From the NCBI GenBank assembly GCA_963795665.1, contig CAWCIP010000016.1:15930-79929 (forward strand): DNA of 64,000 nucleotides, read 5' to 3'. Of the stretch, positions 1 through 64,000 are shown one piece after another (the first letter of the stretch is position 1; each line of letters begins with the position of its first letter). Both the position numbers and the translations under genes were made by a program. The DNA comes from an uncultured Solirubrobacterales bacterium (GTDB lineage Bacteria; Actinomycetota; Thermoleophilia; Solirubrobacterales; 70-9). The notes under the pieces were generated by a model. It ran no database searches. It saw nothing but the letters and a program-made list of their open reading frames with translations, and was not told the origin of the DNA.

Positions 1-251
1 CCGAACATGAGGACGTAGGAAACGTAGGAGAGGCCCTCGAGCGCAGTCGCCAGCAACAGCCAGCCCGGCTTCGCCTTGATCAGCAGGTCCCGCACCTCTC
101 CGAGGCCCGGTGCGAGGAGCACGACCGCGGCCAGGACCGTGAGGGCGGCAATCGCCTGCAGGGCCCGCCGCTCCAGCATGCGCGGCTGAAACTCCTTGGG
201 GATCTCTGCCTCGGGGGTGAGCGAGACGCCGGCGTCGGGCGGGGTGGCCAT
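1..251 (-). CDS. membrane protein, N-terminal fragment running off the window start (possibly flippase-like / lysyl-PG-synthase-type TM domain)
   Basis: Not in the ORF track because it has no stop in the window. The reverse complement of 1-251 reads MATPPDAGVSLTPEAEIPKEFQPRMLERRALQAIAALTVLAAVVLLAPGLGEVRDLLIKAKPGWLLLATALEGLSYVSYVLMF. ATG at 251, followed by hydrophobic helices. The family guess is from memory only. Confidence 0.4.
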   Translation of the reverse strand, partial: MATPPDAGVSLTPEAEIPKEFQPRMLERRALQAIAALTVLAAVVLLAPGLGEVRDLLIKAKPGWLLLATALEGLSYVSYVLMF

Positions 252-292
252 ACCCACCAAAAGCTACGCACCCGCGACAATCGGGTCTCCGG

Positions 293-1066
293 ATGCCACC
301 CCAGGTCGGCCAAGCGCTGCGCGAGGCTCGCACCGAGCGCGGGATCGAGCTCACCGAGATCGAGCGGGCGACGAAGATCCGAGTCAAGTTCCTCGAGGCG
401 ATGGAGGAGGATCGCTGGGAGGAGCTGCCGGCGCCTGCCTACGCCCGGAGCTTCCTCGCGACCTATGCCGAATACCTCGACCTCGATGCGCCGGCGCTCG
501 TCGATGAGCTGAAGAGCAGCTACGGGGAGGGCGAGCGCCGGGAGCCGATCCCGTCCGGGGTGGTTCGTCCCGGCCAGCTCAAACGAGGCGGCCACAACCT
601 GCGCTGGAAGCCGGTGGCGGTTTTGGTTGCGGGCCTCGTCGCGGTGGTACTGCTGGGCGTCGTGATCGTCGGGGCGATCGGCGGATCCGGCAACGGTGGC
701 GGCAAGCAGCGTCACGCCAAGAAGGCGGGGACCGGCACCGGGACGACGGGGGCAACGACGTCCACCTCGCCGAGCGGACCGTCGTCCGGTGTGTCGGTCG
801 AGCTTCGTCCGACAGCGGACATCTGGGTGTGCCTGGTGGACGACAGCGGCCGGGCCGCGGTGAACGGCGAGACCCTCACTCCCGGCCAGGATGTCGGCCC
901 ATTCACGGGGGCGGCGTTCGACGTCACCCTCGGCAACGGCTCGGTCGAGATGACGGTCGACGGCCAGCCCGCCAAGGTCCCGGACCTGGCGGAGCCGCTC
1001 GGCTTCCGGATCACGCCGAGCGGGGTGCGCAGGCTCGACCCCGCCTCCCAGCCCACCTGCCAGTGA
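293..1066 (+). CDS. RodZ-like helix-turn-helix membrane protein (XRE HTH + TM + DUF4115-like C-terminus)
   Basis: N-terminal HTH LREARTERGIELTEIERATKIRVKFLEAMEED; TM helix WKPVAVLVAGLVAVVLLGVVIVGAI; Gly/Thr-rich linker; C-terminal beta-rich domain. Confidence 0.75.
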   Translation: MPPQVGQALREARTERGIELTEIERATKIRVKFLEAMEEDRWEELPAPAYARSFLATYAEYLDLDAPALVDELKSSYGEGERREPIPSGVVRPGQLKRGGHNLRWKPVAVLVAGLVAVVLLGVVIVGAIGGSGNGGGKQRHAKKAGTGTGTTGATTSTSPSGPSSGVSVELRPTADIWVCLVDDSGRAAVNGETLTPGQDVGPFTGAAFDVTLGNGSVEMTVDGQPAKVPDLAEPLGFRITPSGVRRLDPASQPTCQ

Positions 1067-1127
1067 TCATGCGGCCACGCCGTGGTCCGAGCCGCTCGGC
1101 TCTCTACACTCGGTCACCGGACTCGAG

Positions 1128-2981
1128 GTGGGGCGAGTTCAGCAAGTGGAAAGCAAGTCAGTCGAAGAGAAGGAGCGAGTGGTCATCCGCTTCGCGGGTG
1201 ACTCCGGCGACGGCATTCAGCTCTCGGGCAACCTGTTCGCTGCCGAGACCGCGCTGATCGGCAACGACCTGGTCACGCTGCCGGACTTCCCGGCCGAGAT
1301 CCGCGCTCCGGCCGGCACCCTCGCGGGGGTCTCCGCCTTCCAGATCCACTTCGCCTCACGCGAGATCCTGACGCCGGGCGGCCGCCCGAACGTGCTGGTG
1401 GCGATGAACCCGGCGGCGCTGAAGGCCAACCTCGCGGCGCTCGAGCCGGGCGGCATCGTGATCGCCAACGAGGACGGCTTCACCAAGGGCAATCTCGGCA
1501 AGGCCCACTACGACGAGAACCCGCTCGAGGACGGCTCCCTGGACAGCTACCAGCTCTTCCGGGTGCCGATGACCTCGATGACGGTGCGGGCGACGGAGGG
1601 CATCGACGAGATCAGCTCGCGGGACGCCGCTCGCTCGAAGAACTTCTTCGCGCTCGGCCTCGTCTCCTGGATGTACAGCCGGCCGACGGACTCGACCATC
1701 ACCTGGATCGAGAAGAAGTTCGGGGAGAAGCCGCCGATCAGGGACGCCAACCTCGCCGCCTTCCGGGCCGGGTTCAACTTCGGCGAGACGGCCGAGTTGC
1801 TCCAGGTCAGCTATTCGGTGAAGGCGGCGCCGGCGGAGCCCGGCACCTACCGGGCCGTCAACGGCACGACCGCGGCGGCCCTCGGGCTGATCGCAGCCAG
1901 CGTCCGCAGCGGCCTGCCGCTCTTCCTCGCCAGCTACCCGATCACGCCGGCCTCCGAGCTGCTCCACGAGCTCTCGCGCCAGCACCGCTTCGGTGTGCGG
2001 ACCGTGCAGGCCGAGGACGAGATCGCCGCTGCGAACATGGCGCTGGGTGCCGCCTTCGGCGGGCACCTCGGTGTCACCGCCACCAGCGGCCCCGGGATGG
2101 ACCTGAAGGCGGAGACGATCGGGCTCGCCGTGGCGCTCGAGCTGCCGATGCTGGTGATCGACGTCCAGCGGGCCGGGCCCTCGACCGGCATGCCGACCAA
2201 GACGGAGGCCGGCGACCTGCTCAGCGCGATCTACGGGCGCCACGGCGAATCGCCGCTGCCCGTGGTCGCCGCCTCGACTCCGGCGGACTGCTTCGAGTGC
2301 GCGCTCGAGGCCGCCCGGATCGCGGTCGCCTACCGGACACCGGTGATCCTGCTCTCGGACACCTTCCTGGCGAACTCGTCCGAGCCCTGGCGCCTGCCGG
2401 AGGTCGACGAGCTGCCGGAGATCGATCCGGCCTTCGCGACCGATGCGGGCGCCGGCGCCTTCCAGCCCTACGCCCGCGATGACCGCGGCGCCCGCCCCTG
2501 GGCGGTGCCCGGAACGCCCGGCCTGGCCCACGTGATCGGCGGCCTCGAGAAGGAGGACGTCACCGGGCAGATCAGCTACGAGCCCGAGAACCACGCCCGA
2601 ATGACGGAGCTGCGCGCCGCCAAGGTCGCGGGGGTCGCCGACGAGATCGCCGACATCGTTCCCGACGACCCCGACGGCGCCGACCTGCTGGTGCTCGGCT
2701 GGGGCTCCAGCTACGGGGCGATCACGGGCGCCGCCAGGCGGATTCGCCGCCGCGGCGGAAAGGTCGCCTGCGCCCATCTGCGCCACCTCAACCCGCTGCC
2801 GCCCAACACGGGCGAGCTGCTTCGCTCCTACGAGAAGGTGCTGATCCCCGAGACCAACAGCGGCCAGCTCTGGAGGATCATCCGCGCCGAGTTCCTGGTC
2901 GACGCCCTCCGCTACAACAAGGTGGAGGGACTGCCGATCTTCGCCGAGGAGCTCGACGAGGTGATCAGCGCCCACCTATGA
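1128..2981 (+). CDS. korA: 2-oxoacid (2-oxoglutarate):ferredoxin oxidoreductase, alpha subunit
   Basis: 617 aa. N-terminal VVIRFAGDSGDGIQLSG motif typical of KorA. 4-nt overlap with the beta subunit gene. The start could be an internal GTG a few codons downstream. Confidence 0.9.
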   Translation: MGRVQQVESKSVEEKERVVIRFAGDSGDGIQLSGNLFAAETALIGNDLVTLPDFPAEIRAPAGTLAGVSAFQIHFASREILTPGGRPNVLVAMNPAALKANLAALEPGGIVIANEDGFTKGNLGKAHYDENPLEDGSLDSYQLFRVPMTSMTVRATEGIDEISSRDAARSKNFFALGLVSWMYSRPTDSTITWIEKKFGEKPPIRDANLAAFRAGFNFGETAELLQVSYSVKAAPAEPGTYRAVNGTTAAALGLIAASVRSGLPLFLASYPITPASELLHELSRQHRFGVRTVQAEDEIAAANMALGAAFGGHLGVTATSGPGMDLKAETIGLAVALELPMLVIDVQRAGPSTGMPTKTEAGDLLSAIYGRHGESPLPVVAASTPADCFECALEAARIAVAYRTPVILLSDTFLANSSEPWRLPEVDELPEIDPAFATDAGAGAFQPYARDDRGARPWAVPGTPGLAHVIGGLEKEDVTGQISYEPENHARMTELRAAKVAGVADEIADIVPDDPDGADLLVLGWGSSYGAITGAARRIRRRGGKVACAHLRHLNPLPPNTGELLRSYEKVLIPETNSGQLWRIIRAEFLVDALRYNKVEGLPIFAEELDEVISAHL

Positions 2982-4051
2982 GCGAGACCAGCATCAGCAA
3001 AGGCAATGGACATCCGACGAACGGTCATGCGCCGCAGGCGGGAGACGGCGGGACCGTCACCCTGACGAAGAAGGACTTCGCCTCCGATGCGGAGACGCGC
3101 TGGTGCCCGGGCTGCGGGGACTACGCGATCCTCGCCACGGTCCAGCAGTTCCTGCCCGAGATGGGGATCCCGCCCGAGAAGATCGTCTTCGTCGCCGGGA
3201 TCGGCTGCTCCGGGCGGTTCGCGTACTACATGAGCACCTACGGCGTCCATGGGATCCACGGCCGCGCCCCGGCGCTCGCGACCGGCCTCGCCCTGGCCCG
3301 GCCCGATCTCTCGGTCTGGGTCGTGACCGGGGACGGCGACTCGCTCTCGATCGGCGGCAACCACCTGATCCATGCCCTGCGCCGCAACGTCCCCATCAAC
3401 ATCCTGCTCTTCAACAACCAGATCTACGGGCTCACCAAGGGCCAGTACTCGCCCACGAGCGAGGAGGGCAAGGTGACGAAGTCGACCCCCTTCGGCTCCC
3501 AGGATCACCCCTTCAACCCGGTCGCGCTCTCGCTCGGCGCGGACGCGAGCTTCGTCGCCCGCACCGTCGACACCGATCGCGACCACGAGACGGAGGTCCT
3601 GCGGGCGGCCGCCCAGCACCGAGGCTCCTCGTTCGTCGAGATCTACCAGAACTGCAACGTCTTCAACGACGGTGCCTTCGACGCCGTCCGCGCCAAGGGC
3701 AAGGAGGCGAACCAGATCCGGTTGGTCGACGGAGAGCCGATCCGCTTCGGAGCAGAGGGAGAACGGGGAGTGGTCCGCGGCGCGAACGGCCGGCTCGAGC
3801 TGGCCGACGTCGCCGAGGTGGGCGAGGACGCGCTCGTGGTCCACGACGCCGACGATCCGACCCTCGCCTACGCGCTCGCGCGCCTCGCCGACCGTCCGAC
3901 CGGCCCGACCCCGCTCGGGGTGATCCGCGCCAGCGATCGGCCCACCTACGCCGAGGGCGTTGGTGAGGAGCTGGCGGCCGCCCGCGAGGGCGTCGGCGAC
4001 GACGACATCGCCTCGCTGCTCCGCTCGGGCGACACCTGGACCATCGACTAG
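2978..4051 (+). CDS. korB: 2-oxoacid:ferredoxin oxidoreductase, beta subunit (TPP-binding)
   Basis: WCPGCGDYAIL and the TPP motif VVTGDGDSLSIGGNH. Confidence 0.9.
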   Translation: MSETSISKGNGHPTNGHAPQAGDGGTVTLTKKDFASDAETRWCPGCGDYAILATVQQFLPEMGIPPEKIVFVAGIGCSGRFAYYMSTYGVHGIHGRAPALATGLALARPDLSVWVVTGDGDSLSIGGNHLIHALRRNVPINILLFNNQIYGLTKGQYSPTSEEGKVTKSTPFGSQDHPFNPVALSLGADASFVARTVDTDRDHETEVLRAAAQHRGSSFVEIYQNCNVFNDGAFDAVRAKGKEANQIRLVDGEPIRFGAEGERGVVRGANGRLELADVAEVGEDALVVHDADDPTLAYALARLADRPTGPTPLGVIRASDRPTYAEGVGEELAAAREGVGDDDIASLLRSGDTWTID

Positions 4052-4093
4052 CCGGCTGGAGGCGGTTACCCGGCACCGTCGAAGCAGTCGGGG

Positions 4094-4708
4094 ATGCCTT
4101 CCCGCGTCTACGTGATCGAGCTCGCTCGCGATGCCGGCCGCCGCCGCGACCCCCGCATCCCCTGGGTCTACGTCGGCTCGAGCGCCCGCGACCCAGAGAC
4201 CCGCTTCGAGCAGCACCGCAACGGCTACCGCTCGGCGCGGCTCGTCAAGCGCTTCGCCGTGCGGCTGCGGCCCGACCTCTATGAGGACCTGCCTGCCTTC
4301 CCCGGCTCGCGCAAGGCGCGGGAGGCGGAGCTTCGCCGGGCGCGAGAGCTCGCCGACTGCGGATTCGTCGCCCACTGCGACGGCACCTCATACGGGCGGG
4401 ACGTCGCGGATTGGAGCGAATGGGACTCGGTTCGGCTGGAGCCCGTGATCTCCCACCTCGACGCCGCGGCGCTCGATCTCGCCGACTCAGCCTTCAAGCC
4501 GCTGACGGCGGAGCGGGCCGCCCGCCTCCTGCATGGCGAGTATGGCTTCTGGGTCCGTGACTACATCGACCAGGACGATCCGCCGCCCGGCTATGGACTA
4601 TTCCCGCACGTTCGCCTCGACGTGCTCGAAGATCGCCTTGCCGTCAGGCGCCGAGCGCCCGCCGCATCGAGCGCCGAGCGCGCGCGAAGACCTCCGGGTC
4701 GCGGGTGA
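4094..4708 (+). CDS. hypothetical protein with a GIY-YIG-like N-terminal module
   Basis: VYVIEL...WVYVGSS...RFEQHRNG...REAELRR resembles the GIY/YIG/R/E spacing. The C-terminal half is unassigned. The 3-prime end overlaps the convergent TetR gene by about 65 nt. Confidence 0.4.
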   Translation: MPSRVYVIELARDAGRRRDPRIPWVYVGSSARDPETRFEQHRNGYRSARLVKRFAVRLRPDLYEDLPAFPGSRKAREAELRRARELADCGFVAHCDGTSYGRDVADWSEWDSVRLEPVISHLDAAALDLADSAFKPLTAERAARLLHGEYGFWVRDYIDQDDPPPGYGLFPHVRLDVLEDRLAVRRRAPAASSAERARRPPGRG

Positions 4709-5240
4709 GCTGGAACCCGTAGCTGGCCGCCGCCGCCAGGGCGTTGAGCTCGAATGCGATGTCGGCCGGCTCGGTGCCGGGTGGCAGCTGGCCCGACTCG
4801 ACGGCGAGGGCGACCTCGTGCTCGAGCAACCGGAGCCAGCGATCCATTGTCTCGGCGACGGCGTCGCGGAGCGAGCCGGGCCTGGCGTCGTACTCGACGG
4901 TGGCCGTGGTGAGGAAGCATCCGCCCGGCAGCGACTCGCGCTCGTGGTAGGCGAGCCAGCTGTCGCAAAGGGCCAGGAGGCGCTCCTTCCCGGGCGGCCG
5001 ATCAGCCACCGGCTGCCAGACCCCGTGACGGAACTGAGCGACCGCGGCCCCCAGCGTCGCCAGCTGCAGCTCCTCCTTGCTGCCGAAGAGGCTGAAGACG
5101 CTGCTCTTCCGCATCGACACCTCGTCGGCGAGGGCGCCGATGGTGAGGCCGTCGAGGCCCTCGACGGAGGCGCGATCGACGGCCGCCTCGGTGACGGCGG
5201 ACCGGGTCTCGGCGACGGCTGCTGCTGAGCGGCGGGGCAC
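4644..5240 (-). CDS. TetR family transcriptional regulator
   Basis: HTH LTIGALADEVSMRKSSVFSLFGSKEELQLATL. The listed ORF 4644..5549 extends into the divergent MBL gene, so I place the start at GTG 5240. The start is uncertain. Confidence 0.8.
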   Translation of the reverse strand: MPRRSAAAVAETRSAVTEAAVDRASVEGLDGLTIGALADEVSMRKSSVFSLFGSKEELQLATLGAAVAQFRHGVWQPVADRPPGKERLLALCDSWLAYHERESLPGGCFLTTATVEYDARPGSLRDAVAETMDRWLRLLEHEVALAVESGQLPPGTEPADIAFELNALAAAASYGFQLTRDPEVFARARRSMRRALGA

Positions 5241-5294
5241 GGTGCGGCATGATACCGTACGATCGTCCGTAATAATCGAAGAAGCGAGGAGCAG

Positions 5295-6119
5295 ATGAAG
5301 GTCCGTTGGCTGGGTTGGGCGGGGGTCGAGATCGAGTCGGATGGAGCCACGGTGGTGATCGATCCGCTGGCCGACCCCGGCGCGACCTTCGCGGCGCTCG
5401 GCGATGAGGCCGCGGGCACCCGGCTGCCCGTTGTGGTCACCCCGCGCGCGCAGGGGATCGCGGTGGCGGGGCTGGTCAGCCACCTGCACCGGGACCACAC
5501 CGACGCGGGGGCGCTGGCCGCGGCGCTCTCCGACGAAGCCGCCGTCCACGAGCCCGCCTGGCCCGGCGGCTCCGACTTCGAGAACCTCGCGCTGGCGCAG
5601 GCGAACGCGGAGCTCGAGGGGGCCGGCCTGCGACGACGGGCGGTCGAGGTCTGGGAGAGCTTCGAGATCGGCCCGTTCACGCTGACGGCGCTGCCCGCCG
5701 TCGACGGCCTCGGCGACCCCCAGGTCTCATGGGTGGTCGAGGCCGGCGGGCAGAGGCTCCTCCATCTGGGGGACACCGTCTTCCACGGCTACTGGTGGCG
5801 AATGGCTCAGCGCCATGGGCAGTTCGACGTCGTCTTCGCCCCCATCAACGGAGCGGTGGTCAACTTCCCGCACCTGCAGCCGCCGAGCCCGCTGGCCGCG
5901 GCGATGGAGCCGGAGCAGGCGGCCATCGCGGGCGAGCTGCTCAATGCGGGGACGCTCGTCCCGATGCACTACGACGGCTTCGAGATCGACCCCTGGTACC
6001 TGCCGGTCTCGGCGCCCACGGCGCGCTTCGAGGAGGCCATGAAGGGCCGTTCCTTCGAGGTCAACATGCTGAAGCCCGGCGAGGACCTCGAGCTCGTGGC
6101 CGTTTCGTCAGGCGGCTGA
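5295..6119 (+). CDS. MBL-fold metallo-hydrolase
   Basis: HLHRDH (HxHxDH) motif. N-terminal MKVRWLGWAGVEIE is typical of the family. Confidence 0.8.
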   Translation: MKVRWLGWAGVEIESDGATVVIDPLADPGATFAALGDEAAGTRLPVVVTPRAQGIAVAGLVSHLHRDHTDAGALAAALSDEAAVHEPAWPGGSDFENLALAQANAELEGAGLRRRAVEVWESFEIGPFTLTALPAVDGLGDPQVSWVVEAGGQRLLHLGDTVFHGYWWRMAQRHGQFDVVFAPINGAVVNFPHLQPPSPLAAAMEPEQAAIAGELLNAGTLVPMHYDGFEIDPWYLPVSAPTARFEEAMKGRSFEVNMLKPGEDLELVAVSSGG

Positions 6120-6163
6120 ACGGCTGGAGTCGTCTCGCCCCGTCGGCCCGGTGGTCTTAGGCT

Positions 6164-6838
6164 TTGCTCGCCATGCCGCTCGATGCCGCGAGCGCACGAA
6201 GGGTCTACGACCGGATCGGCCGAGCCCAGGATACCCAGCGCTTCTACGAGGATCCGGCCACTCAACGACTTGTGGTCCCGGCCGGCCTTCGCAGCGCGAG
6301 CCGGGTGTACGAGCTCGGCTGCGGGACGGGCCGCTACGCGGCTTGGCTGCTCGAAACGCAGCTTCCCGAGGACGCCCGGTATCTCGGTGTGGACGTCAGC
6401 CCGCGAATGGTCCGCCTGGCGCGCGAGCGGCTGGCGCGATGGGGACCTCGTGCCGAGGTTCGTGTGGTCGATCCGCCCGCGCTGACACTTCCCGGCGAAG
6501 CTGAGTCGTTCGATCGGTTCGTCGCGACCTATGTATTCGACCTGCTTTCCAGCGAGGCGGCCCGGACACTGATCCGGGAGGCCCATCGCCTGGTTCTGCC
6601 CGGCGGATGCCTCGCCGCGGTGAGCCTGACGACCGGCGTAACAGGACTGAGCAGACTCGTGTCCCGGACATGGGGTGCGATCGCCTCGAGGCGACCGGCG
6701 CTGGTGGGCGGCTGCCGGCCCATCGAGCTTGGCACACGCCTTGACGCGGGCGACTGGCGCATCACGCACCGCGAGGTCGTCATCAGCTGGGGCGTCCCCT
6801 CCGAGGTGCTCGTCGCGAGCCGCGAGGACGCCCGGTGA
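6164..6838 (+). CDS. class I SAM-dependent methyltransferase
   Basis: Motif I VYELGCGTGRY. Overlaps the next gene by 4 nt. Confidence 0.8.
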   Translation: MLAMPLDAASARRVYDRIGRAQDTQRFYEDPATQRLVVPAGLRSASRVYELGCGTGRYAAWLLETQLPEDARYLGVDVSPRMVRLARERLARWGPRAEVRVVDPPALTLPGEAESFDRFVATYVFDLLSSEAARTLIREAHRLVLPGGCLAAVSLTTGVTGLSRLVSRTWGAIASRRPALVGGCRPIELGTRLDAGDWRITHREVVISWGVPSEVLVASREDAR

Positions 6839-7479
6839 GCGCGGGGAAGCGGTACTCCAGCGAGCCGGCGGACCGGGAGGCGTTCACGCAGCGTTTCGAT
6901 CGTCTGTACTCGCGCACCGCGGTGGCGTACGACCTCGCGGTCAGGTTCCTGCCGGTGTGGCGGCACTGGCTGTCCTCGGCGTTGCCATGGATCGAGGGGC
7001 CGCGCGTGCTCGAGGTCTCATGCGGCACGGGCTGGCTGCTCGCGAGGTGCGCTGCGCGATTTCAGGTCTACGGGCTCGACCTCAATCCGGCGATGCTCGC
7101 CAAGGCTCGTCGCAATCTCGAGCGAAATGGGGTCGAGGCGGAGTTGCGGCGGGGGAACGTGGAGGCGCTTCCGTACCCGGATGACTTCTTCGACACCGTC
7201 GTCAACACGATGTCGTTCAGCGGCTACCCGGACGCCGACGCGGCGATGGCCGAGCTCCGTCGCGTGCTTAAACCGGGCGGCCGGCTGGTGATGATCGACG
7301 TCAACTTCCCGCCTGACGGCAACCGGATCGGGAGAGCCCTCGTCCGCCTGTGGGAGCGCTCCGGAGATCTGATCCGCGAGATGGGGCCGCTCTTCACGCG
7401 GTTCGGCTTCGAGGCGGACGACCGCGAAATCGGGGGCTTCGGCAGCGTCCATCTCTACGTTGCGCGGCGGGCCGCGTGA
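6835..7479 (+). CDS. class I SAM-dependent methyltransferase
   Basis: VLEVSCGTGWL and LKPGGRLVMID motifs. Confidence 0.8.
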   Translation: MSAGKRYSSEPADREAFTQRFDRLYSRTAVAYDLAVRFLPVWRHWLSSALPWIEGPRVLEVSCGTGWLLARCAARFQVYGLDLNPAMLAKARRNLERNGVEAELRRGNVEALPYPDDFFDTVVNTMSFSGYPDADAAMAELRRVLKPGGRLVMIDVNFPPDGNRIGRALVRLWERSGDLIREMGPLFTRFGFEADDREIGGFGSVHLYVARRAA

Positions 7480-7506
7480 CCCGCGTCGACGTGATCCGCG
7501 CAGCTG

Positions 7507-7839
7507 CTACCCGATACGCCCAGGGGTGAGAGCGTCTCGAATCCACCTCTCGGGCGGCAGCGGGGACGCGACACCGTCCAGCCGGTACAGCCGACATTGG
7601 AGGCCGAAGTCTCGGCGTTCGGAGGCGCCGGGATCGACGTCCAGCCCGTTGACCCGGACGGTGGGAGAGCCGAGGAATCCCTCGCGCTGGGCGTCCTCGG
7701 CCGACTCGATCCTTCTTGTGGTCAGCTCGGCGCCTGGCGAGACCTCCTCGACCAGCGCGCGCAGCCTCGGGAGCAGGCGCTCGTAGCTCGGGCAGCCCTC
7801 GAAGTAGAGGAGCTCGACCCGAACCGCGTCGGAGGTCAC
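7507..7839 (-). CDS. small thioredoxin-fold protein (CPSY motif)
   Basis: VRVELLYFEGCPSYERLLP...GSPTVRVNGLDV. GTG start at 7839 overlaps the TGA of the upstream membrane gene (GTGA). The listed ORF 7507..7971 is an over-extension. Confidence 0.55.
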   Translation of the reverse strand: MTSDAVRVELLYFEGCPSYERLLPRLRALVEEVSPGAELTTRRIESAEDAQREGFLGSPTVRVNGLDVDPGASERRDFGLQCRLYRLDGVASPLPPERWIRDALTPGRIG

Positions 7840-8324
7840 TCTGCGCCGGCCGAGCGAAGGGAGGATCGGCGGGCCAGCGCCTGCTCGGCGAGATCCACGG
7901 GCGCGAACGCCGCGCACCCCACCTGGTCGTCGCGGCCCAGGACGAGGTTCGAGATAGCGGTGACCTCGCATCCGCCGTTGGCGCGCCCGGCGGCGACCAG
8001 CATCGATCCACCGTAGAAGAGGAACGCGGCGCCTGCCGTCGCGGGCTGGGTGAGCGCGACCAGCCCCACGGCGACGTTGACCGCGTAGGCGATCGGCCCT
8101 GTCGCTCGGAGGGGCTCCGGGGAGCGCCGCGCGCGCCAGGCGGCGAGCACCACGACCACGGCCGGAGCGATCACCAGCCCGAGGACGGCATCCCGCCAGC
8201 TGGGATCCCGCCAGAGGAGGGCCGCCGCGATGAACACCAGCCCGACTCCCAGCCGGGCCAGCCGTCCAATCGGGCCGATCGTCTGGCAGGCCCGCCCGCA
8301 GACAGCGCTCAGGTTCAGGGTCAT
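7836..8324 (-). CDS. Cys-containing integral membrane protein, unknown function
   Basis: ATG at 8324 is preceded by AGGAGG. About 4 TM helices. Cysteines at CGRAC, GGCEV and VGCAAF. Divergent from the ArsR gene. Confidence 0.5.
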   Translation of the reverse strand: MTLNLSAVCGRACQTIGPIGRLARLGVGLVFIAAALLWRDPSWRDAVLGLVIAPAVVVVLAAWRARRSPEPLRATGPIAYAVNVAVGLVALTQPATAGAAFLFYGGSMLVAAGRANGGCEVTAISNLVLGRDDQVGCAAFAPVDLAEQALARRSSLRSAGAE

Positions 8325-8402
8325 CGCCAGTCCTCCTGTGGTTTGAATCTTGCCCGCGGCCGTCTCGACCGCTAACATCACGCTAGCAAAATATTAGGAA
8401 AG

Positions 8403-8765
8403 ATGAATATGACAACGACATTGACTGACTCGCCGTTCGAGATCTCGGAGGCGCCTACGGAGGCCGAGCTGCTCGGCAAGTACTTCCGGGTCCTCGCGGA
8501 CCCCACCCGAGTTCGGATCCTGGAGGCGCTCGAGGCCGACGACGAGTTGTCGGTGGGAGATCTGGCCGAGAAGCTGGCGGTGGCCCAGCCGAGCGTCTCC
8601 AACCACCTCGCCTGCCTGCGCTGGTGCGGCTTCGTCGCCACCCGGCGGGAGCACCGTGCCGTCTACAACCGGATCGCGGACCCGCGCGTCACCAAGTTGG
8701 TCGCGCTCGCCCGCTCGCTCCTGGAGGCCAACGCCGAGCACGTTGCCGCCTGCCGGAGGGCGTAG
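8403..8765 (+). CDS. ArsR/SmtB family metalloregulator with a CmtR-like Cys arrangement
   Basis: HTH LSVGDLAEKLAVAQPSVSNHLACLRWCGFV (two Cys in the recognition helix) plus a C-terminal HVAACRRA cysteine. Confidence 0.85.
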   Translation: MNMTTTLTDSPFEISEAPTEAELLGKYFRVLADPTRVRILEALEADDELSVGDLAEKLAVAQPSVSNHLACLRWCGFVATRREHRAVYNRIADPRVTKLVALARSLLEANAEHVAACRRA

Positions 8766-8818
8766 AGGGGTTCGTCGCCGCCTGGCCCGCTGATTCGCAG
8801 ACCTGGCGACCGCCGCGC

Positions 8819-9658
8819 TCAGCCTCGGTTCCTGTACAGGTGCGCCGTCAGCGGGGCGAAGATGGCGGTCATGATGGCGGCCGCCGCGAGCACCCAGGCG
8901 ATCTGAGAGGGGGTGGCGCTGCCCTCCATCAGTCCACGCTCCGCCGTGACCAGGTGCGTCACCGGGTTGACCTCGGTGAAGGCCCGAAGCCAGGAAGGCA
9001 TCGTCTCGGGTTGGACGAAGACGTTGCTCATGAAGGTGAGTGGGAAGAGCACCACGAAGCCGATGCTCATCACGGCGTTGGGAGTGCGAAGGACGAGGCC
9101 GAGCGTCGTCCAGATCCATGACAGCCCGAACGCGAAGGCGAGGACGAGCGCAACCGCTCCGACCATGCCGGCCACCCCGCCCTTCGGATCGAATCCCATG
9201 ATCAGGCCCAGCCCGATCACCAGCGTCGAGGCGAGCAGGTAGCGGCCCGTGTCGCCGATCAGCCCTCCGACGATCGGAGCCGGCCGCCAGATCGGGAGCG
9301 AACGGAATCGGTCGAAGGCGCCGGTAGCGAGGTCGCGGTTCAGCGTCACCCCGCTGTAGACGGTGACGAAGACCACGGCGAGGGCGAGGGTTCCCGGGAG
9401 CAGGAACTGCAGGTAATCGCCCGTCGAGCCGGCCAGCGCCCCGCCGAAGAGATAGGTGAACATCAGCGTGAAGAGCAGAGGGATCCCGATCACGTCGCCG
9501 AGCTGCTCGGGAACGTGCTTGATCTTCAGCAGCGAGCGCCAGGCGAAGGTGAGCGAGGCCGAGAGCGCGCTCGCCCGCCCAGGTGAGAGAGCATCCGCCA
9601 GCGGGACCCGCGCGCCCGCCCGGTCAATGCCGTGAACGTCGGAGCTCGAGCCAGGCAT
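8819..9658 (-). CDS. ABC-2 type transporter permease (DrrB-like)
   Basis: Six predicted TM segments. The start shares TAATG with the upstream ATPase stop. Confidence 0.8.
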   Translation of the reverse strand: MPGSSSDVHGIDRAGARVPLADALSPGRASALSASLTFAWRSLLKIKHVPEQLGDVIGIPLLFTLMFTYLFGGALAGSTGDYLQFLLPGTLALAVVFVTVYSGVTLNRDLATGAFDRFRSLPIWRPAPIVGGLIGDTGRYLLASTLVIGLGLIMGFDPKGGVAGMVGAVALVLAFAFGLSWIWTTLGLVLRTPNAVMSIGFVVLFPLTFMSNVFVQPETMPSWLRAFTEVNPVTHLVTAERGLMEGSATPSQIAWVLAAAAIMTAIFAPLTAHLYRNRG

Positions 9659-10710
9659 TACGCCGCGTTCCTCTCGGGGGCTTGCTCGGGTTGGGATTCG
9701 GAGGCACGGCCCGTCAGCGCCAGGAAGACCTCGTCCAGGCTCGGCTGGCCGAGAGAGAAGTCGCTGACCGGCAGACCCGCGCGCGAGAGCGCCGCCAGGG
9801 CTCGCTCGGCACGCGCCGCGGCCTCGCCCCTGCCGTCCTCCGACGGGATCTGCGCGGACAGTCGCGCGCGATCGCCCTCATGGTGCACGGAGACCCCGAG
9901 CTCCGACGCCAGCACCTGCTCCGCCCGGTCCCGCTCCCCGGGGTGGACCAGCTGCACGCGCAGGCGACCGGCGCCCACGGACGCCTTGAGCTCGTCCCGG
10001 GTTCCCTCGGCGATCACCCTGCCCATGTCTATGACCGCGATCCGGTCAGCGAGCTGATCGGCCTCGTCGAGGTACTGGGTGGTGAGCAGGACCGTCGTGC
10101 CCCTGGCGACGATGGCGCGGACCACCTCCCAGAGCTGATTCCGGCTGCGCGGATCGAGCCCGGTGGTGGGCTCGTCGAGGAAGAGCAGCTCCGGTGTGCT
10201 GATGATGCTGGCGGCGATGTCCAGCCGCCGGCGCATGCCGCCGGAGAGCCGGGTCACCGGTACCCCCGTAGCCTCCGAGAGGCCGAAGGCCCCGAGCAGC
10301 TCCTTCGCCCGTGCCCTTGCGCCTCTCCAGGAGTGACCGAGGAGACGGCCGAGCATGACCAGGTTCTCGAGCCCGGTCAGATCCTCGTCGACAGACGCGA
10401 ACTGGGAGGTCAGGCTGATCCTGCTGCGGATGGCCCCCGGGTCGCGGACCACGTCGTGGCCAAGCACGCGTGCCGTCCCCCCGTCGGGAGCCAACAAAGT
10501 GGCGAGGATCCGGATCGTGGTGGTCTTGCCTGCCCCGTTGGGACCGAGGAAGCCGTAGACGCAGCCTCGGGGCACGCGCAGGTCGACACCGTCGACGGCC
10601 CGCTTCGACCCGAAGGCCTTTCTCAACCCCTCGGTCTCGACCGCGAGCTGCCCTTGATCCGTTTCGTGCGATTCGGCCATCGCGTCGACAATAGCACGTA
10701 TACTGTCCAT
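9658..10710 (-). CDS. ABC transporter ATP-binding protein (DrrA-like)
   Basis: Walker [11 protein letters not shown], signature LSGGMRRRL, Walker [13 protein letters not shown]. Confidence 0.9.
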
Positions 10711-10740
10711 ATGGACAGGCCAACTGGACTAATACGTGCT
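10693..10740. promoter_or_regulatory. nested palindromes (putative TetR operator) in the drrA / tetR divergent region
   Basis: Perfect 16-bp palindrome CTGTCCATATGGACAG (10703-10718) covers the drrA-like ATG. It is flanked by the 9-bp inverted repeat AGCACGTAT (10693-10701) / ATACGTGCT (10732-10740). Confidence 0.5.
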
Positions 10741-10754
10741 CTGAGGTCAGCGGG

Positions 10755-11351
10755 ATGACATCGAGGCGGCCGAAGGCGAGGGGGAGGGAGTCCGCCGCGA
10801 CGCGCGAGCAGCTGCTCGGGGCGGCGGCGGAGCTGATCGCCGAGGTCGGCTGGGGCCGGGTCACGACCCGCGGAGTGGCGGAGCGGGCGGGGCTGCCGCA
10901 CGGGGCGGTCAGCTACCACTTCCGGGGCAAGCAGGAGCTGCTGATCGAGGCTGCGTTGGGAACCTTCGAGCAGGCCTTCCCGCTCGCCGAGTTCAAGGCG
11001 CTCGATGGACTCGGGGGCCTGTTGGACATGATCGCGGCCGCGCTCGGGGGTCCGAGCGCGCTCGACCCGGTGCTCACCGGGGTGTCGATGGAGGCGATGC
11101 GAGAAGCCGAGCGCGATCCGCAGATGCGCAGGCGTATGGCCGCCCTGATGCGGGACTACCGGGCGGTGATCGCGGATCTGGCCAAGGCGGATCAGGAGCG
11201 TGGCTCCGTGCCGGCAACCGCGACGGCGAGCGGCCTGGCCACCCTGGTCGGTGCCGTCGGCGATGGCCTCCTCCTGCACGCGCTGCTCGATCCCAAGCTG
11301 GACATCCGCGAGGCGATCGACTCGCTCCGTGCGCTCATGCGGGCGGCTTGA
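10755..11351 (+). CDS. TetR family transcriptional regulator
   Basis: HTH VTTRGVAERAGLPHGAVSYHFRGKQELL. Divergent from the ABC exporter. Confidence 0.85.
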   Translation: MTSRRPKARGRESAATREQLLGAAAELIAEVGWGRVTTRGVAERAGLPHGAVSYHFRGKQELLIEAALGTFEQAFPLAEFKALDGLGGLLDMIAAALGGPSALDPVLTGVSMEAMREAERDPQMRRRMAALMRDYRAVIADLAKADQERGSVPATATASGLATLVGAVGDGLLLHALLDPKLDIREAIDSLRALMRAA

Positions 11352-11394
11352 CTTGGACGTCAGCTTCCCAGCGGCTGATCCAGCGTGAGCGCGC

Positions 11395-12278
11395 CTAAGC
11401 GGCCCGGGTTCGACTCCGACCCGTCTCCTCGAGCCGCTCAGCCAGACGGTTCATGCCCCGGGCACGGGCCGCCCTCGCGGCGCCGCGGTAGTCCGTCCTC
11501 TTGTCGCGAGGGCGCCCGACCTTCTCTGTGCGCAGGGTGGCCATGTCCTTGAAGGCGAGCAGCTGCTCGCGGTCGCCGATCAGCGACGTCCGCAGCGCCG
11601 GGCGGGTCTCCCTGATCGCCGCGTCGAGGACCTTCTCGAGGGAGCCGTGCTTGCGGAGGAGCTCGACCGCGGTCTTCTCGCCGACGCCCTTGGCCCCGGG
11701 GATGCCGTCGGAGGGATCGCCTCGCAGCGCGATCAGGTCGGGGACGAGTCTCGGCGGAATCCCGTATCGCTCCTTCACCTCGGCGGGCCCCATCACCTGC
11801 CCGCCCTGCTTGCCGGTGCTGACGTAGAGCACCTTGGTGGAGCCGCTGGCGCACTGGAACATGTCGCGGTCGCCGGTCATCAGCAGCGCACCGTCCGCCG
11901 GCCTTGTGCTCCTTCTCGGCGAAGGAGTGGAGGAGATCGTCCGCCTCGAGGGTCCTCCGATCCGGCGACGGTCCAGCCGAAGGCGCCGAAGAAGTCCGCC
12001 GAATCCTCCCACTGAGGCCCGAGCTCGTCCGGGAACGCCGCCTCGCGATCGGCGTGGTAGGCGGGGAAGAGCTCCACGCGGTAGGCGGCGGCATCCGGCC
12101 CGAAGCAGAGGACGACCGCGCGGGGGTCGTGCTTCTCGACCTCTCGCAGGATCAGGTTCGCGGTTCCGAGCAGCGCGTTGACCGGCTTGCCGTCCGGACC
12201 CTTGATCGACTTGGGAAGGGCGTAGAACGCCCGGAAGAGCATCGAGGGCGCATCGACAGCGAGCAGCGGACGTGGCAC
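11395..12278 (-). pseudogene. 5-prime-3-prime exonuclease (Pol I N-terminal / FEN-like), reading frame broken twice
   Basis: The homology runs through three frames. Frame A: LLAVDAPSMLFRAFYALP...FGWTVAGSE. Frame B: LEADDLLHSFAEKEHKAGG. Frame C: DGALLMTGDRDMFQ...GIPGAKGVGEKTAVELL. The shifts lie near 11955 and 11895. GTG start at 12278. Confidence 0.65.
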
Positions 12279-12298
12279 CCCCCGGAAACTAGCGCGGG

Positions 12299-13309
12299 TC
12301 AGCCGGGCTGGGTCTGGGCCCGGGAAGGCGGCTCGGCGGCGGCGGCCGCCCGTCGCTCCCGCAGCCGCTCGGCTCCCCAGTTGACGATCAGGATCGTCGC
12401 CGCGGCGTACGCCCAGCCGAGCAGGATGTCGATCAGATAGTGCTCGCCCAGGTAGATCAGCGAGAGACCCATGCCGATCGGATATGCCACGAGCAGCGGC
12501 CTCCAGCGCGGGTTGAGTCGCGGCCACAGGAACAGGCAGATCAGCATCGTGTAGCCGGCGTGCAGCGACGGCACCGCCGCCACGTCGTTGCCCCAGTCCG
12601 TGCCTTTCTGGAACATCGCTCCAGCCTTCGGGACGGGCAGGTGGTTCACCACCGCGTGGGTGATCCGGTAGGTGTGGTTGATGTAGCCGTGATCGTCGGC
12701 GAGCCAGGGAGGCGCGGCCGGGAAGATCACATAGGTGACGAGGCCGAGCGCGGCGAGCACCACGATGCAGGCCGCGAACCGGTGGAACCACTCGTAGCGG
12801 TAGAGCCAGATCCCGACCCCCACCAGCAGCGTGGCGAAGAAGTGCGAGAACCAGAAAGAGAACGCCGCGTAGTCCCAGAAGTGCAGGTGGCCCGGCGTGT
12901 AGAAGGCGTCCTGGAGACGGATGGTCGGGACCTGACCGAGCCCGAGAACCTTGTCGGCGTGCACCGGCGCGCTCCAGTGGATCGCGAAGAGGTTCCCGTC
13001 GGCGACCCCGCGGAGCAGGTCATAGGCGAGCAGGGCCACGATGATCGGCAGCCAGTCCTTGATCAGGCGCCTCACCGTGTGCTGCCCGTCGGCGATGGAG
13101 AAGGCGAGCATCAGCCCGACGATCCAGACGAAGATCCAGTCCTGGGAGTAGGGGAGGCCGAACCGGTCGATGGCGACCGCCGTTCCCAGCAGGTAGATCG
13201 CCGGCAGGGCGACTCGGGCGGCCCAGTGGGACCGCCATCCTCGGTTTGGCTCCCTCTCTCGCTCTGCGGGCCGTGGCGCCTTGGCCTCTGCCACCGCGGT
13301 GCTGCTCAT
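12299..13309 (-). CDS. PAP2-superfamily membrane protein (Aur1/inositolphosphotransferase-like PAP2_3 type)
   Basis: Multi-TM protein. Motifs PSLHAGYT and GEHYLIDILLG. Confidence 0.75.
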   Translation of the reverse strand: MSSTAVAEAKAPRPAEREREPNRGWRSHWAARVALPAIYLLGTAVAIDRFGLPYSQDWIFVWIVGLMLAFSIADGQHTVRRLIKDWLPIIVALLAYDLLRGVADGNLFAIHWSAPVHADKVLGLGQVPTIRLQDAFYTPGHLHFWDYAAFSFWFSHFFATLLVGVGIWLYRYEWFHRFAACIVVLAALGLVTYVIFPAAPPWLADDHGYINHTYRITHAVVNHLPVPKAGAMFQKGTDWGNDVAAVPSLHAGYTMLICLFLWPRLNPRWRPLLVAYPIGMGLSLIYLGEHYLIDILLGWAYAAATILIVNWGAERLRERRAAAAAEPPSRAQTQPG

Positions 13310-13381
13310 CCGGGCAGCCTAGGCGAAATCCTTCACCACTTATTAACAACCTCCGGGTGGGCGAATCGGGAGTTGCGGCGG

Positions 13382-13975
13382 CTATGACGGCACGCCCAGC
13401 AGCGCCGCCTCGACCTCGCGGAGGCGATCGACGTCGCCCCGGATCCCGGCGACCGCATCGTTGAAGAGGAAAGCCTCGGCGAGCCGGACGATGGCGTAGC
13501 CGAGGGTCGACGGCTCGACGGGCGGCTCGTAGGTCCGGGCCTCGGCCTCCTCCTCGATCAGGCCCGCGATCAGCTCCACCATCCGCGGCTGCACCACCCC
13601 GGCGCCCGAGGCGATGATGCGCAGGGCGGCATCCCGCTCCTGCTCGACGAACGCGCGCAGCGCCGGGGCGTCGGCGAGGGCCCGGTTGAAGCGGTCGAAG
13701 GTGTCGAGCAGGCCCGGCCCTCCCTTGCCGCTGAGGCCGGAGCGTGCCTCGGCGAGTACGGGCTCGGTGGCGCGGATGATCACCTCGCCGATCAGCTTCT
13801 CCCGCGAGCCGAACCAGCGGTAGATCGTCGCCCGGCCGACGCCCAGCTCGGCCGCGATCGCCTGGACGTCCACCCGCCGGCCGCGCAGGTAGCGGTAGAG
13901 CCCCGCGTCGAGGACGTCCTCCCGGCTCGCCGCCGCGGGACGGCCACGGCTCTTGCGGGTTCTAATTTGAGACAT
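13382..13975 (-). CDS. TetR/QsdR-like transcriptional regulator
   Basis: HTH VDVQAIAAELGVGRATIYRWFGSREKLIGEV. Confidence 0.8.
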   Translation of the reverse strand: MSQIRTRKSRGRPAAASREDVLDAGLYRYLRGRRVDVQAIAAELGVGRATIYRWFGSREKLIGEVIIRATEPVLAEARSGLSGKGGPGLLDTFDRFNRALADAPALRAFVEQERDAALRIIASGAGVVQPRMVELIAGLIEEEAEARTYEPPVEPSTLGYAIVRLAEAFLFNDAVAGIRGDVDRLREVEAALLGVPS

Positions 13976-13992
13976 ACCTAAAACTATGTATA

Positions 13993-15513
13993 GTGCTCGC
14001 CGCGCTCATGGGAACCCGATTGTGGAGGAGAGGGCCCGCGATCGCCGTCCTGACGGTTGCAATCGCGCTGCTCGGCGGCTCGGCCGTGGCGAGCGCCTTC
14101 GACCCGGTCTACGAGGCCAAGGACTACTCGAAGACGCTCGAGCGGGCGCGCATCTACTCCACGCCCGAATATCAGGCGAAGCTGCGCACGATCTCGCTGC
14201 AGAATCGAACCGCCGCGACCCTGGCCCAGGTCCAGGACCCAGAGCGGAACTTCATCACCAATCTCTGCGCGAGCGGCGAGGACGGCTGCGCCGGCGACAC
14301 CCGGCTCTACGACTGGGGCTCGAAGGGCTACGGGATCGTCAAGCCTGTGCTCTTCACGGCGCGGAACGGCGCGACGCTCTCGGGCCACGTCTGGGCGACC
14401 AGGTCGGGCCCCGCTCGGCGGCCGGGCATCGTGATCACAAACGGCTCCGTACAGGCCGACGAGCAGATGTACTGGTACGCGGCGCAGGCGCTCGCCAAGG
14501 ACGGCTACGTCGTCATGACCTTCGACCCGCAGGGGCAGGGGCAGTCCGACGACTTCGGCGAGTCGCCGGACCAGCAGGAGGGCTTCCCGGCACAGAGCGA
14601 CGGCCGCCCGTTTTTCGACGGGACAGAGGACGCGATCGACTTCTTCCTCTCCGACGCGAAGCACCGCTACAAGCCGGTGCCGAGCTGCAGCACGGGCACC
14701 AGCCACGCCGCGAAGCAGGACCGCCGGGTGGCCGCCGGGCTCGACGCGGCGTACAACCCCCTCGCCTCGATGCTGAACCGCAACCGACTCGGCCTCGCAG
14801 GGCATTCCTACGGGGCGGCCGGCGTCTCGTACATCGGCCAGTGGGACCCGCGGGTGGACGCCGTGGTCGCCTGGGACAACCTCAGCGGCGCCGATCCGAA
14901 TGGGCAGACAGGATCATTTCCGCCGGGAGAGCAGCCCTGTCCGGCCGACCCGTCCCAGCGGACGGCCGTTCCGCTCACGAAGCCGGCGCTGGGGATGTCG
15001 GCCGACTACTTCCTGCCGCCGACGCCGAACACTTCGCAGCCGGACCCCGAGGCGAAGGCCGCCCAGTCGCTCCAGTACTCGGATGCCGGCGTCGACTCCG
15101 GAGAGATCGTGATCCGCGGCGGCAGCCATCTCGATTTCAGCTGGATCCCGAATCCCGCCTTCGGGGCGAGCCTCCGCGGCGCGGATGAGATCGACTGGTA
15201 CACGACCGCCTGGTTCGACAAGTACGTGAAGGGCGAGGGGAGCGCCGATCGGCGGCTGCTCAGCGACCGCTGGTTCGACGACGCCCAGGAGGCGGCCGTC
15301 GATCCCGACGGCGACGGCAACATGTTCTCCCGCTATTACCGCTCGCGGCTCGACATCGGGCTGTCGGGCGGAGGCCGCTTCGACTGCGAGGACATCCGGC
15401 CCGATGCGATGCGCCCAGCGAACGACGCTTGCTCGGGCTGGGTCCCGGCGGCCGATGACGGCTGGCCGGGCGAATACGACTACCTCTCGATCGACACTTC
15501 TCCAGACGGCTAG
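13993..15513 (+). CDS. secreted alpha/beta hydrolase
   Basis: Signal-like N-terminus AIAVLTVAIALLGGSAVASA. Nucleophile elbow GHSYGAAG. Alternative start ATG 14008. Confidence 0.7.
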   Translation: MLAALMGTRLWRRGPAIAVLTVAIALLGGSAVASAFDPVYEAKDYSKTLERARIYSTPEYQAKLRTISLQNRTAATLAQVQDPERNFITNLCASGEDGCAGDTRLYDWGSKGYGIVKPVLFTARNGATLSGHVWATRSGPARRPGIVITNGSVQADEQMYWYAAQALAKDGYVVMTFDPQGQGQSDDFGESPDQQEGFPAQSDGRPFFDGTEDAIDFFLSDAKHRYKPVPSCSTGTSHAAKQDRRVAAGLDAAYNPLASMLNRNRLGLAGHSYGAAGVSYIGQWDPRVDAVVAWDNLSGADPNGQTGSFPPGEQPCPADPSQRTAVPLTKPALGMSADYFLPPTPNTSQPDPEAKAAQSLQYSDAGVDSGEIVIRGGSHLDFSWIPNPAFGASLRGADEIDWYTTAWFDKYVKGEGSADRRLLSDRWFDDAQEAAVDPDGDGNMFSRYYRSRLDIGLSGGGRFDCEDIRPDAMRPANDACSGWVPAADDGWPGEYDYLSIDTSPDG

Positions 15514-15516
15514 GAC

Positions 15517-15606
15517 GACGGCTTCGCCATCAGGCGGGGCCGTGTACGGCCGCAATCACAAGTCGCTCCGGGCTTCGCCCTTCGCTCCAAAGTGGTGCGG
15601 CCTGGC
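15517..15606 (-). repeat. copy A of a ~90-bp structured intergenic repeat, directly 3-prime of the P450 stop
   Basis: Shares GACGGCTTCGCCATCAGG ... CA(C/T)AAGTCGCTCCGGGCTTCGCCCT(T/C)CGCTCCAAAGTGG(T/A)GCG(G/A)CCTGGC with 24235-24326. The strand is an inference (see findings). Confidence 0.6.
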
Positions 15607-15610
15607 GCCC

Positions 15611-16873
15611 CTACCAGCTGACGGGCAGCTCCTTGAGCTGGTTCAGGAAGGCCGAGATGGCCGGGTCCGGCTTGCCGGCCAGCTGCATGTTCGGGAAGCG
15701 CCGCAGCGTCTCCTCGAAGAGGATCTTGAGCTCGAGCCGGGCCAGGGCGGCGCCTAGACAGAAGTGGCGGCCGCCCGCGCCGAAGGCCTGGTGCTCGGGG
15801 TTGCGCTTGACGTCGAAGCGGTCGGGGTCCTCGTAGACGTCCTCGTCGCGGTTGGACGAGACGTACCACATGATCACCTTCTCGCCCTCCTTCACCGGGC
15901 AGCCCGCCACCTCGGTGTCGCGGGTCGCCGTGCGGCGGAAGTGGGCGAAGGCGGGGTACATGCGCAGGCACTCCTCGACGGCGGCTGGGATCAGCGACGG
16001 GTCATCGGCCAGCATCTTCATCTGGTCCGGGTGCTCGAGCAGGGCCCGCATGCCGCTGGTGTAGGTCGCCTTGGTGGAGTCGTTGCCGGCCGCCATCAGC
16101 AGGAAGAAGCCCATGACGATCTCGTGCTCCTCGAGCTTCTCGCCGTCGATCTCCGCGTGGACCAGGACGCTGGTCAGGTCGTCGGTGGGATTCTCGAGCC
16201 GGTCCGCGATCAGCAGGCGGCACCGCTCGAACAGCTCGGGGATGTCCTTCTCGAGGATCTCGTCGAGGCCGCCCGGGTTGAGGTCGTCGTCGCCGAGCCC
16301 AAGCGCCGAGTTCATCAGCCTCGCCCAGATCAGGTCGTCCTCCGGGCTGATCCCCATGAAGCTGCCGATCACCCGCGAGACCACCGGCTGCGCGACGTCG
16401 TTGACCAGGTCGCAGCCGCCGCGGTCGGCGACCCCGTCGAGGACTCCCTCGGTGATCGCCCGGATCCGATCCTCGTGCTCGGCGATTCGCTTCGGAGTGA
16501 AGCCCTTCTGGAAGAGCATCTTGAGCCGGTCGTGCTTCGGCGGGTCCTGGGCGATGAACATCCCTCGCGCCAGCTCCAGGGGGATCGCATGGGTCAGGCC
16601 GGTGATGCCGCCGCGCTCCGAGGAGTAGGTCTCCCAGTCGAGGCTGACCTCGCGGACATTCTCGGCCTTGGTGACGGACCAGAAGCCCTCCTCGTCCGGG
16701 TACTCGTTGATCTCCGACCAGTGGACCGGGCAGCGGCCGCGGAGCTCCTTGAAGATCTCGTAGGGCGGGCCGTCCTCCCAGTGCTCGCGGTCGGTGACGT
16801 CGAGGGCGTCGAGGTCCGCGAACTTCTCGCTCGCGAGCTGGTCCTGGGGCGGCCGGTTCATCGCCACGGACAA
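15611..16873 (-). CDS. cytochrome P450
   Basis: Heme loop FGAGGRHFCLGAALAR, ExxR ECLRMYP, I-helix LLMAAGNDST. Confidence 0.92.
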   Translation of the reverse strand: MSVAMNRPPQDQLASEKFADLDALDVTDREHWEDGPPYEIFKELRGRCPVHWSEINEYPDEEGFWSVTKAENVREVSLDWETYSSERGGITGLTHAIPLELARGMFIAQDPPKHDRLKMLFQKGFTPKRIAEHEDRIRAITEGVLDGVADRGGCDLVNDVAQPVVSRVIGSFMGISPEDDLIWARLMNSALGLGDDDLNPGGLDEILEKDIPELFERCRLLIADRLENPTDDLTSVLVHAEIDGEKLEEHEIVMGFFLLMAAGNDSTKATYTSGMRALLEHPDQMKMLADDPSLIPAAVEECLRMYPAFAHFRRTATRDTEVAGCPVKEGEKVIMWYVSSNRDEDVYEDPDRFDVKRNPEHQAFGAGGRHFCLGAALARLELKILFEETLRRFPNMQLAGKPDPAISAFLNQLKELPVSW

Positions 16874-16940
16874 TACTGGCTGGCCAGCCAGTTTTCCCCC
16901 GGCGGGCCACGCTGGGCCCGCCGGGGACGTGAAATCGGCC

Positions 16941-18026
16941 CTACGACTCGGGGCAGATGGTGTGGTCGAAGCCCGGCTGCTTGCTGAAGGGCACCCGCTC
17001 GTAGGAGAAGACGGCGCTCGAGCGCGGGTCGATGCGCAGCTTCAGCCACTCGTGGCACGGCGTGGTGCTGCCGTTGACGGTGATCCGGTGCAGGTTCGGG
17101 ACGTCCTGCGTGATCCCGTAGATCGACTTGTTCTGCGGCCGAGCCGGATCGGCCAGCGGGTGGTCGTCGGTGAACTGATGGGAATCGCCGTTCAGCAGCA
17201 GGACCGGCTTGCCGAACGCGAGGGTGCGCTGCGCGAGCTCCTGCACGATCGGCGTGAAGTGGTCGTACCCGGCCGGGTCGCCCTCGATCTCCGGATCCCA
17301 GACATCAGCCTGGACGCCGATCACGATCGCCTTCGCGTCCCGGGCCTCGGCCCGATCGAAGATGCCGTCGAGCCAGTCCAGGTCGGCCGCGGTCCGCTGC
17401 GTCACCTCGTCGATCTGGGAGCTGGTCTGTGGCTGGCCGAACCAGGGAGCCCAGTCGTTGTTCGAGCCCGGCAGGTTGAGGTCGCCGAACTCCACGCGCG
17501 AGGCGAACCAGCGGACGTTCTCCGGGAAGTCCGGGGCCTGCGCGGCGACCTTCCTGGAGTTGACGCCCAACGTCCGCCCGGGCCGGTCGAAGAAGATCCG
17601 GCGGATCTCATCGAGGCGGGCTGGGCGCGTATCGCCGTTCAGCACCGGTCCGGCGGGCCAGTAGGCGCCGTTGTTGGCCCGGTGGCAGTCGGTCCACTCG
17701 TTGTCGCCCGGCGTGTACACGAAGGGGTCCTTGAACGCGTCGAAGTCGCCGCGGATCTGCTCGAAGTAGCTTGTCGAGCACTCGGTCGAGCCGTTCTTGA
17801 TGTCACCCAGGTGCATCACCAGGCGGACCTTCGGGTCCCGGTTGATCTCGGCGACGTCGTTCGGGAAGTTGTCGATCTGCGGCTGGCCGTACGGCGTGTC
17901 GCCGATCACGGCATAGGTCGCCGGCGTCGCCGAGCCCCTGTGATGGCCGTGGTGGGCGAAGGCGCCGGGCGCCGTCAGCAGAGCGAAAGCAGTCGCGGCC
18001 GCGGCCGCGACGGTGATGCGTCTCAT
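16941..18026 (-). CDS. secreted metallophosphoesterase (calcineurin-like)
   Basis: ATG at 18026 with an AAGGGGGA SD. Signal peptide MRRITVAAAAATAFALLTAPGAFA. Motifs GDTPYG, HLGDIKNG, GDNEW, NGDSH. The listed 543-aa ORF is over-extended. Confidence 0.8.
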   Translation of the reverse strand: MRRITVAAAAATAFALLTAPGAFAHHGHHRGSATPATYAVIGDTPYGQPQIDNFPNDVAEINRDPKVRLVMHLGDIKNGSTECSTSYFEQIRGDFDAFKDPFVYTPGDNEWTDCHRANNGAYWPAGPVLNGDTRPARLDEIRRIFFDRPGRTLGVNSRKVAAQAPDFPENVRWFASRVEFGDLNLPGSNNDWAPWFGQPQTSSQIDEVTQRTAADLDWLDGIFDRAEARDAKAIVIGVQADVWDPEIEGDPAGYDHFTPIVQELAQRTLAFGKPVLLLNGDSHQFTDDHPLADPARPQNKSIYGITQDVPNLHRITVNGSTTPCHEWLKLRIDPRSSAVFSYERVPFSKQPGFDHTICPES

Positions 18027-18114
18027 TGAATCCCCCTTCTCTGGCGTTGTTGGCGGCGCGACGCTAGTCGCGGTCGGATCCTGCGTTGTGGCCGAGTCGT
18101 TAAGGTCGCGCGCC

Positions 18115-18948
18115 GTGAGCGCGGAGCGAGCGGTTGAGCCGATGGCTGCGGAGGCCCGGGGCGAGGCGCCCGGCCGCGGACGGCTCGAGGATCGGCGCAT
18201 CCTGGTGGTCGGCGCCGGCCAGGAGGACCACGGCCTGGAGGACCCGCCGATCGGCAACGGTCGCGCCATGTCAGTGCTCTTCGGGCGGGAGGGCGCCTCG
18301 GTCGCGGTCGCCGACCTGAACGAGGAAACCGCGAAGGCGACCGCCGAGCTGGTGCGGGCCGAGGGCGCGACCGCCGAGGTGATCGTGGCCGACGCCGCGG
18401 ACGAGGAGGCGAGCGCTGCGATGTTCGAAACGGCCACGAAAGCGCTCGGCGGGCTCGACGGCGTGGTGATGAATCTCGGCATCGGAGCCGGCCTCGGGAT
18501 CGCCCACACCAGCACGGAGGACTGGGACCGGGTGATGGCGGTCAACCTCCGCTCGCACTTCCTCGGATGCAAACACGGCCTGGCGAGAATGGGCGATGGC
18601 GGCGCGATCGTCCTGCTCGGCTCAATAGCATCGCGCGAGGTGATGCCCTTCCCGGCCTACGCCGCGTCCAAGGCGGCACTCGAATCCCTCTGCCGCCAGT
18701 CCGCTGTGGAGGGCGCACCGCGCATCCGCACCAACCTCCTGCTGCCCGGCCTGATCGACACCTCGCTCGGCCGGCTCGCCTCGCAGCTCAGCCCGCTGCG
18801 CGACCAGGTCAAGATCCCGGCGGGGCGGCAGGGCAGCGCCTGGGAAGTTGCCTACGGAGGGCTCTACCTGCTCTCGGGGGAGTCGAGCTACGTGACCGGC
18901 CAGAGTCTCGTCGTCGACGGCGGCCTCACGGTGGGCCCGAGGGCATGA
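18115..18948 (+). CDS. SDR family oxidoreductase
   Basis: ILVVGAG...IGNGRA Rossmann region and YAASKAAL (YxxxK). The start is uncertain (GTG 18115 or ATG 18142). Confidence 0.8.
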   Translation: MSAERAVEPMAAEARGEAPGRGRLEDRRILVVGAGQEDHGLEDPPIGNGRAMSVLFGREGASVAVADLNEETAKATAELVRAEGATAEVIVADAADEEASAAMFETATKALGGLDGVVMNLGIGAGLGIAHTSTEDWDRVMAVNLRSHFLGCKHGLARMGDGGAIVLLGSIASREVMPFPAYAASKAALESLCRQSAVEGAPRIRTNLLLPGLIDTSLGRLASQLSPLRDQVKIPAGRQGSAWEVAYGGLYLLSGESSYVTGQSLVVDGGLTVGPRA

Positions 18949-19505
18949 GCCCCGATCCCCGCATCCCGCCGCTCCCGCCGGAGGAATGGGACGGCGACCT
19001 GAAGAGGGTGCTCGAGGCGGTGCCCCCCGGAATCGAGCGGCGGCTCGGGGACAACAACATCTTCCCGACCTTTGCGCGGAACCCGGAGCTGTTCCGGGTC
19101 TGGCTCCCGCTGGGCGGATACCTGCTGGCGGCAGGCAAGCTCTCCGGCAGGGACCGTGAGCTGCTCATCCTGCGCACCGCCGTCAACTGCGAATCCTCGT
19201 ACGAGTGGGGGCAGCACGTGCGCATCTCGCTGGACGGCGGGATCGAGCGAGAGGCGATCGACCGCGTCCTGGAGGGCTCCGAGGCCGAGGGCTGGACGGC
19301 GCACGAGGCGGCGCTGCTGCGGGCCGCGGACGAGCTCCACGAGGGCTCGCGCGTCTCGGACGCGACCTGGAAGACGCTCGCCGAGAGCTACGACCAGGCG
19401 CAACTGATCGAGGCCACGATGGTCGTCGGCCACTACCACATGGTCGCCTTCGCTCTGAACAGCTTCGACGTGGAGCTCGACGAGGGCCTCGAGCCGCTGC
19501 CGTGA
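18945..19505 (+). CDS. carboxymuconolactone decarboxylase (AhpD-like) family protein
   Basis: ATGA overlap with the SDR stop. RELLILRTAVNCESSYEWGQHV is typical of the CMD family. Confidence 0.8.
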   Translation: MSPDPRIPPLPPEEWDGDLKRVLEAVPPGIERRLGDNNIFPTFARNPELFRVWLPLGGYLLAAGKLSGRDRELLILRTAVNCESSYEWGQHVRISLDGGIEREAIDRVLEGSEAEGWTAHEAALLRAADELHEGSRVSDATWKTLAESYDQAQLIEATMVVGHYHMVAFALNSFDVELDEGLEPLP

Positions 19506-19951
19506 AGCCGGTCAGCGTCTCGATCGAGGTCCCGACCTCGACCCAGCAGGTGTACGAGTTCCTCGAGGTCCTCGGAAACCACGAGAGCTTCATGGACCAC
19601 TTCATGGTCGATTGGAAGCTCTCCGGCCCACCGCGAGGCGTCGGCGCCAAGGCCAACGTCCGGGTGAAGGCCACCGCCGAGAAGGACTGGACCGACTTCG
19701 AGATCGTCGAGGCGGACGCCGGGCGCAGGCTCGTCGAGGAGAGCATCGGCGGGCCGAACGCCAAGCGCCGCCTGCGAGGGACCTACCTCCTCGAGGGGCT
19801 GCCCGAGGGGGGCACCAGAGTCAACTTCGAGCTCGAGTTCCTCGAGCTGCCCACCGGCGAGAAGCTGATGGGCCCGCTCAATCGCGCCTACGTCAAGCGG
19901 GTGAACGGCAAGGCGATGAAGCGCCTCGCGGACCAACTCTCAGCTCTGTAG
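19502..19951 (+). CDS. SRPBCC (START/polyketide-cyclase-like) family protein
   Basis: GTGA overlap with the upstream stop. 149 aa. KPVSVSIEVPTSTQQVYEFL is typical of the fold family. Confidence 0.7.
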   Translation: MKPVSVSIEVPTSTQQVYEFLEVLGNHESFMDHFMVDWKLSGPPRGVGAKANVRVKATAEKDWTDFEIVEADAGRRLVEESIGGPNAKRRLRGTYLLEGLPEGGTRVNFELEFLELPTGEKLMGPLNRAYVKRVNGKAMKRLADQLSAL

Positions 19952-19969
19952 AGCTACATTGCTGCCTCG

Positions 19970-20452
19970 ATGCGGGTAGGGCAATCATTGATGGCACTCG
20001 GCGCGGCGGCGCTACTCGTGCTGGCGGCCGGCTGCGGCTCGGACTCGAGCGGAGAGAGCAGCACCGCCGCAGCGGTGTCGATCCCATCGCCGACATCGCC
20101 GATCCCGACCACGACGACGTCCAGCACCGCGGCCGGGGGCGGCAAGCAGAAGACCGCTGCGACGACGACCAGCGCGGGCGGCCCGACGGCGTGTTCGATC
20201 CCCGACGCCTACCAGGACTTCAAGTACACGGGCCTCGGCTGCACCGCGGCTCTTGCGGTGGCGCAGGCGTGGGATGCAAACGGGAAGACCTGCAACACGG
20301 TGGACAACCCCGAGTCGCCGATCGGCCCACAGCGGACCTGCTCCGTAAACGGCTACTCGTGCACCGCCAAGCGGGACGTCACCTCCGACGCCCGCTTCGT
20401 CACCTGCACGCAGGGCGCGCAGAGCATCCGCTTCACCTGGCTGCCTGCGTAG
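19970..20452 (+). CDS. lipoprotein, Thr-rich linker plus Cys-rich C-terminal domain
   Basis: Lipobox LVLAAGC. PTTTTSSTAAGGGKQKTAATTTS linker. Six further Cys in about 85 aa. Confidence 0.6.
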   Translation: MRVGQSLMALGAAALLVLAAGCGSDSSGESSTAAAVSIPSPTSPIPTTTTSSTAAGGGKQKTAATTTSAGGPTACSIPDAYQDFKYTGLGCTAALAVAQAWDANGKTCNTVDNPESPIGPQRTCSVNGYSCTAKRDVTSDARFVTCTQGAQSIRFTWLPA

Positions 20453-20688
20453 TAGCCGGCCACCGTGGCGCCCGGCTTGCGACACTACTCTCCGCGGTGG
20501 GTCGGCAGCAAAGATGGCTGACGAGCGCCCCCAATCAAATCCGCTGCAGCGAGCGGCCGCGCCTGTCGCGCGCGCCGGGCTGCGGGGCGCTCAGGGCCTG
20601 GCACGGCGGCTGGGACTCGACCGAGCCGTGGACCGCGGGGTGGATCGGGCGCTCGACAGCGAGACCGCGGCCAAGGCGACGGAGCGGC

Positions 20689-21375
20689 TTGCTGAAGACC
20701 GACACCGCCAACCGGGTCTGGGACAAGGTGCTCGAGAGCGATGAGGCCCAGAAGCTCGTCGAGCGGGTCGCCGAGGCGCCCGAGGTGCGTGCGGCGATCA
20801 CCTCCCAGGGCGTGGGTCTGCTGGAGGACCTGCGCAGGGTCGTGCGCAGCGTGGTGCGCAGGCTCGACACCGGGATCGAACGAGTGGCGCGAGCCCTGCT
20901 GCGAAGGCGGCCCCGTGAAGGCCGGCCCATCTATGCGGGGGTGGCCAGCCGCCTCCTGGCCCTGGCGATCGACGCCGGGGTCGTCTACGGGACACTTCTC
21001 CTGATCTCGACCGCGATCGCTTTCCTGGTCTCCGTCTTGGAATCCGGGGACCAGACGGCCGGCACCGTCGTGATCGCTCTCGGCGCAACCGTTTGGGCGC
21101 TGATCGCCGCGGCCTATCTCTTGATCCTCTGGTCCGGCGCCGGGCGAACCGTGGGTATGTCGTTCGTCGCCATCCGGATGCTGTCCGAGGACGGCAGCGA
21201 TGTCAGGCCGCGCCAGGCGTTCCGGAGGCTGATCTGGCTCGTTCTCGCGGCCCTGCCCCTCTTCCTCGGATACTGGGGCCTCCTCTTCGAGCACGAGCGA
21301 CGCGGCTGGCCCGATCGCAGGGCCAGGACCGTCGTCTGCTACGCCGATCCGGAGCTGGACCAGGACCTCGTCTAG
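20689..21375 (+). CDS. RDD family membrane protein (N-terminal part probably continues from 20514 in another frame)
   Basis: RDD-type TM core AGVASRLLALAIDAGVVYGTLLL...GRTVGMSFVAIRML. The upstream 76-aa ORF 20514..20744 looks like its displaced N-terminus. Confidence 0.6.
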   Translation: MLKTDTANRVWDKVLESDEAQKLVERVAEAPEVRAAITSQGVGLLEDLRRVVRSVVRRLDTGIERVARALLRRRPREGRPIYAGVASRLLALAIDAGVVYGTLLLISTAIAFLVSVLESGDQTAGTVVIALGATVWALIAAAYLLILWSGAGRTVGMSFVAIRMLSEDGSDVRPRQAFRRLIWLVLAALPLFLGYWGLLFEHERRGWPDRRARTVVCYADPELDQDLV

Positions 21376-21992
21376 GACGCGGCGGCCCGATCGCGCGCGG
21401 AGGCAGCCGCGACCAGGCCCATCGCCAGTTGCACCGCCTCGGGCTCGTCGAGGCCCTGCTCATGGACGAGCGACTGCCAGGTCGAGAACGCCAGCGCGTG
21501 CCCGATCGCAGCCTGGGCCCGCTTGCGAGCGTGGCCGCGAAGCCCGCGCCCGGCCATCAGGACGTCGCGGGCGGCGTCCATGTAGGCATGGAACGCCGCG
21601 AAGTGGCGTCTCACGTTCTCGTTCGTCGCCTCGTCCCGGATCAGGTTCTCCATCATCTGCTCCGTCCGCCCCCAGTAGGCATACAGCTCCCCGAGGGCGG
21701 CGCGCAGACGCTCCTTCGGGTCGTCGATCGCCGCCCACGCCCCGATGTCGGGCGGTGGATTGGCCGCATTCCAGTCCGCGCTGCAGGCCTCGAACAGAGC
21801 GGCCTCGTCCGGGAAGTGGCGGTAGAGGGTCGACCGGCGGACGCCGGCGCGCTCGGCCACCGCGCTCATCGAGGTATGGGCGGGCCCCACGGTTCCGTGC
21901 AGCTCGACGGCGCTCTCGGTGATCCGGCGGCGGGTCTCCGCCTCGAGCTCGGCTCGGCGCTTCTTGCGGTAGGGACGCTTTTGATCGGACAT
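21372..21992 (-). CDS. TetR family transcriptional regulator
   Basis: ATG at 21992. HTH TSMSAVAERAGVRRSTLYRHFPDEAALF. Confidence 0.85.
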   Translation of the reverse strand: MSDQKRPYRKKRRAELEAETRRRITESAVELHGTVGPAHTSMSAVAERAGVRRSTLYRHFPDEAALFEACSADWNAANPPPDIGAWAAIDDPKERLRAALGELYAYWGRTEQMMENLIRDEATNENVRRHFAAFHAYMDAARDVLMAGRGLRGHARKRAQAAIGHALAFSTWQSLVHEQGLDEPEAVQLAMGLVAAASARDRAAAS

Positions 21993-22008
21993 AGATGTCC
22001 TATGAATC

Positions 22009-22037
22009 TTGACAGATCGATCAGACCTGTGTATATA
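22009..22037 (+). promoter_or_regulatory. sigma-70-like promoter for the cupin gene
   Basis: TTGACA (22009-22014), a 17-nt spacer, then TATATA (22032-22037), in an AT-rich island about 40 nt upstream of ATG 22078. The spacer contains GATCGATC. Confidence 0.45.
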
Positions 22038-22077
22038 TTCGCGCGACATCACTGTCCGACTAAAGGAGAAGAAGGCA

Positions 22078-22584
22078 ATGGAAGCCACCAAGGCGAAGGT
22101 TGTTGGCCCGAGAGATGGAAAGGCCGGGTTCCTGGGGAGCATCGGCGTCCGATTCATGATCGATGGCGACGAAACCGACCGGGGCTTCTCGCTCGTCGAG
22201 CATCCGATGTCCCCGCGCGCTCTGGCCGCGCCGCTGCACAGGCACAACCGCGAGGACGAGTACACCTACGTCCTCGAAGGGAAGGTCGGGGCGCTGCTCG
22301 GTGACGAGGTTCTGGTCGCTGAGCCCGGTGACCTGGTCTTCAAGCCTCGCGACCAGTGGCACACCTTCTGGAACGCCGGCGACACTCCCGCGAGGATTCT
22401 GGAGATCATCGCTCCGGCGGGCTTCGAGGGCTTCTTCGAGGAGCTCTCGGACATGGGGGGAGCCATGCAGGCCGACCCGCAGGCCCTGGGTGCGCTCTGC
22501 CAGCGCTACGAGCTCGAGATGGAGCCCGACAGCATCCCGGGACTGCTGGAGCGCTTCGACCTGGTGATCGGCGAGCCCCTCTAG
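22078..22584 (+). CDS. cupin domain protein
   Basis: AAAGGAGAAG SD. Cupin motif PLHRHNREDEYTYVLEG...GD..F.P....H. Confidence 0.8.
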   Translation: MEATKAKVVGPRDGKAGFLGSIGVRFMIDGDETDRGFSLVEHPMSPRALAAPLHRHNREDEYTYVLEGKVGALLGDEVLVAEPGDLVFKPRDQWHTFWNAGDTPARILEIIAPAGFEGFFEELSDMGGAMQADPQALGALCQRYELEMEPDSIPGLLERFDLVIGEPL

Positions 22585-22874
22585 GGCTCCTCGAGCGCCT
22601 CGTTCGCCTCGGACCACCTGCCCGGCGGGACGCGCAGGGCGATGTCGCCCCGCCCGTACTCGTTGAGCGGATGGTCCGAGGTGATCACGGCCTCGTGCCC
22701 GGCGTCGGTGAGCTGCTGGCGCCAGGCGCGGGCCGTCTCGAGGTCGTCGAAGTCTCGGACGACGTCCCAGTCGTCATAGCTCGCGTCGCCGACCTTGAGC
22801 TCGGCGAGGCCGTCGGGATGGAGCGGATCAGTGCCGACGCCGAGGAGCTCGCGGAACTTGTCGCCGATGCCCAT
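22581..22874 (-). CDS. small acidic hypothetical protein
   Basis: 97-aa ORF. Shares a CTAG double stop with the cupin gene. No motif recognised. Confidence 0.45.
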   Translation of the reverse strand: MGIGDKFRELLGVGTDPLHPDGLAELKVGDASYDDWDVVRDFDDLETARAWRQQLTDAGHEAVITSDHPLNEYGRGDIALRVPPGRWSEANEALEEP

Positions 22875-22884
22875 TGGACGCAGG

Positions 22885-23727
22885 CTACGCGGCGGTCTGG
22901 ATGCCCGTTAGCTCGGCGGAGAGCTCGCGCAGCCGCCGCCGGGCTTCGGGGTCCTCCGCCTGTGGATGCGGCGCCGACTCGCTGGTGCCGTCGAAGTAGT
23001 GGCCGTTGACGCCATCCAGCTCGGGTGAGGCGATCAGCCGCATCGTCGCCTTGACGCCGTCCTCGAGCGGAGTCACGGGCTCGACGCCGGCTCTGCGGAC
23101 CATGTTGGTCGGCATGAAGGTGCCGGGATGCAGGCAGTTGGCCGTGACGCCGCTGCCCTCGAGCTCCTCGGCGAGATCGAAGGTGAGCATGACGAGCCCG
23201 ACCTTGCTCTGGCCGTAGGCCTGGATGCCGTCGTAGCGCCGCTCCAGCATCACGTCGTCGAAATCGATCGGCGCCTGGCCGGCCGAGGTCACGTTGACGA
23301 TTCGCGCCGGGGCGGAGCGCTCGATCAGCGGCAGCAGCATCCGCGTCAGCAGGAAGGGTGCGAGGTAGTTGACCGCGAAGCGCAGCTCGTAGCCGTCGCC
23401 ACTCTCCTCGCGATCCCCGTCCCCTCGCTCGGCGGCCCCCTCGGCCGTGGTCCCGATCCCCGCGTTGTTGACGAGCACGTCGATGCGGTCCTCGTCGAGC
23501 AGTGAGTCGGCCAGATCGCGCACCTCGTCGAGCGAGGAGAGGTCCGCCCTGCGCCACTGGAGCTCGCCTGTCGAGCGGGGGCGCAGCTCCTCGAGCAGCG
23601 CCTGGCCCTTCTGTTCGTCCCGACCGTGCAGGATCAGGCGGCCCGCGCCGGGCGCCAGCTCCGAGGCGAGGGCCTTCCCGAGGCCGTCCGTCGCCCCGGT
23701 GATCACGATCGTGCGCCCTTCAGCCAC
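22885..23727 (-). CDS. SDR family oxidoreductase
   Basis: GTG 23727 with a GGGGGAAGG SD. ITGATDGLGKALA and YGQSKVGL. The listed 524-aa ORF reads through the PPIase region in another frame. Confidence 0.85.
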   Translation of the reverse strand: MAEGRTIVITGATDGLGKALASELAPGAGRLILHGRDEQKGQALLEELRPRSTGELQWRRADLSSLDEVRDLADSLLDEDRIDVLVNNAGIGTTAEGAAERGDGDREESGDGYELRFAVNYLAPFLLTRMLLPLIERSAPARIVNVTSAGQAPIDFDDVMLERRYDGIQAYGQSKVGLVMLTFDLAEELEGSGVTANCLHPGTFMPTNMVRRAGVEPVTPLEDGVKATMRLIASPELDGVNGHYFDGTSESAPHPQAEDPEARRRLRELSAELTGIQTAA

Positions 23728-23756
23728 GGTCCCTGCCTTCCCCCGGCGCCACCGGG

Positions 23757-24215
23757 CTAATCGCTCAGTTCGACCTTCTCGATCACCTGCGGCTGGCTCG
23801 GCTTGTCGCCTGCGCCGGTGTCGGTCCCCTCGATCGCGTCGACCGCGTCCATGCCGTCGGTGACCTCCCCGAAGACTGTGTGCTTGCCGTCGAGCCAGGG
23901 CGCGGCGTCGGTGGTGACGATGAAGAACTGGGAGCCGTTGGTGTTCGGCCCGGCGTTGGCCATCGCCAGGGCGCCGCGGACGATCTTGTGCTGGTTGAAC
24001 TCGTCCTCGAAGGTGTAGCCGGGGCCGCCGGTCCCGGTTCCCTCCGGGCAGCCACCCTGGATCATGAAGTCCTTGATGACGCGGTGAAAGGTCAACCCGT
24101 CGTAGAAGCCGTCGCCGGCCAGCTTGCGGAAGTTCTCGACGGTCTTGGGCGCGTCCTCGTCGAAGAACTGGACGGTGATCGGGCCCGCGTTGGTCTGGAG
24201 GGTGGCCTGCGACAC
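23757..24215 (-). CDS. peptidyl-prolyl cis-trans isomerase, cyclophilin type
   Basis: [35 protein letters not shown]. Confidence 0.92.
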
Positions 24216-24234
24216 GTCTCCACCCTAACGAGGT

Positions 24235-24326
24235 GACGGCTTCGCCATCAGGTCGCGGCAGCATGCGGCCGCCCCACATAAGTCGCTCCGGGCTTCGCCC
24301 TCCGCTCCAAAGTGGAGCGACCTGGC
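24235..24326 (-). repeat. copy B of the ~90-bp structured intergenic repeat, directly 3-prime of the zwf stop
   Basis: See copy A. Lies between the zwf stop (24332) and the cyclophilin start (24215). Confidence 0.6.
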
Positions 24327-24331
24327 TGCCG

Positions 24332-25783
24332 CTAGCCTGCGCCGACGGCCTCGAGAGGACCCTCCGACACCCACGGCCGCCTCCAGCCGCCGTAGCCGTG
24401 CATGAGGTTCGACGCGCCCTCCGGCCCCCAGCTCCCCTTGCGGTAGGGCTCCAGGGCACACGGGTTGTCGATCAGCGGCTGCACGATCCGCCACGTCTCC
24501 AGCACGCTGTCCTCGCGCGCGAAGCTCTGCTGATCTCCGGCCAGCGCGTCGCCGAGCAGCCGCTCGTAGGGCCCGGGCTGTCCTCCGAACTGCTGATGGA
24601 AGAGTAGGTCGAGATGAACCCGCCGCAGGGATTCCTCGCCGGGCGACTTGGCCTCGAGCAGGACGCTGGCGCCGGGGTCGGGGTCGATGCGGACGACGAA
24701 CTCGTCCGTCGCCGGCGAGGGGCCTCCGCCGATCCCGATCGGCGGGGGGTTCTGGAGGATCACGCGGACCTCGGTGACCTTCTCGGCGAGCTCCTTGCCG
24801 GCCCGGATGAAGAACGGGACCCCTGACCAGCGCCAGTTCTGGATGTCGAGCCGCAGGCCGACGAAGGTCTCGGTACTGGACTTGGGGTCGACCCCGTCGA
24901 TCTCGCGGTAGTCCTCGTACTGCCCGCGCACGTAGCGGTTCGGGTTGATGTCCGGGATCGCCTTGAAGAGGTCGAGCTTGGCGTCGCGGATCGGGTCAGG
25001 GTCGGCGCCGGCGGAGGGCGGCTCCATCCCCACCAGCGCCAGCACCTGGAGCAGGTGGTTCTGGACCACGTCGCGGAGGCATCCCACGGCGTCATAGAAG
25101 CTGCCGCGATCATCGACGCCGAAGTCCTCGGCCATCGTGATCTGCACGGACTCGACGTAGCGGCGATTCCAGATCGGCTCGAACATCGAGTTGGCGAACC
25201 GCAGGTAGGTGATGTCCATCACCGGCTCCTTGCCGAGGAAGTGGTCGATCCGGTAGATCTGGTCCTCCTCCAGGACCTCGTGTATCTGGTCGTTGAGCTC
25301 GATGGCCGACTGAAGGTCGTGCCCGAAGGGCTTCTCGATCACGACCCGGGCGTCTTCCGTCAGTCCCGCGCTCCCCAGCTGCTCGATGACCGGGGCGAAC
25401 AGCGAGGGCGGGATCTCGAGGTAGAAGACCGGATGCTTGGCGAAGGAGAGCTTCTTCTTGAGCCGCTCGTAGGTGTCCTTCTCGCCGTAGTCGCCCGGGA
25501 CGTAGGAGAGCTTCTCCTTGAACTTCTTGAAGACGTCCTCGTCGATCTCCGGGGCACCCTCCTCGGAGGTCGACTCGATGGCCTCGCGCGCGTGGTCGTG
25601 ACATTGATCGTCGGTCCAGTCGTTTCGGGCGACGCCGATCACGGGCACGTCGAGCGTTCCGTTCTTGAAGAGGCTGTAGAGCGCTTTGAAGGTCATCTTC
25701 TTCGCCAGGTCCCCGGTGATCCCGAAGATCACCAGCGCATCGGCGGGTGGGCCGATCTTCCTGCCGTCGGATGCCTTCGCCAC
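24332..25783 (-). CDS. zwf: glucose-6-phosphate dehydrogenase (canonical motifs)
   Basis: [42 protein letters not shown]. Confidence 0.9.
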
Positions 25784-25842
25784 GTTCGGGAACCTACTGG
25801 ACGGGAATAGGATGCTCGCGTCAACGACGAAGGAGAGGACGC

Positions 25843-26862
25843 ATGGCCCAGCTCGGAATGGTCGGCCTCGGCAGGATGGGAGCGAACCTGGTCCGGCGTC
25901 TGATGCGCGACGGCCACGACTGCGTCGTCTACGACGTCAACGCCGACCCGATCAAGCAGCTGGAGGGCGAGGGTGCCACGGGCGCCGGCTCGCTCAAGGA
26001 GCTGGCCGAGAAGCTGGACGCCCCCCGGGCGGTCTGGATCATGGTTCCAGCCGGCGACATCACCGAGTCGACCGTCAAGGAGGTCGCCGAAGTGCTGGAT
26101 AAGGGCGACGCGATCATCGACGGCGGCAACTCCTACTACCGCGACGACATCCGGCGCTCGCAGATGGTGGGCGAGAAGGGCGTCGACTACATCGACTGCG
26201 GGACCAGCGGAGGCGTCTTCGGCCTCGACCGCGGCTTCTGCCTGATGATCGGCGGCCCGGATGAGGCGGTCGAACGCCTCGACCCCATCTTCAAGACCAT
26301 CGCACCCGGCGTCGATTCCGCCGAGCGCACACCGGGTCGCAGCGGGGACCCGGACACCGCCGAGAATGGCTACCTGCACTGCGGGCCGAACGGCGCCGGC
26401 CACTTCGTGAAGATGGTCCACAACGGGATCGAATACGGCGTGATGGCTGCGTACGCCGAGGGGCTGAACATCCTCAACAACGCGAACGCGGGGAAGGTGA
26501 AGCGCGAGATGGACGCCGAGACCGCTCCACTCGAGCACCCCGAGTACTACCAGTACGACCTGGACATCCCGCAGGTTGCCGAGGTCTGGCGCAGGGGGAG
26601 CGTGATCGGCTCCTGGCTCCTGGACCTGACCGCCGCCTCGCTGCAGGAGTCCCACGATCTCTCTGACTTCGAAGGCCGGGTCTCGGACTCCGGCGAGGGC
26701 CGCTGGACCTCGATCGCCGCGATCGAGGAGGGGGTGCCCGCCGGCGTGCTCACCACCGCGCTGTACGAGCGCTTCGCCTCACGCGACCTCGACGACTTCG
26801 CCGACCGGGTGCTGTCGGCGATGCGGTACCAGTTCGGCGGGCACAAGGAGAAGCCGAAGTGA
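25843..26862 (+). CDS. gnd: 6-phosphogluconate dehydrogenase, short (about 340 aa) decarboxylating type
   Basis: [27 protein letters not shown] Rossmann region. [14 protein letters not shown]. Confidence 0.88.
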
Positions 26863-27539
26863 GCAGTCCTCACCGGCTCGAGGTGCTCGACACTCCCGAT
26901 GCGGTTCACGAGCGCGGGGCGGAGCTGCTCGCCGAGGCGGCCAAGCAGGCGGTCGCCGAGCGGGGCGGGGCCGAGCTCGCGGTCAGCGGTGGGAGCGATC
27001 CGTGGCCGATGTTCTCCCAGCTCGAGGACCTGTTCGGCGACTGGGACAAGGCCGAGGTCTTCCAGGTCGACGAGCGGGTCGCCCCGGCAGGCGATGACCA
27101 GCGCAACCTCACACACCTGATCGAGAGCCTCTCGATCGGCGCCCAGGGGAGCATCAGGCCGATGCCGGTCACCGATGAGGACCTGGACGCCGCTGCAGCG
27201 CGCTACGCCGAGTCCCTCCCGGAGCGGCTCGACATAGCCCATCTCGGCATCGGGCCGGACGGGCACACCGCCTCACTCGTACCCGGGGACCCTGTGCTGG
27301 AGGTGACGGATCGCCGGGTCGCCGTCACCTCCGGCGAGTACCAGGGCGTCCGCCGGATGACCCTCACCTACCCCGAGATCGAGAGTGTCCGCAGCCTGCT
27401 CTGGGTCGTCACCGGCGAGTCCAAGGTCGACGCACTGGCGAAGCTGATCGCCCAGGACCCGTCGACCCCTTCAGGCCGAGTCCAGCCGGGCGGCAACTCG
27501 CTGATCCTGGCGGACCGCGCCGCGGCGCCCGACGCCTAG
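26859..27539 (+). CDS. pgl: 6-phosphogluconolactonase
   Basis: 4-nt overlap with gnd. ELAVSGGS...FQVDERV...GIGPDGHTASL motifs. Confidence 0.8.
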   Translation: MSSPHRLEVLDTPDAVHERGAELLAEAAKQAVAERGGAELAVSGGSDPWPMFSQLEDLFGDWDKAEVFQVDERVAPAGDDQRNLTHLIESLSIGAQGSIRPMPVTDEDLDAAAARYAESLPERLDIAHLGIGPDGHTASLVPGDPVLEVTDRRVAVTSGEYQGVRRMTLTYPEIESVRSLLWVVTGESKVDALAKLIAQDPSTPSGRVQPGGNSLILADRAAAPDA

Positions 27540-27979
27540 GTCGGGGCTCCGGCCTTCAGCCTTGCGCTGAGCTCAATCTCCTTGACCCCGGCGAGCGCCC
27601 GGGAGACGGCGCAGCCGCCCCGTGCATCCTCCGCCTGCTGCTCGAAGGTCGCCTGGTCGATTCCGGGCACGTCCCCCTCCGTCTCCAGCTTGATGTTGTC
27701 GATCGTGGGGAGGCCGTCGACATTGCGGATCTGAACCCGTGCCGTCGTCTTGATCGAGTTGGGCGCGTGCCCGGCCTCGGTGAGCTGGGCGCTCAGCGCC
27801 ATCGAGAAGCAGCCGGCGTGAGCTGCAGCGATCAGCTCTTCGGGGTTGGTGCCGTCGCCCTCCTCGAACCGCGACGCGAACGAGTAGTCGCCGCTCCAGA
27901 CGCCGTCGCCGACCGTCACGGTTCCGGAGCCGTCCATCAGGTTTCCGTTCCACTGTGCACTTCCGTTGCGAGTCGCCAC
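27536..27979 (-). CDS. osmC: OsmC family peroxiredoxin
   Basis: NPEELIAAAHAGCFSMAL and the C-terminal GCAVSRAL cysteine pair. Confidence 0.85.
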   Translation of the reverse strand: MATRNGSAQWNGNLMDGSGTVTVGDGVWSGDYSFASRFEEGDGTNPEELIAAAHAGCFSMALSAQLTEAGHAPNSIKTTARVQIRNVDGLPTIDNIKLETEGDVPGIDQATFEQQAEDARGGCAVSRALAGVKEIELSARLKAGAPT

Positions 27980-28043
27980 ATCCGCCTCCTTGTTCGTCTC
28001 CCCCTTTCACCGTAGCGAGGCGGCTCTCTCGGCTCAGACGGGT

Positions 28044-28775
28044 CTAGTACTCGTCGTGGTACCTGACCCAGAGCGGCTCGTCGGGCGGCTCGTTCCGCCC
28101 GGCCGGAGTGCGGTCGAGCAGGGCGTAGTAGGACATCGCCGGTCCCTCCAGGCCGCGCGACGTGGTCGTGTAGGTCCCGTAGACGTCGCCGTCGTCGAGC
28201 GCGAAGACGCTCAGTCCCGGGCCCTCGGCGACGTAGCCGGCCGCGTCGGTGCCGCACATCTCCGCGTTCTGGGTGACGGTGAGGGGGATCTGGCCGCTCT
28301 CCAGGAACGGCTTGAGCTCCTCCTCGGTGTGGAAGTAGCCGAGGTCGCGGTGGAAGTCGGTCTCGGCCGAGACCCAGTCGAACTCCCAGCCCATCCGGTC
28401 GCGGAAGGCGAGCAGCTTCTCGAGCGGGGCACGTGAGGAGCAGATCAGGGTCGTGTCGCGGGCGCCGAGGTGGGCCACCTGCCCGGTGAGGCTGTCGGCG
28501 ATCGAGGAGCAGACCGGGCAGCCGGTCTCGTAGGTGGGGCCGAACATGAAGTGGTAGATGATCAGCTGGGAGCGGCCGTCGAAGAGGTCGGCCAGCGACT
28601 TGGTCCCGTCCTCGGTCTCGAAGCTGTAGTCCTTCTCGACCTTCATCCATGGCAGCTCCTGCCGCTTCTTCGTCAGCTCGTCGCCGCGGCGGGTGAGCTC
28701 CTTCTCCTCGGCCAGCAGCGCTTCGCGCTCGGCCCGCCACTCTTCTCGCGTCACAACTCTGTGGTCCGGCATCAC
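28044..28775 (-). CDS. DUF899 thioredoxin-like family protein
   Basis: EEWRAEREALLAEEKELTRRGDEL...LIIYHFMFGP...GCPVCSS. AGGAGG SD. Confidence 0.8.
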   Translation of the reverse strand: MMPDHRVVTREEWRAEREALLAEEKELTRRGDELTKKRQELPWMKVEKDYSFETEDGTKSLADLFDGRSQLIIYHFMFGPTYETGCPVCSSIADSLTGQVAHLGARDTTLICSSRAPLEKLLAFRDRMGWEFDWVSAETDFHRDLGYFHTEEELKPFLESGQIPLTVTQNAEMCGTDAAGYVAEGPGLSVFALDDGDVYGTYTTTSRGLEGPAMSYYALLDRTPAGRNEPPDEPLWVRYHDEY

Positions 28776-28807
28776 GGTCCTCCTGTGGTCGGTTCGACGT
28801 TCTCCCG

Positions 28808-28831
28808 TATATAGTTAGCAAAATGGCTAAC
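28808..28831. promoter_or_regulatory. TATATA box plus inverted repeat GTTAGC-N6-GCTAAC spanning the ArsR start codon
   Basis: TATATA at 28808-28813. GTTAGCaaaatgGCTAAC at 28814-28831 includes ATG 28823. Confidence 0.4.
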
Positions 28832-29134
28832 GATGTGTTCAAAGCCCTCGCGCACCCCCTCCGCCGCGACATCGTCGAGCGCCTCAGCGGCGGCACGGCC
28901 ACGGTCGGCGAGGTGACCCGGGACTTCGGCGTCTCGAAGCCGACCATATCGAGGCACCTGAGGATGCTCGAGGAGGCCGGCGTCGTCACCCGCGTGATCG
29001 ACGGCCGCAACCATCGCCTCGCGCTGCGGCCGGAGACGCTTGCCGAGACCTCCGATTGGATAGACATCCAGCGAGCTCGCTGGGAGCGGCTGTTCGACGT
29101 GGTCGGCGAGTATCTCGAGGAGCGAAAGGAGTGA
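28823..29134 (+). CDS. ArsR family transcriptional regulator (Cys-free)
   Basis: FKALAHPLRRDIVERL...VSKPTISRHLRMLEEAGVV. No cysteines. Confidence 0.85.
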   Translation: MANDVFKALAHPLRRDIVERLSGGTATVGEVTRDFGVSKPTISRHLRMLEEAGVVTRVIDGRNHRLALRPETLAETSDWIDIQRARWERLFDVVGEYLEERKE

Positions 29135-29580
29135 GGGTGGCCGAGGAAGCGGCAAGGGTGGTCCGGATCGAGCGGAACTTCGATGCTCCGGCGGAGGACG
29201 TCTTCGACGCCTGGACGAGCGAGGAGGTGATTCGGCGCTGGTTCAGGCCGAAGGAGGGCTGGCGGGAGGCCGACGCGGAGGTGGACCTGCGCGTCGGCGG
29301 CAAGGTCCGAGTCGTGATGCGAACGCCCGACGGGGAACCCGTCAAGGCGGGCGGCGAGTACACGCTGATCGAGCGGCCACACCGGCTCGCGTTCACCTGG
29401 ACCTTCGAAGACGATCCCTCCAACCAGCAGATGATCGAGCTGGAGTTCACGGAGCGGGACGGCGTCACCACTGTGCTCTTCGTGAACAGCGAGATCTCCG
29501 ATGAGCAGCGGCGGGACTCTCAGTACGAGGGCTGGTCGACCTGCTTCGATGAGATTGAGCGGGTTCTGGCGTCTAAGTAG
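29131..29580 (+). CDS. SRPBCC / AHSA1 (Aha1-like) domain protein
   Basis: GTGA overlap with the ArsR stop. RIERNFDAPAEDVFDAWTSEEVIRRWF is typical of the family. Confidence 0.8.
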   Translation: MRVAEEAARVVRIERNFDAPAEDVFDAWTSEEVIRRWFRPKEGWREADAEVDLRVGGKVRVVMRTPDGEPVKAGGEYTLIERPHRLAFTWTFEDDPSNQQMIELEFTERDGVTTVLFVNSEISDEQRRDSQYEGWSTCFDEIERVLASK

Positions 29581-29591
29581 GAGAGGCCAAC

Positions 29592-30323
29592 GTGGACGTC
29601 ACCTTCCCAGGAGAGAGTTCCGAGTACAGGGCGGCGCGGAACGAGCTGCTCACCAAGGAGATCGAGCTCCGCCGCCAGATGGAGGCGGTCGCGGCCGCGC
29701 GGCGCGAGCTTCCTGCGGGCGGCGAGATCCCTGGTGACTACGTCTTCCAGGGCGAGGGGCCGGAGGGCAAGGAGATGGACGTGCGGCTCTCGGAGCTGTT
29801 CGCGCCCGGAAAGGACTCGCTGGCGATCTACAGCTTCATGTTTCCCCGCGACCCCGAGGACGATGCGCCCGGGCCGGTCCGCGAGCAGGAGACCGCGAAG
29901 CTTCCGCTGGCCGAGGGTCCGTGCCCGTCCTGCGTGAGCTTGCTGGACCAACTCGACGGGATGGTCGAGCACGCCAGCCAGCACACGAACTTCGCGGTGG
30001 TGGCCAAGACCACCCTCGACCGCCTTGAGACCTGGAAGCGGGAGCGGGGCTGGCGCCGGCTGCGGCTGCTGTCCTCGGCCGGCAACACCTACAACCGCGA
30101 CTATCTCGCCGAGACGCCCGAGGGCGCCCAGCGGCCAATGCTGAACGTCTTCCACCGCGACGGCCAGGCGATCCGGCACTTCTGGGGTTCGGAGCTCTTC
30201 TACGCGCCCTGGGATCCGGATCAGGACCCGAGGCACGTCGGGGCCCTGGAGCCACTCTGGAACCTCTTCGATCTAACCCCTGAAGGGAGACCCAATTGGT
30301 ACGAACAGCTGAATTACGACTGA
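29592..30323 (+). CDS. DUF899 thioredoxin-like family protein (second copy)
   Basis: EYRAARNELLTKEIELRRQMEAV...LAIYSFMF...GPCPSCVS. Confidence 0.8.
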   Translation: MDVTFPGESSEYRAARNELLTKEIELRRQMEAVAAARRELPAGGEIPGDYVFQGEGPEGKEMDVRLSELFAPGKDSLAIYSFMFPRDPEDDAPGPVREQETAKLPLAEGPCPSCVSLLDQLDGMVEHASQHTNFAVVAKTTLDRLETWKRERGWRRLRLLSSAGNTYNRDYLAETPEGAQRPMLNVFHRDGQAIRHFWGSELFYAPWDPDQDPRHVGALEPLWNLFDLTPEGRPNWYEQLNYD

Positions 30324-31138
30324 CCGCCATCTTCCTGCTGGCGGCGGCCGCGATCGCCTGGGTGGTGACCGCGGACCGGATGCAGGGGATGGATGCCGGG
30401 CCGGGAACCGACCTCGGCTCCTTCGGCTGGTTCGCCGGTGTCTGGGCGGTGATGATGGCCGCGATGATGCTGCCTTCCCTGATTCCGATGGCCGGGGCAT
30501 ACGCGGGCAAGGCACGTGGCGGCTCGGCGGATGTGACGCCTCGGTCCCTGCTGCTCACCACCCTGTTCACCGCCGGCTATCTCCTCACCTGGGTGCTCGT
30601 CGGGCTGGTCGCCTGGGTTGCATTCGAGGCTGTTCGCTCGCTCGACATCTCCTTCCTCGGCTGGGACGACGGAGGCCGGTATGTAGCCGGGGCGGTGATC
30701 GCGGGCGCCGCCCTCTATGAGTTGACGCCGCTGAAGCGGACCTGCCTGCGGCATTGCCGCGATCGCGAGCTGCTGGTGGCGGACTGGCGGGAGGGCGCGG
30801 GCGGCGCGCTCCGCATGGGCCTCGACCAGGGCGCCTATTGCGTCGGCTCGTCGTGGGCGCTGATGGCCGCGCTCTTCGCGCTCGGCGTGATGAGCATCAC
30901 CTGGATGGTGGTGATCGCGGCGTTGATCGTGCTCGAGAAGCTGCTGCCCTGGCGGGAGCGCGCCGAGGCGGTGACGGTGATGGTGCTTCTGGCATTGGCC
31001 GTCGGAGTCGCCTTCTTCCCGGGCCAAGTTCCGGGCCTGACGACCCCGGACTCGCCGGCGGCAATGCGCGCGATGGATTCGATGTCGATGCACGATGCGC
31101 CGGCGCACGAGCCGCAGATGCAGGGCATGAGCCCTTGA
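30296..31138 (+). CDS. DUF2182 family integral membrane protein (predicted metal-binding)
   Basis: TTG start with an [30 protein letters not shown] signature. 28-nt overlap with the upstream gene. Confidence 0.7.
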
Positions 31139-31217
31139 TTTAGAGGGTCCGCAGGTATGCCGAGCTGCTGAACTGGGAAGACGACATCGACCTCTACCGC
31201 GAAAGGCTTGGCAAGAA

Positions 31218-32207
31218 ATGAAGCAGCGAAATCTTGGTGACCTGGAAGTCTCGGAGATCGGCCTCGGGTGCATGGGAATGTCCGCCTTCTACGGCGAGAC
31301 CGACGAGGAGGAGTCCATCGCGACGATCCATCGGGCTCTGGAGCTCGGCATCGACTTCCTCGACACCGCGCAGATCTACGGCCCGCTGACCAACGAGGAG
31401 CTGGTCGGTGAGGCGATCAAGGGCAAGCGGGATCAGTACGTGATCGCGAGCAAGTTCCAGCGCGATCTGGACAACGCCGTCCCGGGCGACATGTCGACGC
31501 TCGGCGGGCTCGACAGCTCCCCCGAGAACGTCAGGAAGACGATCGATGGCACGCTCGAGCGCCTTGGGATCGACCAGATCGACCTCTACTACCAGCACCG
31601 CGTCGACCCGAACGTCGAGATCGAGGAGACCGTGGGCGCGATGGCCGAGCTCGTCGAGGCGGGAAAGGTTCGCCACCTGGGCCTCAGCGAGGCCGCGCCG
31701 GAGACGATCCGCCGCGCCCATGCCGTCCATCCGATCACCGCTCTGCAGACGGAGTACTCGGTGTTCGCGCGCGAGCCGGAGGCAGAGATCCTGCCGACCT
31801 GCCGGGAGCTCGGGATCGGCTTCGTGGCCTACTCGCCGCTCGGTCGAGGCTTCCTCTCGGGGCGGTTTGCCTCACCGGACGAGCTCGCAGAGGACGACTT
31901 CCGGCGGAGCCAGCCCCGCTTCCAGGGCGAGAACCTGGAGGCGAACAGGAGGATCGTCGCGAAGCTCGGCGAGATCGCCGAGGAGAAGGACATCACCCCG
32001 GCTCAGCTGGCGCTCGCCTGGGTCCTGGCCCAGGGCGAGGACATCGTCCCCATCCCCGGCACCAAGCGCCGCAAGTACCTCGAGGAGAACGCGGCCGCCG
32101 CGGACATCGAGCTGACCGACGAGGATCTCGCGCGGATCAACGAGGAGCTGCCCGAGGTCTCCGGCGACCGCTACGAGGAGACCGGGATGGCGGCGGTGAA
32201 TCTCTAG
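31218..32207 (+). CDS. aldo/keto reductase
   Basis: [42 protein letters not shown]. Confidence 0.9.
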
Positions 32208-32216
32208 GGAAGAGTC

Positions 32217-33419
32217 TCAGGAGCGGGTCGGAGCGCTGGAGAACCAGCGCTCCACACGCTCCGGGCTCATCACCTCCGACGGTTCCACCAGGCGGCTGAA
32301 GGAGTCGCGGAGGTCCTGACCCGCGTCCGAATCGCTCGCCCACCCCTTCCAGAGCTTCTCCGCGGCCTCGCGGTGAGGGAAGCGCCCCCACGAGAAGGAC
32401 CAGTCGTAGTGCTCGGCCGCCCGCGCATCCCGCCAGGCCTCGTACTCCGCCAGGCTCGGTGTCGAGGACGAGAGCGCCTCGGCGACGTGGATGGCCTGCT
32501 CGACGGCGTCGCCGATCCCCTGGGCGGTGCCGGGGTGCTTGAAGTGCGATGCATCGCCGAGCAGGGCCCAACCGGGCCCGGCCGGCTTGCGGAAGAACCC
32601 GCGCATCAGCGTTTCCGGCGCCACGCTGACCTCGGTGGCGAGCTCGGCCCGCTCGAGCACGTCGGGCTCGATCATCTCCGGGAAGCGGCGCAGAAGCTCG
32701 ACGTACCGCCGGCGGCGATCGGATTGCGTCCCTCGCGTGAAGTCCGCATCGCCCATCGCGATCAAGAGGTGGAGCCCGTCCTCCACCGCCGAGCGGCTGG
32801 CGAACTCGCGCTCGTGGATCTCGATCGTGCCGTAGCCGTTGTCGGGAATGCCGCTCCAGTAGCCGTACAGGAAGGCGACCTCGCCCTTGGCGGTGCGTTC
32901 CTTCTCGATCCCGAGTCTCCCGGCCACCGTCGAGCCGCGCCCGTCCGCGCCGAAGACCCACTTCGCCCGGATCTCATCCCCGTTGTCGAGCACCACTCCC
33001 GCGACCGGGTCCTCATCGGTGCCCGAGCCGATCAGCTCGACGACCCGCTGGCCGAAGCGTCCCTCGGCCCCGGCCGCCAGGGCGGTGTCGACGATGGCCT
33101 TGTCGAGAGCGGATCGGCGCGTGACGGCCATGCGGTCGTATCCGTCGATCGGCGTGTACAGGCCGGCGACCTCGTATCCGAGGCCCACGAGCCGGCTCCC
33201 CAGCAGGGGAATGTCGTGAGAGGCGCGGAGCGCGTCCATCACGCCGAGCTGCTCGAAGCGGGCGAGGGTGTTCGGATAGACGCCGTGGGTCGAGATCGTC
33301 TCGCTGGGGAAGGTGTCGCGGTCGATCACCAGCACGTCCCAGTCGCGCTTGGCGAGGGCGATCGCCAGGGTCGATCCGGCGCATCGGGCGCCGACGATGA
33401 CCGCGTCCTTCTCCTCCAT
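32217..33419 (-). CDS. FAD-dependent oxidoreductase / monooxygenase (paralog 1)
   Basis: DAVIVGARCAGS dinucleotide fold and GDASHFKHPGTAQGIGDA motif. Confidence 0.8.
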   Translation of the reverse strand: MEEKDAVIVGARCAGSTLAIALAKRDWDVLVIDRDTFPSETISTHGVYPNTLARFEQLGVMDALRASHDIPLLGSRLVGLGYEVAGLYTPIDGYDRMAVTRRSALDKAIVDTALAAGAEGRFGQRVVELIGSGTDEDPVAGVVLDNGDEIRAKWVFGADGRGSTVAGRLGIEKERTAKGEVAFLYGYWSGIPDNGYGTIEIHEREFASRSAVEDGLHLLIAMGDADFTRGTQSDRRRRYVELLRRFPEMIEPDVLERAELATEVSVAPETLMRGFFRKPAGPGWALLGDASHFKHPGTAQGIGDAVEQAIHVAEALSSSTPSLAEYEAWRDARAAEHYDWSFSWGRFPHREAAEKLWKGWASDSDAGQDLRDSFSRLVEPSEVMSPERVERWFSSAPTRS

Positions 33420-33430
33420 CCCGACCGAGC

Positions 33431-34642
33431 CTACTGCGCCGCGACGGGCCCGCTTGGCGCGCCGAACCAGCGGGCGAGGCGCTCCTCGCTCATCACCTTC
33501 GAGGGGGACACCCGGCGGGTGTAGGTGTCGCGCAGGTCCTGGCCCGCGTCAGGGTCGCTCGCCCAGCCGCGGAATAGCTTCTCGGTGACGTCAGGCCGGG
33601 GAAAGCGCCCCCAGGCGAACGACCAGTCGTAGTGATCGCTGGCGCGCTCCTCGTGCCAGTCCTCGTATCCCGCGAGGCCCGGATCCGAGCTCGAAAGACG
33701 GTCGGCGATGTAGATCGCCTGTTCAACCGCATCCCCGATTCCCTGGGCGGTGCCCGGGTGCTTGAAGTGGCTGGCATCGCCCAGGAGCGCCCATCCGGGC
33801 CCCGTGGACTTGCGGAAGTACCCGCGCATCAGCGACTCGGGCGCGACGACGAGGTCGGAGATCATCTCCGCGCCCTCGAGCTGCTCGGGAGGGATCGAGT
33901 CCGGGAACCTATGGAGGACGTCGAGGTAGTTGCGGAGCCGCACGTCCCTCGTACCGTGGGTGAATTCGTCGGGCCCGGTCGAGACCAGCAGCGTGACGCC
34001 GTCCTCCGCGGCCCACCTGATGATGATCGCGTCCTCCTTGATGTCGGTGGTGCCGAACCCGTCGTCCTGGATGCCCCTCCAGTAGGCCCACATGAAGGCG
34101 AGCTCTCCCTGCTGCCGGCGCTCCTTCTCGATGCCCAGCTTGCCTGCCACCGTGGAGCCGCGTCCGTCGGCGCCGAAGACCCATTTCGCCCGGATCTCGT
34201 CGCCGTTGTCGAGGACGACACCCGCGACCGGGTCCTCCTCCGACCCGGAGCCGATCAGGTCGACGACCCGTTCGCCGAAGCGCCCCTCCGCTCCCGCCGC
34301 GAGGGCCGTGTCGACGATCGCCTTGTCCAGGGCGGTTCGCCGAACCGAGGACCCCCGATCGAACCCGTCGATCGGCGTGAAGATCCCGGCGGTCTCGTGG
34401 CCCAGGCCGACGACCCGCCAGCCGAGCGAGGGGAGCCGGTGATTCGCGCGCAGCCTGTCGAGGACGCCGAGCTGCTCGAAGCGAGCCAGCGTGTTGGGGA
34501 ACATCATGTGGGTGGAGATCGTGTCGCTCGGGAACGTGTCCCTGTCCACCAGCGCCACGTCCCAGCCGGCCTTCGCGAGGGCAGTGGCGAGAGTCGATCC
34601 CCCGCACCTCGCCCCGACGATGACCGCGTCCTTCTCCTCCAT
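33431..34642 (-). CDS. FAD-dependent oxidoreductase / monooxygenase (paralog 2, tandem)
   Basis: Collinear with 32217..33419, with long identical peptide runs such as PVAGVVLDNGDEIRAKWVFGADGRGSTVAG. Confidence 0.8.
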   Translation of the reverse strand: MEEKDAVIVGARCGGSTLATALAKAGWDVALVDRDTFPSDTISTHMMFPNTLARFEQLGVLDRLRANHRLPSLGWRVVGLGHETAGIFTPIDGFDRGSSVRRTALDKAIVDTALAAGAEGRFGERVVDLIGSGSEEDPVAGVVLDNGDEIRAKWVFGADGRGSTVAGKLGIEKERRQQGELAFMWAYWRGIQDDGFGTTDIKEDAIIIRWAAEDGVTLLVSTGPDEFTHGTRDVRLRNYLDVLHRFPDSIPPEQLEGAEMISDLVVAPESLMRGYFRKSTGPGWALLGDASHFKHPGTAQGIGDAVEQAIYIADRLSSSDPGLAGYEDWHEERASDHYDWSFAWGRFPRPDVTEKLFRGWASDPDAGQDLRDTYTRRVSPSKVMSEERLARWFGAPSGPVAAQ

Positions 34643-34688
34643 GGCAGCGAGCGTACTGCCGCTCAGCCGGGGCGCGGTGTGAGTCCCG

Positions 34689-35078
34689 TCACTTGGCGTC
34701 GAGAGCGGCCCGCGCCTCCTCCCGGTCGCGGTAGACGTCGTACCGAACGACCAGGCCCCCGCGGAAGGTCCAGAGATGGGCGCCCTCAGCCTGCATCTCG
34801 ACGCCGCTGCCCTTGCCGTAGCCCTTCCAGCGGACCAGCGCCAGGACCCGGTCCCCGGACTGGATCAGCTCCTCGGCCTCGATCTTCAGGGGGCGCGCCC
34901 AGGCGCTCAGCCAGTCCGTGAGTACGGCGGTGACCTCATCGAATCCGCTGCCGCGGATCACCTCGCCCATGCCGTGGGACTCCAGCTCAACGGATGGATC
35001 GAAGATCTCGCCGCCGGAGAAGTCGCCTCGCGCCCACCTCTCGTACAGCGCTTCGAGCTTTGCGAGTGGCTCAGGCAC
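34689..35078 (-). CDS. SnoaL-like / NTF2-fold protein
   Basis: 129 aa with the typical size and pattern. Overlaps the rpiA stop by 8 nt. Confidence 0.6.
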   Translation of the reverse strand: MPEPLAKLEALYERWARGDFSGGEIFDPSVELESHGMGEVIRGSGFDEVTAVLTDWLSAWARPLKIEAEELIQSGDRVLALVRWKGYGKGSGVEMQAEGAHLWTFRGGLVVRYDVYRDREEARAALDAK

Positions 35079-35730
35079 GCTCGACTTCGTCGTCGCGCCC
35101 GACCAGGACGCTGCTCACCATCCCCGAGGGAAAGAGCCCGTGGTCGACGACGCCGGGCATCACCGAGAGGCGGGCCGCGAGCTCGCCGGGCTCGTGGACC
35201 TCGCCGTGGTAGTCCGCGATCACGCCGTCGTCGGGGCTCGGCGGGGTGTCGGGACGGACGGTGACGTCGCCGAGCTCGCTCGCGATCCTCGCCAGGGTCG
35301 AGGCGAGGCCGAATCTCGAGAGCTCGAGCGGGATCGGAGCCGAGATCCGGTCGACGGTCTTCGAGGAATCGGCGATGACGATGAAGCTCTCGGCCGAGGC
35401 GGCGACGATCTTCTCGCGGGTGTGCGCCCCGCCACCCCCCTTGACCAGCCAGCGGTCGGGAGCGACCTGGTCGGCGCCGTCGATTGCGATGTCGAGGCGG
35501 TCGAGCTTGTCGAATTCCTCGACGGCGATGCCCAGCTCGCGCGCCTGGTCCTCGGTCGCAACCGAGGTCGCGACGCAGCGGATGTCCTTCAGCCCGCGGG
35601 CGGCAAGCGCCGGTAGGAGGTGGGCAACGGTCGACCCCGTCCCGAGGCCCACCTTCATTCCGTCCGAGACGAGCTCGGCGGCCGCCTCGGCGGCGAGCTT
35701 CTTCTCCCCATCGAGGTTTGGCTCGCTCAC
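35071..35730 (-). CDS. rpiA: ribose-5-phosphate isomerase A
   Basis: GTG 35730. GLGTGST, IDGADQV, KGGGGAHTREK. Confidence 0.88.
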   Translation of the reverse strand: MSEPNLDGEKKLAAEAAAELVSDGMKVGLGTGSTVAHLLPALAARGLKDIRCVATSVATEDQARELGIAVEEFDKLDRLDIAIDGADQVAPDRWLVKGGGGAHTREKIVAASAESFIVIADSSKTVDRISAPIPLELSRFGLASTLARIASELGDVTVRPDTPPSPDDGVIADYHGEVHEPGELAARLSVMPGVVDHGLFPSGMVSSVLVGRDDEVERA

Positions 35731-35739
35731 CGCGGGGAC

Positions 35740-35908
35740 ACTAGTGCCCCTTCCCGGAACACTGCACCCGAACCGGCGGCCTCGGATCCCCGCCATGCAG
35801 CGTCCTCGGTCGGCCGCGTACCACCAGTACGCGGCCTCCCTGCGTCCTCGCCTGGCGGCGCCCGAGACGCGCCGTTTCGGACGCAGCCTTCCGGGAATGG
35901 GCACTAGT
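35740..35908. repeat. 169-bp element bounded by a 19/20 inverted repeat, filling the rpiA-tkt divergent region
   Basis: ACTAGTGCCCCTTCCCGGAA (35740-35759) against TTCCGGGAATGGGCACTAGT (35889-35908). Internal perfect 10-bp hairpin GGCCGCGTAC-cacca-GTACGCGGCC (35812-35836). Confidence 0.55.
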
Positions 35909-35922
35909 CGTAGGATCGTGAA

Positions 35923-37986
35923 ATGGCAGCGACGGCCGAGCAGCAGACCGACATCGACGAGCTCTGCATCAACACCATCCGCACGCTGTCGATGGACGCC
36001 ATTCAGAAGGCGAATTCGGGTCACCCAGGCACCCCGATGGCATTGGCGCCCCTCGCCTACACGCTGTGGCAGCGCTACCTCCGCTTCGACCCCGAGGACC
36101 CCATCTGGCCGAATCGCGACCGGTTCGTGCTCTCGGCCGGCCACGCCTCGATGCTGCTCTACTCGCTGCTCTTCCTCGCCGGGGTGAAGGCGGTCGATCC
36201 CGACTACGAGGTCGTCGGCGAGCCGTCCGTCAGCCTCGACGACATCAAGCGCTTCCGCCAGCTCGACTCGAGGTGCCCCGGCCACCCGGAGTACCGGTGG
36301 ACGTCGGGCGTCGAGACCACCACCGGCCCGCTCGGCCAGGGGATCGCCACCAGCGTCGGGATGGCGGTCGCTTCCGTCTGGCAGGCCGCCCGCTTCAACC
36401 GCTCGGACGCCGAGCTCTTCGACTTCGACGTCTACGCGATCGCAGGCGACGGCTGCCTGATGGAGGGCGTCTCGAACGAGGCGGCGTCATTTGCCGGCCA
36501 TCAGAAGCTCTCCAACCTCTGCTGGGTCTACGACAACAACCACATCACGATCGACGGGCACACATCGATCACCTACGAGGACGACGTCCAGGCTCGCTTC
36601 GAGGGCTACCAGTGGAACGTCACCCGGGTCGAGGACGCCAACGACCTCACGGAGATCGCGCGGGGCTTCGACAACTTCCAGGCGGAGGAGGCGCGGCCGA
36701 CCCTGATCATCGTGGACTCGCACATCGGCTACGGCGCGCCGAACAAGCAGGACACGGCCGAGGCGCACGGCGAGCCCCTTGGCGACGAGGAGGTCCGCGA
36801 GACCAAGCGCTTCTACGGCTGGCCCGAGGACGCCGAGTTCCTCGTCCCCGACGGCGTGCAGGAGCACTTCGCAGAGGTGATGGGAAAGCGGGGGGCGGAG
36901 CTGCGCTCGAAGTGGCAGGAGACCTTCGAGAGCTACCGGGCGGACAACCCCGAGGACGGGGCGCATCTCGAGGCGATGCAGCGCCGCGAGCTGCCGGAGG
37001 GCTGGGACGCCGACCTCCCGAGCTTCGAGCCCGACGAGAAGGGCCTGGCGACGAGGAAGGCCTCGAACAAGGTCGAGAACGCGGTGGCCGCGAAGGTCCC
37101 CTGGCTGCTGGCCGGAGCCGCCGACCTGACCGGCTCCAACTCGGTCGCCCTCGAGGACACCGAGGACTTCGAGCCGAACACTCGCGAGGGGCGCCAGCTC
37201 CACTTCGGAATCCGCGAGCACGAGTCGGCCGCCATCTCCAACGGCATGTCTCTCTCGAAGCTCCGCCCGCTCTGGTCGACTTATCTGACCTTCTCGGACT
37301 ACGCCCGGCCCGCGATCCGCCTCTCGGCGCTGATGGAGCTGCCGGTGATCCACCTCTTCACCCACGACTCGATCGGCCTCGGGGAGGATGGCCCGACACA
37401 CCAGCCGGTCGAGCAGCTCGCCTCGCTGCGGGCGATCCCCGGCCTGGACGTGATCCGGCCGGCGGACGCCAACGAGGTCACCGAAGCCTGGCGCGCCGCG
37501 ATGGATCGCCACCACCAGCCGGTGGCGCTGGTCCTCACCCGCCAGGACGTGCCGATCATCGACCGCTCGCGATACGCCTCGGCGGACGGGCTCCGCCGCG
37601 GCGGCTACGTGCTCGCCGACCCGGACGGGGGTGAGCCCGAGGTGATCCTGATCGCCACCGGCAGCGAGGTGGCTCTGGCGCTGGGCGCCCACGAGAAGCT
37701 GATCTCGGACGGGGTCCGCTCCCGGGTCGTCAGCCTGCCCTGCTGGGAGCTGTTCGAGCGGCAGGACCAGGCCTATCGCGACGAGGTCCTGCCGCCGGCG
37801 GTCACGGCGCGGGTTTCGATCGAGGAGGCCTCTACCCTCGGTTGGGACCGGTTTGTCGGCCCGGAAGGGGCCAGGATCGGAATGCACACCTTCGGCTCGT
37901 CCGCGCCGCTGAAGGACGTGCAGACCAAGTTCGGCTTTACCCCAGACAAAGTGGCCGAGACGGCCAAGGAGGTACTCGGACGATGA
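35923..37986 (+). CDS. tkt: transketolase
   Basis: 687 aa. NSGHPGTPM, GDGCLMEG, THDSIGLGEDGPTHQP. Confidence 0.95.
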   Translation: MAATAEQQTDIDELCINTIRTLSMDAIQKANSGHPGTPMALAPLAYTLWQRYLRFDPEDPIWPNRDRFVLSAGHASMLLYSLLFLAGVKAVDPDYEVVGEPSVSLDDIKRFRQLDSRCPGHPEYRWTSGVETTTGPLGQGIATSVGMAVASVWQAARFNRSDAELFDFDVYAIAGDGCLMEGVSNEAASFAGHQKLSNLCWVYDNNHITIDGHTSITYEDDVQARFEGYQWNVTRVEDANDLTEIARGFDNFQAEEARPTLIIVDSHIGYGAPNKQDTAEAHGEPLGDEEVRETKRFYGWPEDAEFLVPDGVQEHFAEVMGKRGAELRSKWQETFESYRADNPEDGAHLEAMQRRELPEGWDADLPSFEPDEKGLATRKASNKVENAVAAKVPWLLAGAADLTGSNSVALEDTEDFEPNTREGRQLHFGIREHESAAISNGMSLSKLRPLWSTYLTFSDYARPAIRLSALMELPVIHLFTHDSIGLGEDGPTHQPVEQLASLRAIPGLDVIRPADANEVTEAWRAAMDRHHQPVALVLTRQDVPIIDRSRYASADGLRRGGYVLADPDGGEPEVILIATGSEVALALGAHEKLISDGVRSRVVSLPCWELFERQDQAYRDEVLPPAVTARVSIEEASTLGWDRFVGPEGARIGMHTFGSSAPLKDVQTKFGFTPDKVAETAKEVLGR

Positions 37987-39059
37987 AGCCCACGCAGGAG
38001 CTGCACGACCTGGGCCAGAGCCTGTGGCTCGACAACATCACCCGCACGATGCTCGACGACGGGACCGAGCAGGGCTACATCGACGACCTGAACGTCACGG
38101 GTCAGACCTCGAACCCGACGATCTTCGACAAGGCGATCAGCGGCGGCGACGCCTACGACGAGCAGATCACCGAGCTGCGCGAGAAGGGCATGGAGCCCGA
38201 GGACATCTTCTTCGAGCTGGCGCTCGCCGACGTCACGCGCGCGGCGAAGATGTTCGAGCCGATTCACAAGGAGACCGATCGCATGGACGGCTGGGTCTCG
38301 CTCGAGGTCTCTCCGAAGCTCGCCTACGACACTCAGGCGACGATCCAGCAGGCCGCCGACCTCCACGGTCGGGCCGAGAAGAACAACTTCATCAAGATCC
38401 CGGGTACGCCCGAGGGCCTGCCCGCGATCGAGGAGTCGATCTACGCGGGCGTGCCGATCAACGTCACGCTGCTGATGTCGACCGACCAGACGATGGCGGC
38501 CGCCGACGCCTACATGAAGGGGATCGAGCGTCGAATCGAGTCGGGCCTCGACGCGGACGTGCCGTCGGTGCTCTCACTCTTCATCAGCCGCTGGGACGTC
38601 GCCGTTCACGATGACGTGCCCGACGAGATGAAGAACACGCTGGGGGTCGCCGTCGGCAAGGCCACCTATGCGGCCTGGCGGGAGATGCTCGAATCCGATC
38701 GCTGGAAGGGCCTTGGTGATCAGGGCGCGCGCCTGCAGAGGCTGCTCTTCGCCAGTACCGGGACGAAGGACCCCGAGGCTTCGGACACCCTCTATATCGA
38801 GGCGTTCGCGGCGCCGGACACGATCAACACCATGCCTGACAAGACCCTGAAGGCCTTCGCCGACCACGGCAAGGTGGGGGACACGCTGCCGGCCGACGGC
38901 GGCGACTGCGAGCAGGTCTTCCAGGCGCATCGGGACCAGGGAATCGACACCGACGCGCTGGGGCTCAAGCTCCAGAAGGACGGCGCGGAAGCGTTCGTCA
39001 AGTCCTGGACCGAGCTGCTCGAGACGATCAAGTCGGAATCGGAGCGCCTGGCCGCCTAG
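37983..39059 (+). CDS. tal: transaldolase (long actinobacterial type)
   Basis: ATGA overlap with tkt. GQSLWLDNITR, VTGQTSNPTIF, NFIKIPGT. Confidence 0.93.
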   Translation: MKPTQELHDLGQSLWLDNITRTMLDDGTEQGYIDDLNVTGQTSNPTIFDKAISGGDAYDEQITELREKGMEPEDIFFELALADVTRAAKMFEPIHKETDRMDGWVSLEVSPKLAYDTQATIQQAADLHGRAEKNNFIKIPGTPEGLPAIEESIYAGVPINVTLLMSTDQTMAAADAYMKGIERRIESGLDADVPSVLSLFISRWDVAVHDDVPDEMKNTLGVAVGKATYAAWREMLESDRWKGLGDQGARLQRLLFASTGTKDPEASDTLYIEAFAAPDTINTMPDKTLKAFADHGKVGDTLPADGGDCEQVFQAHRDQGIDTDALGLKLQKDGAEAFVKSWTELLETIKSESERLAA

Positions 39060-39065
39060 GTTGGC

Positions 39066-40724
39066 GTGGGCCTCCCGGTTAGGCTGCCGGGCGTGAGCGC
39101 GGAACCGCAGCTCAGGGAGGGAGCGGCCTGGAAGGCTCTCACCGAGCACCACGCCGAGATCGGCGAGCGGCACCTGAGGGACTTCTTCGCCGAGGACCCC
39201 GACCGCGGCGAGCGCCTGACGGCGGAAGGGGCCGGGCTCTTCCTCGACTACTCGAAGAACCGGATCACCGACGAGACGCTCCGGCTGCTCAGCGAGCTGG
39301 CGGACGAGTCGGGCGTCGCCGAGCGGCGCGACGCGATGTTCCGGGGCGAGCACATCAACGTCTCCGAGGACCGGGCGGTGCTCCACGTCGCCCTGCGGAT
39401 GCCGAAGGATCGCTCGCTGGTGGTCGACGGCCAGGACGTCGTCAAGCAGGTCCACGAGGTGCTCGACCGGATGTCCGCATTCGCCGAGCGGATCCGCTCT
39501 GGCGACTGGAAGGGGCACACCGGCAAGCCGATCCGCAACGTGATCAACATCGGCATCGGCGGCTCGGACCTCGGGCCGGTGATGGCCTACGAGGCGCTGC
39601 GGCACTACTCGCGGCGCGAGATGACCTTCCGCTTCGTCTCCAACGTCGACGGGACGGACTTCGCCGAGAAGACCCGGGACCTCGATCCGGAGGAGACCCT
39701 CTTCATCGTCTCCTCGAAGACCTTCACCACGCTGGAGACGATGACCAACGCCCACACCGCGCGCGAGTGGGCGCTGGCGAAGCTCGGCTCGGACGAGGCG
39801 ATCGCCAAGCACTTCGTCGCCGTCTCGACCAACGCCGACGGCGTCGCCGAGTTCGGCATCGACACCGACAACATGTTCGGCTTCTGGGACTGGGTCGGCG
39901 GGCGCTACTCGATGGACTCGGCGATCGGCCTCTCGACGATGCTCGCGATCGGGCCGGAGGCGTTCGGCGAGATGCTGGCCGGCTTCCACGCCGTCGACGA
40001 GCACTTCAAGGAGAACCCGATCGGCCAGAGCCTGCCGTCGATCATGGGCCTGCTGGCCGTCTGGTACGGCGACTTCTTCGGGGCGCAGACGTCCGGAGTA
40101 TTCCCCTACGACCAGTACCTGCACCGCTTCCCGGCCTACCTCCAGCAGCTCACCATGGAGTCGAACGGCAAGCACGTCACCCTCGATGGGGCCCGGGTCG
40201 ACTACGACACCGGCGCGATCTACTGGGGCGAGCCCGGGACCAACGGCCAGCACTCCTTCTACCAGCTGATCCACCAGGGGACGAGGCTGATCCCGGCCGA
40301 CTTCATCGGCTTCATGCACACGCTCAACCCGCTCGGCGATCACCACGACCTGCTGATGTCGAACGTCTTCGCGCAGCCCGAGGCGCTCGCCTTCGGCAAG
40401 ACGCCGGAGCAGGTGAGGGAGGAGGGCACCCCGGAGCCGATCGTCCCCCACCGGGTGATGGAGGGGAACCGGCCCTCCAACGTGATCCTGGCCGAGCGGC
40501 TCACCCCGCACGCGCTCGGCTCACTGGTCGCGCTCTACGAGCACAGCGTCTTCACCCAGGGCGCGATCTGGGGAATCGACTCCTTCGATCAGTGGGGAGT
40601 TGAGCTGGGCAAGGTGCTCGCCGTGAAGATCATTCCCGAGCTCCAGGCCCCCGAGGAGCCCAAGCTCGAGCACGACAGCTCGACCAATTCCCTGATCCGG
40701 CGCTACCGGGAGCACCGTGCCTGA
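39066..40724 (+). CDS. pgi: glucose-6-phosphate isomerase
   Basis: [40 protein letters not shown]. Alternative start GTG 39093. Confidence 0.93.
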
Positions 40725-41391
40725 CACCCAGGCCGTCCTCTTCGACATCGACGGCACGCTGATCAGCACGGGCGGCGCCAGCGACCGCGCCTGGAAGCGG
40801 GCCTTCAAGGAGCTCCAGGACGTGGACGTCGACGTCCCGGCCGTGACCGGCAAGGGCGTGCCGGACCCCGAGGTGGGGAGGGTCGTCTTCAAGTCCGCTC
40901 TGGGCCGCGAGCCGACCGACGAGGAGGCCGGGGCGCTGATGCGCCGCCGGCTCGATCACCTCACCGAGGAGGTGGAGAGCTCCCCGGGCTTCGAGGTCCA
41001 GGACGGCGTCGTCGAGCTGCTCGAGCAGCTGATCGACGACGGGCTGCTGCTCGGCCTGACCACCGGCAACGTCGAGGAGGCTGCTCACATCAAGCTCCAG
41101 CGAGCCAACCTGAACCGCTTCTTCTCCTTCGGCGGCTATGGATCCGACTCGCCCGACCGCACCGAACTGACCAGGAAGGCGCTGGAGCGGGCGGAGCTGG
41201 TCTCCGGCGACAGCCTCGACCCGGACCGCTGCTTCTCCTGCGGCGACACCCCTCGCGACGTCGAGGCGGGCCACGGCGCCGGCATCAGGGTCATCGGAGT
41301 GGCGACCGGGGAGTTCACGGTCGACCAGCTGAAGGAGGCCGGGGCGGACGCGGCGATCACCTCGTTCCGCGAGGGCCTGCCGCTGCTCTAG
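40717..41391 (+). CDS. HAD family hydrolase
   Basis: LFDIDGTL motif I and C-terminal [10 protein letters not shown]. Confidence 0.8.
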
Positions 41392-41393
41392 CC

Positions 41394-41696
41394 CTACGTC
41401 TTGACGTAGTGGTGCAGCAGCTGCAGCTCGACGCGCTCCGAGGGGCTCGCCAGGAGCGGGGCCACCTTGTCATTGAAGTCGGCGAACTGCGGATCGCTGT
41501 TGACGGCGTCCGCGGCGTCGCGGTCGGAGAAGACGCCGATGCCCCGCACGACGCCGTCGGCCTCGTCGCCGACGACCAGCACGCTCTCGAGCGCCGGATG
41601 GTTGCTGAGGAAGTCCGCGGCGAAGGCGGAGTAGATGTCCGCCACGTCCTGGAAGTGGCCGGGCTTGGCGTGCAGGGTGAACTCGGCGATGTGCAT
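41394..41696 (-). CDS. ABM (Dabb)-like small monooxygenase-fold protein
   Basis: 100 aa. The pattern is compatible with the ferredoxin-like ABM fold. Weak call. Confidence 0.5.
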   Translation of the reverse strand: MHIAEFTLHAKPGHFQDVADIYSAFAADFLSNHPALESVLVVGDEADGVVRGIGVFSDRDAADAVNSDPQFADFNDKVAPLLASPSERVELQLLHHYVKT

Positions 41697-41733
41697 CTCT
41701 GTCCTTTCGGTGGAGTGAGGCGGCCGCGGGAAC

Positions 41734-42378
41734 CTAGTCGACCAGACGGCGGCTGACCGCCCAGCGGCTGAGCTCGTGGCGGTTGGAGAGCTGGAGCTTG
41801 CGGAGCACCGAGCTGACGTGCGCCTCGACGGTCTTCACCGAGATGCTGAGCCGCAGGGCGATCTCCTTGTAGAGATAGCCGCGGGCGATCTGGCGGAGCA
41901 CCTCGCGCTCGCGGGCGGTGAGCTGGTCGAGCTCGGGGTCGACCTCCTCAGCGGGCAGGTCGCCGGCGAACGCGTCCAGCACGAAGCCCGCGAGCCGAGG
42001 CGAGAAGACCGCGTCGCCGTCGCGGACGCGGCGCACGGCGTCGGTGAGCTCCTCGCCGGTGATCGTCTTGGTGACATAGCCGCGCGCGCCGGCGCGAACG
42101 ATGGCGATCACGTCCTGCGGGTCGTCGGAGACCGAGAGGGCGAGGAAACGCTGATGCGGCCTCTGCTTGGCCACCTGCTCGATCACCTCGACGCCGCCGC
42201 CGCCGGGCATGTGCACGTCGAGCAGGACGACGTCGGGCTCCAGCTTCGCGATCGCGCGCACCGCGTCCTCCACCGACTCGGCCTCGCCGAGCAGCTCGAC
42301 CCCCTCTCCGAGCTCGGCCTTGACGCCCGCCCGGAAGATTGCGTGGTCGTCGACGATCACGACGGAGGGAGTGCTCAT
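41734..42378 (-). CDS. LuxR/NarL-family response regulator
   Basis: ATG 42378 (ATGA overlap with the kinase gene). VVIVDDH...DVVLLDVHMPG receiver. C-terminal LTAREREVLRQIARGYLYKEIA HTH. Confidence 0.9.
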   Translation of the reverse strand: MSTPSVVIVDDHAIFRAGVKAELGEGVELLGEAESVEDAVRAIAKLEPDVVLLDVHMPGGGGVEVIEQVAKQRPHQRFLALSVSDDPQDVIAIVRAGARGYVTKTITGEELTDAVRRVRDGDAVFSPRLAGFVLDAFAGDLPAEEVDPELDQLTAREREVLRQIARGYLYKEIALRLSISVKTVEAHVSSVLRKLQLSNRHELSRWAVSRRLVD

Positions 42379-43376
42379 CGGCGCACCCTCATCGTCAGCT
42401 CGACCTCGGTGCCGTCGCCCGGGTCGCTGCGGATCTCCGCGGTCCCGCCGTATCTCTCCATGCGCCCGATTATCGACTCGCGGACGCCGCGGCGATCGGC
42501 GGGGATGGATTCCGGGTCGAAGCCCGGCCCACGGTCGTCGATGAAGACATGCGCGCCGCCCTTCTCGATCTCGGCATAGAGGCGCACCGGGCCGCCCTCC
42601 GAGGCGAACTTGACGGAGTTGGTCAGCGCCTCCCGGCTCGCCGCCACGAGCGCCTCGAGCCGCTCGTTGAGCTCCGCATCGCCGACGACCACCGCCTCGA
42701 TCGGAGCGCCGTGCGAGTCCTCGATGTCGGCGGCGGCTGCCCGGAGCGCGTCGGCGAGGCGCTCGTCCGGCCTGCTCGGCTCGGTGTCGGAGAGCCACTC
42801 ACGCAGCTCCCTCTCCTGGCGGCGGGCGAGCCTCCCGACCTGCTCGGGGTCGTCAGAGCGCGTCTGGATCAGTGCGAGAGTCTGGAGGACGGAGTCGTGG
42901 AGGTGGGCGGCCACGTCCGCGCGCTCATCCGCGCGGGCGCGCGCCACCCGCTCGGCTCCCAGGCGGTTGAACGTCGCCCGCCAGAACGGCGCAGAGATCA
43001 GGGTCAGGGCAACCGCGACGACGAGGGCGGCGAGGGCCACCCGGCCCGCGAACTCGATCACGCCCGTCAGCCAGAGGACGATCAGGCCGATGCCGAGGAG
43101 CCCGCCCACGGCGAGGCCCAGCTTCGAGGCCCGGCTCGTCTCGGGGCTCAGGGCGGGGCCGATCGCCAGCGTGTCCCGCGCGCCGGTGTCGGCCGCCGGC
43201 GCCGGCGGCCGCCCCATCGCCCTTGCGATCAGGGCCACGAGCACGCAGCCGCCGAGAAGCGCAAACGACGCGCCGGCGCCGAGATCGAGGGTGCCCTTCG
43301 AGTGGAGGAACAGGAACACGCCGAGGACCAGGACGGCCGTCCCGGTCCCCAGCGTGCTCAGGTCTGGTCTTCTCAC
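42375..43376 (-). CDS. sensor histidine kinase (HisKA_3 type, PspC-associated)
   Basis: N-terminal TM helices. H-box VAAHLHDSVLQTL. ATPase region NSVKFA...DDRGPGFD. Confidence 0.85.
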   Translation of the reverse strand: MRRPDLSTLGTGTAVLVLGVFLFLHSKGTLDLGAGASFALLGGCVLVALIARAMGRPPAPAADTGARDTLAIGPALSPETSRASKLGLAVGGLLGIGLIVLWLTGVIEFAGRVALAALVVAVALTLISAPFWRATFNRLGAERVARARADERADVAAHLHDSVLQTLALIQTRSDDPEQVGRLARRQERELREWLSDTEPSRPDERLADALRAAAADIEDSHGAPIEAVVVGDAELNERLEALVAASREALTNSVKFASEGGPVRLYAEIEKGGAHVFIDDRGPGFDPESIPADRRGVRESIIGRMERYGGTAEIRSDPGDGTEVELTMRVRR

Positions 43377-44353
43377 CTACCGCATACCGTCCTCTGCGAC
43401 TTCAGCATCTGCTGGTGGTGGTCGTAGTCGACGCCGCGGCCGTTCTGCGCCTGGTCGGGAGGCTGGTCGGTGACGAGCATCTGCCCGAGCTGGATGTCGG
43501 CGCTGAGGTCGAGACGCGGAGCATCGGTGGTGGGAGTCCCAAGCGCGACGTCGGGATCGATCCCGTGACTGACCTCGCCGGCCACAACCAGCTCGCCCGC
43601 CTTGCCGGTCGCGTGACCGACGACGCAGACGTTCTTCGGCACCGAGACGATCATCTGGCCGATGCCGAGGTGGGACGAGGTCGTGATGGTCTTGCCCTTC
43701 TGCCAGGGCAGTTCCCTGAGATCGACCACCAGCTGTCCGGTGCCCAGCTTGTAACCGTCGGCCGGCAGGTCCGCCGCCGTGTTCGGCGTGTAGGTCCGCT
43801 GGCCGATCGATCCGTCGATGTCGATGTCGGCGGCCGCGATCGCTCCCGCGGGAATGCCGAGCACGAGCGCCGTGGTGAGCAGCAGCGGGGTGCTGCGCCG
43901 GCGCCATTCCGGCGCGAACGCGAACGCCACCAGCGCAATGCCCAGCGCGATCACCACGGCCGCGACGATCCCGCCGTGTCCGGTCGCGGTCGTCCAGGCG
44001 CTGACGGCGGCCAGCAACGCGGCGACCGCGAGCCCGATCGAGACCAGCAGGCAGACGACGAACACCTTGCCGAGCCGCGCCCAGACACTCTCGGGCACGG
44101 GGTTGCCTGTTCCGTCGTCCTCCGGGAGCGCGACGGCCAGCACCAGATAGGCCAGGATCCCGGCGCCACCGAAGAGCGTGGTGACGACGAACGCGATCCT
44201 GACCAGGGTGGCGTTGAAGCCGATGTGCTCGGCGAGACCGCCGGCGACGCCCCAGAGCACCCGATTGTCCTTCGAGCGCAGCAGGGCGCGGCGCGGGCCG
44301 ACCGTCTGCTCCTCTTGCTTCTTCTTCCTTGGGTTCTTCGGTTGGTTTGCCAT
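43373..44353 (-). CDS. PspC domain membrane protein
   Basis: LLRSKDNRVLWGVAGGLAEHIGFNATLVRIAFVV PspC motif. Several TM helices plus a C-terminal beta-rich domain. 4-nt overlap with the kinase gene. Confidence 0.85.
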   Translation of the reverse strand: MANQPKNPRKKKQEEQTVGPRRALLRSKDNRVLWGVAGGLAEHIGFNATLVRIAFVVTTLFGGAGILAYLVLAVALPEDDGTGNPVPESVWARLGKVFVVCLLVSIGLAVAALLAAVSAWTTATGHGGIVAAVVIALGIALVAFAFAPEWRRRSTPLLLTTALVLGIPAGAIAAADIDIDGSIGQRTYTPNTAADLPADGYKLGTGQLVVDLRELPWQKGKTITTSSHLGIGQMIVSVPKNVCVVGHATGKAGELVVAGEVSHGIDPDVALGTPTTDAPRLDLSADIQLGQMLVTDQPPDQAQNGRGVDYDHHQQMLKSQRTVCGR

Positions 44354-44438
44354 GACGTTGACGATGAAGCCCGCGGCCCCGATCGTCTATCGGGAATGGC
44401 CCCTAAGAGTCCCCTAACTGTCCCTGTAGCCTCGGATC

Positions 44439-44600
44439 ATGGGCTCCAGACGCATCGTCCCAAGCCATTTCCGCGCCGACGGCAAGCCGAAGACAGCGTA
44501 CGAGAGCGAGTCGGTGGCCCGCCAGGAGGCGGCGCGCCTGGGGATGACCTATTACCGCTGCGACTTCTGCAACCGCTTTCACCTCGCGAGCAAGCCCTAG
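44439..44600 (+). CDS. possible 53-aa small protein with a C-terminal CxxC knuckle
   Basis: Below the ORF-track size cutoff. Reads MGSRRIVPSHFRADGKPKTAYESESVARQEAARLGMTYYRCDFCNRFHLASKP. A hairpin (about 44618-44646) follows it. Confidence 0.4.
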   Translation: MGSRRIVPSHFRADGKPKTAYESESVARQEAARLGMTYYRCDFCNRFHLASKP

Positions 44601-44692
44601 GCATCCGTCTAATTCACCCGGAAGAGGTGACGCGTACCTCTCCGGCGGCGGGCATGATCACGGCCTCCCGTACGATCTGCTGACCGACCGCC

Positions 44693-46090
44693 GTGCCCGC
44701 CGACAAGCAAGCCGACGTATTCGTTGCCTTCGGGATCTCCGGTGATCTCGCCAAGGTGATGACGTTCAACTCGCTCTACCGCCTCGAGGCCCGGGGTCTG
44801 CTCGACTGCCCGATCGTGGGCGTCGCCTTCGACGACTGGTCGGTGGACGACCTTCGCAAGCACGCCCGCAAGGCGATCGAGACCTCATCCGGGCGCAAGC
44901 CCGATCCGAAGATCTTCAACCGGCTGGCCAAGCGGTTCTCCTACGTCCAGGGCGACTTCTCCGACGACAAGACCTACGAGCGGGTCGGAAAGGCGATCAA
45001 GGGCGCCAAGACCCCCGTCTTCTATCTGGAGATCCCGCCGTCCCTGTTCGGGATGACGATCGGCGGTCTCTCGAAGGCTGGGTTGACGGAGAACGCTCGG
45101 GTGGTGGTCGAGAAGCCCTTCGGCCATGACCTCCAGTCGGCCCGTGATCTCGCCGCCCAGATCCACCAGTACATCCGCGAGGACCAGCTCTACCGGATCG
45201 ATCACTTCCTCGGCCTGATGGGGCTCGCGGAGATCCTCTTCCTCCGCTTCGCCAACGCGATCTTCGAGCCCGTGTGGAACCGCAACAGCATCGACTGCGT
45301 GCAGATCACGATGGCCGAGGACTTCGGCGTCTCGGATCGCGGCAGCTTCTACGACCCGGTCGGCGCCGTGCGCGACGTCGTGGTCAACCACCTGATGCAG
45401 ATCGTGGCGGCCTGCGCGATGGAGCAGCCGGCCGGCCGGGACGCACGATCGCTGAAGGACGCCATGTTCGCCGTCTTCTCGGCGATGCCGAAGGCCGATC
45501 CGAAGCAGTACGTGCGTGGGCAGTACGAGGGCTATCGGAAGATCAAGGGGGTTGCCAAGGGCTCGAGCACCGAGACGTTCGCGGCGATGCGCCTCGAGAT
45601 CGATAACTGGCGCTGGAGCGGGGTGCCGTTCTTCATCCGGACAGGGAAGGAGCTCCCGGTCGAGCAGTGGGAGCTCAGGCTGATCTTCAAGGAACCGCCG
45701 CGCCTCGGGTACGCGATGCGGGGCAGACAGATGCCGCCGTCGGACGAGCTGGTGATAAGGCTCCACCCCACAACCGGCGTCCGGCTGCTCGTCGACGCCC
45801 AGCGCAGCGACTCCGCAGATCCAGAGCAGATCAACCTCGACATGGAGTTCGCGGAGCAGGGCGGAGAGGGGCCGACGCCCTACGAGGTGCTTCTGCACGC
45901 CGCGATGCTCGGCAACAGCACCCGCTTCACCCGCCAGGACAACATCGAGGAGACCTGGAGGATCTGCGGGCCGCTGATCGAGAAGCCGCCCAGGATCCAG
46001 CCGTACAAGCGAGGCTCGTGGGGGCCGAAGTCCGCCGACCGGCTGGTCAAGGAGTTCGGCGGCTGGCGCGACCCCTGGACCGGCTCGTGA
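44693..46090 (+). CDS. glucose-6-phosphate-dehydrogenase-family paralog with altered signature residues
   Basis: GISGDLAKV, EKPFGHD and RIDHFLG are present. However, GVAFDDW replaces GxARxxx, and GLMGLAE replaces GKE. Confidence 0.85.
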   Translation: MPADKQADVFVAFGISGDLAKVMTFNSLYRLEARGLLDCPIVGVAFDDWSVDDLRKHARKAIETSSGRKPDPKIFNRLAKRFSYVQGDFSDDKTYERVGKAIKGAKTPVFYLEIPPSLFGMTIGGLSKAGLTENARVVVEKPFGHDLQSARDLAAQIHQYIREDQLYRIDHFLGLMGLAEILFLRFANAIFEPVWNRNSIDCVQITMAEDFGVSDRGSFYDPVGAVRDVVVNHLMQIVAACAMEQPAGRDARSLKDAMFAVFSAMPKADPKQYVRGQYEGYRKIKGVAKGSSTETFAAMRLEIDNWRWSGVPFFIRTGKELPVEQWELRLIFKEPPRLGYAMRGRQMPPSDELVIRLHPTTGVRLLVDAQRSDSADPEQINLDMEFAEQGGEGPTPYEVLLHAAMLGNSTRFTRQDNIEETWRICGPLIEKPPRIQPYKRGSWGPKSADRLVKEFGGWRDPWTGS

Positions 46091-47976
46091 GTCCGACCGA
46101 CGAGAAGGTGGCCCAGAGCGCGGCGATGCCGTCGCCGTTTCCGCCGATCGCGGACTACGCCTTCCTCTCCAACTGCCACACCGGCGCCCTGGTGGCGCCG
46201 GACGGAGCGATCGACTGGCTCTGCGTGCCGCGGTTCGACTCGCCCAGCATCTTCGGGACGCTGCTCGATCGCGAGGCCGGCTCCTTCCGCTTCGGGCCCT
46301 TTGGAATCAACGTCCCGAGCAGCCGGATCTACGAGCCCGGCACCAACATCCTCAACACGACCTGGCACACCCCGACGGGCTGGGCCATGGTGCGCGACGC
46401 CCTGACCATCGGGCCCACCGAGCACAAGGACGAGATCACTCCCCACACGCGAGCGCCCGCGGACGAGGACGCCCACCACCTGCTCGTGAGAGTGGTGCTC
46501 TGCATGGAGGGCTCGGTCGACATGGAGCTGCTCTGCGAGCCAGACTTCGACTACGGGCGCGTGCCCGCCGACTGGACGCTGCAGGGAGACCACACCGCCG
46601 ACGCGAGCGGGGCCGGGGTCAACGTGAGGCTTCGCAGCAGCATGCCGCTCGGGGCCGAGGGACAGGTGGCGCAGGCGCGGCACACGCTCCAGAAGGGAGA
46701 GCAGGCGTTCTGCTCGCTTTCCTGGGCCGAGGAACTCGCGTCGCCGGAGGACATGGATCACGCCAACGCTCGCATCAGCGAGACCGCCAACTACTGGCGC
46801 ACCTGGGTCTCCAAGGCGCGGATGCCGGACCACCGCTTCCGCGAGGCGATTGCGCGCTCGGCGCTCGCGATCAAGGGACTGACGTACATGCCCACCGGCG
46901 CGACCGTGGCGGCCCTGACGACCTCGCTGCCGGAGACGCCGGGAGGAGAGCGCAACTGGGACTACCGCTTCACCTGGATCAGGGACTCGACCTTCACGCT
47001 CCAGGCCCTTCATTACCTGAACCTGGACTGGGAGGCCAACGAGTTCATGCAGTTCATCGGCGAGCTTGAGCCGAACGACGACGGCGGGCTCCAGATCATG
47101 TACGGCATCGATGGCCGGCGGGACCTCACCGAGACGACTCGGGATGATCTCTCGGGATACGCGGGAGCATCGCCCGTGCGGGTAGGAAATGGCGCCTTCG
47201 ACCAGCGCCAGAACGACGTCTTCGGCGCCGCTCTCGACTCGATCCTGCTCCACAGCCACCGGAGCCAGCGGCTCCCCCGCGGGCTCTGGCCCGTGGTACA
47301 GGCCCAGGCGGAGGGCGCGACGAAGGTCTGGAAGAAGCCTGACCAGGGGATCTGGGAGGCGCGGGGCAAGCCCCAGCACTATGTCTCCTCCAAGCTGATG
47401 TGCTGGGTTGCGATGGACCGCGCCTCGAAGCTCGGGGAGATCCGAGGGGACTCGAAGCTCCAGGCGAAGTGGGGGGACATCGCGGAGGAGATCCGCAAGG
47501 ACATCCTCGAGAACGGCGTCCAGGGCGGTGTCCTGCGCCAGCACTACGACACCGACGCGCTCGACGCCTCGACGCTGTTGGCCGCCATCTTCGGTTTCCT
47601 GCCGGGCGATGACAAGGTGCTCCGCAAGAGCGTGCTGGCGATCGCGGACGACCTCACCGAGGACGGCTTCGTGCTCCGCTACGTCACTGGGCAGACGGAC
47701 GACGGGCTGTCCGGGAAGGAGGGCAGCTTCCTGATCTGCTCCTTCTGGCTGGTCTCGGGCCTTGCGATCATCGGCGAGCACCAGCGGGCGCGGGATCTGA
47801 TGGACCGGCTGCTTCGCATCTCCTCCCCGCTCGGCCTCTATGCCGAGGAGTTCGACACCAGCACGGGCCGCCACCTGGGGAATTTCCCCCAGGCCTTCTC
47901 GCACCTCGCCTTGATCGAGGCCGCGGCACGAATCATCATGAGTGAGCGTCTCAAGGAGTTCGGAGTGAACGTGTGA
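46087..47976 (+). CDS. glycoside hydrolase family 15 (glucoamylase/trehalase-like)
   Basis: GTGA overlap with the upstream stop (alternative ATG 46126). IADYAFLSNCHTGALVAPDGAIDWLCVPRFDSPSIF is a typical GH15 N-terminus. NWDYRFTWIRDS. Confidence 0.85.
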   Translation: MSPTDEKVAQSAAMPSPFPPIADYAFLSNCHTGALVAPDGAIDWLCVPRFDSPSIFGTLLDREAGSFRFGPFGINVPSSRIYEPGTNILNTTWHTPTGWAMVRDALTIGPTEHKDEITPHTRAPADEDAHHLLVRVVLCMEGSVDMELLCEPDFDYGRVPADWTLQGDHTADASGAGVNVRLRSSMPLGAEGQVAQARHTLQKGEQAFCSLSWAEELASPEDMDHANARISETANYWRTWVSKARMPDHRFREAIARSALAIKGLTYMPTGATVAALTTSLPETPGGERNWDYRFTWIRDSTFTLQALHYLNLDWEANEFMQFIGELEPNDDGGLQIMYGIDGRRDLTETTRDDLSGYAGASPVRVGNGAFDQRQNDVFGAALDSILLHSHRSQRLPRGLWPVVQAQAEGATKVWKKPDQGIWEARGKPQHYVSSKLMCWVAMDRASKLGEIRGDSKLQAKWGDIAEEIRKDILENGVQGGVLRQHYDTDALDASTLLAAIFGFLPGDDKVLRKSVLAIADDLTEDGFVLRYVTGQTDDGLSGKEGSFLICSFWLVSGLAIIGEHQRARDLMDRLLRISSPLGLYAEEFDTSTGRHLGNFPQAFSHLALIEAAARIIMSERLKEFGVNV

Positions 47977-49526
47977 GCGATTACGACGTGATCGTGATCG
48001 GCAGCGGCGCCGGCGGTGGCACCCTGGTCCACCAGCTCGCGCCTTCCGGAAAGCGGATCCTGCTGCTGGAGAGAGGAGACTTCCTTCCCCGCGAGCCGCA
48101 GAACTGGCTTGCACAGGACGTCTTCGTCGACGGCCGCTACCAGTCGGAGGACACCTGGTACGACGAGGACGGCAAGGAGTTCGCGCCGCAGGTCCACTAC
48201 TTCGTCGGCGGCGCGACGAAGATGTACGGTGCCGCGCTCTACCGCCTGCGAGCGGAGGACTACGGCGAGATCAAGCACGCCGACGGGGTCTCGCCCGCTT
48301 GGCCCATCTCGTACGAGGAGATGGAGCCCTTCTACACCAGGGCAGAGCAGCTGTACGAAGTGCGGGGCGCCCGAGGTGAGGACCCGACGGAGCCGCCGGC
48401 GAGCGCGCCCTATCCGCACCCGGCCGTGTCGCACGAGCCGCGAATCCAGCAGCTGGCGGACGATCTGGCCGCCGCCGGGTACGAGCCGTTTCACGCTCCC
48501 TGCGGTGTCCTGCTCGACGAGGACAACATGCCGTACAGCCGCTGCGTGCGCTGCCAGGACTGCGACGGGTTCCCCTGCCTCGTTCACGCCAAGTCCGACG
48601 CCGAGGTGATGGCCGTGCGGCCGGCGCTCGAGCACGACAATGTCACCCTGCTCACCAACACCATCGCGCAGTCGCTGAAGACGAACGCCGACGGCACCGC
48701 GGTGACCGATGTCCTCGTCGAGCGCGACGGCCAGACCGAGACGCACAGCGCGGACATCGTCGTGGTCTCATGCGGGGCAGCCAACTCGGCCAGGCTGCTG
48801 CTCGCCTCGGCCACCGACAAGCACCCGAACGGGTTGGCAAACGGATCCGACCAGGTGGGCCGCAACTACATGTTCCACAACAGCCAGGCCGTGCTCGCCC
48901 TCTCGAAGGAGCCCAACCCGACCGTCTTCCAGAAGACACTCGGCCTCAACGACTTCTACCTGGCGGGCAAGGAGTTCGATCACCCGCTCGGCAACATCCA
49001 GATGGTCGGCAAGTCACAGGCTCCGATGTTCCGCGGGGAGAAGCCGGGAGAGACGAAGTTCGCCCCGGATTGGTCGCTTGGGACAGTCGCCGACCATGCG
49101 GTGGACTTCTGGCTCTCGACCGAGGATCTGCCGAAGCCCGAGAACCGCGTCACGCTGGCCGACGACGGGCGGGTGAAGATCGCGTACGGCTACTCGAACG
49201 AGGGGCCGAAGAAGGAGCTCTACGAGAAGCTCAAGTCGATGCTGGGCGGTATCGGCATGCACGAGGGCCACCTGCTCCCGCATCACGCGTATCTGAAGAA
49301 CGAGATCCCAGTCGCCGGAGTGGCCCACCAGGCGGGCACCTGCCGCTTCGGCGCCGACCCCGCCGACTCGGTTCTGGACACGAACTGCAAGGCGCACGAG
49401 CTCGACAACCTCTACGTGGTCGACACCAGCTTCTTCCCGAGCATCGGCGCGGTGAACCCGGCGCTGACGGCGATGGCGAACGCGATCCGCGTCGGCGACC
49501 ACCTGCTGGAGCGTCTCGGCGGGTAG
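47973..49526 (+). CDS. GMC family oxidoreductase
   Basis: YDVIVIGSGAGGG FAD fold. C-terminal HQAGTCRFG...YVVDTSFFPS. Confidence 0.88.
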   Translation: MSDYDVIVIGSGAGGGTLVHQLAPSGKRILLLERGDFLPREPQNWLAQDVFVDGRYQSEDTWYDEDGKEFAPQVHYFVGGATKMYGAALYRLRAEDYGEIKHADGVSPAWPISYEEMEPFYTRAEQLYEVRGARGEDPTEPPASAPYPHPAVSHEPRIQQLADDLAAAGYEPFHAPCGVLLDEDNMPYSRCVRCQDCDGFPCLVHAKSDAEVMAVRPALEHDNVTLLTNTIAQSLKTNADGTAVTDVLVERDGQTETHSADIVVVSCGAANSARLLLASATDKHPNGLANGSDQVGRNYMFHNSQAVLALSKEPNPTVFQKTLGLNDFYLAGKEFDHPLGNIQMVGKSQAPMFRGEKPGETKFAPDWSLGTVADHAVDFWLSTEDLPKPENRVTLADDGRVKIAYGYSNEGPKKELYEKLKSMLGGIGMHEGHLLPHHAYLKNEIPVAGVAHQAGTCRFGADPADSVLDTNCKAHELDNLYVVDTSFFPSIGAVNPALTAMANAIRVGDHLLERLGG

Positions 49527-49549
49527 GCGGGACGGGCTCGCCAGAGACC

Positions 49550-50920
49550 GTGGCGACGGATTCCCATCGAGTGGTGGTTGTGGGTGGAGGCTTCGGCGGC
49601 CTGTTCGCCGCCCGCACGCTGCGCCGAGCTCCGGTCCAGATAACGCTGGTGGACCGGATCAACCACCATCTCTTCCAGCCGCTTCTCTACCAGGTCGCGA
49701 CAGGGATCCTCTCGGAGGGGGAAATCGCTCCGCCGCTGCGGGGAGTCGTGCACCGTCACCGGAACATCGAGGTCGAGCTGGCCGAGGTGAACGGCTTCGA
49801 CCTGGAGGCCCGGAAGGTGACGGCGATGGGGCCCGACGGCCGGCCTCTCGAGTTCCCTTACGACAGCCTGATCGTCGCCGGCGGGGCCGGGCAGTCGTAC
49901 TTCGGCCATGACGAGTTCTCGCGCTGGGCTCCAGGAATGAAGACGATCAATGACGCTCTCGAGCTCAGGGGCAGGATCCTCGGGGCGTTCGAGATGGCCG
50001 AGCTGGAGCAGGATCCCGAGAAGCAGCAGGAATGGCTCACCTTCGTGGTGGTCGGCGGCGGTCCGACCGGAGTGGAGATCGCGGGCCAGATCGCCGAGCT
50101 GTCGAGACGCGTGCTCACGGACGACTTCCGGAGGGTCGATCCGCGCAACGCCAGGATCATCATCTGCGATGGCGGGAAGCAGGTGCTGGCGACGTTCGGC
50201 GACCGGCTCTCCGGCAAGGCGGCCAAGGGACTCGGGCACCTCGGCGTCGAGCTCCAGATGTCGAGCATCGTCACCGACGTCGACCAGACGGGAGTGGTCG
50301 TCAAGCAGGGGGACGAGGAGCGGCGGATCGGCTGCCACACCAAGGTCTGGGCGGCGGGTGTCGAAGCGTCCCCGCTCGCCCGGATGCTCGGGCAGGCGAC
50401 CGGCGCGGATGTCGACCGCGCCGGGCGGGTCGCGGTTCTCCCCGATTGCACGCTGCCGGGGCATCCTGAGGTGTTCGCGATCGGCGACATGATGTCCCTC
50501 GACGGGCTGCCGGGGGTCGCGGAGGTGGCGATGCAGCAGGGCATCCACGCGTCGAGCACGATCAAGCGGCGGCTCCAGGGCAAGGAGGGGAAGCCGTTCC
50601 GCTACCGCGACCTGGGCAGCATGGCGACCATCTCCCGTTTCCGGGCGGTGGTGAGCTTCAAGGGCATCCGGCTGTCGGGCTTCATCGGCTGGCTCGCCTG
50701 GCTCTTCGTCCACCTGGCATTCCTCACCGGCTTCAAGAACCGTCTGGCGACCTTGCCGAGATGGGCGATCACCTTCATCGGCAACAGCCGCCCCCAGCGC
50801 ACCATCACCATGCAGCAGGTCATCGGGCGCGTCGCCATCGAGCAGGCCGGCGGCCGGCCATTCCTGATGTCGCTGGTCGAGGATGACTCGAAGTCGACGG
50901 AGAGCGAGACGACCGAGTGA
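49550..50920 (+). CDS. ndh: type II NADH dehydrogenase (NDH-2)
   Basis: GTG 49550. VVVVGGGFGG, HLFQPLLYQVATG, VVVGGGPTGVE, AIGD. Confidence 0.88.
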   Translation: MATDSHRVVVVGGGFGGLFAARTLRRAPVQITLVDRINHHLFQPLLYQVATGILSEGEIAPPLRGVVHRHRNIEVELAEVNGFDLEARKVTAMGPDGRPLEFPYDSLIVAGGAGQSYFGHDEFSRWAPGMKTINDALELRGRILGAFEMAELEQDPEKQQEWLTFVVVGGGPTGVEIAGQIAELSRRVLTDDFRRVDPRNARIIICDGGKQVLATFGDRLSGKAAKGLGHLGVELQMSSIVTDVDQTGVVVKQGDEERRIGCHTKVWAAGVEASPLARMLGQATGADVDRAGRVAVLPDCTLPGHPEVFAIGDMMSLDGLPGVAEVAMQQGIHASSTIKRRLQGKEGKPFRYRDLGSMATISRFRAVVSFKGIRLSGFIGWLAWLFVHLAFLTGFKNRLATLPRWAITFIGNSRPQRTITMQQVIGRVAIEQAGGRPFLMSLVEDDSKSTESETTE

Positions 50921-51852
50921 TCGGCACCCGGGGAGTCGACGGATTCGAAGTGCTCACCCTCTCCTCCGAGGACGGCGAGATCGAGGCCGCGTTCGTCCCC
51001 GATGCCGGAATGGTTGGCTGCTCCCTGCTCCATCGCGGTGAGGAGCTGCTCGGCCAGCGCGGCGGCCTGGCCCGATACGTCGCCGACCGCTCGACCATGG
51101 GCATCCCGTTGCTCCACCCCTGGGCCAACCGGGTCGCCGAGAGACGTTTCCGGGTGGCCGGACGGGAGGTCGACCTGTGGGCGCACCCCGGGCTGTACAC
51201 CCTGGGTCCCAAGGGCCTGCCGATCCACGGGCTCCTCGCGGCCGCTGCAGGGTGGCGTGTCGAGCTGCACGAGGACGCGCCGGAGGGTCCCCGCCTTGTG
51301 AGCACCTTCGACTTCGCCGCGCACGAGGACCGGATGGCCGTGTTTCCGTTTCCCCATCAGCTCCAGGTCGAGGCCGGGGTCTCGGATCAGACGCTGACCA
51401 TCGCGACGACGATCCGCGCGTCCGGCGACGTGCCGGTGCCCATCGCCTTCGGGTACCACCCCTACCTCCGGCTGCCGGGGGTGGAGCGAACTGCCTGGCT
51501 CGTCGAGATACCGGTGAGCGAGCGGGTCGTGCTCGACTCCGAGGAGCTCCCCACCGGTGAGCTCGAGCCGGCCGATGTGGCAGCCGGTCCGCTCGGGTCG
51601 AGGACCTTCGACGACGAGTTCGTGGCCCCGGCCGAGCCGTTCGCCCTCGAGGGAGGAGGGCGCCGGATCGAGGTGTCATTTGGCCGGGGCTACCCCTATG
51701 CACAGGTCTACGCGCCGGACGACGACGACGTGATCGCCTTCGAGCCGATGACCGCGCCAACCAACACTCTGGTGAGCGGGCAGGACCTGAACCTGCTGGA
51801 GCCCGGTGAGAGCTATGAGGCGTCGTTCTCGATCAAGGTGACCGACGCGTGA
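50917..51852 (+). CDS. aldose 1-epimerase family protein
   Basis: GTGA overlap. GIPLLHPWANRV, FGYHPYL, FEPMT. Confidence 0.8.
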   Translation: MIGTRGVDGFEVLTLSSEDGEIEAAFVPDAGMVGCSLLHRGEELLGQRGGLARYVADRSTMGIPLLHPWANRVAERRFRVAGREVDLWAHPGLYTLGPKGLPIHGLLAAAAGWRVELHEDAPEGPRLVSTFDFAAHEDRMAVFPFPHQLQVEAGVSDQTLTIATTIRASGDVPVPIAFGYHPYLRLPGVERTAWLVEIPVSERVVLDSEELPTGELEPADVAAGPLGSRTFDDEFVAPAEPFALEGGGRRIEVSFGRGYPYAQVYAPDDDDVIAFEPMTAPTNTLVSGQDLNLLEPGESYEASFSIKVTDA

Positions 51853-52784
51853 CGGAGCAGACCGACATCCAGGTCTCGGCCGACGAGTTCCGTCAGCTCT
51901 TCGATCGGGTCTCGAACTGGGGCCGATGGGGTGCGGATGACGAACGGGGGGCGCTCAACTATCTGACGCCGGAGCTGATCGCCGCCGCCGTCGGCCACGC
52001 GTGCGACGGGCGGACAGTGAGCCTCAGTCGGTCCCTCAATACCGAGCGCGAGCCCGACAACCCAGAGCCGGCCGATCACCACATGACCTTGCTCGGCGCT
52101 CGAGAGCATCCGGAAGGCCTCGCCTTCGCCAAGGACTACATCGGCGTCGACTACCACAACGACTCGCACAGCCACCTCGACGCCCTCTGCCACGTCTCCT
52201 ACGACGACTTGCTCTACAACGGGCGGCCGGCGGACTCGGTCTCGGCCACCGGTGCCACGGTCGAAACGGTCGAGACGTTGAAGGACGGGTTGGTCGGCCG
52301 CGGTGTCCTGCTCGACGTCCCTCGGACTCGCGGGGTCAGCTGGCTGGAGCCGGGCGACAGCGTGCTGCCCGGTGACCTCTCCGAATCGGAGGACCGCCAG
52401 GGGGTGAGGGTGGAGGAGGGCGACATCCTGCTGGTCCGGACAGGGCACGCGACTCGCCTCGACGAGCTGGGGCCCTGGGACACCGCCAGCTCGAAGGCGG
52501 GCCTGCACCCGAGCTGCGTGGAGTTCCTGGCCGAGCGGAGGGTCGCGGCACTCGGCTGTGACGGGAACAGCGACACCGCCCCCAGCTTCACCGAGGGGGT
52601 CGGCTTCCCGATCCACGTCCTCGCGCTGACCGCGATGGGTGTCCACCTGCTCGACTACCTGCAACTCGACGAGCTGGCCCGGGCCTGTGAGCAGGCGGGG
52701 CGCTGGGAATCCCTCTTCGTGGGGGCCCCATTGCGGATCGTCGGGGGCACCGGATCGCCGCTGAACCCGATCGCAATCCTTTGA
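51849..52784 (+). CDS. cyclase family protein (kynurenine-formamidase-like fold)
   Basis: 4-nt overlap. DYHNDSHSHLDALCH metal-site-like motif. Confidence 0.72.
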   Translation: MTEQTDIQVSADEFRQLFDRVSNWGRWGADDERGALNYLTPELIAAAVGHACDGRTVSLSRSLNTEREPDNPEPADHHMTLLGAREHPEGLAFAKDYIGVDYHNDSHSHLDALCHVSYDDLLYNGRPADSVSATGATVETVETLKDGLVGRGVLLDVPRTRGVSWLEPGDSVLPGDLSESEDRQGVRVEEGDILLVRTGHATRLDELGPWDTASSKAGLHPSCVEFLAERRVAALGCDGNSDTAPSFTEGVGFPIHVLALTAMGVHLLDYLQLDELARACEQAGRWESLFVGAPLRIVGGTGSPLNPIAIL

Positions 52785-52821
52785 CGGCCCGTCGCAGGAA
52801 TAGGCTCTGGGGCGAGATCTG

Positions 52822-54216
52822 ATGCCGAGCCTGGTGCCTCTACTAGCGGACTCCTCGTCGAACCTGCTGGCGGCGCGTAGCCAGATGGGCTTCACCCTCG
52901 GCTTCCACATCGTGCTGGCCTGCTTCGGCGTCGCCTTCCCCGCGATGATGCTGATCGCCGAGTGGCGGGGGCGGAAGAGGAACGACGAGGCGGCGCTCCG
53001 GCTGGCGCGCAACTGGTCGAAGGCAGTGGCTGTGATGTTCGCGGTGGGCGCGGTCACCGGCACTGTCCTCTCCTTCGAGTTCGGGCTGCTCTGGCCGCGG
53101 TTCATGGACCGCTTCGGCGACGCTTTCGGCATCGCCTTCGCGATCGAGGGGATCTTCTTCTTCCTCGAGGCGATCTTCATCGCGATCTACATCTACGGCT
53201 GGGACCGCCTCTCGCCGCGCGCCCATATGTGGGCGGCGGTACCGATCGTGATCTCGGGGGTCGGCGGCGCCTTCTCGGTGATCGCGGCCAACTCCTGGAT
53301 GAACCAGCCACAGGGCTTCACCCTCGACAGCGCCGGCAAGGTCACGGACGTCCAGCCGCTACAGGTTCTGACCAACTCGGCCGCCGGCTACGAGTTCGCG
53401 CACATGTTCCTGGCGGCGTACATGGTCACCGGCTTCCTGCTCGCCTCCGTCTACGCCGTCGGCATGCTGCGAGGCAAACGCGACCGCTACCACCGGCTGG
53501 GCGTGATCATCCCCCTGACGGTCGCGGCCATCGCCACCCCCTTCCAGTTCCTGGTCGGCGACACCGCCGCCCGCGCCATCGCCAACGACCAGCCGGCCAA
53601 GTTCGCCGGGATGGAGTGCATCTACAAGGGCGGCCCGGACCAGACCGAGTACCTCGGTGGCCGCTGCGTGGACGGCAAGGTCAAGGGCGGGATCGGGATC
53701 CCGGGACTCGATTCGTACCTGGTCGGGTTCAGCAAGAACACCGACGTCACCGGCCTCAATCAGATCCCCGCCAACGAGCAGCCCCCGGCCCTGACGATGC
53801 TCCACCTCTCCTTCGACACCATGGTGGGCGTCGCGAGCCTGCTGATCCTGCTCGCCGCCTGGTACGCGGTCGTCTGGTTCCGGAAGAAGGACCTGCCTCA
53901 GACGAAGTGGTTCCTCCGGGCTGTCGCGATCTCGGGGGTCGCCACGGTGGTGGCGCTGGAGTGCGGCTGGATCGTCACCGAGGTGGGCCGCCAGCCCTGG
54001 ATCGTGAACGGCTACATGCGCACCTCCCAGGCCGTGACCCCCGCGCAGGGGATCTGGTGGGTGTTCGGCATCACGATGGCGATCTATGCCGCCCTCGGGG
54101 TGATCGCCTTCGTCGTCCTGCGCGGGCTCTCGCGTCGCTGGCAGGCAGGCCAGGGCGAGGGTGAGCTTCCCTACAGCCCGCCGCCTGAGACCCCGCCGAC
54201 CGAGGCTTCGGCATGA
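52822..54216 (+). CDS. cydA: cytochrome bd ubiquinol oxidase subunit I
   Basis: LARSQMGFTLGFHIVLACFGV, EGIFFFLEAIFI, GWIVTEVGRQPW. Confidence 0.93.
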   Translation: MPSLVPLLADSSSNLLAARSQMGFTLGFHIVLACFGVAFPAMMLIAEWRGRKRNDEAALRLARNWSKAVAVMFAVGAVTGTVLSFEFGLLWPRFMDRFGDAFGIAFAIEGIFFFLEAIFIAIYIYGWDRLSPRAHMWAAVPIVISGVGGAFSVIAANSWMNQPQGFTLDSAGKVTDVQPLQVLTNSAAGYEFAHMFLAAYMVTGFLLASVYAVGMLRGKRDRYHRLGVIIPLTVAAIATPFQFLVGDTAARAIANDQPAKFAGMECIYKGGPDQTEYLGGRCVDGKVKGGIGIPGLDSYLVGFSKNTDVTGLNQIPANEQPPALTMLHLSFDTMVGVASLLILLAAWYAVVWFRKKDLPQTKWFLRAVAISGVATVVALECGWIVTEVGRQPWIVNGYMRTSQAVTPAQGIWWVFGITMAIYAALGVIAFVVLRGLSRRWQAGQGEGELPYSPPPETPPTEASA

Positions 54217-55238
54217 GCACCGCCGACGTCTGCGCCGTGATCCTCTGGGCCGGCGTCACCCTGTACGCGATCTTCGGCGGCGCCGACTTCGGCGCCGGCG
54301 TGTGGGACCTCCTCGCCGGGAGCGACCGACCTGAATCGGGTGGCGCTGACGCGCCCCCTCTCGCAAATCGCGTCCGCAGTCAGATCGATCGCTCCATCGG
54401 CCCGGTCTGGGAGGCCAACCACGTCTGGCTGATCTTCGTCCTCGTCGTCCTCTGGACGGCCTTCCCCACCGCCTTCTCGGCGATCATGACCACCGTCTAC
54501 ATCCCGCTGGCGCTCGCCGCCCTCGGGATCGTCCTGCGGGGGTCGGGGTTCGCATTCCGGCACGCCCTGCCTGGACCCGTGCAGAGGCCGGCCACCCGGG
54601 TCTTCGGGTTCGCCTCCCTGCTCACGCCGTTCTTCATGGGGACCGTCGTCGGCGCGATCGCCTCCGGCGAGGTGCCTGCCTCGGGCGACGGCGATCCGAC
54701 CGGGAGCTGGACCGGGTTCCTGCCGCTGGTGACGGGGGTGCTGTTCGTCGTCGTGGCCGCCTATACGGCCGCGATCTTCCTCGTCCGCGACTCCGGGGCG
54801 GCGGGCGAGCAGGACCTCCGCGACTACTTCGCGCGGCGGGCCCTGGTGGCGGCCGTGGTCGCCGGCATTGCGGCCGTCGTCGGCGTCATCGCCCTCCGTC
54901 AGGACGCCCGATTCATCTACGACGGGCTCACCTCATGGCCCGGCATCGCGCTCGTGGTGCTGTCCGGGGTGTGCGGGCTTGCGGCGCTCGGCCTGCTGGT
55001 GACCGGACGTAACCGCGGTCTGCGGGTGGCGGCCGTCGGAGCCGGCGTCACCATGATCTGGGGCTACTTCGCGGCGGCGTTCCCGTACATGCTGCCGACC
55101 TCCCTGAAGATCTCTGACGCGGCCGGAGCCTCCGCGACGCTGACCGAGGTGATCGTGGTCTTCGGGGTCGCTGCCGTCACGGTCGTGCCGTCTCTGATCC
55201 TGCTCTACGCGCTCTCCCAGCGCAGCGCCCTCGAGTAG
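54213..55238 (+). CDS. cydB: cytochrome bd ubiquinol oxidase subunit II
   Basis: ATGA overlap with cydA. GADFGAGVWDL and VWEANHVWLIF motifs. Multi-TM. Confidence 0.9.
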   Translation: MSTADVCAVILWAGVTLYAIFGGADFGAGVWDLLAGSDRPESGGADAPPLANRVRSQIDRSIGPVWEANHVWLIFVLVVLWTAFPTAFSAIMTTVYIPLALAALGIVLRGSGFAFRHALPGPVQRPATRVFGFASLLTPFFMGTVVGAIASGEVPASGDGDPTGSWTGFLPLVTGVLFVVVAAYTAAIFLVRDSGAAGEQDLRDYFARRALVAAVVAGIAAVVGVIALRQDARFIYDGLTSWPGIALVVLSGVCGLAALGLLVTGRNRGLRVAAVGAGVTMIWGYFAAAFPYMLPTSLKISDAAGASATLTEVIVVFGVAAVTVVPSLILLYALSQRSALE

Positions 55239-55248
55239 CGCCTTCGGC

Positions 55249-55872
55249 TCAACTCTCCTTGACCACGGCGTAGACGATGCGCTCGGCGACGTCGATCACG
55301 ACCTCGCTGATCCGGTCGCAGCGGCGGTAGAGCTCTCGGAGCCCGATGCGCTCGCGCATCTCCTCAACCTCCAGCAGCTTGGCCGTGTCGCGGTAGTAGA
55401 CGTGCTCCAGCTCCCGTGCAGTCTTGATCGCCGAGTCGGCGGCCGCCGTCGCCCGGTCATCGTCCTTGCCGAGGTGACCGATTGCGTCGTCGATCTGCCG
55501 GGTCGCCTCCACAATGAAGGGCACCATCTCGGCGATTCCGGAGTCGGGGGTGACGCCCATCGCCTCGGCCTCCTCGACCAGGTCGCGCGCATGGTCGAGG
55601 ATCCAGTCGATGCCGCGGGACAGGGTGAAGACGTCCTCCGGCTCGAGCTGCAGGATGAAGGCCTCGCGCACGGTGTTCAGCACCTCGCGCTTGGCAGTGT
55701 CGCCTCGGGGCTCGGCGTCCCGAACGACCCGGGCGGCCGCAGCATCTCCGCCGGCCCAGGCGGACAGTGCGTCCAGCCCCTCGAGGGTCACCGCCGTCTG
55801 CGCACGAAGAAGCCCGATGACATCGGGCGTTTCCGGCAGAAACCAGCGCCGGTCTCGTCCAGAGCCGCTCAT
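55249..55872 (-). CDS. DUF47 (PhoU-like) phosphate-transport accessory protein
   Basis: ATG 55872 overlaps the PiT stop (ATGA). 207-aa all-helical protein. The pairing with PiT is classic. Confidence 0.8.
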   Translation of the reverse strand: MSGSGRDRRWFLPETPDVIGLLRAQTAVTLEGLDALSAWAGGDAAAARVVRDAEPRGDTAKREVLNTVREAFILQLEPEDVFTLSRGIDWILDHARDLVEEAEAMGVTPDSGIAEMVPFIVEATRQIDDAIGHLGKDDDRATAAADSAIKTARELEHVYYRDTAKLLEVEEMRERIGLRELYRRCDRISEVVIDVAERIVYAVVKES

Positions 55873-56879
55873 GTGAGCAGCCGCCAGACGCCGAGCACGG
55901 CGGCGGCCAGCGCCGCCGTGGCCGGAAGGGTGATGAGCCAGGCGAGTCCGATGTGACGAACTATCTCCCAATTGACGTGGCGCAGACGGCCGCGGCCGGC
56001 GCCGATGCCGACCACCGAGGACGCGACCACCTGGCTCGTCGAAACGGGGGCGCCAAGGAACGAGGCACCGAGGATGACGCCCGCGGACGAGGACTGGCTC
56101 GAGAGACCCTCGAGGGGATGGATGCGGTAGATGCGTCGACCCACGGTCCGAATGATCCGCCAACCGCCCAGCGCCGTGCCTGCCGTCAGTGCCGCGGCGC
56201 ATGCAACGATCGACCAGGTGGGGGCGGAGAGCGAGTCGATCCTCCCGTCGGCGAGCAGCAGCGCGGCCACGACCCCGACCGACTTCTGCGCGTCGTTTGC
56301 GCCGTGGCTGAAGGAGAGCGCCGCCGAGGTGACCCACTGCCCGCCCTGGACCTGGCCGCGCCAGCGCCGCGTCGCCCGCGTTGCCGCCCGGCGAAGGGCC
56401 CGAATCACGATCAGGGCAGCGAGCCCTCCAAGGACCGGTGAGACCGCGAGCGCGATCAGCGTCCCGAAGACGCCGACCGGGTGGATGCCGTCCAGCCCAC
56501 CCCAGTTGACGGCCTGCGTGCCTCCCTCGACCACTGCCGCCCCGACCAGCCCACCGACCAGCGCGTGGCCCGAGCTCGACGGCAATCCCAGGCGCCAGGT
56601 GGCCAGGTTCCACGCGGTGGCGGCCGCCAGCCCCGAGCCGATGACCTCGACGGCGACCGAGGGCGACACGGTGACGATGCCGCCGATCGTGTCGGCGACC
56701 GCTGAACCGACCAGCAGCGGGCCCAATAGGTTGAAGACCGTGGCCAGGAGGATCGCCTGGAGCGGCGTCGCCGCGCGCGTGGCCACCAACGTCGCGATCG
56801 CGTTCGAGGCATCGTGCAACCCGTTCGTGACGGCGAAACCGAGGGCGAGGAGGACCGCGATCGCCAGTCCGGTATCCAT
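55869..56879 (-). CDS. inorganic phosphate transporter, PiT family
   Basis: FAVTNGLHDASNAIAT and SFSHGANDAQKSVG duplicated PiT motifs. Confidence 0.9.
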   Translation of the reverse strand: MDTGLAIAVLLALGFAVTNGLHDASNAIATLVATRAATPLQAILLATVFNLLGPLLVGSAVADTIGGIVTVSPSVAVEVIGSGLAAATAWNLATWRLGLPSSSGHALVGGLVGAAVVEGGTQAVNWGGLDGIHPVGVFGTLIALAVSPVLGGLAALIVIRALRRAATRATRRWRGQVQGGQWVTSAALSFSHGANDAQKSVGVVAALLLADGRIDSLSAPTWSIVACAAALTAGTALGGWRIIRTVGRRIYRIHPLEGLSSQSSSAGVILGASFLGAPVSTSQVVASSVVGIGAGRGRLRHVNWEIVRHIGLAWLITLPATAALAAAVLGVWRLLT

Positions 56880-56995
56880 CCGGCGACTCTATGCCGATGG
56901 CGTCGTCCATCGGCAGACACGCCAGGATTCGGGGAAGCTGGAGTTCTGCGACACGTTCTCGGGCGAGATCTAGCCATCAAGGAGCGACGAAACTC

Positions 56996-58396
56996 ATGAG
57001 CGACCTCTTCGACTTCTATCCATACGCCGAGCGCTTCGGCGTCAACCGCGCTCTTCCGGACGGCGGGCGCTCGCGCGAGGAGATCCTCACCGAGCTCCGG
57101 ACGATGGCCAGCGAGGAGGACGCCGTCTGGGAGGACGGGCGCTGCTCCGGGACCATGTACTGCGGCGACCGCGACCACTACGCCTTCCTGAAGGAGGCGT
57201 TCGGCCTCTTCGCTCATCAGAACGCGCTTCAGCGGGACATGTGCCCGAGCGCGACCCGTTTCGAGGGCGAGATCATCGCGATGGCGCTCGGCCTGATGCA
57301 TTCAGACGCGGTGGATGACGTCCAGCCCGCGGGCATGGTCACCTCGGGCGGGAGCGCCAGCATCGCCCAGGCCGTCCTTGCATACCGTGAGGAGGGTCGG
57401 GTGGAGCGGGGAATCGACCGGCCGAACCTGGTCAAGCCCGAGACCGGCCATCCCGCCTTCGACAAGGCCTGCCACCTCTTCGGTATCGAGATGCGGCGCG
57501 CGGAGGTGGATCCCGAGACCACGCTGGTCCGACGGGAGGCGGTTGACGAGCTGATCGACGAGAACACGGTCGCGATAGTCGGCTCGGCCGGGAATTACGG
57601 CTACGGGACGATCGATCCGATCGCGGAGCTGGGTGAGCTGGCTCTCGACCACGGTGTCGGTCTGCACGTCGATGGATGCCTGGGCGGATACCTGCTGCCG
57701 TTCGGCGAGGAGCTGGGCTATCCGATCCCGGCCTTCGATTTCCGCGTCCCGGGTGTGACCACGATCTCGGCCGACACGCACAAGTACGGCTACGGATTGA
57801 AAGGCAGCTCAACGCTGCTCTTCCGCGACAGGGAGCTGCGCAACCGCTGCTACTTCTTCATGCCCGACTGGAGCGGCGGCAAGTACTTCTCACCCGGAAT
57901 GGAGGGCTCGCGCTCGGATGGGCTGCTCGCCGCCACCTGGGCCTCGATGGTGTCGATTGGCCGCGAGGGCTACCGCGAGTACGCCAAGCGGATCTTCGAG
58001 ACCTCGGCCGCGATGCAGGACGCGGTTCGGTCGCATCCGGAGCTGAGGCTGCTGGGTGAGCCGACCTTCCTGTTCGCCTTCACCTCGGACGAGTTCGACA
58101 TCTACCACGTGAACGACGAGATGAGGAGGCGCGGCTGGCGCTTCAACGGCCTCCAGTACCCGAACGCGCTGCACATGGCGGTGACCCGCCCGCAGACGCA
58201 GCCCGGGGTGGTCGAGGCGTTCGCCTCGGATCTCGACGCGGCCGTCGCCTACGCGCGCGAGCATGGCGACGAGCCGGCCGAGTCGAGCGCCGTCTACGGC
58301 GGTGTGCCCGGCGGCCTCGACGTCGAGGCGGAGCAGATGATTCGTGGCGTCATGACGCAGCTGATGGACTCGCAGCAGGCAGTTCCGTCGGCGTGA
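56996..58396 (+). CDS. PLP-dependent group II decarboxylase-fold enzyme, sphingosine-1-phosphate-lyase-like
   Basis: AAGGAGCG SD. SADTHKYGYGLKGSS carries the PLP lysine. The N-terminal pattern GTMYCGD...AF..F.H.N.L is typical of SPL homologs. Confidence 0.78.
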   Translation: MSDLFDFYPYAERFGVNRALPDGGRSREEILTELRTMASEEDAVWEDGRCSGTMYCGDRDHYAFLKEAFGLFAHQNALQRDMCPSATRFEGEIIAMALGLMHSDAVDDVQPAGMVTSGGSASIAQAVLAYREEGRVERGIDRPNLVKPETGHPAFDKACHLFGIEMRRAEVDPETTLVRREAVDELIDENTVAIVGSAGNYGYGTIDPIAELGELALDHGVGLHVDGCLGGYLLPFGEELGYPIPAFDFRVPGVTTISADTHKYGYGLKGSSTLLFRDRELRNRCYFFMPDWSGGKYFSPGMEGSRSDGLLAATWASMVSIGREGYREYAKRIFETSAAMQDAVRSHPELRLLGEPTFLFAFTSDEFDIYHVNDEMRRRGWRFNGLQYPNALHMAVTRPQTQPGVVEAFASDLDAAVAYAREHGDEPAESSAVYGGVPGGLDVEAEQMIRGVMTQLMDSQQAVPSA

Positions 58397-59952
58397 GCCG
58401 CTCGGAGCGGTTCGTCCTGGCCGTCGACCTGGGCAGCGGCGCTCTCAAGGTCGGTGTGGTTTCCCTGGCGGGCGAGATCGCCGCCGTGGAGGAGCGAACC
58501 TACGAGACCGAGCGGCTTCCGGGAGGCGGCGCCGTTCAGGACGCCTCGGGCTGGTGGGAGATGGTGCGGGAGCTCGGTCGCTCGGTCCTCGAGGGCATCC
58601 CCGCCGACGGAGTCGTCGCCGTCTCCTGCACCGGCCAGTGGGCGAGCACCGTCCCGGTCGACGAGGCGGGGGAGCCGGTCGGGCCCTGCGTGATGTGGCT
58701 CGATACGCGCGGCGCCGGCCATTCGCGAGACGTCGTCGGCGGACCGCTGCTCGGCTACTCCCCGCCCGCGCTGGCGAGCTGGATCCGCCGCACCGGCGGT
58801 GTGCCCTCCCCGTTCGGGGGCGACCCCGTCAGCCACATGCTCCACCTGGAGCGAGACGAGCCAGAGGTCGCGGCGGCCGCCCGCTGGTACATGGAGCCGG
58901 TCGACTATCTGACCATGCGGTTCACCGGGCGGGCGGCGGCCACCCACGCCTCTATGAGCGGCGCCTGGCTGACCGACAACCGGCACCTCGACAGGTTCAC
59001 CTACGACTCGGCCCTGGTTGGCAGGGCGGGCCTCGACCCCGGCAAGCTGCCACCGCTGGTTGAGACCGGCTCGCTGGTGGGGACCGTTCGGCCGGAGGTG
59101 GCCTCCGATCTCGGGATCAGCCCCGAGGCTCAGGTCGTCACCGGCACCCCGGACCTGCACTCCGCGGCGCTCGGCTGCGGCGCGATCGGCGAGGGAGAGG
59201 CTCACATGAGCATCAGCACCACCTCCTGGATCTCGCTGCCCTTCGAGCGCAAGAAGACCGACGCGATGCGGTCGATCGCGACCGTGCCCGGGCTGGACTC
59301 GCAGAGCTACCTGGTCGCCAACAACCACGAGGCGGCGGGTCTCTGCCTGCGCTGGCTGCGGGACAGCTTCACGACCGGGGAGCCCGCGAGCTTCGAGCGG
59401 CTGGTGGAGCTGGCCGCGAGCTCGCCTCCCGGCAGCGGCGGCATCCTGTTCACGCCCTGGATCGCTGGCGAACGCTCGCCGGTCGACGACCGCAACGCCC
59501 GCGGGGGCTGGCACAACCTCTCCGTCGAGACGGACAACGCCGACCTGGTCCGGTCGGTGCTCGAGGGTGTCGCCTACAACTCCCGCTGGCTGAACGAGGC
59601 GGTTGAGCGCTTCGCGAAGCGGCGCCTCGACCCCCTCCGCATCTTCGGAGGCGGCGCTCTACCCGACCTCTGGTGTCAGATCCACGCCGACGTCATGGAC
59701 CGGACCATCGAGCGGGTTGCCGATCCGGTCCACGCCAACCTCCGGGGCGCCGCGCTCTTCGCCTCCCTCGCCATGGGGAAGGTCTCGCGGGATGAAGTGC
59801 GGGGGCTCGTGCCGGTCGACCGCTCCTTCAAGCCGAACCCGGCCAACCGCGAGGCCTACGACCGACTCTACGCCGAGTTCCCCGGCCTCTACAAGGCCCA
59901 GCGCAAGATGTTCGCCCGGCTCAACGGCCGGGCGAATGAGACCTCCGGCTAG
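58393..59952 (+). CDS. FGGY family carbohydrate kinase
   Basis: GTGA overlap. VLAVDLGSGALKVG N-terminus and GGGALPDLWCQIHADV C-terminal motif. Confidence 0.85.
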   Translation: MSRSERFVLAVDLGSGALKVGVVSLAGEIAAVEERTYETERLPGGGAVQDASGWWEMVRELGRSVLEGIPADGVVAVSCTGQWASTVPVDEAGEPVGPCVMWLDTRGAGHSRDVVGGPLLGYSPPALASWIRRTGGVPSPFGGDPVSHMLHLERDEPEVAAAARWYMEPVDYLTMRFTGRAAATHASMSGAWLTDNRHLDRFTYDSALVGRAGLDPGKLPPLVETGSLVGTVRPEVASDLGISPEAQVVTGTPDLHSAALGCGAIGEGEAHMSISTTSWISLPFERKKTDAMRSIATVPGLDSQSYLVANNHEAAGLCLRWLRDSFTTGEPASFERLVELAASSPPGSGGILFTPWIAGERSPVDDRNARGGWHNLSVETDNADLVRSVLEGVAYNSRWLNEAVERFAKRRLDPLRIFGGGALPDLWCQIHADVMDRTIERVADPVHANLRGAALFASLAMGKVSRDEVRGLVPVDRSFKPNPANREAYDRLYAEFPGLYKAQRKMFARLNGRANETSG

Positions 59953-61307
59953 GCCGGGACCCGCGCCACCTCGGCATCGCCGGTGACCGAGTAGAGGGCC
60001 CACTCGCCGGGGACGCCCCGGAGCTCCTGCGCGCCCCGCTCGGCGAACTCGAGCCCCGAACCGACCACCAGGTCCTTGACCGTGCTCGTGACGAGCACCT
60101 CTCCCGGGCCCGCCGCGTCCATCACCCTGGAGGTGAGGTGCACGGCGATCCCGGCGACGTCGTCGGCCATCACCTCGCACTCGCCGGTGTGCACCCCGGC
60201 GCGGATCTCCAGGCCCATCTCGCGCGCCACGTCGCAACTCGCGCGGGCGCAGCGTACGGCTCGCGCGGGGCCATCGAAGGTCGCCAGCGCTCCGTCGCCG
60301 GTCCAGTTCACGAGACGCCCGCGGAAGCGGCCGAGCTCCCGCTCCACCCGTCGCTGATATCGGTCGAGCAGCTCGCGCCAACCCCGGTCGCCGAGCTCGG
60401 CGGCACGATCGGTGGACTGGACGATGTCCATGAAGAGGACGGTGGCGAGCATCCGATCGCGGACCGCGGCCGCCGGCTTGCCGGTGACGAACTCCTCGAT
60501 CGGGTCCAGCATCGCGTCCATGTCGCCCGCCACCCAGAGGTGATCCGAGCCCGGCAGCTCGATCTCCGTGGCGCCCGGGATTCCCCTGGCCACCGCCCGA
60601 GACATGGCGGCGGGCACCAGCCTGTCGCCGGCGCGATAGAGCACCATCGTCGGCACCTTCACCGCCGGCAACAGCGGTCGCACGTCGAGGTCCTCGTACA
60701 TCGCGGAGACTCGCCTTGCGGTGCTCGGGCTCGCGCCTGAGCGGAGCATCCGGCCCCACCACTCGCGCACCTCCGGGTCGTCCGCGACGCTCGGCGCCCA
60801 GACGTTGAGGGACTCGGGGTCCCCCCAGTTCTCCACGATCCGGTCCCAGAAGGGCCGGAGGACGTCGAGCGGAATCCCCTCCTCGTAGTCCTCCGCTCGA
60901 GGGAGGCGGGCGAAGGTTCCGTACTGGACCATCGCGCTGATCCGGTCGGGATGCGCGGCGGCCAGCATGGTGGCGGCGGCGCCGCCCTCCGAGATGCCGA
61001 ACAGCACCGCCCGCTCGACCTCGCAGGCGTCGAGGACCGCAAGCGCGTCGTCGACGATGTTCTCGAGCGTGTAGGCGCCCGCCTCCCGGTCGGACAGGCC
61101 CATGCCGCGCTTGTCGAAGGCGATCACGCGGGCGAACGACCCGAGCCTCTCCCAGAAGCGCTGCGCGAGCGGGGGCTCCCTGCCGATCTCGAGGTGACTG
61201 ACGAAGCCGCCCATGAACAGGACGTCAACGGGCCCGTTCCCCACGGTCGCGTAGGCGATCGAGGCGTCGCCGTTGTGGGCGTAGCGGCTCGGCGACCAGC
61301 TCAGCAT
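59949..61307 (-). CDS. alpha/beta-hydrolase fused to class III adenylate/guanylate cyclase (LipJ/Rv1900c-like architecture)
   Basis: Only the last 452 codons of the listed 1189-aa ORF. Hydrolase elbow GISEGG. Cyclase motifs FMDIVQST, WTGDGALATF, RAGVHTGE, AVHLTSRV. Confidence 0.85.
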   Translation of the reverse strand: MLSWSPSRYAHNGDASIAYATVGNGPVDVLFMGGFVSHLEIGREPPLAQRFWERLGSFARVIAFDKRGMGLSDREAGAYTLENIVDDALAVLDACEVERAVLFGISEGGAAATMLAAAHPDRISAMVQYGTFARLPRAEDYEEGIPLDVLRPFWDRIVENWGDPESLNVWAPSVADDPEVREWWGRMLRSGASPSTARRVSAMYEDLDVRPLLPAVKVPTMVLYRAGDRLVPAAMSRAVARGIPGATEIELPGSDHLWVAGDMDAMLDPIEEFVTGKPAAAVRDRMLATVLFMDIVQSTDRAAELGDRGWRELLDRYQRRVERELGRFRGRLVNWTGDGALATFDGPARAVRCARASCDVAREMGLEIRAGVHTGECEVMADDVAGIAVHLTSRVMDAAGPGEVLVTSTVKDLVVGSGLEFAERGAQELRGVPGEWALYSVTGDAEVARVPA

Positions 61308-61349
61308 CGTTCCAGCGTACTGTCGGCGGCTGGGATACTTGGTCGGGCC

Positions 61350-64000
61350 ATGCGGTGTCCGTCCTGCGGCAATGAGAATCGTGAGGGCGCACGATTCTGC
61401 GACTCGTGCGGCAATGACCTGACCGCCGAGCCGGCCGTCGCCGAGCCGCGGCCCGAGCCGCTGCCGGCGGACGTCCCGAGCGAGATCGCGGGCCGCTACC
61501 GCGTCCGGCGCTTCCTTGGGCAGGGGGGGCGTAAACGCGTCTATCTCTCCGAGGACACGGCGACGGGCACCGAGGTCGCGGTGGCGCTGTACGACACGGC
61601 CGGGGTGGGCGCCGGGATCCAGGCAAGGGCGCGCCGCGAGGCCGAAGCGATGCGAAAGCTGGGCGACCACCCGCAGGTCGTCACGGTCCTCGACACGGGT
61701 GAGGACGGCGGCAACCCCTTCATCGTCAGCCGCTACATGCCGGGCGGCGACGTCGCGGGCTTGCTCTCGGCGGCAGGCGGGAGCCTCGAGGTGACTCGGG
61801 CCGTCGAGATCGCCGCCGACGTCACCCGTGCGCTCGAGCATGCCCACGCCCGCGGCATCGTCCACCGCGACCTGAAGCCCGCGAACGTCTGGATCGACGA
61901 CGACGGACATGCGCGCCTCGGCGATTTCGGCCTGGCGACGACCGAGGCCCGAGCCCGTGTCAGCGGCGGCACGCTGGTCGGCACGGTCGCCTATCTGCCC
62001 CCCGAGCAGGCGCTCGGCGAGGCCGCCGGGCCGAAGGCCGACCTCTATTCGCTCGGGGCCCTCCTCTACGAGATGCTCACCGGCCAGCCTCCATTCCCCG
62101 GCGACGACGCGGTTTCCATCATCTCCCAGCATCTGCACGCGGACCCGGTGCCGCCGTCCCGCCACAACCAGCAAGTTCCTGAGGCGCTCGACCCGGTGGT
62201 GCTCGAGTTGCTCGCCAAGCGCCCGGAGGATCGACCGGCCAGTGCCGGCGAGTCTCGAAAGCAGATGCTTGCCGCGCTCGAGGAGAAGCCGGCCGAGTCC
62301 GCGGAGGAGCGCCGGGCCAATCCACTCGAGGGCCTCGCCGGCGGCGTCTTCGTCGGCCGCGAGCTGGAGCTCGAGCGCCTGCGGGAGGCCGTCGACGCGG
62401 CGCTCGGCGGGCGTGGGTCCCTCCAGCTGCTGGTCGGAGAGCCCGGGATCGGCAAGACCCGCGGGGCCGAGGAGCTGGCCACCTACGCGAGGGTGAGCGG
62501 AGCGCGCGTCTACTGGGGCCGCTGCCGCGAGGACGAGGGCGCTCCCGCGTACTGGCCCTGGGTCCAGGCGATCCGCGCGTACGCGCGGGACGCCGACCCC
62601 GTCGCCCTCGCCTGGCAGCTCGGCGCGGGAGCGGCAGAGGTGGCCCAGCTGATCCCCGAGGTCGCAGAGAAGCTCGACATCGAGCCGGCGAAGGGCACCG
62701 ATAGCGAGGAGGCCCGCTTCCGCCTCTTCGACTCGGTGACCAGCCTGATGCTCGCGGCTGCCCGCGACCGGCCGATCGTGATCGTGCTCGACGACCTCCA
62801 CTGGGCCGACGAGCCCTCGCTCCTGCTCCTCCTCTTCGCAGCGCGGGAGCTCGCCTCGAGCGGCCTGCTGATTCTCGGCACCTATCGCGACGTCGAGCTC
62901 GGCCGCCATCACCCGCTCGCCCGCGTCCTCGGCGAGATCTCCGGCATCGAGGGAAGCGAGCGAATCCCGCTCCGCGGGCTCTCGGTCGGCGCGGTCGAGC
63001 GCTACATCGAGATGACCTCGGGGGCCGCCGCCCCGCCCGGGCTTGCCCAGGCGGTGCAGGAGCAGACGGACGGCAACCCGTTCTTCGTCGGCGAGGTGGT
63101 CCGGCTGCTCGCCAGCGAGGGCAAGCTCAGCAGCGGCGGCAGCGTCGCCGACCTCCAGATCCCCCAGGGTGTCCGGGAGGTCGTCGGGCGCCGCCTCGAC
63201 CGGCTCAGCGAGCGAACGAACGAGGCTCTCCGGGTGGCCGCGGTGATCGGCCGCGACTTCGAGGAGGAGCTGGTCTGGCGGGTGGCGGACCTGCGCCCCG
63301 AGGACCTGATGACCACCGCGCGAGAGGCGATCGCCGAGCGCCTGGTCACCGATCTCGGCGATGGGCATTACTCGTTCGCCCACGCTCTGGTTCGCGACAC
63401 GCTCTACGAGGAGCTCAGCCCGCCCAAGCGCTCGGCGCTCCACGAGCGCGCCGGGCTCGCGATAGAGGAGGTCTGTGGCGGCAATGTCGATGAGCGCCTC
63501 GGCGAGCTGGCTCACCACTTCCTGGAGGCTGCTCCTCGCGGGGATCTCGCCAAGGCGATCGACTACGCGCAGCGAGCCGGCGAGCAGGACATGGAGCAGC
63601 TGGCCTACGAGGATGCGGTCGAGGTGTACGGGAGCGCCCTCGAGGTGCTCGACCTGATGGAGGGGCCCGATGAGGCTGTCCGCTGCAGCCTGCTGCTCTC
63701 GCTGGGCGGTGCGGAGGCCAAGTCAGCCCGGGTGGCGGACGCGCGCGAGGCGTTCGAGCGCGCGGCGGAATCGGCGCGGCGACTCGATGACGCCGACAGC
63801 CTGGTCGGAGCCACGATCGGGATCGCGATGATGAGCGACGCGGGCAGGCTCGACGAGAAGCTCCTCGCCCTGATCGACGAGACGCTGGAGCGGATCGGCC
63901 CGGAGCGCACCGCCCGCCGCGCGGCCCTGCTCAGCGCCAAGTCGGCCGAGATGTACTGGAGGGACAACGACATCAACGAGTCCACGCGGCTGGTGGACGA
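61350..64000 (+). CDS. zinc-ribbon / Ser-Thr protein kinase / STAND (AAA) ATPase / TPR-like multidomain protein, 3-prime end outside the window
   Basis: Not in the ORF track. Open from ATG 61350 to 64000. MRCPSCGNENREGARFCDSCG; HRDLKPAN; DFG; Walker A GEPGIGKT; Walker B VIVLDDLHWAD; helical repeats to the window end. Confidence 0.85.
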   Translation, partial: MRCPSCGNENREGARFCDSCGNDLTAEPAVAEPRPEPLPADVPSEIAGRYRVRRFLGQGGRKRVYLSEDTATGTEVAVALYDTAGVGAGIQARARREAEAMRKLGDHPQVVTVLDTGEDGGNPFIVSRYMPGGDVAGLLSAAGGSLEVTRAVEIAADVTRALEHAHARGIVHRDLKPANVWIDDDGHARLGDFGLATTEARARVSGGTLVGTVAYLPPEQALGEAAGPKADLYSLGALLYEMLTGQPPFPGDDAVSIISQHLHADPVPPSRHNQQVPEALDPVVLELLAKRPEDRPASAGESRKQMLAALEEKPAESAEERRANPLEGLAGGVFVGRELELERLREAVDAALGGRGSLQLLVGEPGIGKTRGAEELATYARVSGARVYWGRCREDEGAPAYWPWVQAIRAYARDADPVALAWQLGAGAAEVAQLIPEVAEKLDIEPAKGTDSEEARFRLFDSVTSLMLAAARDRPIVIVLDDLHWADEPSLLLLLFAARELASSGLLILGTYRDVELGRHHPLARVLGEISGIEGSERIPLRGLSVGAVERYIEMTSGAAAPPGLAQAVQEQTDGNPFFVGEVVRLLASEGKLSSGGSVADLQIPQGVREVVGRRLDRLSERTNEALRVAAVIGRDFEEELVWRVADLRPEDLMTTAREAIAERLVTDLGDGHYSFAHALVRDTLYEELSPPKRSALHERAGLAIEEVCGGNVDERLGELAHHFLEAAPRGDLAKAIDYAQRAGEQDMEQLAYEDAVEVYGSALEVLDLMEGPDEAVRCSLLLSLGGAEAKSARVADAREAFERAAESARRLDDADSLVGATIGIAMMSDAGRLDEKLLALIDETLERIGPERTARRAALLSAKSAEMYWRDNDINESTRLVD

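Follow-up and report, generated by a model that had tools for sequence, protein, structure and literature searches.

Introduction

Since 2000, the WNK family has been the textbook exception among protein kinases. A survey of 2007 named it as the sole family of functional ePKs without K72 (PMC1821047), and both in WNK1 and in POMK a lysine of strand beta2 is needed for activity (PMC10211241; PMC13519141; PMC1821047). The positive charge has likewise moved from position 72 to beta2/position 55 in POMK (SGK196) and in CAK-chloro (PMC10211241; PMC13519141; PMC1821047), the former being a eukaryotic glycan kinase with relocated HRD/DFG equivalents and the latter a small-molecule-kinase-like family with Arg55 and Met72 in which the alphaC Glu is lost. 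Regarding bacteria, seven pseudokinase families are listed in an atlas of 2025, which covers about 300,000 Ser/Thr kinases, and in the review that accompanies it, both of which mention WNK solely as an analogy from eukaryotes (10.1101/2025.01.12.632604; PMC12599244). No description of a WNK-like lysine relocation in bacteria was found in the searchable literature, although an earlier mention is possible.

With respect to domain architecture, mycobacterial proteins of the Rv0386 type combine a class III cyclase with an AAA_16/TPR STAND module; in contrast to the protein described here, the Rv0386 type and LipJ lack a kinase and carry a LuxR DNA-binding or a lipase domain. To our knowledge, PknK of Mycobacterium tuberculosis has neither a zinc ribbon nor a cyclase, and its K55 is presumably the canonical beta3 lysine, unlike A79 at this site in our protein. 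A comparison with PknK, made in an earlier sequence-only reading of the DNA, is apt. An N-terminal Hanks kinase, an AAA_16 STAND core and MalT-like TPR are shared by both proteins (PMC4381067), and some members of the clade described below are named 'PknK, partial' by NCBI. PknK is inactivated by the K55M mutation (PMC9045387).

The gene and its product

The window, i.e. the whole stretch of 64,000 nucleotides analysed, ends inside a gene located on its plus strand (61350..64000), as are all the features of this gene given below. The uninterrupted frame that had been read from the ATG at 61350 was found open for 883 codons up to the window end, and it is missing from the list of ORFs solely because there is no stop codon inside the window. 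The start codon is supported by the fact that the orthologues all begin with MRCPSCG. The translated product showed 95% identity across all its 883 residues to an orthologue of 1443 amino acids (P0001), and the orthologues, from Solirubrobacterales MAGs, were 82-95% identical, about 1440 amino acids long and ended in a class III nucleotide cyclase. Judging from them, the gene extends about 560 codons past the window end, up to the cyclase domain, and the window holds its first 61% (883 of ~1440 codons), encoding the zinc ribbon, the kinase, the STAND core and the start of the TPR region. The ORF is the first part of a cytoplasmic signalling protein from a Solirubrobacterales (Thermoleophilia) soil bacterium, whose predicted domains are, in this order, a C4 zinc ribbon, a PknB-like Ser/Thr kinase, a MalT/PknK-type STAND NTPase, a TPR sensor and a class III cyclase. 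The domains listed in the sequence-only reading were recovered, but that list omitted the C-terminal cyclase, which lies beyond the window.

A residue-by-residue check of the translation recovered every motif that had been named. The C4 zinc ribbon CPSCG...CDSCG (residues 3-24, 61356..61421), proposed from its double CxxC pattern, matched Pfam Zn_Ribbon_1 with 30.9 bits over a cut-off of 25; among 34 representative relatives, a single ribbon was detected in 22 and a double one in 20. The Hanks-type Ser/Thr kinase domain (residues 50-297, 61497..62240) was matched by Pfam Pkinase with E = 4e-45 (PF00069, 154.6 bits vs. a cut-off of 31.7), and the bilobal kinase fold was present in the structural model. 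As had been read, this domain contains the catalytic loop HRDLKPAN (H172-N179, 61863..61886), a DFG (192-194) and an alphaC glutamate, E97 (codon 61638-61640), with which the motif RARRE (93-97, 61626..61640) ends. The DFG is followed by the activation loop and PPE (217-219), the stretch from DFG to PPE being 61923..62006, and the catalytic loop, this stretch and E97 are supported by conservation in relatives. This conserved glutamate is the normal partner of the ATP-binding lysine in protein kinases. From the catalytic triad, the HRD Asp (D174) and the DFG Asp (D192) are present, whereas the VAIK Lys is replaced by A79; lacking this lysine, the domain counts, formally and by sequence, as a pseudokinase, in the same way as WNK.

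Position of the relocated lysine

The segments concerned were delimited by alignments to PknB and WNK1. The glycine-rich loop plus strand beta2 reads GQGGRKRVY (57-65, 61518..61544), with K62 (codon AAA, 61533-61535) in place of the third glycine, equivalent to PKA G55 and WNK1 K233, and strand beta3 reads VAVAL (76-80, 61575..61589), with A79 (codon GCG, 61584-61586) at the canonical VAIK lysine site, equivalent to WNK1 C250. Both assignments had been made in the sequence-only reading and held in the translation and in the alignments: phmmer placed VAVAL opposite VAVKV of M. tuberculosis PknB (1mru), and BLASTP against WNK1, with a reference sequence identical to PDB 5w7t, put K62 on K233 and A79 on C250 without gaps through the N-lobe (28% identity), in agreement with the proposed WNK-like register and 17-residue spacing. 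The PknB and WNK1 alignments were both ungapped through beta1-beta3. Within residues 1-130 there are just two lysines, K62 and K103, and no other lysine was found in the N-lobe sheet that could occupy the beta3 site. The 17 residues from 62 to 79 are the distance that we take to separate G55 from K72 in PKA; from this spacing and the known kinase fold, positions 62 and 79 are expected to be cross-strand partners, like V64/A77.

The window kinase therefore carries, in the same register, the loop lysine plus a non-lysine beta3 residue that constitute the WNK-type sequence pattern. As in WNK (K233/C250), the residue at beta3 is small and the spacing is of 17 residues, and both kinases also keep the alphaC Glu, the HRD, the catalytic Asn and the GT/APE of the activation loop. 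Unlike WNK, the window kinase has DFG instead of DLG, lacks the WNK accessory domains and forms part of a protein with zinc ribbon, STAND, TPR and cyclase regions. Compared to POMK and CAK-chloro, the Hanks core is fully canonical except for the swap.

Conservation of the swap

The conservation of these positions was followed in 87 non-redundant relatives (<80% mutual identity) that belong to Thermoleophilia, Dehalococcoidia/SAR202 and a small number of further groups. K62 was kept in 87/87, whereas position 79 was A in 73, S in 11, C in one, R in one and never K. E97 was kept in 86 relatives. The HRD was equally constant (H 87, R 87, D 86), as were K176 and N179 (86 each), the DFG (D192 86, F193 85, G194 84) and T212, P218 and E219 (87/87 each).

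The survey of orthologues that the sequence-only reading had suggested for the K/A pair gave the same result, with the pair of lysine and small residue kept throughout several hundred relatives, including the 120 closest orthologues. K62 with a non-lysine residue at position 79 was found in all 76 kinase matches from 75 genome loci and also in 119 profile hits, and a normal VAIK was carried by none of the relatives (0 among 120 + 75 + 57 + 119). At the DNA level, the K62 codon was AAG in 64 of the matches and AAA in 12, all four Ala codons were in use at position 79 across the clade, and synonymous codon turnover was detected at K62, A79 and E97.

The limits of the swap were apparent when representatives of 50%-identity clusters were compared. 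All 57 domains at or above about 44-45% identity carried it, whereas the loop lysine was absent from 209/209 more distant kinase domains below this value, most of which showed the canonical GxGGMGxVY...VAxK, with about 40 of them lacking the beta3 lysine. Among these representatives, the loop lysine was found only alongside a small beta3 residue. As the 57 swapped domains form a single clade, a Fisher test on these counts gives no valid probability. The swap probably has a single origin, and the agreement of so many sequences should be read as evidence of constraint and not as repeated independent events. The gene is a member of a large clade and not a single odd gene, and a bacterial clade of this size with a relocated lysine is apparently undescribed. 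All the members seen come from uncultured organisms.

As seen in the 87 relatives, two residues that mark bacterial kinases were likewise lost in the clade, the Met of the glycine loop and the 'RF' Phe of alphaC (hallmarks as in the atlas, 10.1101/2025.01.12.632604), which indicates that the N-lobe was remodelled beyond the single swap.

Fold and kinship

An AlphaFold2 model built on an alignment of 135 sequences reached a pLDDT of 88.6; an earlier model, based on a shallow alignment (23 sequences, 81-95% identity; pLDDT 53.9), was discarded. K62 is placed at the beginning of beta2 and A79 within beta3, and the alphaC helix spans residues 49-65 of the model. The best Foldseek matches were to PknB (TM 0.84-0.92), and the first 50 fold matches included no WNK structure. 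The sequence match to PknB (E = 1e-54, 38% identity) was also closer than that to WNK1 and, together with the DFG in place of DLG, this argues against membership of the WNK family. As fold and sequence are PknB-like and not WNK-like, the WNK-like swap is convergent and not homologous.

STAND core, sensor region and cyclase

The kinase is followed by an AAA_16/STAND nucleotide-binding domain (residues 334-508, 62349..62873) with a Pfam AAA_16 match of E = 2e-27 (97 bits vs. a cut-off of 32.6). The Walker A motif GEPGIGKT previously read in the sequence is at residues 363-370 (62436-62459), and the Walker B, IVIVLDDLHWAD, at residues 476-487 (IVIVLDD(LHWAD), 62775-62810); G363, G366, G368, K369, D482 and D487 were invariant among 38 diverse relatives. 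Downstream, the motif TDGNPFF (63066..63086), which from general knowledge of STAND proteins we take to be the expected GxP-type motif of the helical domain, was conserved in the same 38 relatives, with G575 and F579 invariant and N576 and P577 in at least 90% of them.

The TPR-like helices of the sequence-only reading were apparent in the window as a weak MIT match (residues 733-770, E = 0.0015) within a helical-repeat (TPR/MalT-like) sensor region that starts at 63447 and is cut by the window end (63447..64000), and they were better supported in the orthologue, with TPR_MalT at 755-966 (E = 2e-5) and TPR_12 at 1144-1208. TPR_12 was detected in 26 of the 34 representative relatives. The P-loop with Walker A and B, the GxP helical domain and the repeat sensor that characterize STAND proteins are all present. 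A search of PDB sequences with the STAND/TPR part gave no relatives.

Beyond the window, the cyclase was recognized in orthologue P0001 by PF00211 (74.5 bits). Pkinase and AAA_16 were each found in all 34 representatives, TPR in 26 and the cyclase in 23-25, the latter being absent in 9/34. Among 25 cyclase domains, the metal Asp residues were kept in 24, the substrate Lys in 19, the substrate Asp in 21 and the transition-state Arg in 24, whereas the position of the canonical transition-state Asn was I in 10, N in 10 and A in three. As the subclade of the window protein has Ile instead of this Asn, its cAMP output is uncertain.

There is no NCBIfam equivalog model that covers the clade. The best-scoring full-length NCBIfam model for the window protein was TIGR03903 (TOMM kinase/cyclase fusion), itself not an equivalog model, with which the gene product shares a kinase, a cyclase and an AAA/helical-repeat part in one polypeptide, as judged by its name and the match positions. 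Membership was rejected because the score was 287.6 bits vs. a cut-off of 705.75, with seven relatives also below it (249-320 bits), and because the domain order is apparently different: in TIGR03903 the AAA/TPR part starts at about profile position 470 and the cyclase presumably lies between kinase and AAA, whereas here it is C-terminal. In two clade members (P0130 and P0194), the C-terminal cyclase matched the cyclase part of the LipJ (Rv1900c) model.

Putative role of the relocated lysine

The above results favour, with a probability of about 0.65, an active kinase that would rely on its beta2 lysine as part of a kinase/cyclase hub gated by the STAND core. A working rather than a dead kinase is probable because the whole bacterial clade carries the swap. 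We infer from the sequences a catalytic role for K62, in which the ATP-anchoring lysine would have left beta3 (A79) and reappeared on the adjacent beta2 at the third-glycine position. As cross-strand neighbour of position 79, K62 would face the ATP pocket, and its side chain would occupy the space vacated by the small residue 79, so that it could pair with E97 of alphaC and position the ATP phosphates, making this an active RD-type kinase. With regard to its control, a ligand bound to the TPR sensor may free the STAND core, which would swap ADP for ATP and then multimerise, as proposed from work on MalT and PH0952 (PMC4381067; PMC6468293). Multimerisation could gather the kinase domains for trans-autophosphorylation and also join the cyclase domains into a dimeric active site and, as both would be brought together in the same step, one signal could drive phosphorylation and cAMP output.

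An unlikely explanation, which nevertheless has evidence in its favour, is that of a true pseudokinase, a nucleotide-binding or scaffold module regulating the STAND core or the cyclase, in which K62 merely binds nucleotide or stabilises the loop. The absence of the beta3 lysine and the loss of the glycine-loop Met and the RF-Phe fit with it, as do the roughly 40 domains of the same search without beta3 lysine, which resemble pseudokinase repeats, and the existence of bacterial pseudokinase-ATPase fusions such as CP1 with COG3899 (PMC12599244). However, the HRD Asp, the catalytic-loop Lys and Asn, the DFG Asp, the alphaC Glu, the GT and the APE are kept in 84-87 of the 87 relatives, a retention that would be unlikely after loss of catalysis, whereas nearly all the described families of bacterial pseudokinases also lose HRD/DFG residues (10.1101/2025.01.12.632604). 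Moreover, an invariant loop lysine found only with a small beta3 residue is the pattern of WNK, which is active (PMC10211241).

It is improbable that the kinase is active without K62 being the substitute, with ATP positioned by another basic residue (R61, R63, R93/R96, K82) or by metals alone and K62 conserved for another purpose, e.g. substrate or anion binding. Basic residues are frequent nearby, as position 61 is R/K in 74/87 relatives, position 63 is R/K in 63/87 and position 82 is Lys in 55/87, and Arg-based ATP binding has been modelled in other bacterial families (PMC12599244). But none of these positions is invariant, with S, Q, T, G and D also accepted at 61 and 63, whereas K62 alone is present in 87/87 and in precise cross-strand register with the site of the missing lysine. 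K82 was also discarded as a substitute lysine on its own account, being Asp in the window protein and in 15/87 relatives and variable in the family.

Still more improbable, and drawn by analogy with WNK, would be an independent bacterial WNK-type site in which, as in WNK, the departure of the lysine from beta3 opens a pocket behind the DFG/activation loop through which ions or ligands could switch autophosphorylation; such proteins might then be direct ionic or osmotic sensors driving phosphorylation and cAMP output. Finally, there is next to no chance that the gene is a single decayed copy, that the alignment misleads or that a WNK was acquired horizontally from a eukaryote. Nothing of weight speaks for any of these, WNK1 aligning at just 28% identity, and against them stand the retention of the pair by all the relatives examined, across several phyla and as far as 44% identity, the gapless beta1-beta3 alignments, and the bacterial PknB as top match in sequence and fold, with DFG here vs. 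DLG in WNK.

If the beta2 lysine does serve an active kinase, the relocation of this residue would be a solution that evolution can repeat rather than a single exception, in a clade plentiful in soil Thermoleophilia and in marine and soil Dehalococcoidia/SAR202, with a catalytic core otherwise intact. The clade would also offer a natural system for the changes that accompany a moved lysine, such as those at the glycine-loop Met and the alphaC RF-Phe, and motif-based pipelines would be mislabelling thousands of bacterial kinases as dead. Likewise, one chain predicted to unite kinase, STAND switch and cyclase could serve as a model for coupled phosphorylation and cAMP output.

Genomic neighbourhood

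Upstream and divergent on the minus strand there is a gene for a LipJ-like fusion of an alpha/beta-hydrolase and a class III cyclase (59949..61307; Pfam Abhydrolase_1 and Guanylate_cyc), the start of which is 42 bp from the kinase ATG. A functional pairing of both genes was rejected, as this adjacency was found only in the closest relative (L001), and no conserved partner gene of the kinase was found at the relatives' loci. Rfam and tRNA scans of the window found nothing. In a PADLOC search, the best 25 of 34 matches were all to the kinase domain only (PD-T4-6, mad6, PglW and others). These generic kinase matches and the location of the gene in a conserved syntenic block of housekeeping genes (cytochrome bd, PHO4 and FGGY) led us to reject an anti-phage STAND system. 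A long minus-strand ORF (59949..63518) that overlaps the kinase gene is a high-GC artefact beyond 61307.

The kinase gene and its domains

Translation of the plus strand from the ATG at 61350 gives 883 codons without a stop up to the window end, as the sequence-only reading had claimed. Its explanation for the absence of this frame from the mechanical ORF list, the lack of a stop codon within the window, also proved right, since the list excludes ORFs that run off an end. A 1189-aa minus-strand ORF (59949-63518) overlaps most of the kinase gene but was rejected as a gene beyond 61307, as a high-GC artefact. Only its last 452 codons, from the ATG at 61307, correspond to a real divergent gene, the remainder being antisense and free of stops, as is common at the G+C content of the window (69%). 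Neither tRNA genes nor Rfam families at gathering score were found within the 64-kb window (1-64000).

By Pfam, the protein has a zinc ribbon at residues 3-24 (30.9 bits against a cut-off of 25), followed by a kinase domain at 50-297 (E = 4e-45) and, at 334-508, by an NTPase domain of the AAA_16 family (E = 2e-27), in agreement with the zinc ribbon, Ser/Thr kinase and AAA/STAND module proposed from the sequence. The motifs listed in that proposal were all found in place: the glycine loop GQGGRKRVY (residues 57-65), VAVAL in beta3 (76-80), RARRE in alphaC (93-97), the catalytic loop HRDLKPAN (172-179), DFG (192-194), Walker A GEPGIGKT (363-370) and Walker B IVIVLDDLHWAD (476-487).

Position of the lysine in the kinase domain

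The kinase domain was aligned by phmmer to that of M. tuberculosis PknB (1mru) with E = 1e-54 and no gaps across beta1-beta3. In this alignment LGQGGRKRVYLSEDTATGTEVAVAL of the window protein is paired with LGFGGMSEVHLARDLRLHRDVAVKV of PknB, therefore A79 occupies the site of the PknB beta3 lysine, while K62 is aligned to a Ser at the third-glycine position of the loop. When compared by BLASTP to the WNK1 kinase domain (sequence identical to PDB 5w7t), LGQGGRKRVY...EVAVAL was matched without gaps to IGRGSFKTVY...EVAWCE, so that K62 corresponds to K233 and A79 to C250. Both pairs are 17 residues apart, which bears out the claim of a WNK-like loop lysine with a substituted beta3 site at that spacing. 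The distance from G55 to K72 in PKA is 17 as well. In the kinase fold, V57 pairs with A70 and G55 with K72 (PKA numbering) across neighbouring strands, on the side of the ATP pocket, and the same register holds in the window protein for V64/A77 and K62/A79. Within residues 1-130 the only lysines are K62 and K103, so the N-lobe sheet offers no alternative; another lysine at beta3, which would have contradicted the claim, is absent.

An AlphaFold2 model obtained with a 135-sequence alignment (pLDDT 88.6, pTM 0.87) placed K62 as the first residue of beta2 and A79 within beta3, and located E97 on helix alphaC. Foldseek searches with the kinase model revealed a PknB-like fold (TM 0.84-0.92 to PknB), with WNK structures absent from the top 50.

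Conservation and limits of the clade

The pair formed by the loop lysine and a small beta3 residue was followed among bacterial relatives. In each of the 120 closest database proteins (82-95% identity), which derive from MAGs of Solirubrobacterales and from metagenomes of soil, the loop lysine is accompanied by Ala or Ser at beta3. A scan with one genome per species yielded 80 loci, from Solirubrobacterales/Thermoleophilia (53-89% identity) and from Dehalococcoidia, Chloroflexota and SAR202 (42-51% identity), with Myxococcota represented by one MAG; the pair was present in 76/76 kinase matches covering the N-lobe (75 loci). It was also detected in 119/119 further proteins recovered with a profile of 30 diverse members. 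A normal VAIK motif in the orthologues, foreseen as a possible objection, was thus met in none of these three sets.

An exhaustive HMMER search with residues 1-325 against 1.84 billion cluster representatives showed a clean identity boundary between swapped and other kinase domains. At or above ~45% identity, 57/57 domains read GxG..K.V[YF]...VA.[A/S/C], whereas below ~44% the loop lysine was found in 0/209; 159 of the latter were canonical, typically GxGGMGxVY...VA[LIV]K, and ~40 lacked the beta3 lysine and the loop lysine alike. K62 is encoded by AAG in 64 matches and AAA in 12, and all four Ala codons are in use at position 79; the codon differences are synonymous and reflect purifying selection. 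A single origin of the swap is probable, and the conservation counts therefore show constraint and not repeated events.

Two kinase domains in tandem, both with the loop lysine and beta3 Ala, occur in some relatives, namely P0127 (3024 aa) and locus L042 (3001-3756 and 4080-4952). Marine Dehalococcoidia/SAR202-type MAGs carry 3-4 paralogues of the kinase-STAND gene per genome (L058, L059, L060 and L065 in one Dehalococcoidales MAG; L062, L063 and L073 in one Chloroflexi MAG), and Solirubrobacterales MAGs one locus apiece in the list. In L058 and L081, both from Dehalococcoidia, Pro/Gly/Ser-rich low-complexity inserts of ~35-45 residues are located between the hinge and alphaE (columns 118-173 of A4, an alignment of relatives).

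Predicted activity of the kinase domain

Except for having its lysine on beta2 and not on beta3, the catalytic core is intact. Among 87 relatives sharing <80% identity, K62 is present in 87/87 and position 79 is A in 73, S in 11, C in 1 and R in 1. E97 is found in 86/87, H172 and R173 in 87/87 each, D174, K176, N179 and D192 in 86/87 each, F193 in 85/87, G194 in 84/87, and T212, P218 and E219 in 87/87 each. The main alternative, a nucleotide-binding pseudokinase, appears less likely in view of this near-invariance of the alphaC Glu, HRD, Asn and DFG, which would be expected of a working enzyme and not of a dead one; in almost all bacterial pseudokinase families described so far, in contrast, HRD or DFG has also been lost (10.1101/2025.01.12.632604).

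We favour, with a probability of about 65%, an active kinase that relies on K62. The side chain of K62 would span over the small residue 79, pair with E97 and place the ATP phosphates, a role held in WNK1 by K233 (Xu 2000 and Min 2004, to the extent recounted in PMC1821047, PMC10211241 and PMC13519141). The domain would then be an active RD kinase; position 205 in its activation loop is a conserved Thr/Ser.

Comparison with known kinases

The active-site arrangement of the clade would work like that of WNK, but the clade is not WNK and the likeness is convergent: the window protein is 28% identical to WNK1, compared to 38% to PknB, it has DFG where WNK has DLG, and its setting is bacterial. 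Among characterised proteins, PknK of M. tuberculosis, whose K55 we take to be its canonical beta3 lysine, comes closest in architecture; some clade members are already named 'PknK, partial' by NCBI. PknK is inactivated by K55M (PMC9045387). Other relocations of this charge are known in POMK and in the CAK-chloro subfamily (PMC10211241, PMC1821047).

Two hallmarks of bacterial Ser/Thr kinases, a glycine-loop Met and the 'RF' Phe of alphaC (2025 atlas, 10.1101/2025.01.12.632604), are replaced throughout the clade, the first by R/K at position 61 (R61 in the window, 61530-61532) and the second by V/I/A at position 94 (A94, 61629-61631). Therefore, the lysine swap was accompanied by a remodelling of the hydrophobic loop-alphaC contact at the N-lobe interface.

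A full-text literature search retrieved no bacterial WNK-like kinase and no bacterial beta2 lysine, though an earlier remark may exist elsewhere. In the 2025 atlas of bacterial kinases (10.1101/2025.01.12.632604) and in a review, WNK appears solely as an analogy from eukaryotes, and WNK and POMK are the only cases given in reviews of 2023 and 2026. The clade proteins are already in public databases under generic names. A large bacterial clade repeating the WNK solution, as read from the sequences of uncultured organisms, would surprise a kinase specialist.

The whole protein beyond the window end

The contig with P0001, a 95%-identical orthologue, is syntenic to the window (cytochrome bd, PHO4, PLP decarboxylase, FGGY kinase) and contains the complete gene. 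Orthologues are ~1440 aa long and show, past the window end, further helical repeats (TPR_12 and TPR_MalT) and a C-terminal class III adenylate/guanylate cyclase domain (PF00211, E = 1e-20). Among 34 representatives at <=50% identity, the kinase and AAA_16 domains were detected in all (34/34 each), TPR in 26, the cyclase in 23-25, a single zinc ribbon in 22, a double one in 20 and a GGDEF (diguanylate cyclase) domain, by Pfam match, in 1. Among relatives, little or no variation is seen at the Walker A and B residues or in a GNPFF motif.

Nine of the 34 proteins lack a cyclase and terminate after the TPR region. The cyclase-less members in alignment A2 are P0220, P0228, P0180, P0214, P0173, P0245, P0168, P0231 and P0178, and a common ...LKA tail (e.g. 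LERALRHK..LKA) is shared by P0220, P0180, P0245, P0168 and P0231.

The P0001 cyclase (residues 1262-1419) retains the two metal Asp, the Arg and a Lys/Asp pair of the adenine type; the canonical position of the transition-state Asn is occupied by Ile (GKNVILAAR), with an Asn two residues before. Clade members have I (10), N (10) or A (3) there, and subclades may therefore vary in cyclase activity.

No NCBIfam equivalog matched at cut-off, the TOMM_kin_cyc model reaching 288 bits vs. a cut-off of 706; PADLOC gave generic kinase matches only, among the best 25 of 34, and the STAND/TPR part had no sequence relative in the PDB.

For the whole protein we propose the standard STAND scheme (PMC4381067, PMC6468293), in which a signal bound by the TPR would lift autoinhibition, the STAND core would swap ADP for ATP and the protein would multimerise. 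The multimer would gather the kinase domains for trans-phosphorylation and the cyclase domains into their obligate dimer.

The divergent neighbour gene

The divergent gene (59949-61307, minus strand) encodes a 452-aa fusion of an alpha/beta-hydrolase and a class III cyclase that resembles mycobacterial LipJ/Rv1900c, and its start codon lies 42 bp from the kinase ATG. This adjacency is kept only by the locus of the closest relative (L001), so the LipJ-like protein and the kinase are probably not a functional pair. In L001, 95% identical, ~1.5 kb separate the two genes (8487-10000). This stretch, missing from the window and without an Rfam match, contains an uncalled minus-strand ORF with glycerophosphodiester-phosphodiesterase-like sequence (HQGGEDEAPSNT...ELDVNLSSDGQLMVIHDD).
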